Of a stretch of 64,000 nucleotides of DNA, positions 1 to 64,000 are shown one piece after another. The notes below the pieces were generated by a model. That model was not told the origin of the DNA, ran no database searches, and worked only from the letters and a program-made list of their open reading frames with translations. The stretch is from Candidatus Poribacteria bacterium (lineage in GTDB: Bacteria; Poribacteria; WGA-4E; WGA-3G). A program made the position numbers and the translations under genes. Where the stretch lies: positions 2,944,001 through 3,008,000 of the forward strand of contig CBDANF010000003.1 in assembly GCA_965197475.1 (NCBI GenBank), read 5' to 3'. Numbering within the stretch: the stretch's first letter is position 1; every line of letters begins with the position of its first letter.

Positions 1-1085
1 AAGCAACATTAAGCCAAATAGATGGTGTGGAAGACATACGAGACGATTTTCGCGTCGGTAAATCTGAATTACGTATCTATTTGAAACCTGAAAAAGCTGC
101 GCAATTTGGAATGTCAACCCGCCAAGTTGCTCAGGCTGTTCGCACTGCTATTGAAGGTGCAAAGGCGACAACCTATCGTGAGGCAGATGAAGCAATTGAT
201 GTAATCGTCAAATACAGAGAGGATCGTTTACAGACAATAGAAGAACTGAACGACCTATTGATAGCAACACCGACTGGAGCGATTATCCCTTTAAAAGATG
301 TTGCTGATATAACTGAGGAGAAAGGGTATGCGGATATCCGCCGCTTTGAAGGAGAACGTGCAATCACTGTTTATGCAGCGGTTGATTCAACGAAAACCAC
401 ACCATTTAAAGTTAACCAAATATTAATGAACTCTTTTGCTGATATTGAATCTTTATATCCCGGTTATCGGCTTGATTTCCGTGGGGTCTTTGACGAAATA
501 CGGGAATCTTTTGGAGAGTTATGGAAACTTTTTATCGTTGGAATTCTTGTCATCTATATGATATTGGGTGCGCAATTCAAATCGTTTACACAACCGATCA
601 TAATCCTTTTTGCTGTGCCGTTCGGAATGATAGGCGCGATGGTCGGGTTACTCTTTTCCAATGCAACGCTTAGTATGGTTGCAATGTTCGGTATCGTCGC
701 ACTTGCGGGGATTGTCGTGAATGATTCAATTGTGTTAATTGATTTTATCAACAAGTACAGAGAACGCGGTTTTAATAGATGGTATGCGATTCTTAAAGGT
801 GGGAGTGTTCGTCTACGTCCAATTGTCTTAACCTCATTAACGACAATTTTCGGACTTATTCCGATGGCATTGGGGCTTGGTGGAAAATCCCCTATCTGGC
901 AGCCGATGGCGAATACTATCATATTTGGTCTTGCCTTTGCAACGATTATGACACTGTTTGTAATGCCTTCATTGTATGCAATCACTACTGACCTGCGCGG
1001 AGTTTTTCTAAAAGACCCTGAAGCGCGTTTCCGAACTGTAACTGATGAAGAATTATTAGGGGCTGCTGTTCCTGCGGATGATTAG
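1..1085 (+). CDS. RND (AcrB/AcrD/AcrF-family) efflux permease, C-terminal part (5' end outside window)
   Basis: Hydrophobic C-terminal helices with GIVVNDSIVLIDFIN, RLRPIVLTSLTTIFGLIPMALG and WQPMANTIIFGL, typical of AcrB-family C-termini. Confidence 0.9.
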   Translation, partial: ATLSQIDGVEDIRDDFRVGKSELRIYLKPEKAAQFGMSTRQVAQAVRTAIEGAKATTYREADEAIDVIVKYREDRLQTIEELNDLLIATPTGAIIPLKDVADITEEKGYADIRRFEGERAITVYAAVDSTKTTPFKVNQILMNSFADIESLYPGYRLDFRGVFDEIRESFGELWKLFIVGILVIYMILGAQFKSFTQPIIILFAVPFGMIGAMVGLLFSNATLSMVAMFGIVALAGIVVNDSIVLIDFINKYRERGFNRWYAILKGGSVRLRPIVLTSLTTIFGLIPMALGLGGKSPIWQPMANTIIFGLAFATIMTLFVMPSLYAITTDLRGVFLKDPEARFRTVTDEELLGAAVPADD

Positions 1086-1313
1086 ACCCAATGCGAATTT
1101 TCGTGATTTAAATTCCTCAAAATCTATACTTTTCGCATAAGTAATTCATTAAAGTGCATGCGGTAAAAGATGGACGAATTTAGTTTTCAAAAGCGTCTTA
1201 GATGTGGTATAATGTGAATGAATTTATTTCAATGTCCGCACGAATTCTTCGCACCACCAAAGATCTACATATTTAATTTTAAAATAAAAAAGTTTAGAAA
1301 AAAGGACAACAAC

Positions 1314-1646
1314 ATGGGTAAAATAGCCGATGCAACCTTTCAAGGTAAGATGGACACCTACAACTTTGGGGTTTATACCACGGACACGGTTTTCATTGAC
1401 GTTGGAGCCGTTTACATATTCTCAAAACGTGTAGTTGGATCCGATGGAAGGGGTACACATACGTTTCTATACATCGGTCAAACACATTCACTTGAAGACA
1501 GAATCCCGTATCACGAACAGTGGCTCTGTGCACAGAGGAATGGTGTAAATTGTATATGCGTTCATCCAGACGATGATGCCAGTTCCCGAATAAAAAAAGA
1601 AGCAGATCTTCTCGCTACAAACCCCACCCCGTGTAACAGAGAATAG
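1314..1646 (+). CDS. Small stand-alone GIY-YIG-like protein (110 aa)
   Basis: ATG at 1314 after AAGGA. Motifs GAVYIF...FLYIGQT..L..RI..H and E.DLL...P.CN resemble the GIY-YIG nuclease fold. Confidence 0.6.
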   Translation: MGKIADATFQGKMDTYNFGVYTTDTVFIDVGAVYIFSKRVVGSDGRGTHTFLYIGQTHSLEDRIPYHEQWLCAQRNGVNCICVHPDDDASSRIKKEADLLATNPTPCNRE

Positions 1647-2680
1647 TTCATGCTTAATCATCGGAAATAGCTCAAGGAAGATTATCAAATGGCGATACTA
1701 GAAGGTTTTAGAGTAAGGAACTATGGTGTTCTAAAAGATGTGACATTGGGTCGTCTATGGGACCAAGGGAAAGTACCGCTCACTCCTATAACTGCAATAA
1801 TTGGAAAAAATGGAGTCGGTAAGACCACATTATTTGATGCGTTTGGTTTCCTTGCTCATGCTTTTAAGTTTGATGTCGAGACAGCTTGTGATGATCGCGG
1901 AGGTTTAAAAAAATACGTTCGCAAGGAGAGAAAGAGCCAATTGTTTTTGATGTGTACTACCGAGAACATAAGAATGTTCAACCTATTACATACCAAGTAG
2001 CAATTGGAGATGACCAATTTGGTCGTCCTTATGTCCTACAAGAACGTCTCAGGCAAAGGCGAAAGGGACAGAAATACGGTGAACCGTATACTTTTTTAAG
2101 ACTTGATAACGGTAGTGGGGTAGCGTGGAAAGGCAACCAAGAAGGCTATCAGAAAACTCCTTTTGAATCCATAAAATCAATAATTATAAGTACTTCAAGT
2201 AGCAAAAAAAAAGAAAAAGTTAAAAAGATAGATATAAAAAAAGGTGACCTTATTGACGATAACGAGAACTCAAGTCAAGCCTCAAGTAACTTAGACCTCT
2301 TAGAATACATAGTCAATAAGGAAGCCGACGAGACTGAGATTATTAAATTGGAGGATCCGCGAAAACTTGGCATTGCCACTCTCGGTGCTTTGAAGCAGCA
2401 TCCGCGAATTTCTGCTTTTCGTAGGTTCATTGAAGGATGGTTTCTTAGTTACTTCACTCCTGATGCAGCACGTAACTTACAATTTGCCGGCCCGCAAGAA
2501 CACCTCAATATACAAGGCGATAACCTCAGAAACGTTGCGCAATTTATGGAGCGCGAATACCCTCAACGTTTCCAAGTAATTCTAAAAAAAAATCGCAGAT
2601 AAAATTCCGGGCATAGAAAAAATTGACACCAAGAAAACAGAAGACAATAGGTTACTACTCAGGTTCAACGAAAAAAGGTT

Positions 2681-3666
2681 GGCTCATGTAAAAAGTAAGT
2701 GCTATTTTTTCAAAGTTATGTTAGCGTGTTACCTATGGACTTTCCAATACAATCTCTCCTGGATGAAGAAAAAACTCAAGCGTGGGTGTTGGATCATTTC
2801 CACCTTCAAGGGCTGTGTTGCCCAAAATGCCAAGCGAGCGTGGCGGAGGCACGCAAGTTCCGTCCGACTGAAACAAGTGGTCTACAAGTGTATCGCTGCA
2901 AACACTGTGAGAGCATCTACAACCTCTATACCGGGACGGTCTTTGCTGGCACGCAGTTTCGTCCCTCACAGGTCGTTCTGCTTTTGCGCGGTGTCTGTCA
3001 AGGTGTTTCAAGTGCACAACTCGGGTGTGAACTGGGTCTAAGTCGTCAAACCGTTCTTTCTATAAGACGTAAACTCCAAACTTCGGCAGAGCAGATACAA
3101 CCCGAAGCTGCTTTACCTGATGCTGAAGTCGAAACAGATGAGATGTTTCAAAACGCCGGTGAAAAAGGCGATAAGCACGTTGATGCTTCGGATCCGCCGC
3201 GTCGGCGTGGCAATAAACGCAGGGAACATGGGACTTATGACAATGATCGTCCGCCTATTGTTGGGACGAAAGGTCGCGAAAGCGGTCTCCTGAGATTACG
3301 TGTTGTGCGGCACACCGATTCTGCGACGCTTTCAACACACGTTCATCAGTGGACGTTGCCGACTTCAACGGTGTATACGGATGGTTGGCGTGGCTATAAC
3401 CGTATTCAGCGCGCCCGTGAGATTGTTCTCCATAAGGATGGCGAGTGGGCAAGAGACGCAGACGGTGATGGTCTTTACGAGATCCATACAAGGACGATTG
3501 AAGGTGCCTGGACGACGCTGCGAAACTTCCTTCGTCCCTTTCGTGGCGTTCATAAAAAGTTCCTCGCCGGTTACGTCGCAATCTGTGAGTTCGTCATGAA
3601 TCTAAAAGCTGTCAGTGTTGATTTTATAGCAAAACTCGTCAAAAGCACTTACTCTTGACATGAGCG
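2681..3666 (+). mobile_element. IS1595-family insertion sequence (copy A)
   Basis: 23-bp imperfect TIRs GGCTCATGTAAAAAGTAAGTGCT / rc CGCTCATGTCAAGAGTAAGTGCT. 8-bp TSD AAAAGGTT at 2673-2680 and 3667-3674. Confidence 0.95.
2735..3658 (+). CDS. IS1595-family transposase
   Basis: N-terminal Zn ribbon (CPKC...CKHC), VETDEMF, VYTDGWRGY and HTRTIEGAW motifs. Confidence 0.92.
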   Translation: MDFPIQSLLDEEKTQAWVLDHFHLQGLCCPKCQASVAEARKFRPTETSGLQVYRCKHCESIYNLYTGTVFAGTQFRPSQVVLLLRGVCQGVSSAQLGCELGLSRQTVLSIRRKLQTSAEQIQPEAALPDAEVETDEMFQNAGEKGDKHVDASDPPRRRGNKRREHGTYDNDRPPIVGTKGRESGLLRLRVVRHTDSATLSTHVHQWTLPTSTVYTDGWRGYNRIQRAREIVLHKDGEWARDADGDGLYEIHTRTIEGAWTTLRNFLRPFRGVHKKFLAGYVAICEFVMNLKAVSVDFIAKLVKSTYS

Positions 3667-4066
3667 AAAAGGTTTTCAAGATCCCTTCCAAGTTGAGCAA
3701 ATGTCCGATGGAACACTCAAACTGTTTGCATATCTTCTGATGCTTGAAAATCCTACGCCACCGCCATTTCTTTGTATTGAAGAACCGGAAAACTACTTAT
3801 ATCACAAACTTTTGGAGATTCTCGCCACTGAATTCCGAGAACATGCAACAGGACTCAAAGGCGGTTCACAGGTTTTTGTTACGACGCATCAACCATACTT
3901 TGTCAATGCATTAGACCCGAAAGAGGTCTGGATCCTCGAAAAAAAAGAAGATGGGTTTTCCAAAATCCGTCGGGCAAGCGAAGATCCGCTTGTGAATAAC
4001 CTGGTTGAAGAAGGGTTACCTTTGGGCGGGCTCTGGTATAGCGACTATCTTGACCCGAGGTAATTA

Positions 4067-4708
4067 ATGCACTTTGAGATACTTATTGAAGACTTGTCAG
4101 GCAAGAAAGCACTTCAGATTTTGATTCCAAAAATCGTCGGTGCGCGACATACATTCAGTATCTATCCCTATAAAGGAATTGGACACCTTCCAATAAAATC
4201 TCAAAATCCGACAACTGCGAATACTGGTCATTTGCTTGACGATCTACCAAAGCAGCTCCGTGCTTATGGAAAAAGTTATGCCAATGATCCTACCAAAGTT
4301 GTAATTGTCGTTTGCGACTTGGATAAAAGGTGTTTGAAAACATTTCGAAAAGAACTTTTTTCTGTCCTTAATGCGTGTAACCTCAAACCAGAGACTCGGT
4401 TTTGTATTGCTATAGAAGAAGGTGAAGCCTGGCTGCTTGGGAATATCCCCGCGATCAAGAAAGCTTTCCTAAAAGCCATTGATAATGTTCTGAATAGTTA
4501 TCAAAATGACTCTATTTGCGGAACGTGGGAACTTCTGGCTGATGCTATATACGCAGGAGGTGCAAAATCGCTGCAAAAGAAAACTTGGCGTGCAAGAGGC
4601 AAGGTAAAATCAGTATGGGCACAAAAAATAACTCCATATATGAATGTAGACAAAAACGCGTCTCCCAGTTTCTGTTATTTTCGAGATAAGATTCGAGAAT
4701 TGATCTGA
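4067..4708 (+). CDS. DUF4276-like (TOPRIM-type) partner of the upstream AAA ATPase
   Basis: MHFEILIEDLS...VVCDLD...IAIEEGEAWLLG...SPSF motif pattern; starts 4 nt after the ATPase stop. Confidence 0.7.
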   Translation: MHFEILIEDLSGKKALQILIPKIVGARHTFSIYPYKGIGHLPIKSQNPTTANTGHLLDDLPKQLRAYGKSYANDPTKVVIVVCDLDKRCLKTFRKELFSVLNACNLKPETRFCIAIEEGEAWLLGNIPAIKKAFLKAIDNVLNSYQNDSICGTWELLADAIYAGGAKSLQKKTWRARGKVKSVWAQKITPYMNVDKNASPSFCYFRDKIRELI

Positions 4709-4757
4709 GCATCCGCCCATTGAACTGCCAACTTGTTGAAACAAAGGAGAAAATAGT

Positions 4758-5744
4758 ATGAGTCAAAGCGATTTGAAAATTGCTTTTATTGGTGTTGGCG
4801 GTATTGCAGGTAATTACCGCCGAAGCCTAAAACAACTACAACGTCCGATTGCATCAATATGTGATATAAACGCTGAACGCGCAGCAGCGATTGCTGCCGA
4901 TGAAAATGCTACTGCATACACCGATCATCAGGAAATGCTTCAGAAAGAAAAACCTGATGTCGTTTTTACCTGTATCCCACCCGGTGCACACACCACACAA
5001 GTTGCGGATGCTGCAAGGGTTGGTGCTGCGGTCTTTGTTGCAAAACCGGTTGCAGATAGCATTGCTACTGCCCAACACACGAGTGCCTCAATTCGTAGGG
5101 CAGGAGTTATCAACCAAGTCGGTTATATGGCACGGTATAGCGACATCACTGACAAAGCAAAGGCGTTCGTAGGAGATCGGAAGCTTACAATGGGGTTTGG
5201 ACGGTTTCTCACGCGGATGGGCGCAAACCATCCGTGGTGGGGAAAATTTGAAGTATCTCGCGGACAGATGGTTGAGCAGACTACTCATGTCTTTGACCTA
5301 ATCCGATATTTCCTTGGTGATGTTGAAAATGTCCAAGCTTTCGGTATCAAAGGTGTCTCTGAAGGTATTGCAGATTTTGAGGAGTGCACTGTTTGCAATC
5401 TGAAGTTTAAAAGCGGTGCCGTAGCAAGTATTACCAGCACCTGTGTTGCTCGCGCACATGATAGTTTCGCAACTGAATTGGTGGGAGATGACATCTATCT
5501 CAAACTGACGCACGATCTCAGTTTGCGCGGACAGATTGGCGGTGAAGGAATAGACTATACCGGCACCGAAGCCGGTTATTTCCGACAGATTGAGCAGTTT
5601 ATCAAAGCGGTTGAAGCAAATGACCAAGAGCTGGTACGTTCTTCCTATGAAGATGCGTTCAAGACACTTGCGGTCACACTTGCTGCGAATCGTTCGTTAG
5701 AGACAGGACAGGTTGAACAGGTTGTGGAAGAGATCACTGATTGA
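4758..5744 (+). CDS. Gfo/Idh/MocA-family oxidoreductase
   Basis: Rossmann IGVGGIA, VFVAKP, EQTTHVFDL motifs; AGGAG RBS. Confidence 0.9.
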   Translation: MSQSDLKIAFIGVGGIAGNYRRSLKQLQRPIASICDINAERAAAIAADENATAYTDHQEMLQKEKPDVVFTCIPPGAHTTQVADAARVGAAVFVAKPVADSIATAQHTSASIRRAGVINQVGYMARYSDITDKAKAFVGDRKLTMGFGRFLTRMGANHPWWGKFEVSRGQMVEQTTHVFDLIRYFLGDVENVQAFGIKGVSEGIADFEECTVCNLKFKSGAVASITSTCVARAHDSFATELVGDDIYLKLTHDLSLRGQIGGEGIDYTGTEAGYFRQIEQFIKAVEANDQELVRSSYEDAFKTLAVTLAANRSLETGQVEQVVEEITD

Positions 5745-5916
5745 AAATGTGATCGGTGAATAGCCCACCTCAAACTGGGTATAGTATTGAGAAATTTATT
5801 GATTATGAAACGTGAATCTGGTATAAGAATACCAGATTACTATCTGTATTGCATTAGTGTTAAGTCCGTGCTTCAGAATTGGTAAAACCTCCTATATAGG
5901 AAAGGAGTCTCATTTG

Positions 5917-8900
5917 ATGAAAAAACATATTTTTCGTTTTGCCATATTTACGTTAATCTGTCTATTCTTTTGTATGCTATCTGTTGAGTTTGTTTATGCT
6001 GGGATTGAAGCTTCTATTATACTTGATATAGACCTTAACGAAAATGGTCTCATGCGTGATATTGCGGCGACAGCTACGCGTTTTTATGTCTTGTTTGCAG
6101 GCAGGCAACCGGAAATAGGAGGAACGTCCAATAGTGGATCGTCTTATATACGGAAAGTCTACGTTTTTGACCATGAAGGAACACGTAAACCAGACGAGGA
6201 GTTTGAAATAGATACAGAACTGACACCATACAGCATTGCAGTAACAAATAAATTTATCTATATTTCATACTGGGATAGTTCCGGTATTGATGCCTATGCG
6301 TTTGATGGTACGCGTTTACATGATGAGGGCTTACGTTATGCCTCTGCAGGTCAAAAAAGTAGTATAGCAGCAACAGAGACGCACATATATGTTTCAGATG
6401 TCTCTTATTTAGATGAAGTTGATATTTACAAGTTTAAAGATACACAAGGCGATCTAAACGCAAGGAACGTTTCCTGGGAGAAAGAATTTAAACTTACCAC
6501 AAATGAGAGTCTTAGAGCTTTCATCGCCGCAACAGATACCCGTGTCTATATCCAAAATCCTAACGATTCTACAATCTATGTCTACGATACCCGGGACGGT
6601 GGTAGACGCGCACGTGAAGATTTCGTACACTGCTTATGGACTGGGCTAAGGAAAGAATCTATTTACGTCCCCTCACGCTATTTATCAGGCATTACAACAA
6701 CACCATTAGGTGGAAAATTGTATATGTTAATTTCCCGATCAAGGGATGATGGAATAGAGGGACGCCAACTTAAGGTCTATAGGTATTCTATTCCGGAAGA
6801 AAATGCTGCACGTCCTGAGGTCTTTTTGCCTGCAAAACCGCCTCGCAGAGCAAGTTATTATTTCTATTTGCCGCCTTCTGGTTCCGGGATAGCTGCGACT
6901 GATACAACCGTCTATATAGGAGCTGATGGTTCACGTTATTTTGGTCGTGCTGCTACAATACATGCCGAAACCTATTCCGATGGGGTACCGGGCAGTTTAT
7001 TCGCAGATGCCGGCAAACTGAGAGGTAATATATCCGTAACCTATCCTCATCTAGGTTCTTCCGGTATGACAGTTGACTATAACAATATCTATCTGCTTAT
7101 TCGTCGGGCATCTGATGTACTTACTCAAGAACACAACTATGCCGTTCGACACTGTTTACTTAATTCAGATGGAACTATTCATGGTGGTAAGACGACATTA
7201 AGAGATCTTCAACTACCACTTGCAATGGAAAATTTTAAGAATGGAATAGGGCTAGCTATTGACTCAGAAGGAATTCTATACGTGATGGCTGCTGGTGAAA
7301 ATTACAAAGGACCTCCGCTAATCTATCGATATAAACCTTCATTGGATTCTCCACAACATAGTCAAGCTTTGCCTGGTAACCCTATCTTGTTACATCCTGA
7401 CCATAAGGCTCCATGCGGTATAACGATTGTAAAAAACCGCGCTTATGTTCTGGATAGGGCGTTTATAACTGATGAAGGCACCCCTCGATTGTACGCAAAG
7501 GTTTTTGTCTACGATTTGGATGCCCACGATGTATTTGAGTACTTACCTGAGGAGAGTTTTTTAGTAAATGCCCGAATAGGAAATCAGACAATCATACCGT
7601 ATGATTCAGGTATTGCTGTAAATGGAGACACATTTTTCATCTCAATGAGAGCAGAGTGGCCTTCCAATTATAAACATGTTCTTGTCTACGGTCCTCTTGC
7701 AGCACCGAGTTGGGGGCCCATACGCGCAGATACAATTCAGCGTAGGCAACCCTATGGTGGGGACATTAGAAGAATGTCAATAGTGGCTACAAATGGTAGT
7801 GACTACTACAAATACCAGGCAATCGAAGGTATTCCATGGATTCTTTCACTGGATTTTGACTTTGTATTTGGCAATCCTGATCCTTCCATTACCTTTAAAA
7901 CAGGTTATAAAAAACCAGAATGGTTGACCTTAAAGGATGGTGTTCTATCAGGTACCCCTTCATCAGCAGGTAAGTTAACAATTGAACTCACTGCCACCAA
8001 CGAACAAGGAAGTACGGATGAAAGTATCACCTTAAACGTTGGTCCGGGGGTTGTGGCACCGAGTTGGCATGATTTCTCAGTGCCAGAGATAAGGATACAC
8101 GATGCTTGGTCATTAACCTTAACTGACTTGGTTACTGGTAATCCGACACCGGAGATATATTTTACACAAGGATACACACCACCTGACTGGTTAAAGCTAA
8201 GAGAAGGCGTGTTATCAGGGACACCGCCAAAGGCGGGTACATATTCTATCCAAGTTACCGCTGCCAGTGCTCTCAGACGCCCTGGCTATGTAAAGTGGGC
8301 GGATATTGTGATATATTTGGTTGTCAAAGGTCCAACATCTCCTAATTGGGCACTTGATTCCATGAACGATACTGCACAAGGTATCGCCGCTACGGACAAC
8401 CGGATCTATGTGACAGACCTTATTGATGACAAAATCTATGTTTACGGACACGATGGAGAGCGATATGTTGCTCAGGATATAGACCTCAAGACACTCACAG
8501 AAAACCCAATCGGTATCACTGCTACGGTGACACATATCTATATTGTTGATAACAGCGAGGATATCGTCTCAATTTTAGATGTTACAGAAACAGGTTCTGT
8601 CGGCAATTTCAAGCTTGACCCCGATAATAGAGGTCCAACCGGTATTGCAGCGACAGCAAGACGACTTTATGTTGTTGACCACGAGGATGATAAGGTCTAT
8701 ACCTACGCACACGACGGTACACGGCACCCTACTGAGGATGTTAACCTGCACAAACATAGTGAACCCACCGGTATTACAGCGACAGCGACACGACTTTATG
8801 TTGTTGACGGTGATGATGACAAAATCTATCCCTATGAATATGATGGCAAAATGAAGAACAGTGAAATTGTTGAACTTGTTACAGAAAACAGAAGTCCAAC

Positions 8901-10707
8901 TGGTGTTACTGCAACACCAGCGCATCTGTTTGTCGCAGATATTATTGACCAGAAAGTCTATTCATATCCGATCCCTGGTGTTACCGAGGTTGTTGTAACT
9001 GTAGGCGCGCCGAGTTGGAAGCCCGTGTCAATTCCCGAAGCAGTGAAAGGTTCCCATTGGACGCTCTCCTTAGCAGATTTCGTAAAAGGGGACCCAACGC
9101 CACAGATCTACTTTACAGACGGTTATACGTCATCTAACTGGCTTACGTTGCAAAATGGTGTGCTTTCAGGCACCCCTACGATGGCTAACACTGAATATAT
9201 CAAAGTTACCGCAACAAATAGTAAGGGAAGCGCAGACATAACAGTACCGCTTTCTGTGTCGCATTCAGAATATACATCCTGGGACCTCAACCCCGAAGAA
9301 ATTTATGTAAATACCATTGCCAGCACAGAAGAGTTTGTCTATGTGTTTTATGGGACCCAGAATAATATACCTCACATAAGTGCTTACACTCATGATGGAA
9401 TTCGCCGTCCGGATAAGGATATAAAACTTGGAACGGAACATAGAAAAGACTCACACAGCATTAACACCCACATCACCGCCTCTGAAACACATCTTTTTAT
9501 GGTGGAGACATATAACGATTCCGATGAATCGAATCCAACTGGTGGAAGAAAAGTCTATGTGTTTGACATTACAGGAACAGGCACTAAACGGCATTTTTTT
9601 CTAAGTAGGGAGGTAGGTATGTACACAGCGGAGATTGCTGCCACTACAACGCGCTTTTATGCAGTCAATTGGTCTGAAAGGAAATTCCATGTTTACGGAC
9701 ACGATGGAACACCTTACCCAAATGAGGATTTTACACTCAAGCCGCACGACACTGAAGGTACATTTTTTTTGGACGTAGCGACAACTGAAACGCGTATCTA
9801 CGTTTTGTTAGCAAAAGTGAATGGTTATGTTCGTGGTAAAGTTTTTGTATATGGGCATGATGGCACACCTTATCCTGACGAAAACTTCAACGTCGGTGAA
9901 GTAAAAACTGTAGATATTACAGCAACATCAACGCATCTGATGGCATATTCCGGTCCGTATCTTAGAGGCATAAATACCGGCTCTATTTTTTACTTCCCAC
10001 TTCCTGAGGCGGAAGGAAACACCGAAACAGCTGTTCATATCCAAGATACAACGCCCGCTTGGGATGTCAATCAGGATGGAAAGGTTGATATCCAAGACCT
10101 AATTAAGGTCGCACAGTATATTGATGAAACAGAACTTTCTAATCCACAAGCAGACGTAAATGGAGATGGAACAATTGATGTTCAAGACCTACTCATTGTT
10201 TCACAACATTTAGGAGAATCAGCTGAGGCAGCATCACCTATAAAAACAACTGCTTTGCGATTTCCTGCCCTTGTAAAAAACGTTGCAGATGGTGATGTCA
10301 CAACGGAACTAATTCAAACATGGATAGACCTTGCGCGGATTTCGGACGATGGTTCGCCTGTTTTTCAGCGCGGTATTGCAAACTTAGAACGTCTATTAGC
10401 TGAGATGCTACCAGATAAGACAGAACTCCTCGCAAACTATCCGAATCCTTTTAACCCAGAAACGTGGATACCTTACCATCTTGCTAAGGAAGCTGAGGTG
10501 CAAATTACTATTTACGATATAAACGGTGCTGTCGTGAGACAATTAGACCTGGGATTGAAACTCGCCGATAATTATACGGACCGTTCCCGAGCTGCTTTTT
10601 GGGATGGACGCAATGCTGATGGTGAGAAGGTTGCAAGCGGAATTTACTTCTATCAACTCCGTGCAGGCGGCTATGATCACACCCGCAGAATGCTTATTGT
10701 TAAATAG
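5917..10707 (+). CDS. Large secreted protein: beta-propeller (NHL-like GIAAT..R.YV.D) repeats, three putative-Ig (He_PIG-like) domains, dockerin-like EF-hand pair, C-terminal FlgD-Ig/T9SS-like domain
   Basis: Signal-like N-terminus. Three P.WLTL..GVLSGTP repeats. DVNQDGKVDIQDL/DVNGDGTIDVQDL. LLANYPNPFNPETWIPY...WDGRN..GEKVASGIYFY. Confidence 0.85.
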   Translation: MKKHIFRFAIFTLICLFFCMLSVEFVYAGIEASIILDIDLNENGLMRDIAATATRFYVLFAGRQPEIGGTSNSGSSYIRKVYVFDHEGTRKPDEEFEIDTELTPYSIAVTNKFIYISYWDSSGIDAYAFDGTRLHDEGLRYASAGQKSSIAATETHIYVSDVSYLDEVDIYKFKDTQGDLNARNVSWEKEFKLTTNESLRAFIAATDTRVYIQNPNDSTIYVYDTRDGGRRAREDFVHCLWTGLRKESIYVPSRYLSGITTTPLGGKLYMLISRSRDDGIEGRQLKVYRYSIPEENAARPEVFLPAKPPRRASYYFYLPPSGSGIAATDTTVYIGADGSRYFGRAATIHAETYSDGVPGSLFADAGKLRGNISVTYPHLGSSGMTVDYNNIYLLIRRASDVLTQEHNYAVRHCLLNSDGTIHGGKTTLRDLQLPLAMENFKNGIGLAIDSEGILYVMAAGENYKGPPLIYRYKPSLDSPQHSQALPGNPILLHPDHKAPCGITIVKNRAYVLDRAFITDEGTPRLYAKVFVYDLDAHDVFEYLPEESFLVNARIGNQTIIPYDSGIAVNGDTFFISMRAEWPSNYKHVLVYGPLAAPSWGPIRADTIQRRQPYGGDIRRMSIVATNGSDYYKYQAIEGIPWILSLDFDFVFGNPDPSITFKTGYKKPEWLTLKDGVLSGTPSSAGKLTIELTATNEQGSTDESITLNVGPGVVAPSWHDFSVPEIRIHDAWSLTLTDLVTGNPTPEIYFTQGYTPPDWLKLREGVLSGTPPKAGTYSIQVTAASALRRPGYVKWADIVIYLVVKGPTSPNWALDSMNDTAQGIAATDNRIYVTDLIDDKIYVYGHDGERYVAQDIDLKTLTENPIGITATVTHIYIVDNSEDIVSILDVTETGSVGNFKLDPDNRGPTGIAATARRLYVVDHEDDKVYTYAHDGTRHPTEDVNLHKHSEPTGITATATRLYVVDGDDDKIYPYEYDGKMKNSEIVELVTENRSPTGVTATPAHLFVADIIDQKVYSYPIPGVTEVVVTVGAPSWKPVSIPEAVKGSHWTLSLADFVKGDPTPQIYFTDGYTSSNWLTLQNGVLSGTPTMANTEYIKVTATNSKGSADITVPLSVSHSEYTSWDLNPEEIYVNTIASTEEFVYVFYGTQNNIPHISAYTHDGIRRPDKDIKLGTEHRKDSHSINTHITASETHLFMVETYNDSDESNPTGGRKVYVFDITGTGTKRHFFLSREVGMYTAEIAATTTRFYAVNWSERKFHVYGHDGTPYPNEDFTLKPHDTEGTFFLDVATTETRIYVLLAKVNGYVRGKVFVYGHDGTPYPDENFNVGEVKTVDITATSTHLMAYSGPYLRGINTGSIFYFPLPEAEGNTETAVHIQDTTPAWDVNQDGKVDIQDLIKVAQYIDETELSNPQADVNGDGTIDVQDLLIVSQHLGESAEAASPIKTTALRFPALVKNVADGDVTTELIQTWIDLARISDDGSPVFQRGIANLERLLAEMLPDKTELLANYPNPFNPETWIPYHLAKEAEVQITIYDINGAVVRQLDLGLKLADNYTDRSRAAFWDGRNADGEKVASGIYFYQLRAGGYDHTRRMLIVK

Positions 10708-10838
10708 TATCAAATGACCATAGGATATCTGGAAGGTTGATGTTTATTGGCTTCCCAGCGATCATTAATGAGTGGGTTGCGTTGGGATCGCGAGCATCCT
10801 CTTTGAGAAATGATGCGTTTAGCGATAAACGTGTCTAA

Positions 10839-10867
10839 AGTATAGCAAAACCAGTAGCGGTTGTCAA
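10839..10867 (-). promoter_or_regulatory. Near-consensus sigma70 promoter inside the 3' end of the DUF1670 element
   Basis: Minus strand TTGACA-17 bp-TATACT with an extended -10 TG. Confidence 0.7.
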
Positions 10868-10934
10868 CCATATTTTCAAGGCACCTGCCCCGGTTTTGCG
10901 AAGTAAAGTTCGTCGGGAACATAGGATTAGGGTC

Positions 10935-11819
10935 TCATTGGGCTTCTCCTTGGTGAGTGGCTTCATCGTTTGAGTCTGAATTGGCAAGGTCTGCATCTAT
11001 GGCTTGGAGTTGGTGCTGCGGTATGAGGTCGAGATATTGAGAGATGACGCGTTTAGAAAGTCGTGTAATCTGTGAGATTTTATCAATATCTGCGGTTGCT
11101 TTCCGAACGACTTTGACGCTCTCATAATCGCGAATGTATCGGTCAACTGCCTCCTTAGAGTGTTTGGTCTTTGCGGCAATCCTGGGGGTGAGATGTCCTT
11201 GAAGATAGAGGGTTATGATCTCTTTCTTATGGGTAATAGCCCCCGATAAGTCATGGATATTGCCACGGGTGGGCAAGAGTTCTCCAGTGGTTTTTTGCCA
11301 TTCATTAACATAATCACAGACAACGGCATCGCAGACATTGAGCAAAACTGCCAAGTCGAGTTGTGTCAATAATGCCCCTTGGTCATAAGCTTGATGACAC
11401 CAGCGGACCAAGCGATTGATCCGCAATTGCCGGGAGGTGAAACCGTTGCGAAAGGATTCAATATCCTCTGCGGCGAGGTAAGTCAGGATGACGGGTTTCA
11501 TGCGGGTTTTGACGATGGACTTTCCTCTTTCTGGATGCTCTTCAATAGGGACAGCCATCCAAACGAGGTGTCCATAGCTCAGCAGCCGCTCCTCTGGGAG
11601 TGCGTCACCAGTGGCGAGTTTCTCCAAAGGAAGGGTAATCACGAAATAGTCCTCAACGGTCTTAAGAATATCATCAACAATAGCTGTCGCCGTGACTTCG
11701 CCTTTGTCATAACCGTAGTCATTGAGAAAGCGATGGATCAGCAACTGTCGTAGGGATTTATCGTTGATGCGTCTGAACTTTTTCTCGTTGATTTGGGTGC
11801 GCGTCAAAGGTTTGCTCAT
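10935..11819 (-). CDS. DUF1670-like protein (ORF2)
   Basis: QAYDQGALLTQLDLAVLLN...PTRGNIHD.S...THK...HSKEAVDRY; paralogous to ORF1. Confidence 0.75.
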   Translation of the reverse strand: MSKPLTRTQINEKKFRRINDKSLRQLLIHRFLNDYGYDKGEVTATAIVDDILKTVEDYFVITLPLEKLATGDALPEERLLSYGHLVWMAVPIEEHPERGKSIVKTRMKPVILTYLAAEDIESFRNGFTSRQLRINRLVRWCHQAYDQGALLTQLDLAVLLNVCDAVVCDYVNEWQKTTGELLPTRGNIHDLSGAITHKKEIITLYLQGHLTPRIAAKTKHSKEAVDRYIRDYESVKVVRKATADIDKISQITRLSKRVISQYLDLIPQHQLQAIDADLANSDSNDEATHQGEAQ

Positions 11820-12635
11820 CAGAGTTCCTCCTTTTTTTTCTCCACGGGCTCTGGGTGAAGGAGTTGGGTCATGCGATCGGTGTGTTGATATTCCTCGGAC
11901 AGCGAGAGATACTCGCGGATCAGCCGGTCAGAGAGATGAGTGATGAGTGATGAGCCGTATCTGTGCGTTAGGAAAACCTTGATGATGGAGCGTGGCGACT
12001 TGTATTAAGTCCCTCAAGTAGCGGTAGACGGCCCGTTCGGAGTGGTTCGTCTTTTGCTCAATCTCGGTGAAGGTGTATGCTTTGAAGGACAACTCAAGAA
12101 TCTGCGTCTTATGAGACAGTCCCGGGCCCATGTCGTGTTTCGCCCCGCGCGTCATCACGAAATAGCCGGACTGCTTCAACGCTCGGATGTCGCGTTTGAC
12201 GGTGGCAGGACTGGTAGTTAATAACACTGCCAAATCCTCATAACTCAGCAAGGCATCTTGGTCATAAGCTTCTTGGGTCAATCGGAGGATCCGATGCCGT
12301 CTGAGACCTGCGAGCCCATAAGTCGCTAAAACTTCAAGGTCGGCTTCAACATCGTTGAGTTTGAGTCGACAGGAAACTTTTTTCGCTAAAGCGATGTGTT
12401 TGCCTGCGGGTTCCTCAGCGGCGACTGCCTCATAGCAGATTTGCCCTGAGGTAAGTTGCACATCGGCGTGCTGTTCAAAGTAGGTGGAAATCTGTTTATA
12501 GTAGGCTTCAGCAACGAGAGGCATTAGATTAAAGTCTGCTGAAATCTTCTGAATAATAGCGGCTCTGGCATTCTTGGATTCCAGTCGATTGATACCGTAG
12601 GCGGTATCCTTCTTACGGTCCATATTGACCTCCAT
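11819..12635 (-). pseudogene. DUF1670-like protein (ORF1), frameshifted by a 7-bp tandem duplication
   Basis: EAYDQDALLSYEDLAVLL...TRGAKHDMGPGLSHK...HSERAVYRY. Removing one CTCATCA unit (~11934-11954) restores ...ITHLSDRLIREYLSLSEEY...EKKKEEL*, ending in a TGATG overlap with ORF2. Confidence 0.75.
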
Positions 12636-12757
12636 GAAGAAAGTGTCGGCGATGCAAATACATCTACCCGTTAGTTTAACGAATACTAATAGTATAACTC
12701 ATGGGGTCATTTGATACAAACTATAAGTAAGTTGAAACCTATTTCCTAAATATATGC

Positions 12758-12782
12758 GTAGGCGCGCTTTGTAAGCGCGCCT
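12758..12782 (+). repeat. GTAG-type REP-like palindrome
   Basis: GTAGGCGCGCTTTGTAAGCGCGCCT: GTAG followed by a hairpin. Confidence 0.6.
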
Positions 12783-12882
12783 CTCACAAAGGATAAAACA
12801 GCGTTTAGACTCTGCTTTTGCCGAACAATACACCTGCAAGATTCCGTGGTCTGCCACAACGCCCTATCTGAATTAGTAAACG

Positions 12883-13212
12883 CTAACGAATTGCAGTTGG
12901 GACAATTTGAGCGATAAATTTCAAACTGTTTTCCAACTTTTCGATTGCCTCTGATTCGCGAGCTGTCCCACTCTTGAGTTCAATCGAAACTCCCACAAGA
13001 TTATTTTCAGTTGGAGAAATAAAAAAGAGAAGTCGGTCACACCTTTTTTCAGTTTTTTGGCGCAAATCAAACTCATGTTCAAGATTTACAATCACCCGTT
13101 CGGATGGTATGTCATCCATGTCAACATTGCATCCTTCTCCACTGCATGCATCAACTAAACTACCTGTATTAAAACGTGCACGGAGTTCACCAAGAATTCT
13201 ACTCTGATTCAC
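12883..13212 (-). CDS. Small PD-(D/E)XK-like partner of the AAA ATPase (possibly C-terminally truncated)
   Basis: RCDRLLF...VSIELKSG motif; overlaps the ATPase stop. Confidence 0.55.
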   Translation of the reverse strand: MNQSRILGELRARFNTGSLVDACSGEGCNVDMDDIPSERVIVNLEHEFDLRQKTEKRCDRLLFFISPTENNLVGVSIELKSGTARESEAIEKLENSLKFIAQIVPTAIR

Positions 13213-14609
13213 GCTTAGTGTTGCCTTTCATTTCTTCAAGTCGATTTTGTAGACGTGCGGAACGGTTGTAAAGGTCCTCAGCGACATCCAAATATTCCAT
13301 CGGTTCAACGCCGTCAATACGATTGTAAGGTATTTCTTCCACCTTTCCATTTTTCTGAAAATGCCAAATTCCAACTTGTTCTGTCTGAAGAGAAGTCGGC
13401 AGGTCGCTAACTTCCTGCCCTGCGTTCTCAAGTTCTCCTGCACGTATCAGATTCCCTATTTCCTGAAGTAACCAATCGCTATGTGTTGTTATTATTATTT
13501 TCACGCCTGCCCGAACTAAACGTGCAAGAATGACTGCCATGCCTGCTTGGGCACCCGGGTGTAGGTGTGCCTCCGGTTCTTCAATGATCAGCGTATCACC
13601 TGGCTGTACAAGACTTCGGAGATATAGGACTAAGGGCGCAAGTTCAGATACCATTGAGGAAGATTGGCTGAGACGAAATTCTTCATTAGTGCCTTGTGGT
13701 AAATAACGAAAGTCCGGATACCCACTCGCTGAAGGTTTTAAGCGTATCTTTCCAGCAAGTACTTCAGTTTCCAAAGTTTCAGAATGTTGTTTCATCTCAG
13801 CATTCGGTTTTTTTGGTTCTTCGTAAAGGATAATTTTTTCCATAAAGTCTGCTATCACTCCTGACATAGTGGGAACCTCAGGAAAACGTTCGAAACCTAC
13901 TCGGGTTGATCGCTTTACAAGCGAAGTTGCTATCACTCGATGACTTTGCATGATGCCGCTCCGGGCAGCAGGAAGGTAGTAACGGTTTCCTCCATTTTTG
14001 ATGTTTCCCTTAAAACCATGTATTTTTTTTACTCCGCTTGTCAGTTCAACTCCCCAATCTCCGCTAAAAGTGAAATTAAAATTACCTTCACCTTTCCAGT
14101 CTGTGGAGATTGCCAATCCCTCAGGAATAAGAATCATAGTCTCGTTGAATGAACTATTAAGGATAACATCTGATTCAGATGTATTTAACTTGATACTCCA
14201 ACCGTCTTGCTGTTTTTCATCAACCATCAGTGAAACAGTCATTTCATTTTTTTCTCCCGTTGTCAATCGTCTTAATTCCAAAATTGCATCAAAATCATAA
14301 CAGTTTTTGAGTTCAGACTGTAGTTTGTCCCCAAAAACCTCTGCATCATCAATAATTGTCTTTAAGAGATCTCGTAGTTCTGTTGGAAAATCTAACAATC
14401 TAAAGGCCCCTGTCACTGGTGTTTAGTTTTTTGAGCACATCCTGAACTTTTTGCTTTGCTGATGGACTCGCGTTTGTCAAAACAAAGTTCTGTAAAGCAT
14501 GTAAAATACCTACAATCCCTTGGAGCCCAGATGGAAATAGAAGTTGGGGTTCTGTCATATCCGGAAATACACCGTACAAGGCGTACACCAGCGTAGAAAA
14601 ATAAGTTTT

Positions 14610-15748
14610 CGGAATAAGTCGTTTTGGACTTGACAAAAGTTGGAAAAGTGCGCTAAACCCTTGTAAATAAAGGGTTTTCATAGTATAATATCAGTAAGAA
14701 AATAGGGGGTATCAACCCCCTATTTGAAACTCAAAAAAGCGAGTTGCTTTTCTGGTTCACACTTATCTGATATTGTATCAGAAACTATCAGAAAAATGCA
14801 ACTCCAAAAAACAGGAGTGTTTTCTGATGGATTTAATCAAGGTGATGAAGACGTTCTCAACGCAAGAGGATTGCATCGAATATCTGGAGCGGCTCCGATG
14901 GAAAGAATCGCCAGAATGCCCGCATTGTCCAAGTCTAAACGTCCGAAGGCGGAACGAACACGAGGTTGGGCGTGTCGGACGCTGGAACTGCCACGATTGC
15001 CGTGCTACATTCAAGGTGACACACGGCACAATATTTCACGGCACGAAGATACCGCTCCAAAAGCGGTTTCTCGCTATCGCTCTCATGGCAAACGCAAAGA
15101 AAAGTTTGTCCTCCCATCAACTTGCGCGCGATTTAGGGATGAAACAGAAAGCTGCTTGGTGTCTAATGATGGCTATACGCACAGAGATGGGAAAGGATAA
15201 TGTCCTACTACAAGGGGTCATTGAAGCAGATGAAACCTATATCGGTGGTAAGCGTCGCAAAGACTATGACCGGGAGGATGGTGAACCCCGTAAACGCGGA
15301 CGCGGCACCGCTAAAGATGCCGTGCTGGGCGCAGTCGCACGTGGTGGACACGTCATCGCACAACTCGTATCCAACGCCACTGGTGAGACGATCTCCGACT
15401 TCATCAACAGATTCGTCAATACCGAAGATTCTGAACTCATTACCGATCAGTATAGAAGCTACAACGAAATCGGTAAGGAAATGAAACATGAGACACTTAA
15501 CCGTAGTGAGAAATGGGAGGCTGGCGACATCCATACCAATACGATGGAAGGCTTTTGGTCTTTCGTCAAGAGGGCATGGTATGGACAACAACACCACTAC
15601 TCAACAAGATACACGCCCCTGTATCTCGCAGAGGCAGGCTATAAATATAACTACCGAGAAACCAACATCTTTGAGAAGTTTCTCACCGAAAGTATAACGT
15701 GAGAAATCTGAAAAATAAAAACTTCCAAGTCCAAAACGACTTATTGCG
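14610..15748 (+). mobile_element. IS1595-family insertion sequence (copy B)
   Basis: 23-bp TIRs CGGAATAAGTCGTTTTGGACTTG / rc CGCAATAAGTCGTTTTGGACTTG. 8-bp TSD TAAGTTTT at 14602-14609 and 15749-15756. Confidence 0.95.
14827..15702 (+). CDS. IS1595-family transposase
   Basis: CPHC...CHDC Zn ribbon, IEADETYIGG, ITDQY and HTNTMEGFWS motifs; AGGAG RBS. Confidence 0.93.
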   Translation: MDLIKVMKTFSTQEDCIEYLERLRWKESPECPHCPSLNVRRRNEHEVGRVGRWNCHDCRATFKVTHGTIFHGTKIPLQKRFLAIALMANAKKSLSSHQLARDLGMKQKAAWCLMMAIRTEMGKDNVLLQGVIEADETYIGGKRRKDYDREDGEPRKRGRGTAKDAVLGAVARGGHVIAQLVSNATGETISDFINRFVNTEDSELITDQYRSYNEIGKEMKHETLNRSEKWEAGDIHTNTMEGFWSFVKRAWYGQQHHYSTRYTPLYLAEAGYKYNYRETNIFEKFLTESIT

Positions 15749-15919
15749 TAAGTTTTTCCTGTATTACTGGGACCAACAAATACCGTCAACGGGCGCAAAT
15801 CGATATTGGCTTCCGCAATAGGTCCAAAATTCTCAACTGCAATTTCAACCTTCGGCTGCTCTTGTGTGTCTTTGACTTCGCTCATGGTCATCTCCTCAAA
15901 AATGATTTGTTTATGTAGG

Positions 15920-17290
15920 TTAGAAAAACGTTAAATACGGCTTACCGATAATCTCCCGCCACAACAGGACCGCAAGTTCGCGGGCGTGATAATCTCCCCA
16001 CATAGATGCCTCACCGCACGGAATCTTCCTACCTTCCGGCACATAATCCCATCCATTCGGACGGTGATACACGGAATGCAACAACAAGCCTTGATGTGAA
16101 TCAGAAGTAGAGAGATACGGTTCAGCGAAGAGAGTCTTTGCTACCGTCAAACCTGCTTGGTAATAGGAGTTGCCTGCCTCAGCTTCACCATGCTTTTTGA
16201 GATAGTTGCCGAGTCGAATTAATCCTTGGGCAGCAATCGCAGCTGCGGAGCTATCCACCGGTTCAAAATCGTTGAACGGATCGGCGGGTGCTGCCAAATA
16301 ATCTCCGAGCTCAGCTAAACCGGGAGCACCTGTATCCCAATATGGAATGCCATCTTGTGCGGTGTTCTCAATGTAGAAATCGGCAGTGGCTTCCGCTGCT
16401 TTGCGCATGTGTGTGGTTACTTCTACATACCCACCGTAAGGTTCAAGGTCATCTTCAGTTAGCGTGTCAAAAAATTCAAGTTGTTCAGCGTAGCCTGCTA
16501 TAATCCATGCCAATCCACGTGTCCACGTCGAAAACGGGGAATAACCTTGTTGTGTGCTGGGACAACGGTAATTACCATCATTTGTATTGAAGATAGATTC
16601 ATGCACAACACGTCCTTGCACGTCAAAAGCATCACGTCCTTCACCGTAGTAGACGTTATAGGCTGCTGTCGTCTGGGAATGTTGGAGCAGGCGTTCCAAT
16701 AGACTGATAGCGACATCGCCTTCACCCATCAGTACTGCACCGAGTGTATGTCCGATTGCTAAAACGCGTAGTGAACGAATAGTGTCAGAAAAGAGCGAAT
16801 GCGGACCGTTGAAAGAGGTGATATAGCCCGTTCCGTCTTTAATTCGTGTCCAGCGACTTGCTTGAACGGCAGCGGAGGCTTTCAGTGCAAGTTCATAGAA
16901 ATGCATCTCGCTATCGTTCCACGGAATGACACCTTCACGCATTAGTTGTCTTAGGTTTCCGTAAGTGGAGACGTTGTTGAAACCGTGGTCATGCACACCG
17001 ATGTGTGTGACATGGGGTGCCATCTTTTCAATCGTGTTCTGCCTACCAATTTCAAGAAACTGCTCATCACCTGTGGCATCAAATTGAAGGATAGCAGAGC
17101 CAAATTGGAATCCTTGTGTCCACTCAGTCCAACCTCGCGTGGTATAAGTACCAGCGACAGTAAAAACAGGGGTGCCTTTTTCAGGAGACCACGTATCTTC
17201 TATAGCCAATATTTTTTGACCTGAGCATTCAAAAAGTCGTTCTATCTGACGTTTCAGGTCATTAAGTTGCAATGAATCGTTTATCTGCAT
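15920..17290 (-). CDS. Glycoside hydrolase family 88 (unsaturated glucuronyl hydrolase-like)
   Basis: WTQGF, HDHGF, TWTRGLAW, PYWD, DSSAAAIAA and WGDY motifs. Confidence 0.8.
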   Translation of the reverse strand: MQINDSLQLNDLKRQIERLFECSGQKILAIEDTWSPEKGTPVFTVAGTYTTRGWTEWTQGFQFGSAILQFDATGDEQFLEIGRQNTIEKMAPHVTHIGVHDHGFNNVSTYGNLRQLMREGVIPWNDSEMHFYELALKASAAVQASRWTRIKDGTGYITSFNGPHSLFSDTIRSLRVLAIGHTLGAVLMGEGDVAISLLERLLQHSQTTAAYNVYYGEGRDAFDVQGRVVHESIFNTNDGNYRCPSTQQGYSPFSTWTRGLAWIIAGYAEQLEFFDTLTEDDLEPYGGYVEVTTHMRKAAEATADFYIENTAQDGIPYWDTGAPGLAELGDYLAAPADPFNDFEPVDSSAAAIAAQGLIRLGNYLKKHGEAEAGNSYYQAGLTVAKTLFAEPYLSTSDSHQGLLLHSVYHRPNGWDYVPEGRKIPCGEASMWGDYHARELAVLLWREIIGKPYLTFF

Positions 17291-17341
17291 TTGTCCTCGG
17301 TGTTTTTTGTAGATGGAGTACTATATGCTGCGTATTCTATA

Positions 17342-17830
17342 TCACGAATCCCCATGTCGTTCACATATTACTTCTATAAGGTTCGTTGTAGATTTACCCG
17401 GTACATTGAGTCCAACGATTACCTTGCCTCCGTTTGCCTCAACGACTTCCCTTTCAACCAACTGTTCCAATTTATAATCGCCACCTTTGACGTGAATGTT
17501 CGGTTTGAGTTCAGAAAGTAATTCAATAGGTGTTAATTCAGGAAAGATGACGACATAATCGACGCATTCTAAGCCAGCGAGCATTTCAGCGCGCTCTTCT
17601 TCGGGAACGAGAGGACGATTTTCGCCTTTCAGTTCTCGGACAGAAGTATCACTGTTAACTGCCACTACAAGCAAATCACCGAGTCGTCGCGCTGCTTGAA
17701 GATAGCGGAGATGTCCTAAATGTAGAACATCAAAACATCCGTTCGTAGTGACGATAACGTTGCCTTCGGATTTCAGTTGCTGAAGAAGGGATGCAAGTTC
17801 GTTGCGTTTGTATGTTTTTTGCTGTGACAT
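17342..17830 (-). CDS. rfaE2: D-glycero-beta-D-manno-heptose-1-phosphate adenylyltransferase
   Basis: TNGCFDVLHLGH, NSDTSVRELKG..RP, KGGDY and STT motifs. Confidence 0.9.
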   Translation of the reverse strand: MSQQKTYKRNELASLLQQLKSEGNVIVTTNGCFDVLHLGHLRYLQAARRLGDLLVVAVNSDTSVRELKGENRPLVPEEERAEMLAGLECVDYVVIFPELTPIELLSELKPNIHVKGGDYKLEQLVEREVVEANGGKVIVGLNVPGKSTTNLIEVICERHGDS

Positions 17831-17912
17831 TATGTTATTAATTTATCACGCTTGGTGTATTTTAGCAACTTGGATTTTCTATTATCAACTTACATGAATA
17901 TACGATTTCGTA

Positions 17913-18075
17913 CGGGTGTGTAAAGTTTTTGTCAATTTCTGAATCGCGGATTATGCGGATTTTGGGAACTTGGTGTCAAATCAATGGCAAATGCGCGCTT
18001 GATATTGGAAATCGGGGTTGAAAACCCCTCTTACAAGAGAAAGGGAATGGTTAATGCCAAAAACTTTACACACCC
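17913..18075. mobile_element. MITE (163 bp) with 18-bp TIRs and an 8-bp TSD
   Basis: GGGTGTGTAAAGTTTTTG (17914-17931) / CAAAAACTTTACACACCC (18058-18075); direct repeat ATTTCGTA at 17905-17912 and 18076-18083. Confidence 0.85.
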
Positions 18076-18177
18076 ATTTCGTAATACATTATTGCACAAT
18101 CTCCAAACTTTTGCTATAATAAAAGACACATTCCAATAGGCAATCATTCCCATTAAGAGACCCTGAAGGAGAGATAG

Positions 18178-19338
18178 ATGGACGCAAAGAGAGGTTCCGC
18201 AGATCGTTCCCTACCTATCTGTACACTTGGCGCAGACGAACATGGTAAAACAACGTTGACAGCAGCGATTGCAAAGGTCGTTGCACGAATCGGATCAATC
18301 CGTTCCAAAGCGAACAACCAATTTGAACAGCAAGCACCAGTTCACCACCCAATCCGCGAAGGTGTTGGCATTACCTATCGGGCAATTGATTACGAAACCA
18401 GCGGAAAATTCTATTTGCAGATTGACTGTGAAGCACATCTGGATATTATCAAAATGTTAGTCAGTCGTTCATTTGCAATCCAGGGTGCCATTTGGATTGT
18501 GGATGCTGATGAAGGGGTTACACAGGATTCCGAGGCACATCTCCGCATAGCGAACCGTATAAATTTGCCAACGGTAATTTCATTTCTCAATACACGAAAT
18601 ATCGCAAAAGATGATGAACTGGTAGATATTTGCCAACAAGAGATGCGCGATTTACTCACCGAATATGGATGGGAAGAACAGAACAGTCCTATAATTGTCG
18701 GAGATGCCAATAGGGCGTTAAACTACAAAGGCGATCGGATCGGTTCTGATCAGTGGAAACCGATTGTTGACCTGATATTTGCGATGAATCGGTGTATGCC
18801 TAAACCTGTCAATTCTGAAAACTTACCGCCCATTATGCCAATCTATGAGATTGTAGAGGAGCTGAAGGAACGCGTCACTGTGCGGGGTGAGATTGTTCAA
18901 GGACATCTTGCTGTCGGGCAGGCGGTCGATATTGTCGGTAAGGGCGATCGGATAAAGACAAAATGTCTTAGCATTAAAAAGAATGAAGTGAGTGTAGAGT
19001 CTGAACCCGATTGGTTGTCTATTGGGCAAGTTTTGTGTACACCTAAGACCATAAAGGCGCATTCAGATTTTACCGCTCTTATCTATCTGCTTACACAGGA
19101 AGAGAGCGGCACACATATCCCACTTATCGAAAATGATAAACCTGAAATCCATTTGTGGGGTATTGATATGCCAGCGAGTCTGCAGCTTCCACCAGAATTA
19201 TCCATTGTTACCCCTGGAGATAATGCTCATGTATCGTTTTCTCTCGAATTGCCGCTTGCAATGGAAGTTGGCACAACGTTTGAGGTAAAGAAAATGGGAT
19301 CACGGATCGGACTCGGTGTTGTGACTGATGTGGTGTAA
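18178..19338 (+). CDS. Divergent EF-Tu paralogue with degenerate GTPase motifs
   Basis: Colinear with EF-Tu (HGKTTLTAAI, YET, PIIVG, GQVLC, FTALIYLLTQEESG.H.P, PGDN, G.GVV). G3 reads DCEAH, G4 reads NTRN and G5 reads GDAN. Confidence 0.85.
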   Translation: MDAKRGSADRSLPICTLGADEHGKTTLTAAIAKVVARIGSIRSKANNQFEQQAPVHHPIREGVGITYRAIDYETSGKFYLQIDCEAHLDIIKMLVSRSFAIQGAIWIVDADEGVTQDSEAHLRIANRINLPTVISFLNTRNIAKDDELVDICQQEMRDLLTEYGWEEQNSPIIVGDANRALNYKGDRIGSDQWKPIVDLIFAMNRCMPKPVNSENLPPIMPIYEIVEELKERVTVRGEIVQGHLAVGQAVDIVGKGDRIKTKCLSIKKNEVSVESEPDWLSIGQVLCTPKTIKAHSDFTALIYLLTQEESGTHIPLIENDKPEIHLWGIDMPASLQLPPELSIVTPGDNAHVSFSLELPLAMEVGTTFEVKKMGSRIGLGVVTDVV

Positions 19339-19356
19339 TACCAGTTAATATTATTT

Positions 19357-20064
19357 TTAACGTGCAACGGCAATTGCATCACACAGTGCAAGGTCACCGG
19401 TATACAATGCTCGTCCAATAATTGCACCGCAGGCACCGATGTCCTTCAATGCTTTAATATCAGAAAGTGAGGTAACCCCTCCTGAACCGATGACATCTGC
19501 TGACACCGCATTGACAATATCCGCAGTAGTCTCAACATTAGGTCCCTTAAGCATACCGTCGCTTTTGATGTCAGTGTAAATAAGCGTTTGCACTTCAGTC
19601 ATTTCCACAGCAAATTCAACAGCAGATTTTTGAGAAACTTCTAACCATCCGTGTGTGGCAACTATACCGTCTCTTGCGTCAATACCTACAGCGATACGTT
19701 TCCCATGTTTTGCGCAAGCCTGCTTCACCAAACTCGGTTGTTTTAGCGCAGCCGTGCCTAAAATTGCGCGGTGCACGCCTAACGCTAAAACTGCATCCAG
19801 CTGTTCCATACTCCGGATTCCGCCGCCGAGTTGCACAGGGATATCAAGCACATCAACAATTTCACGGACAATGTGTAGGTTCGCCGATTCTCCTTGAAAT
19901 GCACCGTCTAAATCAACGAGATGAAGATATTCCGCCCCCTCTGCTTGCCATCGCTTTGCCATTTCCACAGGTGAATCAGAGAAGACAGTTTCTTGTTCTG
20001 CAATACCCTGTACCAGATTTACACACTTTCCACCGCGAAGATCTATTGCGGGTAATATTTGCAT
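19357..20064 (-). CDS. hisA: 1-(5-phosphoribosyl)-5-[(5-phosphoribosylamino)methylideneamino]imidazole-4-carboxamide isomerase
   Basis: PAIDLRGGKCV, HLVDLDGA, QLGGGIRS, TDIKSDGML.GPN and GRALY motifs. Confidence 0.95.
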   Translation of the reverse strand: MQILPAIDLRGGKCVNLVQGIAEQETVFSDSPVEMAKRWQAEGAEYLHLVDLDGAFQGESANLHIVREIVDVLDIPVQLGGGIRSMEQLDAVLALGVHRAILGTAALKQPSLVKQACAKHGKRIAVGIDARDGIVATHGWLEVSQKSAVEFAVEMTEVQTLIYTDIKSDGMLKGPNVETTADIVNAVSADVIGSGGVTSLSDIKALKDIGACGAIIGRALYTGDLALCDAIAVAR

Positions 20065-20079
20065 TAAATTTCCTTTCCG

Positions 20080-21000
20080 TTATTCCTCTCGGAAAACACC
20101 GAGTAATTTTAATTGCGCTACTGAGATAATAGCAATTATGATAAAAAGCACCCAACCGATTGTCGCGGCATAGCCGAGGCGCATGAACTGAAAGCCGTTT
20201 TTATAGAGATACATCACGATGGTTGTACCAGCATCGGCAGGTTCACCGCCATTCGTTAAAATATATGGTAAGTCAAAGAGTTGGAACGAACCGATCATAG
20301 AAACAACAAAGACGAACGCTATAACTGGTCGTAAAGACGGCAGCGTGATATGCACAAACGATTGCCACCAATTCGCACCGTCAACTGCTGCTGCTTCATA
20401 TAGTTCCTGCCGAATACCCTGTAGCCCTGCTAAAAAATAGATCATGTTGAAACCTGCCCACTGCCAAACACCTGTTAGAATAACCGCTGGCATAACATAT
20501 TCTTCTTGGCTGAGCCAGCCGATTTCTTTTCCAAAAAGTATAAATTCGTTGTTGATCAATCCCGCCCGTTGGTCAAATATCAGATTAAAGATGATTGCTA
20601 CAAAAACCCCGGCAACGAGGACCGGCGTAAAAAAGGCGAGTCGTAGAAAATTCTTCCCTTTTACGAACTTTGCATTAAGCAGAATAGCAAGTAACAATGC
20701 AATCGGTAATTGGAGTATTAGGGTGCCAATGGCAAAATAGGTCGTATTCCATAATGATTTCCAAAAGATTGGATCGCTAAACAGATCGGTGAAGTTGCCA
20801 AAGCCGACAAAGATTCGACTCTGGAATCCGCGCATCTCATAAAAACTCATGATGAGCGATGAGATTAGGGGATACCCTAAAAAGATAGCAAAGAGGATGT
20901 AAAACGGGGCAATAAAAAGATAGGGAGCGATTTTCTGTTGCTGATTCCAGAAGCGGGACGTAGTCAGTTTTGTTTTCATCAATAATTCCTTTTTCCCCAA
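20080..21000 (-). CDS. Carbohydrate ABC transporter permease
   Basis: EAA motif LAGLQGIRQELYEAAAVDGA; six TM segments. Confidence 0.92.
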   Translation of the reverse strand: MGKKELLMKTKLTTSRFWNQQQKIAPYLFIAPFYILFAIFLGYPLISSLIMSFYEMRGFQSRIFVGFGNFTDLFSDPIFWKSLWNTTYFAIGTLILQLPIALLLAILLNAKFVKGKNFLRLAFFTPVLVAGVFVAIIFNLIFDQRAGLINNEFILFGKEIGWLSQEEYVMPAVILTGVWQWAGFNMIYFLAGLQGIRQELYEAAAVDGANWWQSFVHITLPSLRPVIAFVFVVSMIGSFQLFDLPYILTNGGEPADAGTTIVMYLYKNGFQFMRLGYAATIGWVLFIIIAIISVAQLKLLGVFREE

Positions 21001-22340
21001 CGTTCTTGGTCTTTTGCAATAAGTGAGCGCACCTTTTCAGCGAGTTCTGTCAAGGCTTGCCGCGGTGTCTGTTTTTCAGTAACAGCATTGAAAATTGCAT
21101 CATTCAGCAAATCCGCTGCTTCAGACCAATATGGGTTCTGATAAAGCGGCGGCAAATCGGGTGCAAGTTCAATAAACAACTTTCCAAGTGGCTGCCCGCC
21201 CAAGTAAGTATCTGATTTTTTAAAAATTGGTGCATCCCATGCATCTTTGAGTGGTGGAATAATCCGCGTCGTTTCATAACGGTTAATCAATCCTGCCCTA
21301 TCAAAGTAGGTAAATTTCAGAAGTTCCCATGCAAGGTCTGGATTCTTGCACTGTTTTGTAATCCCGATCATTGTTCCGCCGCGAGTGGAAGTACGTCTGC
21401 CACCGGGCATCCACGCAGGCATACTGATAGCCTTCCATTTGCCGGACATCCGCTGGACTTGACTTTTGAGGAGGCCGACATACCAATCCGGGGCAAGCAC
21501 AGAAAGTATTTTTCCGTCTTGCATTGCAGCGTAGTTACTCGGATGTCCATGCCATGTGCCGTAAACTGGTGTGGCAATTTCGTGTTCATTAAATAACGAT
21601 GTAAAAAATTCCAATGTTTCAATTGCAATATCGCTATCAATTATTACGTTCCCATCAACATCAAAAAAGCCACCACCCCGTTGAAGCAATAGGTTAAAAT
21701 AGTCGCTTTCTGTCTTGCTATCAAGCACAATCGCATATTGGTCAATTTTACCGTCGCCATCGAGATCGCGAGTTGCTTTTTTTGCCGCAACAATAAAGTC
21801 ATCCCACGTTTCAATTTCGGTCATCTCAACACCAGCAGCTTTAAATAAGTCATCACGATAAAGAAGGACAACAGGATGCAAGTCGTGAGGAATACCAAAA
21901 ATTCTGTCACGGTAAGACCAAGGTGTAAAACGACTGAGGACCAATTTATCCATCCAACCTTCCTTTTCTAAACGGGGACGTAAGTCAATAAAACCGACTT
22001 CATCTATTGCCCCTTTGAGGAAACGACCGATAGATGCAATCTCAACTTCAACAACGTCTGGTGCACCGAAATCGGATAATAAGGCGGTGAGGAGTTTATC
22101 GTGCATCGTGTCGCCATAATTGATAAGTTGCACGTTAACTTCCGGATGCTGTGTCTCAAAAATTGGTAAACGTGCTTGATATTCCTCGTAATGGGTAGGG
22201 GCGAAAATCCAAAATTCTAAATTCTCCCCCTTTTCTTTAGCAGGAGCAAAAACAAAGACCGAAGAAATAAGGAAAAGAATTAACATCACCATCGGACCCT
22301 TGCCAAGTGGGAAACTGTCTATATCATATAGGAAGCGCAT
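20979..22340 (-). CDS. Sugar ABC transporter substrate-binding protein
   Basis: APDVVEVE, GIPHD..P..LLYRDDLF..AGV, WDDF and GGT.IGI motifs; adjacent to the permease. Confidence 0.88.
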   Translation of the reverse strand: MRFLYDIDSFPLGKGPMVMLILFLISSVFVFAPAKEKGENLEFWIFAPTHYEEYQARLPIFETQHPEVNVQLINYGDTMHDKLLTALLSDFGAPDVVEVEIASIGRFLKGAIDEVGFIDLRPRLEKEGWMDKLVLSRFTPWSYRDRIFGIPHDLHPVVLLYRDDLFKAAGVEMTEIETWDDFIVAAKKATRDLDGDGKIDQYAIVLDSKTESDYFNLLLQRGGGFFDVDGNVIIDSDIAIETLEFFTSLFNEHEIATPVYGTWHGHPSNYAAMQDGKILSVLAPDWYVGLLKSQVQRMSGKWKAISMPAWMPGGRRTSTRGGTMIGITKQCKNPDLAWELLKFTYFDRAGLINRYETTRIIPPLKDAWDAPIFKKSDTYLGGQPLGKLFIELAPDLPPLYQNPYWSEAADLLNDAIFNAVTEKQTPRQALTELAEKVRSLIAKDQERWGKRNY

Positions 22341-22475
22341 AAAATGCCTCTAATGTAAAACTTGACGTAATTTCGGTGTATTGGCAAATTTGACTTGACA
22401 ATTTCACGATAAACCATTAGAATTTAATCAAAACATGTTCTTTTTATCAACTAAGAAATGGAGGACAATGGTTAT

Positions 22476-22775
22476 ATGCCTACTTACGACTATAAGTGTC
22501 TTGAGTGTGATGTTCAGTTTGAGAAGTTTCAGGGTATTACAGCACCACCACTTGAAGAATGCCCCGAATGTGGCGGTAAAGTTAAACGACTCATCGGGGC
22601 AGGCGCAGGATTGATTTTCAAAGGGTCCGGCTTCTATATCACTGATCACCGGAGTGAAGGATACAAGGAATCCGCAAAGAAAGATAAAAACCCACCGTCA
22701 GAAAAAAGCGATAAAAAAGAAAAGAAAACTGACACAAGTAGCGAATCGAAAAGTAAATCCAGTGACTCTGACTAA
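22476..22775 (+). CDS. FmdB-family zinc-ribbon protein
   Basis: MPTYDYKCLEC...CPECGG...LIFKGSGFYITD plus a K/S-rich tail. Confidence 0.9.
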   Translation: MPTYDYKCLECDVQFEKFQGITAPPLEECPECGGKVKRLIGAGAGLIFKGSGFYITDHRSEGYKESAKKDKNPPSEKSDKKEKKTDTSSESKSKSSDSD

Positions 22776-22820
22776 AAAGTGGATTGTCCATTATGTTGCC
22801 AATCACTTTAAGGAGACACT

Positions 22821-23768
22821 TTGCCAAATCATATCCATCAGCATCATCAGCATCAAGACGAACCACATGTGCATAGCCATCAGACACATCTGCAGAAAAA
22901 ATTTAAAATTGCAGTGTTAGTAACGTTTTTAGTCTTCCTTGGAGAAGTTATCGGAGGAATCTGGTCAGGAAGTCTCGCGTTGCTAAGTGACGCTGCGCAT
23001 GTGATGTCGGATGTTCTCTCGCTTCTAATCAGTTGGTTGGCAATCTATCTATCAACACGTCCTGCAACATCATCTCGGACTTTCGGCTATCATCGTGCGG
23101 AGGTTTTCGCTGCGTTTATCAACGGCGTTTCACTCATCGGTATCTCCGGTTGGATTTTTTACGAAGCGTACCAACGATACAATTCACCGGAGGATATAAA
23201 GGTGACAGGGATGTTTGTTGTTGCATGTCTCGGCTTGGTTGCGAACCTGTTTATCTTGTGGCAACTACACGGTGAGAGCCATGGCAACCTAAACGTTCGG
23301 AGCGCGGTGCTTCATGTGGTAGGCGATACGCTTTCTTCTGTTGCTGTTGTCGTCGGCGGAGTGATCATTTTTTTCACAGGATGGTATCCAATTGATGCGA
23401 TCCTCAGTTTCGTTATCGGTGGGATAATTCTTTTCGGTGCCATTAACGTAACAAAAGAAGCGGTGCATATTCTGCTTGAGAATTCGCCACGGAATACTGA
23501 CGCTCACACGGTGGCAAAACACCTCTGTGATTTAGCCCCGGTGAAAGATGTTCATGACATGCACATTTGGTCGCTCTGTTCTAACTATAGTGCATTAAGC
23601 GCGCACATTGTCATTAACGAAAATTCTACGCTGCCTCATGATCAAATTCTCAAACAGATTAACGCAGAATTACAAAAACGTTTCGGCATCAACCATACAA
23701 CCCTTCAATTAGAACGGATCGCGTGTACACAAGCAGGCAACCTGCTATGCAACGCGCAACATTCGTAG
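22821..23768 (+). CDS. Cation diffusion facilitator (CzcD/ZitB-like)
   Basis: His-rich N-terminus; SLALLSDAAHVMSD, TFGYHRAE, LHVVGD, VHDMHIW and HTTLQLE motifs. Confidence 0.92.
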   Translation: MPNHIHQHHQHQDEPHVHSHQTHLQKKFKIAVLVTFLVFLGEVIGGIWSGSLALLSDAAHVMSDVLSLLISWLAIYLSTRPATSSRTFGYHRAEVFAAFINGVSLIGISGWIFYEAYQRYNSPEDIKVTGMFVVACLGLVANLFILWQLHGESHGNLNVRSAVLHVVGDTLSSVAVVVGGVIIFFTGWYPIDAILSFVIGGIILFGAINVTKEAVHILLENSPRNTDAHTVAKHLCDLAPVKDVHDMHIWSLCSNYSALSAHIVINENSTLPHDQILKQINAELQKRFGINHTTLQLERIACTQAGNLLCNAQHS

Positions 23769-23785
23769 CATCACACGAAAATAGA

Positions 23786-24364
23786 TTAACTGTGTTCTTC
23801 TTTTAAACGGTGTGCTTTCCGTATAAGGGAGGTATCTTTAGCAAACTTTTGGGTTGCTTGCACGAGTCCGTCTACATGCGATACCATATCCTTTTCAACC
23901 TGCACAATACGATTCATAAGATAAGGTTGATTGCTTTCTTGAATTGCTTTTCTCATTATAGAGAGTAGATACATATAGATAGTATCTGTTTCGCTTCCCT
24001 CAATGGCAATGGCTATTTCAAACGCCTCGTCCAATGAAATTCTCCCACTTTCTACCTTCGATTCGTGTGTATTTAGAGCGTCTGTGATTTTTTGAATCGA
24101 TATATCAGGCAGTAGTGCTATCGGTGATGAAGATTCATCTGTGTCCGCAGAAGATATAGGCGTGTCAATGCCGAACGCTTCTATACATAAAGCACGACCA
24201 AAATCCACAAGAATATAGTGTTGCCACTCCTCCGTACTCATCCTTTCCCAAAATCTCGCTATCCGTTCATCAACATCTCCCAAAAGTAGCGCGAAAGAGG
24301 CGTATAATTTTGCTTGTCGCAGCTCAAGGTCTTGGCATACATCAAAAAGGTCTTCTAATGTCAA
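23786..24364 (-). CDS. Ferritin/rubrerythrin-like hypothetical protein
   Basis: E....LY...EEWQH and EIAIAIE helix pattern. Confidence 0.5.
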   Translation of the reverse strand: MTLEDLFDVCQDLELRQAKLYASFALLLGDVDERIARFWERMSTEEWQHYILVDFGRALCIEAFGIDTPISSADTDESSSPIALLPDISIQKITDALNTHESKVESGRISLDEAFEIAIAIEGSETDTIYMYLLSIMRKAIQESNQPYLMNRIVQVEKDMVSHVDGLVQATQKFAKDTSLIRKAHRLKEEHS

Positions 24365-24421
24365 TGGTTCTCCTTTCTTAATTAGGTAGTAGGCACACGC
24401 CGATGTGCCAAAACTAATTGT

Positions 24422-25459
24422 CTACATTTGAAGCGGCAAAGGAATTGCCGCACCCGATAACATACTCCGCGTAACCGCCTCCGTAAACTCCATATACTTA
24501 ACGCCAGTGTCAAAGTCGGTATGTGTGATAACCTCCCCGCCACGGATAGCGTTCACAAATTCCTCTTCTACTCGCCACGCACCTTCCTCCTCAGTGGGAA
24601 TATCAATCTCATTTAGTTCATCATCTTCTTTTTGTCCACCGTAGACTTTATTTCCTGAAAATCTCAAGGTTCCTTGACTGCCAAAAATAAAAACCTCTGG
24701 TGCACCTACCAACCCTGTTACAGCGGAAATTTGCATGTGAAGTTGTGCACCACAAGCGAGTTCCCCAACAACATCAATATGTTCCGGAATTCGCACCGCA
24801 CGCATCACGTCTTCAGCATCAGGACGCATTTTGACGAATGTTTTACCCATCGCCATAACTCTTGTCGCTTCTCCGACCCAACGCATCAACGCCTCATACC
24901 AAATTCCCATGCTCATGATGTTCATGCCACTCAGGTCAAAATCTTGCCGCCACTGCAGCGGTGCTTCGCTATCCAGAAACGCACCGCCTGCACGCACTTC
25001 AACGGCAAGCACCTCTCCGATATATCTGTCTGTGATGTGCCGCTTTATAGTGTTATCCACTCGGAGTGTCATCGGTGATGGGACAATTTGCGCGGTAAGT
25101 TGCGATTTCCGACGTGCCATCAAACGCATCGCGTGTGCCTCACGGGCATTCATTGCCATCCGTGCTTCACACATCACGTGCTTATTTGCCATAAGTGCTG
25201 AAACTGTTGCACGGCAGTGCATGTAGGGCCATGTCCCGATAACAATCGCATTCGTTTCTTTATCGGCAATTGCATCCTGCCAGTTGTCGTAGATTTTAGG
25301 GATTCCGAACTCGTCTGCTACGCGCTGCGATGACTCTCGACTCCGATTACAAACGCCGATAATCTCAACGCCTTCAATCGCTTGTAGTCCAGGGATATGT
25401 CGTGATTTTGTGTTTCTGCCTGCGCCGATGATACCGACTCGGACTGTTTCTGATGCCAC
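24422..25459 (-). CDS. Gfo/Idh/MocA-family oxidoreductase
   Basis: VGIIGAG, IVIGTWPYMH and KHVMCEARMA motifs. Confidence 0.88.
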   Translation of the reverse strand: MASETVRVGIIGAGRNTKSRHIPGLQAIEGVEIIGVCNRSRESSQRVADEFGIPKIYDNWQDAIADKETNAIVIGTWPYMHCRATVSALMANKHVMCEARMAMNAREAHAMRLMARRKSQLTAQIVPSPMTLRVDNTIKRHITDRYIGEVLAVEVRAGGAFLDSEAPLQWRQDFDLSGMNIMSMGIWYEALMRWVGEATRVMAMGKTFVKMRPDAEDVMRAVRIPEHIDVVGELACGAQLHMQISAVTGLVGAPEVFIFGSQGTLRFSGNKVYGGQKEDDELNEIDIPTEEEGAWRVEEEFVNAIRGGEVITHTDFDTGVKYMEFTEAVTRSMLSGAAIPLPLQM

Positions 25460-25478
25460 TTAATTTGCTCCTTGCTAT

Positions 25479-25661
25479 TTAGGTAACAGGCGTTTCGGAT
25501 TTCTTCTTACGAGATGTACAGAAATCTGCATATTTCACACTTTGCTTCAACCGTTTCTCCTGCCGACGCATCACAAATTCTTTATAGGTCTCCAGGTCAC
25601 CAAAGATGGCGACGAGACGCGCCTTGGCCTGTCGAATGTCTTCCACTGGATTTTTACACAT
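25479..25661 (-). CDS. Small hypothetical protein (60 aa)
   Basis: GGAGG RBS upstream; NPVEDIRQAK pattern seen in small partner proteins. May be the remnant of a two-gene module. Confidence 0.45.
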   Translation of the reverse strand: MCKNPVEDIRQAKARLVAIFGDLETYKEFVMRRQEKRLKQSVKYADFCTSRKKKSETPVT

Positions 25662-25713
25662 TAGAGTGCCTCCATTATCGCTTTTGGTGAGTCAACGTGA
25701 GGCGGTGAATAAT

Positions 25714-25833
25714 AGGGTTATTTAGTTCTCCATATTTTTGGTTATTCTTGAATGTCCCTCTTGCTTGTAGGAGCGAGCTCCGCTCGCGACTTTTTGACGA
25801 AAATGTGCAAAAACCCTAAAACTAAATAACCCT
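25714..25833. mobile_element. MITE-like element with 14-bp TIRs enclosing a REP
   Basis: AGGGTTATTTAGTT / AACTAAATAACCCT. Internal GTAGGAGCGAGCTCCGCTCGC at 25767. A similar end, CAGAGTTATTTAGTT, occurs at 62331. Confidence 0.6.
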
Positions 25834-25871
25834 GGCGTGTCACGTTATCGTGATACGCTTTATTTTTTTAC

Positions 25872-25927
25872 TGATAACCTAACTAATCTGTTTCAACTAA
25901 TTTTGAAACGGATTAGTTAGGTTATCA
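25872..25927. repeat. 56-bp near-perfect palindrome (25-bp arms, 6-nt loop)
   Basis: TGATAACCTAACTAATCTGTTTCAA-CTAATT-TTGAAACGGATTAGTTAGGTTATCA, one mismatch. Confidence 0.9.
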
Positions 25928-25950
25928 AGTTGTTATAAGAAATAAAACAC

Positions 25951-26172
25951 TTATTTCTTATCAGATGGTTTTTCACTACTCGGTTTATCTTCAGATGGTT
26001 TTTCAACAGGTTTGGTAGGTTCTATATTAGGCTTGTTATCAGGTAATACTCTATCTGGTAAAACTATAATTTCAGGCGGATTTTGTGATTTTTTCACTCT
26101 AACTGTAACCATAGGTTTACTCTTATTGGGCGTATCCGCTCGTGATCGGCTATTTGGTTTCTGGTTTTTCAC
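25951..26172 (-). CDS. Small K/P-rich hypothetical protein
   Basis: GGAGG RBS, GTG start, low-complexity EKPS repeats; follows the membrane-protein gene. Confidence 0.5.
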   Translation of the reverse strand: MKNQKPNSRSRADTPNKSKPMVTVRVKKSQNPPEIIVLPDRVLPDNKPNIEPTKPVEKPSEDKPSSEKPSDKK

Positions 26173-26185
26173 AATAGGCCTCCAT

Positions 26186-26671
26186 TTAATTGATCTGATT
26201 AATAAAATTATCTTGATTTAATATAATAAATAACGAAGTTAGTATCAGGGCTGCAATATAGAGTATGACTGAAAAAAATCTAAGAAGATCAACGCGCACT
26301 GAAAATATATTTTTTTCACCTAATACACTGGTATCTCCTAGCAAATAATATTTTACAATACGTTCTCTCTGAAATCGCAACGCTTTTTTTGCAGGCGAAT
26401 ACGATACCAGATTTAGAACAATTGCAGTAATAAAACAAAACCATGAACTAAACAGCACCCAATTATTTGATGATGTTGATAAATTGATAATACCTTTAAT
26501 AAATGCAATAGAAAAACCTAGTCCAGCACTTGAAAGTGTAAATAAATATTTGTCAACTTGTTCATAAAGCGAAAACTCTCGTTTAGATACCTCTTTCTGC
26601 ATTTCAATATAGGTATTAAATGTTCTGTCATCAATTTCATGTTCATGTTCAGATTCATGTTCAGAATTCAT
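26186..26671 (-). CDS. AT-rich membrane protein (about 3 TM segments), hypothetical
   Basis: DKYLFTLSSAGLGFSIAFI and two further hydrophobic segments; low GC. Confidence 0.65.
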   Translation of the reverse strand: MNSEHESEHEHEIDDRTFNTYIEMQKEVSKREFSLYEQVDKYLFTLSSAGLGFSIAFIKGIINLSTSSNNWVLFSSWFCFITAIVLNLVSYSPAKKALRFQRERIVKYYLLGDTSVLGEKNIFSVRVDLLRFFSVILYIAALILTSLFIILNQDNFINQIN

Positions 26672-26684
26672 AAAGATACTTACC

Positions 26685-26713
26685 TTGCAGTTTTTAAGTT
26701 GTTACGGTATAAT
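26685..26713 (+). promoter_or_regulatory. sigma70 promoter directly upstream of the tRNA-like pair
   Basis: TTGCAG-17 bp-TATAAT; predicted start ~26719-26720. Confidence 0.65.
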
Positions 26714-26718
26714 ATATA

Positions 26719-26793
26719 ACCCCCGTAGCTCAAATGGATTAGAGCAACTCTTTGCCGAAGGGTAGGTTATGGGTTCAAGTTCCATCGGGTCTT
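26719..26793 (+). tRNA. Irregular/pseudo tRNA: Arg-like body, anticodon loop TTGCCGA (GCC)
   Basis: TAGCTC-AAATGGATTA-GAGC D-arm, ACTCT/AGGGT anticodon stem and ATGGG-TTCAAGT-TCCAT T-arm. Acceptor stem has two mismatches. Confidence 0.6.
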
Positions 26794-26804
26794 ATATATA
26801 ATAC

Positions 26805-26891
26805 AAGCATGTGCAGGAGTGGTCGAACTGAATTTCTTTGCAAGGAAATAGTCTTTTTGACTCACGGGGGTTCGAATCCCATCCCGCCTCA
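26805..26891 (+). tRNA. Irregular/pseudo type-II tRNA (long variable arm), loop containing TTGCAA (GCA)
   Basis: CAG-GAGTGGTCGAA-CTG D-arm, ATTTC/GAAAT stem, AGTC-TTTTT-GACT variable arm and GG-TTCGAAT-CC T-loop. Acceptor stem pairs poorly. Confidence 0.5.
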
Positions 26892-26920
26892 TACACTTTG
26901 TACTATTGTACTTACGTATT

Positions 26921-26950
26921 AGTATACAATAATTCAATACAGTTTGTCAA
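26921..26950 (-). promoter_or_regulatory. sigma70 promoter facing the tRNA-like pair (antisense)
   Basis: Minus strand TTGACA-18 bp-TATACT. Confidence 0.6.
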
Positions 26951-26972
26951 GTGTAACTCAAGTTGCTGCCTA

Positions 26973-27029
26973 TGTAGCGTAAACTTCCACTTTGTGTCAT
27001 AAGGGAGCAAACTGGAAGTTTACGCTACA
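26973..27029. repeat. REP doublet (REPIN-like inverted pair)
   Basis: TGTAGCGTAAACTTCCACTTTG ... CAAACTGGAAGTTTACGCTACA; 22-bp arms, one mismatch. Confidence 0.75.
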
Positions 27030-27083
27030 GTAGTGTCCAAATAATTATGGATTTTACTATAAAGGTTCTTAATGGATTAGTTT

Positions 27084-28025
27084 CTATTTCAGTTCTGCAT
27101 CAGCTTTAGTCAACAAAAGTATGTTTGATGCCGTTAGGTGAAGCGCGTAAGCAGCTAAGTACTCTGGTACTGTTGTTATTTCTGGTCCCTGTCCGTGTCC
27201 GGACTCGCGATTGCGAACTGTAGGAAGTCCATCCTTTAATGTATTTTTCAATGTTTTTTTCAACGCTGAAAAGTGTGATTCCAAGTAAGTTGGAATCAAT
27301 TCATTGTCAAATACGATCTCAATTAGATCCTTGGCAGTAGCTCTATTTTCATCGTAGTGCCATCCTCTCTTTTTACAAATTCCTTTGAGGCAACTCTCAA
27401 ATGCTTTGAGACATTCATTCATACATTCCTTGTATCTGTGCTTTCGGTAATGTTGGTGTGCATTTAAGAATTCTTCTTTTGCGCCTTCATACATTGGATC
27501 GGAAAGGAAAGTCAGCACAGGTTTTACCACTTCGGTGTGAATAAACTGAGAATCAACTTTAATTATTTGACCAGATTCATACTGATACCCTACACCGTGC
27601 TCGCGAAATCGATTATTTAGTTCATCAATCGCTTGATCAGGTGGAACATTCGAACAGAAGTGTTTATTATTATCTGAAACCTCTGGGTCAAAACATCGAA
27701 ACGAGAACTCAATGACATCAATCACCTTTTCTGTTTCTTTTGTGTCCAGGAAAAAATTACAGACTCTCTGAAAAAGATCTTCCTCTTCACCAAGTGAAAT
27801 CATGCCATATTCACGACACAATTTATTGTGGATGAATGCATACGCTTCATAGGCATACTCATCGCTTATGTTATAGTAATTACACTCAATTTCCCCATAC
27901 TCATCTTTCCAGATATGGATTACTTGTATCCGTAATTCCTCTGGAATAGTTTCATGCTGGTACACATCAGGAACTTCACCACGTATTCGCTTCTGGCGTT
28001 TTGAAAAAAGTTCATAGTTTTTCAT
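27084..28025 (-). CDS. STM4504/CBY_0614-like abortive-infection-associated protein
   Basis: LFSKRQKR..GEVPDVY, LNNRFREHGVGY and C-terminal RN..SGHGQG (HEPN/Abi_C-like) motifs. Confidence 0.7.
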   Translation of the reverse strand: MKNYELFSKRQKRIRGEVPDVYQHETIPEELRIQVIHIWKDEYGEIECNYYNISDEYAYEAYAFIHNKLCREYGMISLGEEEDLFQRVCNFFLDTKETEKVIDVIEFSFRCFDPEVSDNNKHFCSNVPPDQAIDELNNRFREHGVGYQYESGQIIKVDSQFIHTEVVKPVLTFLSDPMYEGAKEEFLNAHQHYRKHRYKECMNECLKAFESCLKGICKKRGWHYDENRATAKDLIEIVFDNELIPTYLESHFSALKKTLKNTLKDGLPTVRNRESGHGQGPEITTVPEYLAAYALHLTASNILLLTKADAELK

Positions 28026-28069
28026 ATTGTTTTCCTTTCTTCGTTCTATAAATATTCTATTTCACAAGA

Positions 28070-30976
28070 CTACTCCGCATCTAATTCAACCTTAGACTTC
28101 TTCCCACCGTGGATACTCGGCTCTTGACACAACATTTTCCGAAGTAGATCAAGCCCTTCATGCACATCCGGACGTTCCGATTCCGTGATACCGAGTACAT
28201 CTGATAACAACAACCGATCAAGTTCATGACGCACCGAATCCTCATCCATCTGATTAAATGGTAACATCTTCTTATGTTTAAGTTGATTGAAAATCCGCTC
28301 CGCATTTGCCAATGCATCATCAGAGAGTTCTCGTACATCTAACGTAGGCATAGCATCAAAAGTGGCTCGACTCAGAACACCCCTTCCGTGCTGTTGCTTA
28401 CCGCTCTGATACCAGTGACAGAGTAAGCCAAACGTTGAGTTGCACCACAACGTCCATACATACTCATGAATTTTGTTATCAAAAAAGACATTCGGAAGTT
28501 TATTTACGCCAATAGTATCTTGTTCGGTAAACATCACTGCTAACGAATTCGCATTAAACCGTAACTCCATGTTGTAATGCACCCGACTATTGAATCTCAT
28601 TATATTCTTAACTTTTTCCGCTGAATTTAAGCGAGGCTGTGCGTGAGCATTTGGTGCAACAATCATCGCTCGTTGTACATCAGTTTCTACATGCCATAAG
28701 CATGGATACATCACAGTATCAGAGCATCCCTTTTCAATATCAAATGCCCCCCTGCCACCGCCGCCTCTTATGTCTTTGGTACCAATTCCTAACGTCGCAA
28801 TTTCTGAAACACGCCGTATAGTGAGTTGAATATCTGCAGTTTGTCGAGGGATGCGTATTAACCCTTTAGCAAGATAATGTGCAGACTGAACAACCCCCAT
28901 GTCATTAACACAAGAAAGAGGCCATCCTGCATCACTTTGAACAATAGGCACTGAGATCACATATCCAATAACCTCCTTCCCTATGCGGATCGGGTCACCG
29001 CCGCTTAGTGTATCATCATCCAATTGGCGGACATCTTTCAACTTGTGGAGACCATTTGCGATTTCCAACGCTTCTAACTCTCCATTAGGACAACGCTTGA
29101 GGCAAACAAATTTACCGCCTCCCGTATTTTTGCGTTTACCTTTCTTCGCAACAATGAGACACTCTGCCATCTCCGTATCCGCAGAAAAGGAACACTCCTC
29201 AATATTTTCATGTGCGATAGTAATGACAAGAACATCATGATACTCCGCTGCCCACAGCTTTCTTACCTTTTGCCAACTACTGCCAGTAATAGCCGTGGCA
29301 GGTAGCACAAATGCCATTGTGCCGTTAGGTCTTAGCATCCTATCGGCAAGATCGACAAAGTCAACACCCTCCCCAGGATTGTTGCCTGAAAGCCGCCGGC
29401 CTTGTGCTTTACGTGACGCTCGCATCGCCGCCGCTTCCTTTTTGTCTGCGAAAATACTCTTGGGAACGTTAGAGTTTCCATCAGCACCTGCCCGAGTATA
29501 GGGCGGATTCTGAATAACGATGTCAAATTCACTATGTCTGAAAGTATCTCTCATGTCAGTAATTTCTGTACCTTGTCCCGTGGCGGTTTCCGTTGTGTCA
29601 AGGGTCAATGGGAGCGTACCTGATGGATCACTGAGTAAGTTGAGAGCACCGATGGCATAAAGTCCGTCGGCGCGTGGCGTGCCGTAGGGCATTGTGTGAA
29701 TACGTGTGCCACCGATGCGGACATCTGGGTAGGTGCTGGCAATAATAGAGGCTGTCAGATGCGCAGCATTCGGTAGAATGTCACACCCTACAAGATTATT
29801 CTCCATCATATATTGATGGATGGTTTCCCCTTTGCCGCCTGCTTGCTCATAGAGCATCAGCAGCCTTTGATATACTCCGTTGAGGAGTGAACCGGTGCCG
29901 CAGGCGAAATCTGCAATTTTCAGTTTTTTTGGATCGCGGTTGAGTTCTGGTAACGCAAGGGCACAGAGCAGTGCAGAAGATTCGGGGCGGGTATAGTTCG
30001 CTTTAATAATTTTCCTATTGTCAATGAGTTTCTGGAACACAATTCCTGCAAGTTCATGTTCTTGTGCAAGTCCCATCTTTTCTAATTCGCGGGCGGTATC
30101 TCTTAGCACACTCAAAATCCCACCGACAAGTTTATCATCGGCGGCGAGCGTCTCTACAATATTGTAGGCAACGTTGAAAATCGGGGCATAGTTAACCTTT
30201 TGGATTTCTCGCCATGCGCGGAGGATTTCGTCTGAATCAAGTTGTCCATATTCTGCGGTGAGTTCACTGAGTGATGGCACGTTTTCTAAATCTGGTTTGC
30301 GCGCAAGGGAACTCTGAAATACAAGAGCATTGCTGATGATCAACATCGCCATCTGCGTTGTTTGGTCGCCTGGTTCCTGGACAAGGAGTTCACCTATTTT
30401 TTTGCCAATGTGGGGTCGGTGTTCAATTGCGCTATTGACGATAACAGCAGCACGATGGATGCCGTTTTCCAGCACTTTGGCTGCTTGTTCAATTTTGGTG
30501 ATGGGTGTAGCACCAATGCGAATTGCGGTTGCGATGTCGGCGATACTGCCGTGAAGCCACCCTTTTTTCGGGAATCGCTGTGGATCATCAAGATTAAGAA
30601 GGAGATACGCGAAGTCTTTTGAGACTTCAAGGTTTTCACTAATCTCGTCGCGTGGCATTGAGCGGAATCTGTGTGGGATGCGGATTACCATTGCACTGGT
30701 AAGTTTCTCCTGTGTCATCGCGAGTGTCTTACCTAAGTACTGTTCACGTGCCTGCTTTTCGCCTGTTTCATTGGGACCGCGCTTGTAGTCAATTTTTACC
30801 TCAACTCCCATTGGGTAACGTTCGACTGTGCGGATAATCGCATCGGGTTTCTTTTGATTTTCGACAAGTGGTTGCGTTGTCTGCTCGTAAATTTTCCATG
30901 TGGCACTCATCGGCATCAAAATTTCGACGAGTAGGGTGGTAATAGTGTTTTCGCTATTAGTATATTGGTGGTTCAT
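28070..30976 (-). CDS. Type IIG-like restriction-modification fusion / N6-adenine methyltransferase
   Basis: N-terminal PD...VEVK nuclease-like motif, motif I DFACGTGSLL, motif IV NPPY, AFVLP and a C-terminal TRD-like region. Confidence 0.8.
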   Translation of the reverse strand: MNHQYTNSENTITTLLVEILMPMSATWKIYEQTTQPLVENQKKPDAIIRTVERYPMGVEVKIDYKRGPNETGEKQAREQYLGKTLAMTQEKLTSAMVIRIPHRFRSMPRDEISENLEVSKDFAYLLLNLDDPQRFPKKGWLHGSIADIATAIRIGATPITKIEQAAKVLENGIHRAAVIVNSAIEHRPHIGKKIGELLVQEPGDQTTQMAMLIISNALVFQSSLARKPDLENVPSLSELTAEYGQLDSDEILRAWREIQKVNYAPIFNVAYNIVETLAADDKLVGGILSVLRDTARELEKMGLAQEHELAGIVFQKLIDNRKIIKANYTRPESSALLCALALPELNRDPKKLKIADFACGTGSLLNGVYQRLLMLYEQAGGKGETIHQYMMENNLVGCDILPNAAHLTASIIASTYPDVRIGGTRIHTMPYGTPRADGLYAIGALNLLSDPSGTLPLTLDTTETATGQGTEITDMRDTFRHSEFDIVIQNPPYTRAGADGNSNVPKSIFADKKEAAAMRASRKAQGRRLSGNNPGEGVDFVDLADRMLRPNGTMAFVLPATAITGSSWQKVRKLWAAEYHDVLVITIAHENIEECSFSADTEMAECLIVAKKGKRKNTGGGKFVCLKRCPNGELEALEIANGLHKLKDVRQLDDDTLSGGDPIRIGKEVIGYVISVPIVQSDAGWPLSCVNDMGVVQSAHYLAKGLIRIPRQTADIQLTIRRVSEIATLGIGTKDIRGGGGRGAFDIEKGCSDTVMYPCLWHVETDVQRAMIVAPNAHAQPRLNSAEKVKNIMRFNSRVHYNMELRFNANSLAVMFTEQDTIGVNKLPNVFFDNKIHEYVWTLWCNSTFGLLCHWYQSGKQQHGRGVLSRATFDAMPTLDVRELSDDALANAERIFNQLKHKKMLPFNQMDEDSVRHELDRLLLSDVLGITESERPDVHEGLDLLRKMLCQEPSIHGGKKSKVELDAE

Positions 30977-31092
30977 GCTTTTCCTTAACTTTGGTTATGA
31001 GATCGCTTTTATTTGATTTCATTATAGCACGTTGGTAAATAGGTGTCAATTGAGAATTGACATGTTTCAGATTATGAAGTATACTCAATTAC

Positions 31093-31737
31093 ATGAAGTC
31101 AAAAACACAACGCGAACGCGGCATCATAGTCGGAATAACAGGCGGCATTGCCTGCGGAAAAACAACCGTCTCTGAACTTCTGGCAGAAAAAGGTGCAATT
31201 CCGATTAACGCCGACGAAATCGGACATCAACTCCTCAAAGCAGATAGTCCCGTTATTGGTGAACTTGTTGACACATTTGGACAGGAAATCCTTGAAGAAT
31301 CAGGGGATGTCAACAGGAAAAAATTGGGCGCAATCGTTTTCAAAGACAAAACAGTGCGTGAGCGATTGAATGCCATTCTACATCCGTTAATTATCCAACG
31401 TTCCCGCACTCGCGCCCACAAATTTGTGATGGAAGACCCATCATGCGTTGTGCTACTTGACGCACCGCTCCTAATTGAAGCTGGGGCTTACGATTCTGTC
31501 GATCTGATAGTCGTTGTAACTGCCTCGCCAGAAACGCAATTGCAACGGACATTAGAACGTAGCAGAGCACAGAACCGTCCACTCACCGAAAGCGAAGCAC
31601 AAGCACGTATCAACTCACAGATGCCAGTGTCAGAAAAGGTTAAATATGCAGATGTTGTTATAGAGAATGACGGAACACTTGAAGAACTAAATAGACAGGT
31701 TGAAGAACTGTGGCAGCAACTTCAGACACGTTTATGA
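31093..31737 (+). CDS. coaE: Dephospho-CoA kinase
   Basis: GITGGIACGKTTV, NAD.IGH, LN.ILHPLI, DAPLLIE and SQMP motifs. Confidence 0.95.
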   Translation: MKSKTQRERGIIVGITGGIACGKTTVSELLAEKGAIPINADEIGHQLLKADSPVIGELVDTFGQEILEESGDVNRKKLGAIVFKDKTVRERLNAILHPLIIQRSRTRAHKFVMEDPSCVVLLDAPLLIEAGAYDSVDLIVVVTASPETQLQRTLERSRAQNRPLTESEAQARINSQMPVSEKVKYADVVIENDGTLEELNRQVEELWQQLQTRL

Positions 31738-32826
31738 ATCGTGCCAAAGCAGATTGATAGCATTTGCCTTGATAACGCAGTAGACTTCCTTTCCCTCACA
31801 TAATTGGAGTTGTTCACACGCTTCATGCGTAATTTTCACTGAAAGGCGATGCGTTTCAACCAGAATAGACAACACTGTTTTATCTCCGACAACATCAACC
31901 TGATCAATCGTTCCCTTCAACATGTTACGCGCGCTGATTGGCAGATTGGGTTCAAGCGAAACGATAATATCTTCTGCCCGAATGGCGATTGGGACTTCTT
32001 TTCCGATCTCCGTATCTATGTAAGGGATAACGAGGCACTGAGACCCTATTTCTAATTCAGTTATACCTCTATGTTTATCTGAATTTGCAACGGGTAAAGA
32101 CAATATGTTTTCTACACCTGTCAAGTTTGCAATCGGTAAAGCAGAAGGCGCAGTTAGCAGTTGATAAGGTTCTCCACTTGCTGTAATCTTTCCATCAGAA
32201 AGTAAAAAAGCCTCATCAGCGAGTGCCATCGCTTCTGATATAGCATGAGTTACGTAAAGTATAGGTATCTCATAAGCGTTCTTAATGTGATGCAGATACG
32301 GAATAATTCGACTTTTCAATCCACCGTCAAGCGAAGCAAGTGGTTCATCCATGAGAAGTAGGCGGGGCTCCATAGCAAGCGCACGTGCAATTGCAACCCG
32401 TTGACGCTGTCCGCCAGAGAGTTGTTTTGGATATCGTTCAAGCAGCTCCGATATTTCGAGAATGTCAAGCACTCGGGAAATGCTTTTCAGATTTTTGCGC
32501 ATGTTTCGTGGCTGCCCGTAACGGATGTTCTGGGCAACGGTGAGATGCGGAAAAAGATATCCCTCTTGAAACACATAGCCGAAACGACGTTTTTCTGGCG
32601 GCACATTAACTCTTGGATCAGAGGTGTAAAGTGCTTCATCTCTGAATACAATCTCACCATCGTCAGGACACAGCGTTCCGCTGATGCAGTTGAGGAGCGT
32701 ACTTTTTCCACTGCCAGACGCACCTAAAAAAGCGGTAACCTTCTTTTCAAGCGTGCAATTGAGTTCTAACGTAAAACTACCGAGGCGTTTACGAAAGTTG
32801 AGTGAGATTTTGGTGTTATCTGTCAT
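31732..32826 (-). CDS. modC: Molybdate ABC transporter ATP-binding protein
   Basis: GASGSGKS, LSGGQRQR, MDEPLASLD, C-terminal TOBE (SARN.L.G); in the modAB cluster. Confidence 0.92.
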   Translation of the reverse strand: MTDNTKISLNFRKRLGSFTLELNCTLEKKVTAFLGASGSGKSTLLNCISGTLCPDDGEIVFRDEALYTSDPRVNVPPEKRRFGYVFQEGYLFPHLTVAQNIRYGQPRNMRKNLKSISRVLDILEISELLERYPKQLSGGQRQRVAIARALAMEPRLLLMDEPLASLDGGLKSRIIPYLHHIKNAYEIPILYVTHAISEAMALADEAFLLSDGKITASGEPYQLLTAPSALPIANLTGVENILSLPVANSDKHRGITELEIGSQCLVIPYIDTEIGKEVPIAIRAEDIIVSLEPNLPISARNMLKGTIDQVDVVGDKTVLSILVETHRLSVKITHEACEQLQLCEGKEVYCVIKANAINLLWHDS

Positions 32827-32909
32827 AGCGTTTTTGAACATTCCATTATGTCGTTTGCCACTCCAATACAAACCGATAAGTTTTCTGAATTAAAGTTGCT
32901 TTAAACGTT

Positions 32910-33233
32910 TTATTCAAATCCGCCGCCATCAAAGCCATCGCCGCCATCAAAACCGCCACCGTCGAATCCGCCATCATTTCCACCATCAAATCCTCCGGAA
33001 TCTGTATCAGCAGACAAGTCACCTTGGTCGTCATTATCTAACATTTCACCTAAGACAATACCAGTTAAAAGCATATCTTCTACATCATCACCAGTATCAA
33101 GACTATCAGCATGATCATCACGCTGCCGTTTTCGCCTTTGTGATCGATCGTTTTTTGAACGCCGAGCCAAATTCCAGATGAGCAGCAGTAATATGCCACC
33201 ACCAATTAAAATTAATAGTATTTCCAGAGTCAT
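32910..33233 (-). CDS. Single-TM protein with acidic and GGFDGG-repeat tail
   Basis: N-terminal hydrophobic helix, basic patch, D/G-rich C-terminus; GGAG RBS. Confidence 0.65.
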   Translation of the reverse strand: MTLEILLILIGGGILLLLIWNLARRSKNDRSQRRKRQRDDHADSLDTGDDVEDMLLTGIVLGEMLDNDDQGDLSADTDSGGFDGGNDGGFDGGGFDGGDGFDGGGFE

Positions 33234-33326
33234 AATTTATTCTCCGTTATGTGTATAAAAATATAGACATTTTTCGCCTTAACTACTGAAGTTTATATCG
33301 GGAAAATTCAAGGCGATGATCGAGAA

Positions 33327-33998
33327 CTAATCATACCTTAGGGTGAAACGTTCTGTTAACCAAATCGCAACAAATGCAAGCACAGTTGAAATAAACACCA
33401 ACCGATAGACCGTTGCGTCTGCTCCTTGTTGTACAGCACTAAAGATTGACAAAGCCATCGTCTGCGTTTTACCGGGGATATTTCCGGCTACCATGATGGT
33501 AGCCCCAAACTCACCGAGGCTTTTCGAAAAACCGAGAATTGTTCCCCCAATAATTCCACGATATGCGAGCGGAAATGTAATCGTCCAGAAGACCTTAAAT
33601 GGTGATGCACCAAGTGTTCGGGCAGCATTTTCAAGTTCAGATGGCACAGATGCCATTCCAGTTATGATACCCCGTACCAATAAAGGAAACGAGATAATCG
33701 AAACGGCAATTACAACAGCGAAAGGTGAAAAAACGAGCTCTAAATTGAAGACGTTAAATAAAAATCCTCCAATGAGTCCGTTTTTACTAAAGAGAATAAG
33801 GAGCAAATACCCACTCACCACAGGCGGTAGCACCAATGGTAACATGACGAACGTATTGAGGATACTTTTACCAGGAAATTTCCGTTTTGCAAGTAGCCAA
33901 CCCACCAACAGTCCTGGCGGAAACATTACGATCAGACTCAACAACGCAACTTTTATAGATAGAATAAGGGCGGTGATTTCGGCGGGTGTTATCCTCAT
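33327..33998 (-). CDS. modB: Molybdate ABC transporter permease
   Basis: LPLVLPPVVSGY, ENAARTLGAS and SLGEFGATIMVAGNIPGKTQT motifs. Confidence 0.95.
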   Translation of the reverse strand: MRITPAEITALILSIKVALLSLIVMFPPGLLVGWLLAKRKFPGKSILNTFVMLPLVLPPVVSGYLLLILFSKNGLIGGFLFNVFNLELVFSPFAVVIAVSIISFPLLVRGIITGMASVPSELENAARTLGASPFKVFWTITFPLAYRGIIGGTILGFSKSLGEFGATIMVAGNIPGKTQTMALSIFSAVQQGADATVYRLVFISTVLAFVAIWLTERFTLRYD

Positions 33999-34840
33999 TG
34001 TAATGTGTCAGGCGCACTCTGTTGTGCCGAAGTAGATGATAGGCAGGTAAATCCGTGCTTTTCAAATATCTCGGTAGCACGGTGTTTTTTCAGATACGCG
34101 ATAAACTGTTGTGCTAAATGTTTCTGATCGCTGTCCTTTAGAACAACAGCAGGATAGACTATAGATGTATGCACATCAGCCGGAAATCGGTAAAGAACTT
34201 TGACCTCATTACTAACTGTGGTATCAGTTTCATATACAACCGCCAGGTCTACATTTCCTGTGGAAACATAGGCGAGCGTCGCACGTACGTCAGTTCCAAA
34301 GATTAACTTTGGTTGTAACTTATTCCACAAGTCAAAATGAATTAAAGCCTCTTTCACATACGTGCCAGCAGGTACAATTTCCGGCTGTCCAATTGCAATT
34401 CTCGAAACAGCAGCATCGCAAAGCTTATCAACAGTTTCCACGGATAAAGCTGAGTTTTTATGAGAAACAAGGACTAACCGATTCGCTAAAATATCGGATC
34501 TACTTCTATCTTCAAGTAAGCCGAGGGTTTCAAGGGCATCAACCTGTATTGGACTCGCAGAAATGAAGATATCTGCTGATGCACCTTTTTCAATTTGACG
34601 TTGTAGGATTAAAGAAGCAGCGAAATTGTAATAGACCCTAACATTGTTTTTTGCCGAAAACTGCTCCCCGATTTCAGTGAGAGCATTTGTTAAACTCATC
34701 GCAGCAAATACGTCTAATTCGCTACGTTTCTGTTTATCTGTTGCGCATCCCAAAAACCCAACGCCAATAAGTAGAATAACGAGTAGATTACAGACTATCC
34801 CAATCCAACGCATGAATTTCCAACTCAAAGCAGATTTCAT
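33995..34840 (-). CDS. modA: Molybdate ABC transporter substrate-binding lipoprotein
   Basis: Lipobox FLGC; FAAMSL, QIEKGA.ADIFISA, VPAGTY, DVRATL and VYETD motifs. Confidence 0.93.
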   Translation of the reverse strand: MKSALSWKFMRWIGIVCNLLVILLIGVGFLGCATDKQKRSELDVFAAMSLTNALTEIGEQFSAKNNVRVYYNFAASLILQRQIEKGASADIFISASPIQVDALETLGLLEDRSRSDILANRLVLVSHKNSALSVETVDKLCDAAVSRIAIGQPEIVPAGTYVKEALIHFDLWNKLQPKLIFGTDVRATLAYVSTGNVDLAVVYETDTTVSNEVKVLYRFPADVHTSIVYPAVVLKDSDQKHLAQQFIAYLKKHRATEIFEKHGFTCLSSTSAQQSAPDTLQ

Positions 34841-34982
34841 TCCAAAGAGTATAGCAGATATAGTAGGGTGTGTAAAGTTTTTGTACAAATATGAATTGAA
34901 GAGATGTTACGAGGTATGCCGAAAAATAGTATCCTTTCCTAAAACTACCATTTATTAGAGAGGATACCAATGTTTAATATAT

Positions 34983-35990
34983 TATGAACTCATAGCGAGT
35001 AAGAGCTAAGCATCGTTGAAAGTTCTCCGAAAGTTTATCATTGAATATGCTAAATTACGAAAACCTAAACGGGTTTCTTTGAGTTTATCATAACTAAGGG
35101 CGAGTTTCCGATAAGTCCCTTGCCAACCCAAGGTTCGCTCCACTTTATATCGGTCTTTGTCCATTTCTTTGTTAAACCACCGGAACGGACGGGCAATTAC
35201 AATAGGTTCTTTGGCATTCCGCCGGTTCGGATAGATCACCGGGAGCAGCCCGTGTTGTTTGATAATCTTATGATTCTTTTTGGAATCAAAACCGGAGTCC
35301 AGTGTTAGAGCAGAAGCATTGAGGTCCATTCCAATACGATTAGCAAAGGCGATAAGATCGGTGAGTGTTTCGGGCAAAATCTTTGTATGATGTTGGTTGA
35401 CAGGTTTGATGGTTATCGGGCTGATGATGAACCCCTGATTGTCAGTGATGGTCAACTCTTTTTCACCTTTTTGATGTTTGTGGCCTGAATAACCGATGTT
35501 GTCACTCCTTTTTTCACGACGGTATTTGACCCATCTCCATGAGTTGAGAGGTGTCAAGTTAGTCGGTGTCAAACAGGTGTATCACTGATGCCTCAAAAAG
35601 TTTCTGATACGAGCCATCTTTTGACCACTGATTATGCCATTTATAGATATTAGACCAATGGAGTTCAGGATGCCGGGTTCGGAGTTGATCCCATTGAATA
35701 CCCGTATGTAAAACATAGAGGATATAGTTGAATATCTTGTCCAAGGAGAGTTTCGGTTTCGGGCTTTTGACTCGTTTCGCTAAATGTGGTAAGATATAAC
35801 GATTGAAATCTTTACGGGAAACCTGTTTGGGAATACAGTTGTATTTTGGTGATTTTTGAGCCTCGTTTGCCATAATAACACCTTTCATAAAGTAAAGCGG
35901 TATCTGAAGTGGAAAGAATGGGACATAAATTATACCCTTTTCTTTCCCTATTTTACCACATCCTTATGTTTTACTCAATATGACTTCATA
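34983..35990 (-). mobile_element. Decayed IS5-family element
   Basis: Imperfect 22-bp TIRs TATGAACTCATAGCGAGTAAGA / rc TATGAAGTCATATTGAGTAAAA. Transposase split into 35559-35888 and 35006-35572 (LTLDSGFDS, RYKVERT.GW), with an internal TAA and an AAAAAAG slippery-type site. Confidence 0.8.
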
Positions 35991-36065
35991 CGAAAATATT
36001 GGTTTGATGTCAAGAAAAATGGAAGTTAGATATCTGGGTAAACTACAAACCTTGCCCTAATATGT

Positions 36066-36660
36066 TCATTCCCTAAAGGTTTTACTCAGTGAATGTGACG
36101 CGCTCGTATATTTCCTGCAAAGGCAATTCGCACTGAATTGCGGTAAGCGGAAGTTGCTGCTCAAGTTCTTGAAAAAAGGTATAAGTCCATTCATCCTGTT
36201 TGCGGAGGTAGCGTTCACCCTGTCCTGGGAAACAAGGATGTATTCTTTCAAGGATTGGAGCTGTAGATAATGTGATAATTTTTCACCTCTGTCATACGTT
36301 TCGGTTGTGGGAGAGAGCACCTCTACGATGACAATTGGGTTGAGAAGCGTGTCAAACTCATCATCTTCAAAGCGGGGTTCCTCACAGACAACAATATCAG
36401 GATAAAAGTAGCACTTTGCCGAGGGAATACTGACACGCATTTCGTTCATTAGGACTTCACACTTGCTACTTTTCAGTTTGCCGTGGAGTTCAGCAGCAAT
36501 ATTACCTGTAATAAGATTGTGTGCACGGTTAGAGCCGCCCATTCCAATTACTTTACCATTGAGATATTCACTTCTGACTGTGTTAGCGTCAGGGATTGCT
36601 TTACGTTCTAAAGTGATATTCTTCTGGTGTGAGGTATGTTTGTGCTGCCCTTGTTGCCAT
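36066..36660 (-). pseudogene. Uma2-family (DUF820) endonuclease, frameshifted
   Basis: MATRAAQTYLTPEEY start is out of frame with SEYLNG...YPDIVV...VEVLSPTTETYDRGEK...EYILVSQD; the 3' end is also disrupted. Confidence 0.75.
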
Positions 36661-36736
36661 GATTTCCTCCGCATATTTACTGATAATTCTATTATAGCGG
36701 AACTACGCGGGATGTCAAGATTTTATGTGGAGTTCG

Positions 36737-37863
36737 CTAATCTCTAAAGAGATTCAGGTATTTCTCAAGGACAAAGAGACGATTTCGGGAATGTCCTGTG
36801 ATTTCCTTTAGTATGTCAAGTTCTGTCAAGGATTTTAGTAGGCGATTAGCACTTGAGAAATCCATATCTAATCTATTTCCAACCGATCTCACGTTAGCAA
36901 TTGGTTTAGCGTACATAAGGTGAAGTAGTTTGTGTGCATTTTTTGCCCGAGAACCTAAAGTTAGTATTTTTGCTTCATATTCTTCCCTGAGTGCAATAAT
37001 CGCCTTGAATGTTTCAAGTCCATGCTGAGCAGTTTCAGCGATTCCATTTAGGAAAAATATAATCCATTGCTCTAAATCATTTGATGAGCGAACCGTAGTG
37101 AGCGATTCATAGTATGAATCTCTATTTTTCTCAAAAAAGGTGGACATGTAGAGTACCGGTTTCCTCAGTATATTTGCACTAATGAGTTGCAAGATAATTA
37201 ACAACCTTCCGCATCTGCCGTTTCCATCAAGGAAAGGGTGAATGGTTTCAAACTGATAATGTGTTATAGCGATTTTAATCAGTTCTGGTATATGTAAGGA
37301 TTTATTGTGCATAAATTTTTCTAGATCACTTAAGAGATCCGGTAGTTTTGCAGCAGAAGGTGGTACAAAAATTGCGTCAGCGAGCGATGAACCACCAATC
37401 CGATTCTGACCTTTACGAATTTCCCCGGGCCCCCTATTTTTTCCACGAACACCAGAGAGTAGTATTTTATGAGTTTCCTTGAGAAGTCGCATTGAAAGTG
37501 GGATTTTTGGAAGTTCAGCTATCGCAAAATTCATGGCTCCAACATAGTTTTGGACTTCTTCCCAATCATCCCGTCTTTCCGGATCAATTTCTTCTTGAGG
37601 TAAAACAACTTCATCAAGTTCAGTTTTGGTGCCTTCAATTCTAGTAGAGTCTCTTGCTTCTTTTAGAACATTCATTTTGATGAAAAAATCGACATCCGGT
37701 ACAAAATCTGCATAGGCGTTGAGTTCCCTAAAAGTCTCCCCGCATGTTCTAAAAGAACATCTATCTGAGGGTTTTCCCAAGCAATATAACGGTTTACTGA
37801 GAAAGGTGTAAAACTTTTATATCCTCCTTGCTGCTTATATGTGCCCGCTATAAAGTTTTTCAT
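36737..37863 (-). CDS. Fic-family protein with C-terminal HTH (split by a 1-nt frameshift at ~37726)
   Basis: [12 protein letters not shown] Fic motif and STRIEGT. N-terminus [16 protein letters not shown] in ORF 37672-37929 joins at a G-run. Confidence 0.85.
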
Positions 37864-37882
37864 ACTATGTTTTATCCTATTT

Positions 37883-37950
37883 TTGACAATACAGAATTCC
37901 ATATTATCATTTTTTTGTATTTTTGACAATATAAAATTCTAAATTGTCAA
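37883..37950. promoter_or_regulatory. Two tandem palindromic operator-like sites upstream of fic
   Basis: TTGACAAT-N12-ATTATCAT (37883-37910) and TTGACAAT-N12-ATTGTCAA (37923-37950), 40 bp apart. Confidence 0.55.
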
Positions 37951-37984
37951 TCAGTGCAAATATACCGATTTTGAAAGCACGTTT

Positions 37985-38974
37985 TTACGACGAAGAGAGA
38001 TTTATGGTGTTGCGGACTTCGGTGATAATAGCATCCGGTTTAATACTCTCACCTTGTCCCTCAAAGTTGAGAAGAATGCGGTGACGGAGGGCAGGAAGAA
38101 GGACAGCGTCGATATCCGCGTAAGCAACGTTATAACGTTCATCAAGAAGTGCCTTGATTTTTGCGGTGAGGGTTATCGCTTGGATGCTACGGATACCCGC
38201 ACCAAGATGCACATAACGTTTGACAATCTCAGGTGCATCCGGCGAATCTGGATGCGTAGCACGAACAAGTCGGATGATGTGTCGTTCCACATGTTCTGCG
38301 ATGATAACCTGCGGGACAAGCTGCCGCATCTGGTTAAGTGTTTCGGCATCCGTGACTTTGTCAATTGTGATATTTGCGCCAGATGTAGTGCGCCGCAAAA
38401 TCTGGACTATCTCATCCTCATCAGGGAATTCTATGAGAAGTTTGAATAAAAACCTATCAAGTTGTGCCTCTGGAAGCGGGTATGTACCCTCCATCTCAAG
38501 CGGGTTTTGCGTGGCGAGAACACAAAAAGGCTCTTCTAATTTATGACTTGTCCGCCCAACCGTAACAGTGTGGTCCTGCATTGCTTCAAGAAGTGCTGAT
38601 TGGGTGCGCGGTGTCGCCCGATTAATCTCATCAGCGAGGATAAGTTGTGCGAAAATCGGACCTTGCTGAAATTCAAACTGCTTTCTGCCCTGTTCATCTT
38701 CAATGAGAAAGGTTGTACCGGTGATATCAGACGGCATCATATCCGGTGTGAAATGGATCGGTTTGAAAGTAAGGTTAAGTGCTTCGCTGAGTGTCCGGAT
38801 AAGTTGAGTTTTGCCTAAACCGGGTATACCTTCAAGCAGCGCGTGTCCATTCGCAAGTAGACAAAGAAGAACGCCTTCAACGATCGCATCTTGGCCGACA
38901 ATACGTTTTTGGATTTCAGTCTTGACGCGATAGAATGTCTCACGAAATTCTTGGATTTGGGTTTCTATATTCAT
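37985..38974 (-). CDS. MoxR-family AAA+ ATPase
   Basis: LLEGIPGLGKT, FTPDMMPSD, LADEINRATPRTQSALLEAM and ATQNPLEMEGTYPLPEAQLDRF motifs. Confidence 0.93.
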   Translation of the reverse strand: MNIETQIQEFRETFYRVKTEIQKRIVGQDAIVEGVLLCLLANGHALLEGIPGLGKTQLIRTLSEALNLTFKPIHFTPDMMPSDITGTTFLIEDEQGRKQFEFQQGPIFAQLILADEINRATPRTQSALLEAMQDHTVTVGRTSHKLEEPFCVLATQNPLEMEGTYPLPEAQLDRFLFKLLIEFPDEDEIVQILRRTTSGANITIDKVTDAETLNQMRQLVPQVIIAEHVERHIIRLVRATHPDSPDAPEIVKRYVHLGAGIRSIQAITLTAKIKALLDERYNVAYADIDAVLLPALRHRILLNFEGQGESIKPDAIITEVRNTINLSSS

Positions 38975-39026
38975 ATTTTTGGGTTCATATTTTGGCACGC
39001 CTACTGTTAATGTCTGCTCACAAAAT

Positions 39027-40076
39027 TTACCAGTTATCTCTTGTGACATAGAGAGAACGATTTTCCATTGGAAGCGAGACACGATTGCCACCCAACCGAT
39101 GCGATTCAATCATGCCCATCAACGTCTCTTGACTACGCCGTGCAAGATGAACAGGTCCTTTTGTTACACGGTCTTCGTCAAGTGCTTCGGCGATGTCCGT
39201 TATGCCCATAACAGTACCAGTAGCACGGGAAACTTCTGGAAATGGTACGGCCTCATAAAAAGCACCATCTTTTTTACGAAATTGAACTTCTCTGCTGTTA
39301 TTTTGGACTCGGATTTTGCCACCTGTGCCGCACACCTCAAATTCGGGTCCTGTACCAGCAGTATTATACCCGTGCACCCCGTTGGAAAAACGGATATACC
39401 CACAAGTAATTGCTGGATCAGCGTTCAAGCGATTTCCATCCCAATCTGAGTCCTTGCACGAAACTGTACCTTGAACAAAGTTAACCTCTGGATCACCTGC
39501 AAGAAAAAGGAGCATGTCGGCGGCGTGCGTTAATCCCCAAAGCGCGGAGCTTGCACCGCATTGTGCAATGGTACACTGAATGTCGCCGATTTCGCCCGCA
39601 TCAACGAGTTCGCGCACTTTGCGATAAATAGGCATGAAGCGGCGTTGCGTACCGTAGTTGAATTTGACACCGTGCTTTTCAACAATATCCACCATGATGT
39701 CTGCTTCTTCCATAGAACAGCAAAGCGGTTTTTCACAGTAGATACCCTTGACACTGTTTTCTGCTGCGAAAACAGTAATATCTGCGTGTGGTCCTGGGCG
39801 CGTGGCGATACAGACGATGTCAGGTTTCTCTTTTTCAATCATCTGTTGGTAGTCTGTATAGGCGCGCTCGGCTCCGTAACGTTGTCGGATAGCTTCGGCT
39901 TTTTCAGCGAAGACATCGGAGACAGCGACGAGGTCTGTTCTGTCACAAGCAACAGCGGCTGCAGCGTGAGAGAAGGGTTGCCAGATGAAACTATCGGGAC
40001 GGTCTGCGACTTCATCGTCAATAGTTGCGCCCATCCGTCCGCATCCGATGAGACAAGTTTTATATGTGTGTGGCAT
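39027..40076 (-). CDS. Gfo/Idh/MocA-family oxidoreductase
   Basis: LIGCGRMG, IYCEKPL and THAAD motifs. Confidence 0.88.
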   Translation of the reverse strand: MPHTYKTCLIGCGRMGATIDDEVADRPDSFIWQPFSHAAAAVACDRTDLVAVSDVFAEKAEAIRQRYGAERAYTDYQQMIEKEKPDIVCIATRPGPHADITVFAAENSVKGIYCEKPLCCSMEEADIMVDIVEKHGVKFNYGTQRRFMPIYRKVRELVDAGEIGDIQCTIAQCGASSALWGLTHAADMLLFLAGDPEVNFVQGTVSCKDSDWDGNRLNADPAITCGYIRFSNGVHGYNTAGTGPEFEVCGTGGKIRVQNNSREVQFRKKDGAFYEAVPFPEVSRATGTVMGITDIAEALDEDRVTKGPVHLARRSQETLMGMIESHRLGGNRVSLPMENRSLYVTRDNW

Positions 40077-40164
40077 ATTTTTCTCCTACAACATAAATCC
40101 CAGTGATCAACATAAAAGCGTTATAATAAAATCAATACCTTCGCCAAAAAATACTTGAATAAAT

Positions 40165-40448
40165 AGGGCTGTTGTCCAAAAGTTATAACAACTAAACATA
40201 ACTTAGAAAGGACAATCCCCATACCCTAAAATTATAGCACTGTTTACTGTTTTTATTCCACATTTATCCGCAACGACGACCTGTCAATTATGCCGAGTTG
40301 CATTCGCACTGCTTGCGATGACAGGGCGGGTAACAATGTTAAATATATCTCGCTGGACTTCACAAGGAGGTAGCTACCGCACCGGACAACGCTTTTTCAA
40401 CACTGTTATTCCCTGGGCAGCGATTTGCTGGATGTTTTTTCGCACGCA
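40165..40448 (+). mobile_element. Truncated IS (IS4/IS701-like) left end and transposase N-terminus
   Basis: LLAMTGRVTMLNISRWTSQGGSYRT.QRFFNTVIPW matches the N-terminal pattern of such transposases. Candidate end GGGCTGTTGTCCAAAAG. No partner end found. Confidence 0.55.
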
Positions 40449-40449
40449 G

Positions 40450-40877
40450 AGGTTTTTGGTGAGCAGAAATATGTGGTATACTGCGGTCCGATCGGATCCG
40501 GACAGATCGTTAAGGGAGTAAATCAATTAGCAATGGGACTCGGTGCTGCTGCTTACATGGAAGCCATGGCGTTTGGCGTATATGCTGATGTGGATCCGAT
40601 AGCAATTCGTAACGCTGTTGGCATGGGTGATGGTTGGCGTGGAGAGTTTGACAGAATCGCAAAACGTATTATAGATGACTCAGGAAAAAAGCTCGTTGTT
40701 AAATATCCTGAATTACTCTATTTTCTTGCTGAAGCAGAAGCATCGGGATTTGAGATTCCACTTACAGAAGCACTTTATGAATTTTGTAAAAAGGGAAGTT
40801 ATACGATGTATGACAACATGAACCGACCATCGCGTTCTTTTTGGCATGAATTGACCAAAGACTCTAATCAGGAATAG
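40450..40877 (+). pseudogene. C-terminal half of an NAD(P)-dependent beta-hydroxyacid dehydrogenase-family gene
   Basis: VYCGPIGSGQIVKGVNQL motif; the N-terminal Rossmann domain is missing, replaced by the IS fragment. Confidence 0.6.
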
Positions 40878-40918
40878 CATTTCCACATTTAATTCAAATA
40901 TTCAATCTCTAATTTCTG

Positions 40919-42007
40919 CTACGGTGTTACTGATTTCGCACAACGGAAACCAGTAAGATGGCTTGTGCGTGCTGGATCATTTCCACGTCGGTAAGTTATC
41001 CATACACGTGGTTGACCACTCTCGACCCATGAACCACCCCGTAATGCACGAGAAGATTTAATGTTCTTAAAATTATCTATAACCTCCTTAATACTATCGT
41101 CACCAGCAATCGGATTACTGTCCGGTGGATCTTCATAAAAATCTTTATCATACGCATCAAGACACCATTCCAATACGTTTCCAACCATATCATATAGACC
41201 ATACCCGTTAGTGGGATAATCCCCAACAGGCGTTGTACTACCGGTAACGCCAACATTCAAGGTGTAGTTCGCCTTGTTATCGTCAATTGAATTTCCCCAC
41301 GGATATTTTTGACCTTCTACACCACCACGTGCAGCTTTTTCCCATTCTGCCTCAGTCGGTAAACGCTTTTCTACCCATTCAGCATACGCAGCAGCTGCAT
41401 ACCAACTCACATAAATAACAGGATGGTCAGCTTTTTCGCTTGGATAAGTATTTCCAGACCAATTGACGAGATAATTTCCATCATGAAATTTGCTGTCAAT
41501 ATGCTCTTTTTGCCACTCAGGGTTGGCATCAACGAATTTTTTATATTGTATATTCGTTACCTCATATTTGTCGATATAGAACGCGTCAAGGTAGACCGGA
41601 TGTCCAGCTTGTTCAACATTTCCTGCTTGTCCGCTGATACTGCCTAACTGAAATTTTCCTTCAGGAATTAGTACCATGCCTTCAGGGGTTACGACATGGT
41701 CTTCTACAGTGAAAGTGAGTCTACGGCTCCCACCTTCCCAAGTGACTTCTACATCAAGCTTCCCTAATGTGAAGGGACCCGTAATAGTTACAATCTTATC
41801 AGATGTAGTTGATTTTCCTGGCGAAACAGTAAGATTTTGTGGAGTGCGATTAAAACTTACAGTAATAGTTGCGTCAGTGGATATAGTACTTCCATCGGAC
41901 GGATCCACAGATTGGATTTCTACCGAGTCATCTTCTCCACAGCCAATTATAGAGAAGGTAAAAATATATGCAAGAATTATTGCTAAAAAATATGATTTCT
42001 TTTTCAA
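40919..42007 (-). CDS. Formylglycine-generating-enzyme (SUMF1/EgtB/PvdO)-domain lipoprotein with an N-terminal Ig-like domain
   Basis: Lipobox IIGC; FYIDKYEVTN, HPVIYVSW, RLPTEAEWEKAARGG, GLYDMVGNVLEW, RGGSW and GFRC motifs. Confidence 0.9.
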   Translation of the reverse strand: MKKKSYFLAIILAYIFTFSIIGCGEDDSVEIQSVDPSDGSTISTDATITVSFNRTPQNLTVSPGKSTTSDKIVTITGPFTLGKLDVEVTWEGGSRRLTFTVEDHVVTPEGMVLIPEGKFQLGSISGQAGNVEQAGHPVYLDAFYIDKYEVTNIQYKKFVDANPEWQKEHIDSKFHDGNYLVNWSGNTYPSEKADHPVIYVSWYAAAAYAEWVEKRLPTEAEWEKAARGGVEGQKYPWGNSIDDNKANYTLNVGVTGSTTPVGDYPTNGYGLYDMVGNVLEWCLDAYDKDFYEDPPDSNPIAGDDSIKEVIDNFKNIKSSRALRGGSWVESGQPRVWITYRRGNDPARTSHLTGFRCAKSVTP

Positions 42008-42399
42008 AATATTCTCCTTTCAAATATCAAAAGTAGAGCAATCGGACTTACAAAGCCCTCCTATAAGAAAAGGCGAATGTAGATAGCATTAGTCTGTATT
42101 AAACGCAATGAGTAGTTTTGGACTTGCAACAAGCCCCTGAATTTTTAATTTTTAACACCCTTTGCACCTTTTTCCTTGACAAACCCCTCTCAAATAACGT
42201 ATCCTATTAAAATCATTCGTTGTCAGGGCTGTTAGTGCAACATACCTTATGTTGCACCCTGACACCACTTCTAACAGAGTGTAAACGAATGACCGGATGA
42301 TACCCCGTTTAACGTATCAATTTTATATGCTTGAGCAGTGCATAACGCATTGCATGATACGCTATGCACCATTTTATCTCAAGCAAAGTGAGGTGCATT

Positions 42400-42531
42400 A
42401 TGGCTTTTAAAAAGCCTGTCATGCGGTATCGCAGTGCCATTACTGGTAGATACGTACGACCATGGGTAGCAAAACGCTATCCCAAAACGACGGTTAAAGA
42501 AACCGACAAACCTCGCAAGCGGTGTAAATAA
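42400..42531 (+). CDS. 43-aa basic small protein (not in the ORF track)
   Basis: MAFKKPVMRYRSAITGRYVRPWVAKRYPKTTVKETDKPRKRCK*; GAGGT RBS; downstream hairpins. Confidence 0.7.
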   Translation: MAFKKPVMRYRSAITGRYVRPWVAKRYPKTTVKETDKPRKRCK

Positions 42532-42601
42532 TCCGCTTGCATACATGTTAGGGGTCTTTGATCCCTAACATACACATATTACCTCACTAAGGGAGCTTAA
42601 A

Positions 42602-43027
42602 ATGCACAGAAAAATTGGACCTGGTGGCGTTATCCTTAATCCTACAAACACACCTCCAGCATTGTCACGTCCAGATGAATTTAAAACCAACTGGAAACAA
42701 TTGTCGTTTTCATTCAAAGGTAGAATAAACCGAAAAGACTATTGGATATATTTCTTAGGTACTGGTTTATTATACATAACTTTTGGGGCATTTTTGATAT
42801 ATACAGTAGGTGAAATTGCGTATTACGCTTTTATGATACCAATTGGTTTCGTGAAATTCTTCTGGTGTGATAACGCTGTTACAGTGAAACGATTCCATGA
42901 TTTTGGTAGATCTGCTTGGTATCTTATCCCACTTTACATACCTCTGATTGGTATAGTCCTTTGGTTTATGTTTGCTTTCAGTAAAGGTGATCCCGAACCA
43001 AACAAGTATGGCGAACCGCCCAAATAA
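42602..43027 (+). CDS. DUF805-family membrane protein (passenger)
   Basis: FSFKGRINRKDYW...VKRFHDFGRSAW...GDPEPNKYGEPP. Confidence 0.85.
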   Translation: MHRKIGPGGVILNPTNTPPALSRPDEFKTNWKQLSFSFKGRINRKDYWIYFLGTGLLYITFGAFLIYTVGEIAYYAFMIPIGFVKFFWCDNAVTVKRFHDFGRSAWYLIPLYIPLIGIVLWFMFAFSKGDPEPNKYGEPPK

Positions 43028-43080
43028 CCCAACAACGAGGGGACCCTGTCCCCTCTAACCACAAAGGAGATTAAACCCAT

Positions 43081-43404
43081 GTGGGTAATACTGAAGAACC
43101 CCGTAAAGGACCCGAATTTGATCTTTTAGCAGTTCATCTTGAATCTTTTAACGCAATTGCTATATTCAACTTTGACAAAAAATACCATCTTGCCATGATT
43201 AAACATTTCGACGGTCATTTTTCGAATCACTCATATATGCATTGCGTTTTTGATGTATTTGACACGTACAAACAGGCTCAGGACTTCTTTCAAGAGATGG
43301 TAGAATCCCTAAAGACTGGCGAATCAGTATTTGATCTGCGTCCCCGCGCGGATTTGAACTCAGAGAAAAAGGAGAAAAAGGAGAAAAAGGGTGGTTATCT
43401 ATAG
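43081..43404 (+). CDS. Hypothetical protein (passenger)
   Basis: AGGAG RBS, GTG start, 107 aa; converges on the transposase. Confidence 0.55.
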   Translation: MGNTEEPRKGPEFDLLAVHLESFNAIAIFNFDKKYHLAMIKHFDGHFSNHSYMHCVFDVFDTYKQAQDFFQEMVESLKTGESVFDLRPRADLNSEKKEKKEKKGGYL

Positions 43405-43407
43405 CAT

Positions 43408-44289
43408 TCATCTCATACTTTCATTGACAAACTTGACAAACAAGCTGTCAACGCTCCTATAGTTATACTTATAGCACGCTTCCGCCACATACAGCGGTGT
43501 GTATCCTGTCTGATAATGGTGATGCTGTCCATACCAAGCCCGTTTGAGTAGTGACCAGAACCCTTCAATCGTGTTTGTATGTGTATCACCATCAGCAAAC
43601 TGCACCTTGTGGTTGATAACAGCGTGCTTCATTTCTTTCCCAATAGCGTTGTAAGCCTGATATTCATCGGTTATTAGTTCCGAGTTTTTTAGGTTTACAG
43701 CACTCCGAATAAACTCAAGGATAGTGCGTCCTGTGAGGTTGTGTGCCACCTGTGCGACAACCCTACCCCCACGTTGCACTGCTCCTATTATAGCAGTTTT
43801 CTCCGTTCCTCTGCCACGTTTATGTGGTTCATCATCTTCACGTTTGTTCTTTTTACGAGATTTACCGCCAATATAGGTCTCATCTGCTTCAATGATACCT
43901 TGTAGTAAAGCCCCGCCTTTCTTTGCCATTTCAGCACGAATACGTGCCATCATAAACCATGCTGTCTTTTGATTCAAGTCTAAATCGCGCGCCAGTTGAT
44001 GACTTGACAAACTTTTCTTCGCATTCGTTATCAACGAAATAGCTAAAAACCACTTCTGTAACACTATCTTTGTCCCGTGAAACACCGACCTGCACGTCAC
44101 CTTGAAACTCACTTGGCACTCGTGGCAGTTCCACCGACCGATACGACCGATCTTTGTCTCCTCACGCCTGCCCACATGACCGCTTTCACAATGCGGACAC
44201 ACAGGTTTACCTCGCCACCGAATCTTCTCTAAATGCGAAATACAACTCTCTTGATCGGGGAAACGCTCCATCACCTTCAATAAATCCAT
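43408..44289 (-). CDS. IS1595-family transposase
   Basis: Close paralogue of 14827-15702 (IEADETYIGG, ITDEY, HTNTIEGFWS). Confidence 0.93.
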   Translation of the reverse strand: MDLLKVMERFPDQESCISHLEKIRWRGKPVCPHCESGHVGRREETKIGRIGRWNCHECQVSFKVTCRSVFHGTKIVLQKWFLAISLITNAKKSLSSHQLARDLDLNQKTAWFMMARIRAEMAKKGGALLQGIIEADETYIGGKSRKKNKREDDEPHKRGRGTEKTAIIGAVQRGGRVVAQVAHNLTGRTILEFIRSAVNLKNSELITDEYQAYNAIGKEMKHAVINHKVQFADGDTHTNTIEGFWSLLKRAWYGQHHHYQTGYTPLYVAEACYKYNYRSVDSLFVKFVNESMR

Positions 44290-44458
44290 CAGATAACTCC
44301 TTGAAATAGGAGTTGCTTTTTCTGACGGATTTCTGATATAATACCAGATAAGATTAGAACCTTCAGAAAGCAACTCTGCTTTTTGGGTTAATTGGGAGGC
44401 TACAACCTCCCTTTTTCTTATCTATATTATACCATATAAACCCAGTCTACACAAGGCT

Positions 44459-45271
44459 TTATAGCGATTTTTTAAAATTTTTCTCAAGTCCAAAACTACT
44501 CATTGCGGTATTAAATACCTGTTGCATTTCTACCTTTAACGTCTCAAACAATTCGCCTTTCAGACTGATTAGTTCCCTATCAGTGATGCTTCTAGGACGC
44601 GGTAACGGCACATCAACTTCCGCTTTTATTGATGCGGGTCTGGCAGTTAAGACATATATCTTATCAGCAAGCAGAAGTGCTTCCTCAATATCGTGGGTTA
44701 TCAACAGGACAGTCTGACCGCCTTTGTCCCAAATATCTAAAAGAATAGATTGCATCACAGTGCGGGTCATTGCATCCAATGCACCAAAAGGTTCATCCAA
44801 AAGCAGAATCTCTTTTCGGAAAAGGAGCGTCCTGACCAAAGCAACGCGTTGTCGCATCCCACCCGAAAGCTGCATCGGGTAACTATTTGAAAACCCCTGC
44901 AAACCGAGCTGCTCCAATAGTTTTTGTGCTTCCGTTTTTGCTGAACCAAACGATTCCTTCTGTATTTCTGGGCCGATGAGTACGTTCTTTAAGACTGTTC
45001 GCCAAGGGAGAAGGAGGTCCTTCTGTTGCATATACCCGAACGCGCCTGTATTACCTTGGATACGTTTCCCGTTGAGATAAATTTCCCCGGATTGCGGTGC
45101 GAGAAGTCCTGAGATAATATTGAACAACGTACTCTTACCGCATCCAGAGGGACCAAGCAATGCCACAAACTGCCCAGTATTCACTGAAAAGTTTAACTCG
45201 TTCAGTACTGACAGTTGTTTGTTGCTTTGAACGAATGCGTGTGTTAAATTCAGAACTTCAAGTTTTGTCAT
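44459..45271 (-). CDS. ABC transporter ATP-binding protein (TauB/SsuB-like); C-terminus replaced by IS sequence
   Basis: GPSGCGKS, LSGGMRQR, LLDEPFGALD and ITHDIEEA motifs. The pre-insertion end reads VFNTD*. Confidence 0.9.
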   Translation of the reverse strand: MTKLEVLNLTHAFVQSNKQLSVLNELNFSVNTGQFVALLGPSGCGKSTLFNIISGLLAPQSGEIYLNGKRIQGNTGAFGYMQQKDLLLPWRTVLKNVLIGPEIQKESFGSAKTEAQKLLEQLGLQGFSNSYPMQLSGGMRQRVALVRTLLFRKEILLLDEPFGALDAMTRTVMQSILLDIWDKGGQTVLLITHDIEEALLLADKIYVLTARPASIKAEVDVPLPRPRSITDRELISLKGELFETLKVEMQQVFNTAMSSFGLEKNFKKSL

Positions 45272-45330
45272 AATACTATGGTATCTGTTCTGCGCGGTCA
45301 CAAACCATCGCCTACGGTTTGAAAAAATAC

Positions 45331-46206
45331 CTAACCACGCGCAGCACGTTGCCGAAAAAAACGGATTAACGGTATAACATAAGACTCGTCTGTTTGGATA
45401 TCAATAAAATCAACCTGATTTACCCTAAAAGTATGTTGACGTTCTGCAGCATTTTTTTCATTAAGTTCTGCATATAACTGTCGTGCTTGTGTTGATCGCG
45501 TATCTACAACGATTCGCTCTCCAGTCTCCGCATCTTGTAACTCTATTATACCTACGTTTGGCATCTCCATTTCCCTTCGGTCCTGTAGGGATATTGCAAT
45601 CAGTGAATGCCGCTTGCTGGTCATACGCAGCTGCTTTTGATATTCCGTTCCCATAAAATCTGATATTAGGAACACAACACTATGCGGTTTGAGAACCCGA
45701 TCTGCAAATGTCAAAGCATCCGCAATATTAGTCCCCGTTTTTTGGGGTTGAAAACGGAGAATATCACGAACGACCCGCAGCACATGTCTTTTACCTTTGC
45801 GAGGTGCAACATAGTGTTCAACTGAATCGGTAAAGCAAATGAGTCCTACTTTGTCATTGTTTTTGATGGCAGAAAAAGCAAGCAGTGCGGCAATTTCTGC
45901 CGCTACCTCTGCTTTTGTCTCAGGAATACTTCCGAAGGTTGTTGAGGCACTCATATCCACGATCAACATCATTACGAGTTCGCGCTCCTCAACATACTTC
46001 TTGACATAAGCATGTCCCATGCGTGCAGTAACATTCCAATCGATCGTCCGGATTTCATCGCCAGGCTGATATTCTCGCACCTCATCAAATGTGATTCCCT
46101 GTCCCTTGAAAACACTTTCATACTCCCCTGCAAAGATAGTATTCACCAACCGATTGGAGAATATATCAATACGCCGAATCTTTTTGAGAATTTCTTTTTC
46201 ATCCAT
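45331..46206 (-). CDS. DUF58-domain protein (MoxR partner type)
   Basis: VFKGQG..F.EVREYQPGDEIRTIDWNVTAR, VDMSAS and LISDF motifs. Confidence 0.92.
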   Translation of the reverse strand: MDEKEILKKIRRIDIFSNRLVNTIFAGEYESVFKGQGITFDEVREYQPGDEIRTIDWNVTARMGHAYVKKYVEERELVMMLIVDMSASTTFGSIPETKAEVAAEIAALLAFSAIKNNDKVGLICFTDSVEHYVAPRKGKRHVLRVVRDILRFQPQKTGTNIADALTFADRVLKPHSVVFLISDFMGTEYQKQLRMTSKRHSLIAISLQDRREMEMPNVGIIELQDAETGERIVVDTRSTQARQLYAELNEKNAAERQHTFRVNQVDFIDIQTDESYVIPLIRFFRQRAARG

Positions 46207-46311
46207 ACCGTTTTCCCATAGGACAGATTTTCGTTGCTTAATTTTCAACGTCCCATTATATTATCAGAAAAGCAGCGAGAAATCAACATCTTTATCAGAG
46301 TGAGGACACCT

Positions 46312-47142
46312 ATGCAGCATGTTTTAGACGGAACCAAAATTGAAATCCACAGTGAAATCCAAACAGGGAACATCCGTCATGTCGTTTTCGATTTTGATGG
46401 GACTATCTCTCTGATTCGAGACGGATGGCAAAACGTGATGATCCCGATGATGGTTGAATTCCTTCAAACCGAAACCGAGACAACTGAAACACGCGAGGAG
46501 CTGGAATCAATCGTCGTCGAATTTGTGGATAGATTGACAGGCAAACAGACTATCTATCAGATGATCCAGTTAAGTGAAGAGATCGAAAAGCGGGGAGGGA
46601 AACCGAAGGATCCGATTGCGTACAAGGATGCGTATAACCAACATCTACTTCCGATTGTTGAACAACGAATTGCGGACCTTGCGGCAGGAACGTTATCTGC
46701 TGAAACGCTACGCGTTCCAATGGCACTTGAATTTCTCCAAAGTCTGCATGAATTGGGTGTAAAGTGCTATCTCGCGAGTGGAACAGATGTTGAATTCGTC
46801 AAGAATGAAGCGGAACTTCTCGGTGTTGCAGCCTATTTTAATGGTGGCATTTTCGGTGCATTGCGGGAATATAAGAAGTTTTCCAAAGCCATGGTCATCC
46901 AGAAAATTCTCACAGATTTCAAACTGAGTGGCAGTGAACTTCTTATCGTTGGCGATGGGTATGTGGAGATCGAAAATGCTAAAGCAGTAGGTGCGATTGC
47001 TGTGGGTGTTGCGTCCGTTGAGGACAATATCTATAATATGAACGCTGATAAACGGGAACGACTTATTCGTGCTGGGGCAGACATCATTATTCCGGATTTC
47101 CGAGAGGGTGGACAACTTCTTAAATATCTATTTAACCAATAA
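46312..47142 (+). CDS. HAD-superfamily hydrolase
   Basis: FDFDGTISL, LASG, K and VGDGYVE motifs. Confidence 0.88.
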   Translation: MQHVLDGTKIEIHSEIQTGNIRHVVFDFDGTISLIRDGWQNVMIPMMVEFLQTETETTETREELESIVVEFVDRLTGKQTIYQMIQLSEEIEKRGGKPKDPIAYKDAYNQHLLPIVEQRIADLAAGTLSAETLRVPMALEFLQSLHELGVKCYLASGTDVEFVKNEAELLGVAAYFNGGIFGALREYKKFSKAMVIQKILTDFKLSGSELLIVGDGYVEIENAKAVGAIAVGVASVEDNIYNMNADKRERLIRAGADIIIPDFREGGQLLKYLFNQ

Positions 47143-47514
47143 GATTGCATCCGGTTTACCATTTTTGACACAGTGCACATGTTCACAACGAGGACAAGCA
47201 TTCAACAGACCTTACTTTACAATGTTTTATATGTCAAGTATATTGTAAAACATTAAGACAATATATCTCTTGATTCTTTTTTGTAAAGTGTTATCATATA
47301 TAAAAGTTTGTAGCAAGCTGTGCAATTCAGTGGGTTACCGTGCAGACTGCTCAAATCATTTGTTATGTAAAACCCTTGCGTACCCTTCCCCGCTTTCGCG
47401 ACCATTTGTAATTCGGGGGTTAATCCCTGCGTCGATTGTATTTTATTTCGGAGAGCTCGCGATTCTTGGCGAGTTTCTGCGGGAAAATGGGAGAAGAATG
47501 AGAGGATTCAGACA

Positions 47515-48315
47515 GTGAAGCGAATAAGCGCGTTCATAACAAGATATATATATGCCGCATTTTCTTGTCTGTATCTGTTTATGGTCGGATTCCTTTTCGA
47601 GAAAAACCGTCTTTTTATTGAGCGGATTTGTGCCCAGTTCGGCTACGTCAAGAAAACCCCTATCCTCATTGTCCCAACGATTGAATTGGCAAAGGTCGTC
47701 TCAGAAGATATCCCGATTCAGGTCCGTGAGCCCGTCGCCATTGATGGCAACATCTCGCTCGCCGAGATCACTGTTATGTCCAAATTAGTGAAAAGGCATA
47801 ACCCGAATAGACTCTTTGAGATCGGCACGTTTGACGGACGCACAACACTGAATTTGGCCGCAAATGCTTCAGCGGAAGCCGAAGTCTACACCCTTGACCT
47901 ACCCAAGGATAAACTATCTGTGACAGACTTGCCATTAGAAACTGGAGAAGAAAAATATGTTGATCAGGAGGTTTCGGGGCTAAGATTTTTGGGAACCGAT
48001 TGTGAGCAGAAGATCACCCAATTGTACGGCGATTCGGCGACCTTTGATTTTTCTCCATTTTTCAACACAGTGGATTTCATATTCATAGATGGTTCCCATT
48101 CCTATGAATATGTATTGAATGATTCAAAACGGGCACTCGAATTATTGCGGGACGGACAGGGTGTGATTTTATGGCACGATTACGGTAAACCGTGGTGGTC
48201 GGGACTGACTACCGCATTAAATGAGATGTATTCAGCGAGGAAGGAATTCAAAAACATCCAACATATTCAGGAAACTTCTTTGGTGTACTTGGTGATTGAC
48301 GATAGCCGCGTTTAG
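47515..48315 (+). CDS. Class I SAM-dependent methyltransferase (Methyltransf_24-like)
   Basis: FEIGTFDGRT, YGDS, FIFIDGSHSY and WHDY motifs. Confidence 0.85.
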   Translation: MKRISAFITRYIYAAFSCLYLFMVGFLFEKNRLFIERICAQFGYVKKTPILIVPTIELAKVVSEDIPIQVREPVAIDGNISLAEITVMSKLVKRHNPNRLFEIGTFDGRTTLNLAANASAEAEVYTLDLPKDKLSVTDLPLETGEEKYVDQEVSGLRFLGTDCEQKITQLYGDSATFDFSPFFNTVDFIFIDGSHSYEYVLNDSKRALELLRDGQGVILWHDYGKPWWSGLTTALNEMYSARKEFKNIQHIQETSLVYLVIDDSRV

Positions 48316-48594
48316 TAATATGTAGACATTCCTTAGTTGGTGTCCATTCTAAAATTATAGTCTATTTCTATTTTTCAAGAGAACTTGACAGCCAATGGTA
48401 TTCTTTTAGACTGTTCCTAACTAAATTTTGGAGGAACAGTGTCTTTTACCAAATTAACTTGATGAGTATTTTTCTGATAAAGTTTAGCATTGCAAGGCAC
48501 AGAGACCTCGCGCTACAAATCGGGTTAATTTGGTATAAGTCCTACCATAATTAGAACGCACAAAACCGGGCACACCGTCTCAAGATTCAAAGAC

Positions 48595-64000: not shown

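What the first reader, a model, noticed from the sequence alone, without database searches (positions are those of the whole stretch)
10707..12717. TIR-bounded mobile element whose only cargo is a pair of DUF1670-like proteins: candidate new IS class
Seen: perfect 13-bp inverted repeats (GTATCAAATGACC) exactly bracket 2011 bp. Inside are two paralogous, translationally coupled (TGATG) ORFs. No DDE, HUH or serine-recombinase gene is present, and no clear TSD. The first G of the left repeat completes the TAG stop of the upstream gene; joining the flanks gives GTT AAA TAA, still a stop. Both proteins keep TRG..HD...(S/T)HK...HSxxAVxRY. Known: DUF1670 has no assigned function, as far as I recall; tyrosine recombinases end in an H...Y catalytic segment and do not generate DDE-type TSDs. 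Inference: the pair is a heteromeric, possibly tyrosine-type transposase acting on these ends.
Basis: partly seen in the sequence, partly recalled or inferred. Interest (0 to 1): 0.9.

Follow-up and report, generated by a model that had tools for sequence, protein, structure and literature searches.

The report
New insertion sequence without known transposase
A 2-kb jumping gene, present about twenty times in this sponge-bacterium genome, slips in exactly at the stop codon of secreted-protein genes and carries only two DNA-binding proteins of unknown function, so it may move by an enzyme type not yet described.

Summary
The genome has 18 full-length copies and 2 partial ones, and 6 full copies are 100% identical at different loci. 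Five related genomes have the orthologous site empty. Public DNA contigs carry this very locus without the element (a 2023-bp skip).

The true ends are not the 13-bp repeats. The element runs ATAG...CTAT (10704-12724), with 0-2 A duplicated.

Insertion is specific for site and orientation. In this genus it lands between the last sense codon and the final Lys-stop of genes ending in a T9SS sorting domain. The element supplies its own A+TAG, so the host protein is unchanged. In a sister genus the same element sits in the loop of a REP-like palindrome. Bacteroidota relatives do likewise.

The only genes are two paralogous DUF1670 proteins, both under purifying selection. This pair recurs across bacterial and archaeal phyla and is sometimes fused. 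Pfam, NCBIfam and Foldseek find only helix-turn-helix modules, with no DDE, DEDD, HUH, serine or tyrosine recombinase fold.

Best reading: a new IS family whose DUF1670 heteromer is the recombinase, chemistry unknown. The tyrosine-recombinase idea is not supported by fold, though R, H-K, H and Y residues are invariant. Recruitment of a host enzyme is not excluded.

The parts
10704..12724 (-). The element proper, ATAG...CTAT (2021 bp here, 2014 bp in intact copies). With the ambiguous A's it can equally be written 10702-12724 (AAATAG...CTAT, 2023 bp, no duplication).
   Evidence: Ends are conserved in 18/18 copies and in 20 copies from relatives. Orthologous empty sites. A public DNA contig joins 10700 to 12724, skipping 2023 bp with 3 ambiguous letters.
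10702..10703 (.). Left copy of the AA that is also at 12725-12726. It is either a 0-2-nt duplication or a shared crossover core. With the element's A10704 it rebuilds the host's last Lys codon.
   Evidence: One of 40 sites (L113) has AG on the right, which fits a 0- or 1-nt but not a 2-nt duplication.
10705..10707 (+). TAG stop codon supplied by the element for the upstream host gene.
10707..10719 (.). Left 13-bp terminal inverted repeat, GTATCAAATGACC.
12705..12717 (.). Right 13-bp terminal inverted repeat. It is followed by 7 element bases (AAACTAT), so the two ends are asymmetric: 3 nt versus 7 nt outside the repeats.
10935..11819 (-). ORF2, 294 aa, DUF1670 type B, intact.
   Evidence: AF2 model pLDDT 87.7.
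11819..12635 (-). ORF1, DUF1670 type A. It is a pseudogene in this copy (235-aa reading then frameshift); intact copies give 270 aa.
   Evidence: AF2 model of the intact form, pLDDT 87.0.
11935..11948 (.). 7-bp tandem duplication (GATGAGT x2) that frameshifts ORF1 in this copy.
   Evidence: Copy lengths 2011 vs 2004. '7 left out at 11935' in contigs of other copies.
10720..10934 (-). Non-coding 3' region. It is poorly conserved between the two Poribacteria lineages.
   Evidence: alignment. No Rfam match. Fold z-score -1.44.
12636..12704 (-). Short 5' non-coding region upstream of ORF1; presumed promoter and RBS.
   Evidence: The promoter role is inferred only.
12725..12730 (+). The host gene's original last Lys codon and stop (AAG TAA), displaced to the right of the element.
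   Evidence: Orthologues end AAG+stop in 5/5. Empty allele.
5857..10704 (+). Host target gene: a 1616-aa protein ending in a T9SS type A sorting domain (...TRRMLIVK).
   Evidence: TIGR04183 37.1 bits (cut-off 23) and PF18962 32.8 bits (cut-off 27).

Best explanation
This is an autonomous, recently active insertion sequence of a family not yet described. Its only genes are two paralogous DUF1670 proteins: type A (ORF1, 270 aa when intact) and type B (ORF2, 294 aa), translationally coupled. These act together as the element's recombinase. Inferred mechanism: the helix-turn-helix modules of the pair bind the 13-bp terminal repeats (core CAAATGAC) and bring the ends together. The DNA is cut at the ATAG/CTAT termini. 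The element is joined, in one orientation only, immediately 5' of an A(A) that lies about one helical turn downstream of a recognised sequence. In this genus that sequence is AARATGNTNAT, the ...K-M-x-I... codons at the 3' end of T9SS sorting-domain genes. In a sister genus it is the arm of a REP-like palindrome. Because the left end begins (A)ATAG, the insertion rebuilds the host's last Lys codon and stop, so the host protein is unchanged (a safe harbour). Shown: mobility, exact ends, empty sites, target and orientation specificity, purifying selection on both ORFs, and absence of any known recombinase domain. Inferred: that the pair itself catalyses breakage and joining, which residues do it (candidates are the invariant R118/R139, D134/D155, H175/H197-K, H198/H220 and Y206/Y228), and whether the pathway is cut-and-paste or goes through a circle. 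The window's own copy has a frameshifted ORF1, so it would have to be moved by the 14 intact copies.
For: Copies. There are 18 full-length copies and 2 partial ones, all ending at the same bases. Six are 100% identical and three more form a second identical set, each with different flanks.

Empty sites. The orthologous gene ends uninterrupted in AAG+stop in 5 of 5 same-genus genomes. Contigs of two public DNA runs join 10700 to 12724 with no mismatch in the flanks.

Target. 16 of 18 full copies and both partial copies follow a ...RKMxIxK gene end. 18 of the 40 such gene ends found by my regex are occupied. 12 of 13 copies in six other genomes of the genus sit at the same kind of site. The target domain is a T9SS sorting domain.

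Retargeting. In G035 and G026, 5 of 6 copies sit in the loop of a palindrome present 73 and 36 times; the one G034 copy lies elsewhere. Bacteroidota relatives also sit in hairpin loops, with empty copies found.

Autonomy. The 13-mer repeat occurs 38 times, never outside these copies.

Genes. 14 of 18 copies keep both ORFs. Between the two lineages, third-codon-position differences are 125 vs 33 and 25 (ORF1) and 148 vs 54 and 31 (ORF2).

The pair is general. 69 of 80 loci from many bacterial and archaeal phyla hold adjacent type A and type B ORFs. Many sit on about 2-kb contigs. Fused 2x and 3x proteins carry no other catalytic domain. The family has 1004 clusters at 50% identity.

Conserved polar residues are shared by both types in 59 pairs.

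No known transposase or recombinase family matched: NCBIfam, Pfam, PDB profile, Foldseek PDB on both models and BFVD.
Against: Neither protein contains a recognisable catalytic fold. Both models are helical arrays of HTH and winged-helix modules plus one beta-hairpin, the architecture of DNA-binding regulators. The invariant H, K, H and Y lie on an HTH_23/HTH_29-like module and could simply contact DNA. I could not read model coordinates, so I do not know whether they cluster. No experiment or read evidence shows a circle junction, a covalent intermediate or transposition driven by these proteins. A host or other trans-acting enzyme is not excluded; the assembly is 92.7% complete. One of 40 junctions (L113) does not fit a 2-nt duplication.
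Confidence: 0.6

Rival explanations
1. The DUF1670 pair only recognises DNA (element ends and target) and recruits an enzyme encoded elsewhere, such as a host recombinase, nuclease or topoisomerase, or another element's transposase. That enzyme does the cutting and joining. The element would then be a site-specific 'hitch-hiker', comparable in logic to Xer-exploiting elements.
For: Both proteins look like pure HTH and winged-helix arrays, and the best fold neighbours are all DNA- or RNA-binding proteins. No catalytic family is detected.
Against: The same two-gene unit is mobile in hosts as far apart as Poribacteria, Chloroflexota, Bacteroidota and ANME/Methanoperedens archaea, so the helper would have to be near-universal. 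No other element in this genome shares the terminal repeat. Targets are many different sites, not one dif-like site. R, D, H, K, H and Y residues are invariant in both paralogues over 59 pairs, which is more than DNA binding usually demands.
Confidence: 0.27
2. One reading: the pair is a divergent tyrosine recombinase. The conserved Tyr of the ...H....V.RY segment is the nucleophile, and the element moves through a circular intermediate.
For: Y206/Y228 is 98-100% conserved, H198/H220 98-100%, H175/H197 97-98%, R118/R139 100%. No long target duplication is seen. Insertion is orientation-specific and site-specific.
Against: There is no Phage_integrase match. The PDB profile search gave no tyrosine recombinase, and neither did the top 50 Foldseek hits for either model. 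The H...Y segment aligns to HTH_23/HTH_29-type recognition helices. The order of conserved residues differs from R-K-HxxR-H/W-Y (recalled). Only 0-3 nt are shared between ends and target, so there is no 6-8-bp overlap region. No circle-junction joint appeared in the laid contigs, but contigs drop rare forms.
Confidence: 0.12
3. Target choice is RNA- or DNA-guided, as in IS110/IS1111 bridge RNAs or IS200/IS605 guide sequences. This would explain how nearly the same element targets CTD gene ends in one genus and a REP palindrome in another.
For: The two lineages keep the same ends but differ most in the non-coding 3' and 5' regions. The targets differ completely.
Against: No stretch of the element matches either target better than shuffled targets do: best 9 against up to 11 for shuffles. 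There is no Rfam family. The 237-nt non-coding region folds no better than 20 of 200 shuffles (z -1.44). Accepted CTD targets vary at most third codon positions, which fits degenerate protein read-out better than base pairing. Split guides of 4-7 nt would have escaped my test.
Confidence: 0.06
4. It is not a mobile element at all. The copies arose by segmental duplication or gene conversion among paralogous sorting-domain genes, and the DUF1670 genes are ordinary regulators.
For: Most copies lie next to paralogous gene ends. Two copies share a right flank (C3:845190 and C2:1160548).
Against: Homology stops at the same base in every copy while the flanks differ even at synonymous sites. Precise empty alleles exist. 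One of the six identical copies sits at a site that is not a sorting-domain gene (C3:3736918). The same element is in a different target in other genera.
Confidence: 0.01

Closest known systems
IS110/IS1111 family (DEDD transposase with bridge RNA)
   Same: Site- and orientation-specific insertion, often into REP-like palindromes. Only a 2-nt core is shared by element and target, with no long duplication. The ends are asymmetric, and IS1111-type members have subterminal inverted repeats (family properties recalled). Observed here: REP-loop targets and an AA core.
   Different: No DEDD/RuvC-like transposase. There are two HTH-only genes instead of one. No structured non-coding RNA and no guide-target match were detected.
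Tn7 with TnsD at attTn7 (downstream of glmS)
   Same: A conserved coding 3' end is read as the address, and the element inserts just beyond the coding sequence so the host gene survives (Tn7 facts recalled). Here the recognised motif is the last 5-6 codons of T9SS sorting domains, and the host ORF is kept intact.
   Different: Tn7 needs TnsA, TnsB and TnsC (nuclease, DDE, AAA+) and makes 5-bp duplications. Here there are only two DUF1670 proteins and a 0-2-nt duplication. The address is a multi-copy paralogous domain, so the element reaches about 20 copies. The element itself supplies the stop codon.
IS630/Tc1/mariner
   Same: Short terminal inverted repeats, a dinucleotide duplication, and a bipartite 'paired-like' HTH DNA-binding region. 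Weak sub-threshold HTH_23/HTH_29 matches; Pax paired domains are among the fold neighbours. A TA may be duplicated in the Bacteroidota relatives.
   Different: There is no DDE catalytic domain at all. There are two genes, and targets are highly specific rather than any TA.
IS1202-group elements that insert next to dif/pdif sites
   Same: An IS with a fixed offset from a recognised site. I saw only the abstracts in the search listings (PMC10132070; bioRxiv 10.1101/2022.12.17.520857).
   Different: Those encode a conventional transposase and target Xer sites. This element does neither.
Pfam DUF1670 (PF07900)
   Same: Both ORFs are full members (205.8 and 186 bits against a cut-off of 25).
   Different: The family carries no function. 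None of my searches found a paper naming it.

Membership tests
Insertion sequence (generic) | Several copies with identical ends at unrelated loci, and alleles without the element | tested here: met
   18 full and 2 partial copies. Empty orthologous sites in 5/5. An empty allele of this locus in public contigs.
Insertion sequence (generic) | Carries only genes for its own movement | tested here: inconclusive
   The only genes are the DUF1670 pair. That they cause movement is inferred.
Pfam DUF1670 (PF07900) | Score above the gathering threshold | tested here: met
   205.8 and 186.0 bits against a cut-off of 25.
DDE transposases (IS3, IS4, IS5, IS630, etc.) | DDE/RNase H-like catalytic domain | tested here: not met
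   No Pfam or NCBIfam transposase model matched. Foldseek gave no hit at E<=0.001 for either model, and no RNase H-like entry is among the listed neighbours.
Tyrosine recombinases | Phage_integrase catalytic fold | tested here: not met
Tyrosine recombinases | R-K-HxxR-H/W-Y catalytic residues in that order (order recalled) | tested here: inconclusive
   Conserved R, R, H-K, H and Y exist, but in another order and on an HTH-like module.
Tyrosine recombinases | 6-8-bp overlap region shared by the two partner sites (recalled) | tested here: not met
   Only 0-3 nt are shared.
Serine recombinases / IS607 | Resolvase-type catalytic domain with a nucleophilic Ser | tested here: not met
   No match. 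Only the HTH of resolvase appears, at E>1.
Serine recombinases / IS607 | 2-bp crossover dinucleotide common to both sites (recalled) | tested here: inconclusive
   AA is at both junctions in 39 of 40 sites, but this is equally a short duplication.
IS110/IS1111 | DEDD transposase | tested here: not met
IS110/IS1111 | Structured non-coding guide RNA with target and donor complementarity | tested here: not met
   Short split guides were not excluded.
IS200/IS605, IS91 (HUH) | HUH/Y1 or Y2 domain | tested here: not met
MITE / non-autonomous element | No coding capacity, and ends shared with an autonomous partner | tested here: not met
   Two conserved ORFs. No other element has these ends. One 432-bp deletion derivative does exist (C3:94120-94551).
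Xer-exploiting elements (IMEX) | Integration at the single chromosomal dif site | tested here: not met
   At least 20 different sites in this genome.

The most novel reading that the evidence does not exclude
The heteromer of two DUF1670 paralogues is a new class of DNA transposase or site-specific recombinase, alongside the DDE, DEDD, HUH, serine and tyrosine enzymes. It is built only from helix-turn-helix-type modules, and its active site is formed by the invariant R, D, H-K, H and Y residues that sit on the DNA-binding modules themselves. It is widespread in bacteria and archaea (1004 clusters at 50% identity). It inserts with single-base precision and fixed orientation at addresses that have been re-set during evolution: the stop codon of T9SS sorting-domain genes in one genus and REP hairpin loops in others.
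Probability: 0.45. Interest if true: 0.95.

Novelty: categorically new. Interest (0 to 1): 0.86.

Why it matters
All characterised prokaryotic transposable elements move by one of a handful of enzyme types. Here mobility is documented at base resolution, yet the element's only genes show none of those enzymes.

If the DUF1670 pair is the catalyst, it is a new recombinase class. It would give a function to a domain of unknown function with about a thousand 50%-identity clusters.

If the pair instead recruits a host enzyme, it is a new way for a multi-copy element to move.

Either way the targeting is remarkable. The element reads the conserved last codons of a paralogous secretion-signal domain, inserts in one orientation before the final Lys-stop, and carries a replacement Lys third base plus stop codon, so that about 45% of such genes in this genome (18 of 40) host a copy with their protein sequence unchanged. 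Sister lineages have switched to REP hairpin loops. A compact, two-protein, sequence-addressed and orientation-specific integration system is also of practical interest for genome engineering.

Tried and rejected
1. Exact-match search for inverted repeats around 34 DUF1670 pairs from other phyla. Only 6 of 34 beat the best of 30 shuffles. In one of these (L055) the long repeat turned out to be the target palindrome, not the element's ends. Short ends cannot be found this way. Ends were instead defined by copy comparison in four lineages.

2. Single-copy or poorly informative genomes. The Methanoperedens genome behind L031 has one copy. The Ardenticatenaceae genome has two diverged copies in a nest of other repeats. 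Archaeal ends therefore remain undefined.

3. Guide search, Rfam and folding of the 3' non-coding region. Nothing rose above chance.

4. PDB profile search. The only hit was a designed HTH repeat protein (8vd6, E 4e-4). The ESM Atlas gave only HTH_23-type archaeal clusters with scores <=0.81. PADLOC gave none and PHROGs only transcriptional-regulator HTH hits. Plasmid collection: no match. BFVD: no hit at E<=0.001.

5. Complex prediction on ORF1 and ORF2 alignments. Score 0.27, below the mark of 0.32: no verdict, not used as evidence either way.

6. RNA libraries X4 and X6 (sponge metatranscriptomes) hold pieces of the element at summed depths of about 30-700 against 0-3 for the flanks. The element is multi-copy and DNA carry-over cannot be excluded, so I do not claim transcription. 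No 'goes back' (circle) joint was listed, but contigs drop rare forms, so this says nothing.

7. Alignment A3 was meant to be ORF1-type but turned out to be type B, so it was not used. A4 replaced it.

8. Literature. 'DUF1670', 'PF07900' and 'IPR012869' each returned 0 papers. Three broader searches listed nothing on such an element. ISfinder itself could not be queried; its absence there is inferred from the lack of any NCBIfam transposase match.

10. I could not read model coordinates, so I could not test whether the invariant residues cluster in space.

Full report
**What is at the coordinates**

The 13-bp repeat GTATCAAATGACC (10707-10719) and its reverse complement (12705-12717) are perfect and 2011 bp apart. 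Between them, on the minus strand, lie ORF2 (10935-11819, 294 aa) and a 235-aa reading of ORF1 (11928-12635). Both match Pfam DUF1670, 'Protein of unknown function' (E 7e-61 and 8e-55, cut-off 25 bits). NCBIfam, which holds NCBI's transposase naming models, gave only sub-threshold HTH regulators.

**It is a multi-copy element with sharp ends**

The genome (5.70 Mb, 3 contigs, 92.7% complete) holds 18 full-length matches of 92-100% identity and four partial pieces. The pieces form two partial copies:
- an internally deleted one at C3:434730-436501;
- a 432-bp deletion derivative at C3:94120-94551.

The 13-mer occurs 38 times, never outside these copies. In 18 of 18 full copies the conserved sequence runs past the repeats:
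- on the left, AAATA precedes the repeat;
- on the right, AAACTATAA(G in 13, A in 5) follows it, and then comes T(A/G)(A/G).

The canonical copy is 2004 bp between repeat ends. It has ORF1 of 270 aa and ORF2 of 294 aa, overlapping as ATGA. 14 of 18 copies keep both ORFs, one of them with a 269-aa ORF1. The window's copy is 7 bp longer because GATGAGT is tandemly duplicated at 11935-11948, which frameshifts ORF1. Six copies are 100% identical to each other and three more form a second identical set, so movement is recent.

**True boundaries and empty sites**

In five genomes of the same genus the orthologous gene ends ...ATGCTTATTGT(T/A/G) AAG followed by TAA, TGA or TAG, with nothing inserted (5 of 5 loci).

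The window reads ...ATTGTT AA|ATAG...CTAT|AAG TAA G.... The right-hand AAG TAA is therefore the host's own Lys-stop, and the left-hand A+TAG belongs to the element.

Independently, contigs of two public DNA runs join base 10700 to base 12724. They skip 2023 bp, three letters (TAA) are ambiguous, and there are no mismatches over 601 and 161 flanking bases in the longer contig. This very locus therefore exists without the element.

The element is ATAG...CTAT (10704-12724), with AA on both sides. Equivalently, it is AAATAG...CTAT with no duplication.

Over 40 reconstructed sites, 39 fit a 2-nt duplication. All but one (the diverged right end of the 444-bp derivative) fit a 0- or 1-nt duplication.

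The idea of looking for one was right.

**Target specificity**

In 16 of 18 full copies the upstream flank, read in frame with the TAG, is ...AAYWDG.N..GE.VASG.YFY.L........RKMxIxK*. The window's example reaches the thresholds of the T9SS type A sorting domain: TIGR04183 37.1 bits against 23, and PF18962 32.8 bits against 27.

A regex for such gene ends found 56 hits. Of these, 40 also carry the G.Y.Y signature with no stop. 18 of the 40 are occupied (16 full and 2 partial copies) and 22 are empty. The empty sites end in AAG (17) or AAA (5). The displaced codons to the right of the full copies show almost the same mix, AAG (13) and AAA (5). This supports the reading that they are the original codons.

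The two exceptions:
- C3:3736918 is not in such a gene but has a similar sequence (...GTCGTTTCTT|AAATAG). It is one of the six identical copies.
- C3:845190 follows a degenerate ...TKQVVLK.

In six other genomes of the genus, 12 of 13 copies examined sit at the same kind of gene end. The thirteenth (L113) follows AAAATGTTGA..., which resembles the usual motif.

All insertions have one orientation, with the ORFs antisense to the host gene. That orientation is what lets the element's end supply the third base of Lys and the stop, so the host protein sequence is unchanged.

**The address changes between lineages**

Elements with the same ends, whose proteins are 78-80% identical to this one, occur in another family of the order.
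- In G035 (4 copies) and G026 (1 of 2 copies) they sit in the loop of the palindrome GAAACCGAGTTTT-GAAGAA-AAAACTCGGTTTC.
- That palindrome occurs 73 and 36 times in those genomes, against 0 for the reversed control.
- Occupied sites have two more A than the common empty form.
- The second G026 copy (L103) and the single G034 copy (L105) lie at other sites.

In a Bacteroidales genome two 100%-identical 1792-bp copies sit in the loop of GTCCCCC-loop-GGGGGAC inside a ~150-bp repeat, and I fetched four empty copies of that repeat. A second Bacteroidota element (L055) sits at the centre of a perfect 26-bp-arm palindrome. A Chloroflexota genome has several copies and contig-end fragments with constant ends.

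The ends share a core across these phyla:
- Poribacteria: ...TTTGTATCAAATGACC;
- Bacteroidota: TTTGTGCCATTTGGC and GTCAAATGAC;
- Chloroflexota: AATGACCCACCG.

**The genes**

Between the two Poribacteria lineages, differences fall mainly at third codon positions: 125 against 33 and 25 in ORF1, and 148 against 54 and 31 in ORF2. Both proteins are therefore under purifying selection.

A search of 1.84 billion representatives found 1004 clusters at E<=1e-3. Eight long forms were scanned. Four of 930-952 aa hold three DUF1670 units and two of 521-532 aa hold two. None has another catalytic domain, and one 400-aa protein adds a CHC2 zinc ribbon.

Of 80 loci from named genomes (Chloroflexota, Methanoperedens/ANME, Bacteroidota, Desulfobacterota, Atribacterota, Cloacimonadota and others), 69 show two or three adjacent same-strand DUF1670 ORFs. 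Seven of the 11 single-ORF loci abut a contig end, and many contigs are only 1.5-2.5 kb.

The upstream ORF is always of one type (A) and the downstream of another (B). In 59 pairs both types keep the residues below (ORF1/ORF2 numbering), besides type-specific residues:
- R118/R139
- Q126/Q147
- D134/D155
- R163/R185
- D168/D190
- G170/G192
- H175/H197
- H198/H220
- Y206/Y228
- Y240/Y262

Neighbours of pairs in two isolates are unrelated genes (lgt, a copper ATPase, a sigma-54 activator, a separate IS4-type DDE gene on the other strand), so there is no constant partner in cis.

**No known catalytic fold**

AlphaFold2 models are confident (ORF2 pLDDT 87.7, ORF1 87.0). Each shows three N-terminal helices, one beta-hairpin, and then winged-helix and HTH modules.
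- Foldseek against the PDB gave no hit at E<=0.001. The best were 0.26 and 0.063, with TM about 0.15: MntR, SelB winged helices, Pax paired domains, TFIIB.
- BFVD gave none at E<=0.001.
- The family profile hit only a designed HTH repeat in the PDB.

The segment THK...H....V.RY lies on an HTH_23/HTH_29-like module. This weakens the analogy with the H...Y end of tyrosine recombinases. So does the lack of a 6-8-bp shared overlap region.

**How it most likely works, and what remains open**

Shown:
- a compact element that moves and has moved recently;
- single-base and orientation precision;
- an address that sits about 8-18 nt to one side of the joint and that differs between lineages;
- only two conserved genes;
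- no other element with the same ends.

Inferred:
- the A/B pair binds the ends and the address through its HTH modules and itself breaks and joins DNA;
- the invariant R, D, H-K, H and Y residues are the candidates;
- whether the chemistry is metal-dependent hydrolysis and transesterification or goes through a covalent intermediate cannot be told from sequence.

I put 0.60 on the pair being the recombinase and 0.27 on it recruiting a helper. Within the first, about 0.12 falls on a tyrosine-type mechanism. I found no sign of an RNA or DNA guide, though short split guides were not excluded.

**Comparison and novelty**

In behaviour it is closest to three known systems:
- IS110/IS1111: site-specific, REP-loving, with a 2-nt core.
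- Tn7/TnsD: reads the end of a conserved gene and spares it.
- IS630/Tc1: resembles the DNA-binding modules.

It fails the defining catalytic-domain test of each (see Membership tests). No paper in the searchable library names DUF1670, PF07900 or IPR012869. Supplements and ISfinder could not be checked. I therefore rate it as lying outside the known kinds: an insertion sequence family with an unrecognised mobility machinery and a stop-codon-replacing, safe-harbour mode of insertion.

The organism is probably a member of Candidatus Poribacteria, judging by the source names of near-identical proteins and of locus L074.

Noticed in passing
window 12760-12782: A perfect 10-bp-stem palindrome (AGGCGCGCTT...AAGCGCGCCT) lies about 30 bp after the host gene's original stop. 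It is probably that gene's terminator, now separated from the gene by the 2-kb insertion.
   Followed up: no
window 14773-15702 (+): A 309-aa ORF with a Cys-rich N-terminus. From memory it looks like an IS1595-type transposase, which would make it a second, unrelated mobile element close by. Not tested with any tool.
   Followed up: no
window 12883-14416 (-): A 405-aa ORF with ATPase-like motifs overlaps the start of a 109-aa ORF just right of the element. It may be a small defence-type gene pair. Not tested.
   Followed up: no
window 5857-10704 (+): The host gene encodes a 1616-aa protein of many repeated units ('IAAT.T..YV'-type), two dockerin-like DxNGDG segments and the T9SS sorting domain. 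Only the last 140 aa were scanned.
   Followed up: partly
G035:C1, e.g. 1894819-1897594 and 2032411-2033497: The REP-like palindrome that serves as target in the sister genus often stands in arrays, spaced about 190-350 bp apart. There are 73 copies in G035 and 36 in G026. Its own nature is unknown.
   Followed up: partly
L094-L097 (genome G057, Bacteroidales): A ~150-bp repeat is present in dozens of copies. It contains two G/C-rich hairpins (GTCCCCC..GGGGGAC and CCCCCC..GGGGGG). It is the target of the Bacteroidales DUF1670 element.
   Followed up: partly
window 10727-11036 and 10852-12690 (joints); G000 C3:94120-94551: Shorter variants and deletion derivatives of the element circulate in the same metagenomes (skips of 308 bp and 1837 bp). 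One 432-bp MITE-like derivative sits at a sorting-domain gene end in this genome.
   Followed up: partly
window 10803-10822 vs 11037-11056, and 10716-10726 vs 10917-10927: The 3' non-coding region carries degenerate echoes of the 3' end of ORF2 and of the sub-terminal sequence. This suggests an old internal duplication of about 200 bp. Variants lacking about 308 bp here exist.
   Followed up: partly
L093 (Desulfofundulus thermobenzoicus) 1186-4151: In this isolate the upstream gene holds two DUF1670 units (562 aa) and the downstream gene one (449 aa), so three units are spread over two genes.
   Followed up: partly

What the first reader, a model, noticed from the sequence alone, without database searches (positions are those of the whole stretch)
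10720..10867. Strong promoter plus a structured ~95-nt non-coding segment at the end of the DUF1670 element (possible element-encoded RNA)
Seen: downstream of ORF2 lies TTGACA-17-TATACT (minus strand), pointing at the terminal repeat. The segment 10739-10832 forms a three-way junction: outer stem GTTTAT.GCT/AGC..ATAAAC, hairpin GCATC...GATGC, and hairpin GCGATC-(22 nt)-GATCGC. Caveat: the plus strand gains extra G-U pairs, so the folding strand is uncertain. Known: IS110/IS1111 and IS200/605 elements encode guide RNAs in their non-coding ends. Inference: this could be a cofactor or guide RNA, or a promoter that drives the ORFs across a circle junction. I could not find a convincing match between the loop and the target site.
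Basis: partly seen in the sequence, partly recalled or inferred. Interest (0 to 1): 0.75.

Follow-up and report, generated by a model that had tools for sequence, protein, structure and literature searches.

The report
Promoter and structured end of new IS
This is the non-coding right end of an undescribed, many-copy mobile element of sponge-symbiont Poribacteria; it holds a strongly conserved outward promoter and conserved hairpins, which suggests an element-made RNA, but not the three-way junction or guide RNA first proposed.

Summary
The promoter is real. TTGACA-17-TGnTATACT (10867-10839, minus strand) is the best sigma-70 match in the element. Its key positions are kept in all 46 distinct homologous ends, while the spacer varies freely.

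The proposed three-way junction is not conserved: RNAalifold finds no consensus fold, and 71% of cells pair against 69% in shuffles. Local hairpins recur:
- H1 (10816-10831) shows compensatory changes.
- A long hairpin, D2 (10724-10763), abuts the terminal inverted repeat.
- The last 131 nt is the most structured window of the element (mean z -2.6).

Context: a 2,023-bp element (10702-12724) with two DUF1670 helix-turn-helix genes, about 20 copies. It inserts exactly before the Lys-stop of T9SS C-terminal-domain genes, occupying 18 of 51 such gene ends, and supplies a new AAATAG.

Chloroflexota relatives carry strongly covarying stem-loops at the same place (12 and 7 compensatory pairs). One Anaerolineae relative keeps the promoter at the same distance from the tip.

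A guide role is not supported. No target complementarity rises above chance, target class does not track this region, and 9 of the 46 distinct ends lack 34 nt of it.

Best reading: an element-encoded right-end RNA and outward promoter that serve the element's own transposition control. A third ORF is rejected.

The parts
10702..12724 (-). Whole mobile element, 2,023 bp. Both ORFs lie on the minus strand. The crossover falls within a 2-nt AA, so each boundary is ambiguous by 2 nt.
   Evidence: 18 full-length copies and 2 partial copies at 90-97% identity in the same genome. Junctions were aligned. Homologous genes without the element end ...ATTGTT AAG TAA.
10702..10707 (+). AAATAG, a Lys codon and stop codon carried by the element. 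It now ends the host T9SS C-terminal-domain gene (5857-10707).
   Evidence: The left junction reads AAATAG in all 19 aligned copies, while the right flank varies as AAR TRR.
10707..10719 (.). Subterminal inverted repeat at the ORF2-distal end (GTATCAAATGACC on the plus strand).
   Evidence: Perfect 13-nt complement of 12705-12717. The core GGTCAT(A/T)TGA is shared with Chloroflexota relatives.
10839..10867 (-). Outward promoter Pout: -35 TTGACA at 10867-10862, TG at 10847-10846, -10 TATACT at 10844-10839.
   Evidence: 11 of 12 with TG. Key positions are invariant in 46 of 46 distinct ends while the spacer varies. A related site lies at the same distance from the tip in Anaerolineae locus L112.
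10702..10832 (-). Predicted Pout transcript up to the element tip, about 131 nt. The start is inferred as 7 nt after the -10. The 3' end is unknown.
   Evidence: The start is inferred from the promoter. No terminator-like site was found. RNA-library contigs cover the stretch but show neither strand nor ends.
10816..10831 (-). Hairpin H1 at the 5' end of the predicted transcript (CGUUUA-UCGC-UAAACG).
   Evidence: 5 of 6 pairs show changes on both sides, for example UG 13 / CG 11 / UA 10 and UA 30 / GC 6. A different hairpin sits at the same place in the 9 shortened ends.
10794..10816 (-). Hairpin H2 (GCAUC...GAUGC around CUC/GAG).
   Evidence: 77-83% of cells paired. Most of it is deleted in 9 of 46 ends.
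10724..10763 (-). Long imperfect hairpin D2. The arms are 10751-10763 and 10724-10736, and the loop 10737-10750 holds the conserved AAUAAACAU. It ends 4 nt from the inverted repeat.
   Evidence: 80% of cells paired. Changes are one-sided only: G-U 28 / G-C 11 / A-U 6. Present in all four subgroups. Counterpart hairpins with compensatory changes occur in relatives.
10935..11819 (-). ORF2, a 294-aa DUF1670 protein.
   Evidence: PF07900 E 7e-61. AlphaFold model with pLDDT 85, all-helical with several helix-turn-helix motifs. No solved fold matches at E <= 0.001.
11928..12635 (-). ORF1, a DUF1670 protein. In this copy it is cut short at the C-terminus by a frameshift; the listed ORF is 235 aa.
   Evidence: PF07900 E 8.4e-55. 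From the shared ATG the window copy reads 230 aa against 265 aa in an intact copy of the same genome.
12705..12724 (.). ORF1-proximal end: inverted repeat GGTCATTTGATAC (12705-12717) followed by the 7-nt tip AAACTAT.
12725..12730 (+). AAGTAA, the displaced original Lys-stop of the host gene (right flank of the insertion).

Best explanation
The segment is the right-end control module of a new site-specific insertion element.

What it contains: a near-consensus extended -10 promoter (Pout) fires on the ORF strand towards the element tip. It transcribes the last ~131 nt, which hold a 5' hairpin (H1), a variable middle part (H2), and a long hairpin (D2) that ends 4 nt from the subterminal inverted repeat.

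Most likely role: this gives an element-encoded non-coding RNA. I think it acts with the two DUF1670 helix-turn-helix proteins at the right end, as a scaffold or regulator of transposition. It is not a programmable guide.

Second consequence: nothing terminator-like follows the promoter, so the same promoter would read into ORF1-ORF2 whenever two ends are joined, in a circle or a tandem pair.

Shown:
- conservation of the promoter;
- structure potential above background;
- compensatory changes in H1 and in the counterpart modules of relatives;
- exact site-specific insertion without a target duplication.

Inferred:
- that the RNA is made, and where it starts and ends;
- that it binds the proteins;
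- any joined-end intermediate.
For: PROMOTER
- Scores 11 of 12 with TG and is the best site in the element.
- Key positions are invariant in 46 of 46 distinct ends, which by my count of the loci lists come from 34 genomes. The spacer varies freely but keeps its length.
- The distance from the -35 to the tip is 165-170 nt in 37 ends and 133-137 nt in 9 ends.
- An Anaerolineae element whose ORF2 is only about 30% identical carries CTGTCA-18-TGgTATAGT 166 nt from its tip, followed by a structured region (z -2.6 and -4.0).

STRUCTURE
- Mean z is -2.33 on the ORF strand over 46 ends.
- The terminal window is the most structured of 15 windows in 6 elements.
- The local-hairpin model pairs 78.3% of cells against 74.6% in shuffles. 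Its covariation score is 0.157 against 0.117 (0 of 500 shuffles reach it). H1 has 5 of 6 pairs changed on both sides.
- The shortened subgroup has a different hairpin at the H1 position.

FAMILY TRAIT
- 16 Chloroflexota ends share a three-helix rod between ORF2 and the inverted repeat (-67.7 kcal/mol, 44 pairs, 12 compensatory).
- 20 others share a 19-bp hairpin (-34.9 kcal/mol, 7 compensatory), with G-U in 17 of 20 sequences at one pair on the ORF strand.

EXPRESSION CONTEXT
- Apart from a 9-of-12 site that overlaps it, no other site on the ORF strand of the element reaches the scan's threshold of 9 of 12, and no terminator-like site was found.
- RNA-library contigs from 4 studies cover 10703-12724.
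Against: - No direct evidence of a transcript. The runs are contigs without strand, ends or levels, and DNA carry-over cannot be excluded.
- Positional RNAalifold on all 46 ends finds no consensus fold (-0.11 kcal/mol).
- D2 varies on one side only, so it gives no compensatory evidence.
- The strand is unresolved: G.T 122 against A.C 90, and H2 leans the other way. Dyad-symmetric DNA sites or single-stranded DNA hairpins would therefore fit as well.
- The shuffle control ignores relatedness, so 0 of 500 overstates the support (note in the tool's own description).
- Relatives with only 28-60 nt after ORF2, and without an internal promoter, show that the promoter is not needed by every DUF1670 element.
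- The 34-nt deletion in 9 ends shows that much of H2 is dispensable.
Confidence: 0.45

Rival explanations
1. Junction-activated expression only. Pout matters solely because it is placed upstream of ORF1-ORF2 once the two ends are joined, in a circle or a tandem pair, which couples expression of the proteins to excision. The 131 nt between promoter and tip would then be protein-binding end sequence, and the RNA as such would have no role.
For: - Insertion without a target duplication, through a 2-nt AA overlap, fits recombination via a joined-end form.
- Pout is the only site on the ORF strand that reaches 9 of 12, apart from a 9-of-12 site overlapping it. By my own reading of the sequence, the site upstream of ORF1 (TTGTAT-17-TATACT) matches only 3 of 6 in the -35.
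- No terminator lies between Pout and the tip.
- In relative L113, TTGACA lies at the right tip and TATAAT at the left tip. With boundaries set by analogy, the joined ends would read TTGACA-18-TATAAT.
- One locus (L034) shows a right end abutted to a remnant of a left end.
- Junction promoters are described for IS110 and IS1111 (passages read in PMC11187229).
Against: - No joined-end sequence of intact copies was seen. There was 1 hit, a remnant, in the whole genome plus all loci held at that point.
- This reading does not explain why the distance from promoter to tip is kept across phyla.
- It does not explain why hairpins with compensatory changes are kept.
- The L113 boundaries are inferred, not observed.
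Confidence: 0.25
2. DNA-level end architecture. The dyad symmetries H1, H2 and D2 and the repeat-like blocks are binding sites, or single-stranded or cruciform DNA hairpins, for the multi-helix-turn-helix DUF1670 proteins. The promoter mainly opposes transcription that runs in from the convergent host gene.
For: - The proteins are made of several helix-turn-helix motifs.
- In one subgroup the repeat core TCATTTGAT occurs twice in the same direction, 54 nt apart, at this end.
- The strand test is indecisive.
- Both strands fold better than shuffles.
- In the T9SS class of targets the host gene always reads into this end.
Against: - Stem arms 93 nt apart, with compensatory changes and G-U pairs on the ORF strand in relatives, are hard to read as protein half-sites.
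- H1 was replaced by an unrelated hairpin in the shortened subgroup, rather than its sequence being kept.
- The promoter is also kept in lineages that insert into intergenic palindromes.
Confidence: 0.17
3. Programmable guide RNA of the bridge RNA or seekRNA kind. Loops of the RNA would base-pair with the target and the donor and so choose the insertion site.
For: - The architecture resembles IS1111: subterminal inverted repeats, a non-coding region downstream of the transposition genes, no target duplication, and insertion into repeated conserved sites or palindromes in one orientation (passages in PMC11187229).
- Short matches exist. The D2 loop AAUAAACAU is complementary to target positions -12 to -4 (ATGnTnATn), with p 0.01-0.035 per window and uncorrected.
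Against: - Own-class complementarity gave p 0.06-1.0 in 16 elements. The only p of 0.01 was to the wrong class.
- The same D2 loop occurs in an element of the other target class (L037).
- L008 (palindrome class) and L032 (T9SS class) have ends 95.7% identical. L008 and L036 (same class) are 81.6% identical.
- In all, 9 ends lack 34 nt of the region.
- Relatives with 28-60 nt after ORF2 exist.
- No DEDD recombinase is present.
- Split matches of 4-7 nt would escape my test.
Confidence: 0.08
4. Decayed or small third ORF (the 70-aa frame 10922-10710), or a chance promoter-like match with no function.
For: A 70-aa ORF overlaps the segment in this copy.
Against: - The 70-aa frame is kept in 2 of 31 ends examined. 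Elsewhere the longest frames differ in strand, frame and length (23-77 aa).
- Its upstream part is deleted in several lineages.
- It matches no Pfam or NCBIfam family.
- Chance is excluded by conservation of the promoter in 46 of 46 ends.
Confidence: 0.02

Closest known systems
IS1111-family elements with seekRNA (ISEc11, ISPa11, ISKpn4) and IS110 bridge RNA
   Same: - Subterminal inverted repeats.
- No target duplication.
- Orientation-specific insertion into conserved repeated sites, including palindromes.
- A sizeable non-coding region downstream of the transposition genes, next to the right end, from which an RNA on the gene strand is made or proposed.
- Promoter activity linked to joined ends.
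(Passages of PMC11187229 read; window features.)
   Different: - The proteins are two paralogous DUF1670 helix-turn-helix proteins, with no DEDD/RuvC-like fold.
- The promoter is complete inside one end, not assembled at a junction.
- No target or donor complementarity above chance.
- Some relatives have almost no non-coding region.
- No Rfam match.
IS200/IS605-family right-end (omega) RNAs of TnpB.
   Same: A structured RNA that overlaps the 3' end of the last gene and the right end. Its transcript would run out into the flank, which is the target sequence. In the Chloroflexota relatives the outer stem starts inside the end of ORF2.
   Different: - No TnpB or IscB nuclease and no HUH transposase.
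- The element has inverted repeats and a double-strand-type junction.
- No Rfam hit to IS605-orfB or HEARO-type families.
ISPpu9 (IS110 family) with the Ssr9 small RNA gene downstream of the transposase. Only the start of the abstract was seen in the listing (PMC12288879).
   Same: A small RNA gene lies downstream of the transposase gene, inside an element that inserts into repetitive palindromes.
   Different: The protein family is different. I did not read that paper's text, so no further comparison is made.
Outward or junction promoters of IS3, IS30, IS256 and IS110 elements, and pOUT/RNA-OUT of IS10 (recalled).
   Same: A promoter near an element end that fires outward. It may boost transposase expression when the ends are joined.
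   Different: - Here both hexamers lie in one end, about 137 nt from the tip.
- Unlike RNA-OUT, the transcript lies on the same strand as the ORFs and at the far end, so it cannot be antisense to the start of the ORF1 message.

Membership tests
IS110/IS1111 (bridge RNA / seekRNA elements) | DEDD (RuvC-like) transposase | tested here: not met
   Only PF07900 and helix-turn-helix families match. NCBIfam has no family for ORF2, and the PDB sequence search found nothing better than E 0.19. The AlphaFold model is all-helical, and Foldseek against PDB gave 0 matches at E <= 0.001.
IS110/IS1111 (bridge RNA / seekRNA elements) | RNA from the non-coding region with segments complementary to both strands of the target | tested here: inconclusive
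   No complementarity above chance in 16 elements, and target class does not track the region. Split matches of 4-7 nt cannot be excluded by this test.
IS110/IS1111 (bridge RNA / seekRNA elements) | Site-specific insertion without target duplication; subterminal inverted repeats (IS1111) | tested here: met
   The junctions of 19 copies and homologous genes without the element show insertion at NNN^AAR TRR with only a 2-nt AA shared. The inverted repeats start 5-7 nt inside the tips.
IS110/IS1111 (bridge RNA / seekRNA elements) | Circular intermediate with abutted ends | not testable with these tools
   Only one abutted end, a remnant, was found in the sequences held.
Sigma-70 promoter with extended -10 | -35 TTGACA, 17-nt spacer, TGn, -10 TATAAT-like, with the key positions conserved among homologues | tested here: met
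   11 of 12 with TG. G of the -35, the TG, and T, A, A, T of the -10 are invariant in 46 ends. Activity was not tested.
Any Rfam RNA family | Covariance-model match | tested here: not met
   0 matches at E <= 1 in window 10500-13000. In 8 related loci there was one chance miRNA hit at E 0.87.
IS200/IS605 TnpB omega RNA | TnpB or IscB nuclease gene whose 3' end overlaps the RNA | tested here: not met
   No such domain in ORF1 or ORF2.
DUF1670 (PF07900) two-gene element | ORF1-like and ORF2-like DUF1670 genes in tandem, flanked by inverted repeats with the core GGTCAT(A/T)TGA | tested here: met
   Window. Nine of 11 Chloroflexota and other loci examined show both genes in tandem. Related inverted repeats were found in 4 of 6 loci examined (L108, L109, L112, L113) and in L119 and L133. 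55 loci carry the right-end repeat motif.

The most novel reading that the evidence does not exclude
The right-end RNA is an obligatory partner of the DUF1670 proteins, which show no recognisable catalytic fold. In that case these elements would be a third, independent kind of RNA-dependent DNA transposition system beside IS110/IS1111 and TnpB/IscB elements. The RNA would serve as scaffold, site selector or even part of the chemistry. It is driven by its own promoter in Poribacteria and carried on the 3' end of the ORF message in Chloroflexota.
Probability: 0.15. Interest if true: 0.92.

Novelty: new variant of a known kind. Interest (0 to 1): 0.66.

Why it matters
Site-specific insertion elements that carry their own RNA became important with bridge RNAs and seekRNAs. 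This element behaves in the same way: an exact site, one orientation, no target duplication, subterminal repeats, and a structured non-coding right end.

Its proteins differ, however. They belong to a family of unknown function with only DNA-binding motifs. That family was not found in the searched literature: 0 papers for DUF1670, PF07900 or IPR012871.

The conserved promoter gives a concrete, testable transcript. The covarying modules in relatives show that a nucleic-acid structure at this end is under selection.

The element is also a neat case of a 'polite' parasite. It lands on the last codon of secreted-protein genes and brings a replacement Lys-stop.

If the RNA proves necessary, this would be a new recombination system. 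If not, it is still a well-defined new IS family and a marker of genome dynamics in sponge symbionts.

Tried and rejected
- A single consensus fold of the whole region: RNAalifold found none on either strand. The structure is kept through register shifts, which a positional alignment blurs.
- A third ORF: rejected.
- Known RNA families: none.
- Known protein families and folds for ORF2: NCBIfam none, PDB by sequence none, Foldseek none, and the protein atlas returned only helix-turn-helix clusters at 0.81 or less.
- Guide-like matches:
  - A position-weight scan gave a few windows at p 0.005-0.035 before correction.
  - None survived the class-swap test.
  - A 7-nt identity of L008 to the palindrome target is absent from L036 and L037, which use the same target.
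- Strand assignment by wobble counts: indecisive.
- RNA evidence: 4 RNA-library runs from 4 studies were laid. They are contigs only, so they show presence but not transcription, strand, ends or level. A 165-nt contig spanning exactly 10703-10867 is most likely an assembly break, not a transcript.
- Joined ends: 1 remnant only. I did not scan public collections for the joined-end sequence because that would need a typed joined sequence.
- Distant relatives via alignments: two calls failed for lack of conserved columns. A single distant protein found nothing.
- Promoter-like sites after ORF2 in 48 metagenome relatives: found at scattered positions in 13. Only L118, which repeats the promoter site of L112, shows that site.
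- Not seen: the supplementary files of PMC11187229, which hold sequences of the non-coding regions. They could refine the comparison.

Full report
WHAT IS THERE

The finding lies in the 233 nt between the stop of a minus-strand gene (ORF2, 10935-11819) and the stop codon of a large plus-strand gene (5857-10707). ORF2 and the gene before it (ORF1, 11928-12635) both match Pfam DUF1670, with E 7e-61 and 8.4e-55, plus helix-turn-helix families.

The stretch 10702-12724 is a repeated element. The same genome (5.7 Mb, 3 contigs) holds 18 full-length copies and 2 partial copies at 90-97% identity.

THE ELEMENT AND ITS TARGET

Aligned junctions show a 13-nt inverted repeat set 5-7 nt inside each tip. 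The left junction reads AAATAG in all 19 aligned copies. The right flank varies as AAR TRR.

Five homologous genes in other species that lack the element end ...ATTGT(T/G/A) AAG followed by a stop codon. The element therefore sits exactly before the last Lys codon of the host gene and brings its own Lys-stop. Nothing is duplicated beyond a shared AA.

The host genes encode T9SS-type C-terminal sorting domains. Of 51 such gene ends found in this genome, 18 are occupied and 33 are empty, and 18 of the 20 copies sit at such ends.

The element occurs in 41 of 159 genomes of the order. Within the phylum it is found only in three families: 43 of 176 genomes, and none in the 24 genomes of the other families. 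One source names its proteins 'DUF1670 domain-containing protein [Candidatus Poribacteria bacterium]'. Runs labelled sponge metagenome hold the element.

Some lineages use a second target, the loop/3'-arm border of a palindrome, AGAAACCGAGTTTTGARG^AAAAAACTCGGTTTC:
- Palindrome class: 10 of 10 copies in one genome, 4 of 4 in a second and 3 of 3 in a third.
- T9SS class: 5 of 5 and 2 of 2 copies in two other genomes.

THE PROMOTER

TTGACA-17-TATACT, with TG before the -10, is confirmed at 10867-10839 on the minus strand. It is the best promoter-like site in the element (11 of 12). No terminator-like site was found.

I collected 46 distinct right ends. The columns that never vary include G of the -35, the TG, and T, A, A, T of the -10. 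The spacer changes freely but keeps its length. The -10 is TATACT in 44 ends, TATAAT in one and TACACT in one.

The distance from the -35 to the tip is 165-170 nt in 37 ends and 133-137 nt in 9 ends.

THE STRUCTURE

- The minimum-energy fold does not use it.
- The 148-nt segment folds no better than shuffles (z -0.39 and -1.76).
- It is not kept in relatives. RNAalifold finds no consensus (-0.11 kcal/mol), and the named structure pairs 71.1% of cells against 69.1% in shuffles, with fewer double changes than expected.

Even so, the predicted transcript (about 10832 to 10702) is more structured than chance. Mean z is -2.33 on the ORF strand and -1.73 on the other strand over 46 ends. In 6 elements it is the most structured of 15 windows (-2.64 against +0.60 to -1.66).

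The single folds share a plan:
- a hairpin right at the start (H1, 10816-10831);
- a nested middle hairpin (H2, 10794-10816);
- a long imperfect hairpin (D2, 10724-10763) ending 4 nt from the inverted repeat.

Counted on the alignment, this local model pairs 78.3% of cells against 74.6% in shuffles. H1 has changes on both sides in 5 of 6 pairs, while D2 varies on one side only. The shuffle control ignores relatedness, so this is moderate support.

Nine ends lack 34 nt (most of H2) and carry a different perfect hairpin at the H1 position. One genome of that group has many copies, and the copies whose flanks I read sit in T9SS-class sites.

Wobble counts do not settle the strand: G.T 122 against A.C 90.

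RELATIVES OUTSIDE THE PHYLUM

DUF1670 proteins number about 1,010 representatives at E <= 0.001 in a library of 1.8 billion proteins. Many lie on contigs of about 2 kb.

Chloroflexota and other loci have the same ORF1-ORF2 pair, and several have inverted repeats with the core GGTCAT(A/T)TGA. Downstream of ORF2 they differ:
- Some have only 28-60 nt before the repeat.
- 16 ends share a ~135-nt three-helix rod (-67.7 kcal/mol, 44 pairs, 12 with compensatory changes).
- 20 ends share a 19-bp hairpin (-34.9 kcal/mol, 7 compensatory pairs, with G-U on the ORF strand in 17 of 20 at one pair).
- One Anaerolineae element (L112) has a 200-nt region with CTGTCA-18-TGgTATAGT 166 nt from its tip, the same distance as here, and a strongly folding sequence (z -2.6 and -4.0).

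A structure next to the right repeat, on the ORF strand, is therefore a trait of the family. The internal promoter is an addition seen in Poribacteria and in that one relative.

IS IT A GUIDE?

I found no support for this:
- Best local matches between the transcript and the consensus of its own target class gave p 0.06-1.0 in 16 elements. The only p of 0.01 was to the wrong class.
- The loop motif AAUAAACAU, complementary to ATGnTnATn in T9SS targets, also occurs in an element that uses the palindrome target.
- Ends that are 95.7% identical use different classes, and ends that are 81.6% identical use the same class. ORF2 identity follows class slightly better: 91.7% against 88.4%.

Very short split matches would escape these tests.

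THE PROTEINS

The ORF2 model (pLDDT 85.3) is all-helical with several helix-turn-helix motifs. No solved structure matches at E <= 0.001. Sequence searches of PDB and NCBIfam, and the protein atlas, add nothing beyond helix-turn-helix.

How the DNA is cut and joined is therefore unknown. This keeps an RNA partner, a host enzyme or a new catalytic fold all open.

EXPRESSION DATA

Fourteen RNA-labelled runs from 4 studies hold part of the element. In 4 runs from 4 studies, contigs cover 10703-12724. Contigs give no strand, ends or level, and DNA may be present in such libraries, so this shows presence only.

VERDICT

The best reading (0.45) is an element-made right-end RNA with an outward promoter that serves the element's own transposition control. 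The rivals are:
- a promoter that matters only across joined ends (0.25);
- DNA-level end sites (0.17);
- a programmable guide (0.08);
- a third ORF or chance (0.02).

No paper in the searched library mentions DUF1670, PF07900 or IPR012871. None of the 10 papers that hold both 'Poribacteria' and 'insertion sequence' has such an element as its subject, judging by their titles and abstract starts.

Noticed in passing
window 10702-12724; same genome: The element itself looks like an undescribed insertion-sequence family. It has two DUF1670 genes and about 20 copies. It inserts exactly before the Lys-stop of T9SS C-terminal-domain genes (18 of 51 such gene ends occupied) and replaces the Lys-stop with its own AAATAG. 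No known transposase fold was found.
   Followed up: partly
window 11928-12635: ORF1 of this copy is cut short by a frameshift near its C-terminus. From the shared ATG it reads 230 aa against 265 aa in an intact copy, so this copy may depend on other copies.
   Followed up: partly
own genome C3:94103-94563 and C3:434717-436528 (outside the window): Two partial copies. The first is an internal-deletion derivative that joins the first ~156 nt of the right-end region to the last ~297 nt of the other end; it sits at a T9SS gene end. The second is a copy with an interrupted ORF1-proximal part.
   Followed up: no
loci L007, L036, L037, L083-L094 (other genomes): Some lineages insert into a repeated 13-bp-stem palindrome (AGAAACCGAGTTTTGARG^AAAAAACTCGGTTTC), always at the loop/3'-arm border: 17 of 17 resolved copies in three genomes. 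What this palindrome does for the host is unknown.
   Followed up: partly
L034 about 3208 (G064): A right end abuts an 18-nt remnant of a left end (...ACTAT AAATAGTATCAAATAACC...). This suggests repeated insertion at the Lys-stop site that a resident copy recreates.
   Followed up: no
L113 1642-1660 and 3295-3329: A Chloroflexota relative has TTGACA at its right tip and TATAAT at its left tip. If the boundaries follow the window's element, the joined ends would read TTGACA-18-TATAAT.
   Followed up: no
proteins P0013, P0015, P0022, P0025 (about 930-950 aa) and P0062, P0116, P0137 (about 520-530 aa): Fused forms with three or two DUF1670 units exist in the representative library. The control genome Methanosarcina acetivorans also carries the family.
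   Followed up: no
window 12883-14416, minus strand: Next to the element lie a 405-aa AAA_15/AAA_21 (AbiEii-type) ATPase gene and an overlapping 109-aa ORF with no family match. This may be a small defence-like pair.
   Followed up: no
window 5857-10707: The host gene encodes a 1,616-aa repeat-rich protein with a dockerin-like segment and a T9SS-type C-terminal domain. Metatranscriptome contigs match its conserved NPFNPETW region very deeply, but those come from many paralogues.
   Followed up: no

Follow-up and report, generated by a model that had tools for sequence, protein, structure and literature searches.

The locus analysed here raises the question of what a bacterium does with a second EF-Tu that appears to have lost the means to act as a GTP switch. 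The window, that is, the whole stretch of 64,000 nucleotides of Candidatus Poribacteria DNA that was analysed, contains an open reading frame that a preliminary description had characterized as an intact gene of 386 codons with a ribosome binding site and all three EF-Tu domains, encoding a paralogue that looks like a pseudo-GTPase. The reading frame, the AAGGAG motif and the fold were confirmed, and the following features were assigned to the locus:

18093..18120, + strand: promoter-like site (TGCACA, 16 nt, TATAAT, with a TG preceding the -10), 58 nt upstream of the ATG; it matches the consensus at 10 of 12 positions in a consensus scan and is a pattern match only
18166..18171, + strand: Shine-Dalgarno motif AAGGAG, 6 nt before the ATG, read from the sequence
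18178..19338, + strand: coding sequence of the putative EF-Tu-derived pseudo-GTPase, 386 aa plus stop, ATG start (reading frame, HMM matches, AF2 model)
18178..18792, + strand: G-like domain, aa 1-205; Pfam GTP_EFTU over residues 13-198; dN/dS 0.155
18229..18252, + strand: P-loop GADEHGKT, aa 18-25, with the GxxxxGKT pattern kept (alignment to the genome's own tuf)
18424..18438, + strand: degenerate G3/switch II start DCEAH, aa 83-87; Asp and His kept, Gly lost
18589..18600, + strand: degenerate G4 NTRN, aa 138-141, replacing NKxD (sequence and alignment to the genome's own tuf)
18610..18657, + strand: helix D, aa 145-160, motif D-x-E-L-x-[DE]-[IM]-C-x-x-E, near-invariant across the family, P-loop-less members included
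18793..19047, + strand: shortened domain II, aa 206-290, with a net 14-residue deletion (alignments); dN/dS 0.040
19048..19335, + strand: domain III, aa 291-386; Pfam GTP_EFTU_D3 over residues 291-385; dN/dS 0.096

A chance open reading frame was excluded, because E-values were below 1e-60 and orthologues were present in every searched genome of the order. Pfam matches were obtained for GTP_EFTU (1.6e-19) and GTP_EFTU_D3 (3.8e-14), with none for GTP_EFTU_D2, and the closest solved structures were EF-Tu chains, for example 6gfu (E 1.7e-63 over residues 13-385). The three-domain architecture of EF-Tu (G domain, beta-barrel II, beta-barrel III) was recovered from the G and D3 matches of Pfam, the AF2 model and the fold matches. 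Identity to EF-Tu amounts to about 30-33%, and the score of 225.5 bits against the EF-Tu model TIGR00485 lies below the equivalog cut-off of 522.4. A canonical tuf, the existence of which had been named as a point to be checked, was found elsewhere in the same genome; it scores 721.9 bits against the EF-Tu model and adjoins an EF-G-like frame, and the paralogue sits outside any fusA-tuf context. Judged from its sequence, the paralogue is a full-length EF-Tu-derived protein with degenerate GTPase motifs. Two other assignments were rejected. The SelB model TIGR00475 covers only residues 14-174 with 42.6 bits (cut-off 242.25), and the 386-aa protein ends with domain III, without the C-terminal winged-helix extension of SelB, which has about 600 aa in total; SelB had already been discarded in the preliminary description for the same reason. 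The CysN model TIGR02034 yielded 15.2 bits (cut-off 336.1).

The motif changes were read from an alignment of the paralogue to the genome's own tuf, and every change listed in the preliminary description was present, as was the shortening of domain II. GHVDHGKT in G1 is GADEHGKT, which still fits GxxxxGKT; RGITI in switch I is GVGITY, DCPGH in G3 is DCEAH, NKAD in G4 of the genome's own tuf is NTRN, and GSAL in G5 is GDAN. Among the motifs G1-G5, the window protein retains only G1. The gamma-phosphate sensors of these GTPases are the switch I Thr (T61 in EF-Tu) and the Gly of DxxG, and both are lost in nearly all members of the family. A motif census was made for 173 distinct family sequences. 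GxxxxGKT is retained in 170 of them and absent in 3, the G3 His is retained in 137 (the sum over the rows of the census table), and the Gly of DxxG and the NKxD motif survive in 2 each, with 28 variants at the G4 position. The EF-Tu invariants lost in the family include the counterparts of T61, H66, H118, D138, F218, R288, T338 and T382, and the invariants common to EF-Tu and the family include K89 and the helix D residues D142, E144, L145 and E152.

What is left of the G domain could be that of an active translational NTPase with an altered specificity, for ATP or XTP, which serves a special tRNA or condition; a different nucleotide specificity was one of the roles offered in the preliminary description. 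The P-loop Lys and Thr (170/173), the Asp of DxxG and the His at the catalytic position (137/173) would fit such an enzyme, and the Asn of NTRN occupies the position of the D138N mutation, with which EF-Tu prefers XTP. However, a new specificity should be conserved and is disfavoured by the 28 variants of G4, which make the base-recognition positions hypervariable. In addition, the aminoacyl pocket has been lost, as have the switch I Thr and the DxxG Gly in nearly all members; three members are conserved yet have no P-loop, and of the three domains, the G domain is under the weakest constraint. We therefore consider an active NTPase quite unlikely.

Most lineages keep HGKT without exception, which argues for a continued importance of nucleotide or phosphate binding in them. 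In the members that keep GxxxxGKT, including the window protein with its retained G3 Asp and its missing base-recognition motif, a nucleotide or phosphate may be a structural cofactor without base specificity, and the term nucleotide-independent may hold only for the subclade without a P-loop. The three members of this subclade (L169-L171) have intact ORFs and nest within a P-loop-bearing clade with a support of 100/99, so that the loss of the P-loop is derived. One of them is predicted to fold with a pLDDT of 87.7 and a pTM of 0.87.

Next to the GTP switch, the delivery of aminoacyl-tRNA was considered. The amino-acid pocket of EF-Tu has been described as lined by H66, E215 and N273 (E. coli numbering). 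In the paralogue, neither H66 nor E215 has a conserved counterpart and the N273-bearing block is replaced, so that an acceptor-end pocket made of these three residues is not present. The counterparts of R288, T338 and E378 are changed, the counterpart of Q329 is a Glu in the window protein, and the acceptor-end site is remodelled throughout. R288 and T338 are tRNA-contact residues of EF-Tu, and E378 touches the T stem. Canonical carriage of tRNA, to which the preliminary description had pointed with the example of a tRNA-binding factor, is not supported in view of these changes.

Divergent second copies of EF-Tu that do work in translation are represented by actEF-Tu, which Atkinson 2015, in the portion that treats these proteins, gives as the sole EF-Tu-like bacterial subfamily clearly distinct from EF-Tu; there, the actEF-Tu and Streptomyces EF-Tu3 copies are presented as condition-specific, antibiotic-resistant working translation factors. 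The Poribacteria protein is likewise a divergent second EF-Tu-like gene found in one bacterial lineage only, but it has lost switch and pocket residues, and its degenerate motifs differ from the intact G motifs of a working elongation factor, which sets it apart from actEF-Tu by the description given in that paper. None of the characterized translational GTPase subfamilies, as far as Atkinson 2015 describes them, accommodates the paralogue. The word Poribacteria has 0 occurrences in the text of that paper, the Additional files 1 and 2 of which could list such sequences, and literature searches retrieved no paper on a Poribacteria EF-Tu paralogue.

The AF2 model of the window protein has a pLDDT of 92 and a pTM of 0.88, and the small beta-barrel of domain II is kept in it. 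The predicted shape matches the open GDP form of EF-Tu far better than the GTP-analogue form: superposition gave a Z of 44.6 and an rmsd of 2.2 A over 373 residues for 1tui, versus a Z of 30.4 and an rmsd of 7.8 A for 2c78. The open GDP-bound structures 1tui, 1efc and 6mij gave Z values of 44-46 and rmsd values of 2.2-2.6 A over about 370 residues. The AlphaFold prediction was made with an alignment that contained EF-Tu, and its open conformation may reflect training bias.

The distribution of the gene and the selection acting on it bear on whether such a protein has a function at all. Each of the 41 genomes searched in the order carries a family member, the two weakest matches having been confirmed as members, with one copy per genome and with divergence within the order that reaches about 30% identity. 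Among 11 genomes of Poribacteria from other orders, 8 carry only tuf and 3 gave no match of any kind. An exhaustive phmmer search of 1.84 billion representatives returned only two clusters (448 and 259 bits) above an EF-Tu plateau of at most 186 bits, and in the ESM Atlas only EF-Tu-type clusters were found. The paralogue is restricted to one order of sponge-associated Candidatus Poribacteria and is vertically inherited there. In the 22 pairs with a dS of at most 1.64, dN/dS ranged from 0.077 to 0.131, with an overall value of about 0.11; for the canonical tuf, the median was 0.039. The paralogue is under purifying selection, and by the dN/dS values of the single domains listed above, the constraint is tightest on domains II and III rather than on the G domain.

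In favour of a neutral relic of a tuf duplication, heading for decay, are a non-synonymous change about four times faster than that of tuf (dN 0.088 versus 0.0215) and catalytic motifs that erode stepwise. Yet dN/dS is about 0.1, the gene is present throughout the order, all 48 ORFs are intact (that of the window and those of the 47 loci fetched), a Shine-Dalgarno-like word precedes the ATG at all 48 loci, and contigs from RNA libraries lie over the ORF. Neutral decay, which had been named as the outcome that would count against the preliminary description, is thus already contradicted and can be given next to no weight. The RNA-library contigs came from three studies and cover the ORF at about 88-90% identity; carried-over DNA is possible, so that transcription is not proven by them. 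One of these contigs has 1256 nt, about the size of the gene, and the longest one over the gene starts near the promoter-like site. In run X1, the depth was 52 for the contig of the gene and 14-15 for the contigs of its neighbours, values that cannot rank expression.

We think it probable that the protein is an order-specific, vertically inherited, EF-Tu-derived pseudo-GTPase that is neither a GTP switch nor an aminoacyl-tRNA carrier and is instead a nucleotide-state-independent binding module. The three-domain fold would have been kept while the work of the switch and of the carrier was lost, together with the gamma-phosphate sensors, the guanine-recognition motifs and the aminoacyl pocket, and in one subclade also the P-loop. 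Such a module would be held in an open, GDP-like EF-Tu shape and would function through contacts to protein (or RNA) made by the constrained domains II and III and the invariant helix D. Of the catalytically altered EF-Tu mimic that had been proposed, the pseudo-GTPase paralogue stands, and the specific roles offered for it are not supported as they were put forward.

Helix D of EF-Tu has been described as a contact site for EF-Ts and bL12, and for this reason our leading guess for the partner is a component of the translation machinery, either EF-Ts or the ribosomal stalk; if so, the protein would be a modulator of translation and not a participant. This guess is a lead that rests solely on the conserved helix D. 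The helix contains a family-specific Cys where EF-Tu has a Val, so that its partner may differ from that of EF-Tu. The identity of EF-Ts is 62-66% in the genomes of the P-loop-less members, versus 66% in P-loop-bearing family mates, so that the former show no obvious excess divergence of EF-Ts. Against EF-Ts speaks that the counterpart of H118, the site of EF-Ts intrusion in EF-Tu, is not conserved.

A more specific version of the binding module, which we regard as possible but doubtful, is an EF-Tu-shaped adaptor that is fixed in the open 'GDP' form without nucleotide, contacts EF-Ts or bL12 with helix D and a second partner with domains II and III, and throttles or parks translation in slow-growing sponge symbionts. 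Such a hibernation-like regulator, dedicated to this task, would descend from the elongation factor itself and parallel what EF-Tu(GDP) does together with Balon. In the published descriptions of EF-Tu(GDP) and Balon on hibernating ribosomes (8rdw, 8v9l), the open, GDP-shaped EF-Tu has a role on the ribosome, where it is held by bL12 and 16S h5. The model of the paralogue fits these EF-Tu chains at Z values of 41-43, but the contact to the 30S subunit may be lost with the shortening of domain II. PF18854 (baeRF_family10, which may not be the family of Balon), the single baeRF family searched, had no match in the genome, which is 92.7% complete; this result carries little weight.

The constraint on domain III (dN/dS 0.096) could also be due to RNA. 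A non-canonical binder could hold tRNA or structured RNA, for example uncharged tRNA, with domain III and the switch II residue Lys92 and without GTP. K92, which corresponds to K89 of E. coli, does not vary among the 51 EF-Tu and paralogue sequences that were aligned, and 5 of the 8 positions that are conserved in both groups but different lie on domain III. The family-fixed changes in this domain are D320 for Y326, W327 for R333, E369 for A375, the invariant K372 for E378, and M373 for G379 (E. coli numbering of the EF-Tu residue). However, such a remodelled domain III is as compatible with a protein partner as with RNA, R288 and T338 no longer have counterparts, the Glu replaces Q329 in the window protein, the acceptor-end site is remodelled as a whole, and neither a conserved RNA gene nor a tRNA-related neighbour was found at the compared loci. 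An RNA or tRNA binder of this kind is therefore conceivable, with rather low odds.

The gene neighbourhood was compared at 10 loci. The only gene common to all of them is the paralogue itself, and no neighbour recurs from one family of the order to the next. Genes for HisA, an ABC transporter and a cytidylyltransferase flank the paralogue only within the family of the window, an M20 peptidase and an isochorismatase are the neighbours in another family, and enolase-superfamily, HAD, sulfotransferase and GFO oxidoreductase genes are found in the genomes without a P-loop. The neighbours are housekeeping or sugar-metabolism genes, without a defence context. This bears on the toxin decoy of the preliminary description, which can be widened to a protein that, without being inactivated, would bind phage factors or toxins directed against EF-Tu in the crowded microbiome of the sponge. 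EF-Tu is a common toxin target, and neither of the known target residues D21 and T382 is conserved in the paralogue. The fold search returned complexes of EF-Tu with Tse6 and CdiA, and TreTu has been described as anchoring on helix D of EF-Tu, which is conserved in the paralogue. Against a decoy speak the single copy and vertical inheritance of the gene, its neighbours, and purifying selection without a sign of diversification (dN/dS 0.11 overall and 0.04 in domain II), and no cognate toxin is known. No evidence for this role was obtained, and we consider it unlikely.

The binding module that we favour can be compared with several known proteins. With canonical EF-Tu it shares the three-domain fold, the P-loop pattern, the G3 Asp, K89 and the acidic residues of helix D. 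In contrast to EF-Tu, it has no switch I Thr, DxxG Gly, NKxD or SAL and has lost the pocket residues, its domain II is 14 residues shorter, its gene is located outside the fusA-tuf context, and the weight of constraint now lies on domains II and III instead of the G domain. CysN and Ski7, the latter a catalytically dead eukaryotic relative of the EF1 family, are precedents for an EF-Tu/EF1A fold recruited outside the delivery of aminoacyl-tRNA. CysN, however, has no specific sequence relationship to the paralogue and is an active GTPase that works with CysD, and in contrast to both precedents the Poribacteria family is bacterial and order-specific and includes members without a P-loop. In the pseudoGTPases described so far, such as AAGAB and the p190RhoGAP domains, the fold has been reported as kept, with the motifs lost, and used for protein-protein interaction. 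The Poribacteria family has the properties of this class, namely a GTPase fold that is kept, catalytic and switch motifs that are lost, and purifying selection. The described cases are mostly eukaryotic small-GTPase-like domains, whereas here a whole three-domain bacterial translational GTPase is concerned, and a single family spans members that retain the nucleotide pocket and members without a P-loop.

EF-Tu is among the best studied and most conserved proteins, and yet a whole bacterial order keeps a second one that is fast-evolving and, by its motifs, switch-dead. A new kind of translation regulator would be at hand if its partner proved to be EF-Ts or the ribosomal stalk, and the protein is a starting point for studying how translation is controlled in sponge symbionts that have not been cultured. 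Its origin is most likely a duplication of tuf followed by fast divergence. In free trees, all EF-Tu sequences were grouped on a long branch opposite the paralogues; an ancient origin was not deduced from this grouping, as the trees have no root and are probably distorted by long branches. A constrained tree in which the paralogues and the Poribacteria tuf form a clade had a logL 11.9 above that of the free quick tree and a p-AU of 0.739, and this clade is not rejected. A basal member, P0002, is a singleton on a contig of 2122 nt, and a metagenome scan for relatives of P0002 gave none. G4 and G5 are intact in basal members, base recognition is lost in most members, and the P-loop is deleted in one subclade, so that living family members document a stepwise route from a GTPase to a nucleotide-free scaffold and form a natural series for asking what the EF-Tu fold does without GTP.

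The window contains an additional EF-Tu-like gene with candidate upstream signals of its own, and the preliminary description of an intact frame with a ribosome binding site was borne out.

Features of the paralogue gene in the window
18178..19338, + strand: coding sequence of the EF-Tu paralogue, an intact ORF of 386 aa with an ATG start
6 nt upstream of this ATG, + strand: Shine-Dalgarno motif AAGGAG, read from the sequence
18093-18120, + strand: promoter-like site upstream of the paralogue

The protein matched the Pfam models of the EF-Tu G domain (1.6e-19) and of domain III (3.8e-14), and no Pfam match was obtained for domain II. The NCBIfam EF-Tu equivalog model yielded 225.5 bits, compared to a cut-off of 522.4. 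The nearest solved structures were EF-Tu chains, e.g. 6gfu (E 1.7e-63, residues 13-385). The SelB model matched residues 14-174 only, in agreement with the earlier statement that the protein is not SelB. The genome (5.7 Mb, 92.7% complete) was also searched for a canonical tuf gene, and one was found directly downstream of an EF-G-like frame (721.9 bits), which makes the window gene an additional copy. Alignment to this tuf recovered all motif changes that had been noticed before: GADEHGKT replaces GHVDHGKT, with the P-loop pattern GxxxxGKT still satisfied, switch I is altered, and DCPGH, NKAD and GSAL are replaced by DCEAH, NTRN and GDAN, respectively. The reported shortening of domain II corresponds to a net deletion of 14 residues in the alignments to EF-Tu. 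At the site of this deletion, the loci L049 and L058 and related loci of one genome family carry a variable, Ala-, Ser-, Glu- and Gly-rich insert of low complexity (about 6800-6870), which is some 8-19 residues long.

Within the sampled genomes, the paralogue is restricted to one order of Poribacteria. With the window protein as query, a family member was found in 41 of 41 genomes of this order; 39 were plain matches with 39-100% identity, and for the two weakest (genomes G033 and G039, about 152 bits) alignment and tree verified that they belong to the family. In 11 Poribacteria genomes outside the order, a profile built from 27 family members did not detect the paralogue: eight yielded only tuf and three nothing. 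When 151 genomes were drawn from the whole phylum, those of the order mostly had two EF-Tu-like matches, and each of the 11 from outside the order had one or none. All 47 related loci are assigned to Candidatus Poribacteria. In an exhaustive phmmer search of 1.84 billion representatives, just two clusters exceeded the plateau formed by EF-Tu, namely P0001 (448 bits) and P0002 (259 bits); all other matches reached at most 186 bits at about 31% identity. The family's proteins are named 'GTP-binding protein', 'hypothetical protein' or 'elongation factor Tu' in their sources, and neither the literature retrieved by our search nor the main text of the 2015 trGTPase census describes this family.

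In an unrooted tree with a very long connecting branch, the 27 family members were set apart from the rest by a branch with 100/100 support, and the EF-Tu sequences grouped together (24 of 24, 100/100). A topology holding the paralogues and Poribacteria tuf as one clade was not rejected (p-AU 0.739), and this constrained tree was 11.9 log-likelihood units above the free quick tree. In view of the restricted distribution as well, the result agrees with a tuf duplication at the base of the order and rapid divergence thereafter. Groupings in the family tree match the genome families, which fits vertical inheritance.

The GTPase motifs were compared in 173 distinct family sequences. The P-loop GxxxxGKT was kept in 170 of them, the Gly of DxxG in 2, the following His in 137 (summed over the rows of the census table), and NKxD in 2, while another 17 carried NKAE. 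The G4 site occurred in 28 variants, with hypervariable last two positions. A factor with different nucleotide specificity had been one of the earlier suggestions for the paralogue; the hypervariability of G4 argues against a new base specificity. The basal singleton P0002 (401 aa), which is encoded on a JGI metagenome contig of 2122 nt and was held by none of the genomes searched, is about as distant from EF-Tu (42-44% identity) as it is from the paralogues (about 40%). It retains NKID, GSA and a full-length domain II, and DCVNH and a changed switch I are already present. At the other extreme, three members (L169-L171) lack three residues in the P-loop as well as any GKT, and their G3 and G4 motifs are unrecognisable. 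Their ORFs are intact and the family signature residues are retained, and the predicted fold of one P-loop-less member comprises the same three domains (pLDDT 87.7, pTM 0.87). In the careful tree, they lie on a branch of 1.24 changes per site within a clade that also comprises members with a P-loop (support 100/99), and the loss is therefore derived. Any function that persists after loss of the P-loop must be independent of nucleotide hydrolysis.

Intact ORFs of 385-405 aa were present in all 47 fetched loci and the window, and a Shine-Dalgarno-like word was kept in 48 of 48 loci.

Nei-Gojobori estimates for the paralogue, each pair against the window's gene (20 of 47 pairs were saturated), and for tuf
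Paralogue, whole gene: dN/dS 0.077-0.131 (22 pairs with dS of 1.64 or less)
Paralogue, whole gene: median dN/dS 0.111, median dN 0.088 (12 pairs with dS below 1)
Paralogue, G domain: dN/dS 0.155, dN 0.116 (same 12 pairs)
Paralogue, domain II: dN/dS 0.040, dN 0.046 (same 12 pairs)
Paralogue, domain III: dN/dS 0.096, dN 0.062 (same 12 pairs)
Canonical tuf, same genus: median dN/dS 0.039, median dN 0.0215 (9 pairs)

The paralogue is clearly maintained by selection, and these data contradict the alternative that it is a neutral relic. Its rate of evolution is about four times that of tuf, and domains II and III, not the nucleotide-binding domain, now bear most of the constraint.

Several invariant residues of EF-Tu (E. 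coli numbering) are not conserved in the paralogue, namely T61, H66, H118, D138, F218, R288, T338 and T382, nor is the block around 260-273, which holds N273. The amino-acid pocket of EF-Tu is described as being lined by H66, E215 and N273. Conserved in both proteins are K89 (K92 of the window protein) and D142, E144, L145 and E152 of helix D (D145, E147, L148 and E155). Helix D follows the motif D-x-E-L-x-[DE]-[IM]-C-x-x-E with almost no variation in the family, P-loop-less members included; in EF-Tu, this helix is described as the contact site of EF-Ts and of bL12. Eight positions are fixed in each protein with differing residues, five of them in domain III (D320, W327, E369, K372 and M373).

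The AF2 model of the window protein (pLDDT 92, pTM 0.88), in which switch I is a beta hairpin, was closest to the open GDP form of EF-Tu (1tui; Z 44.6, rmsd 2.2 A, 373 residues aligned), followed by EF-Tu in EF-Ts complexes (Z about 35, rmsd 3.7-3.9 A) and the GTP-analogue form (2c78; Z 30.4, rmsd 7.8 A). Foldseek ranked the EF-Tu chains identically. As the model was predicted from an alignment that includes EF-Tu, this is only a weak indication that the protein may adopt the open, GDP-form shape.

Taken together, the family is an order-specific, maintained EF-Tu derivative without switch, guanine recognition and aminoacyl pocket, and in one subclade also without P-loop. The paralogue is probably a pseudo-GTPase serving as a binding module, with domains II and III and helix D as its probable functional surfaces. 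Less probable rival readings see it as an RNA binder, as a toxin decoy or as a factor with altered nucleotide specificity. For a binding module, we speculate that the partner might be EF-Ts or the bL12 stalk; in either case, the paralogue would be a modulator of translation. Open EF-Tu(GDP) is described as sitting on hibernating ribosomes via bL12 and 16S h5, which is a precedent for such a role, not evidence for it.

The paralogue is a solitary gene flanked by a divergent cytidylyltransferase-like gene and a convergent hisA, and no neighbour gene is conserved beside it from family to family within the order. A single EF-Ts gene, of the short form, is present in each of the genomes examined for it. 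The paralogue ORF is covered, at about 88-90% identity, by RNA-library contigs of three studies; such contigs may hold DNA and cannot prove transcription. One of them, 1256 nt long, starts close to the promoter-like site and ends 24 nt beyond the stop codon. Upstream, the stretch 18005-18080 of the intergenic region is a dispersed repeat of about 70 nt, with 40 matches, full or partial, in the genome of the window. It is also matched by many high-depth RNA-library contigs that then run on into unrelated sequence, and it could represent a REP- or MITE-like element or a small transcribed repeat.

Further upstream, two minus-strand ORFs flank a transposase gene of the IS1595 family (14773-15702, +; whole region 13199-15891). 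One ORF (15601-15891) encodes a Walker-A-like GPSNTGKTY, the other (13199-14416) resembles AAA_15/AAA_21 (AbiEii-like) ATPases in their C-terminal part, and the pair looks like a single ATPase gene that the insertion has split. An AAA_15 homologue occupies the corresponding place in related loci. Sulfated-glycan metabolism genes, which are common in Poribacteria, recur near the paralogue in different families (window 15920-17290, -; locus L050 3952-5457, -; locus L213 7657-8370, -), namely a weak GH88-like match, an FGE-sulfatase domain protein and a sulfotransferase; their recurrence probably reflects only this commonness.
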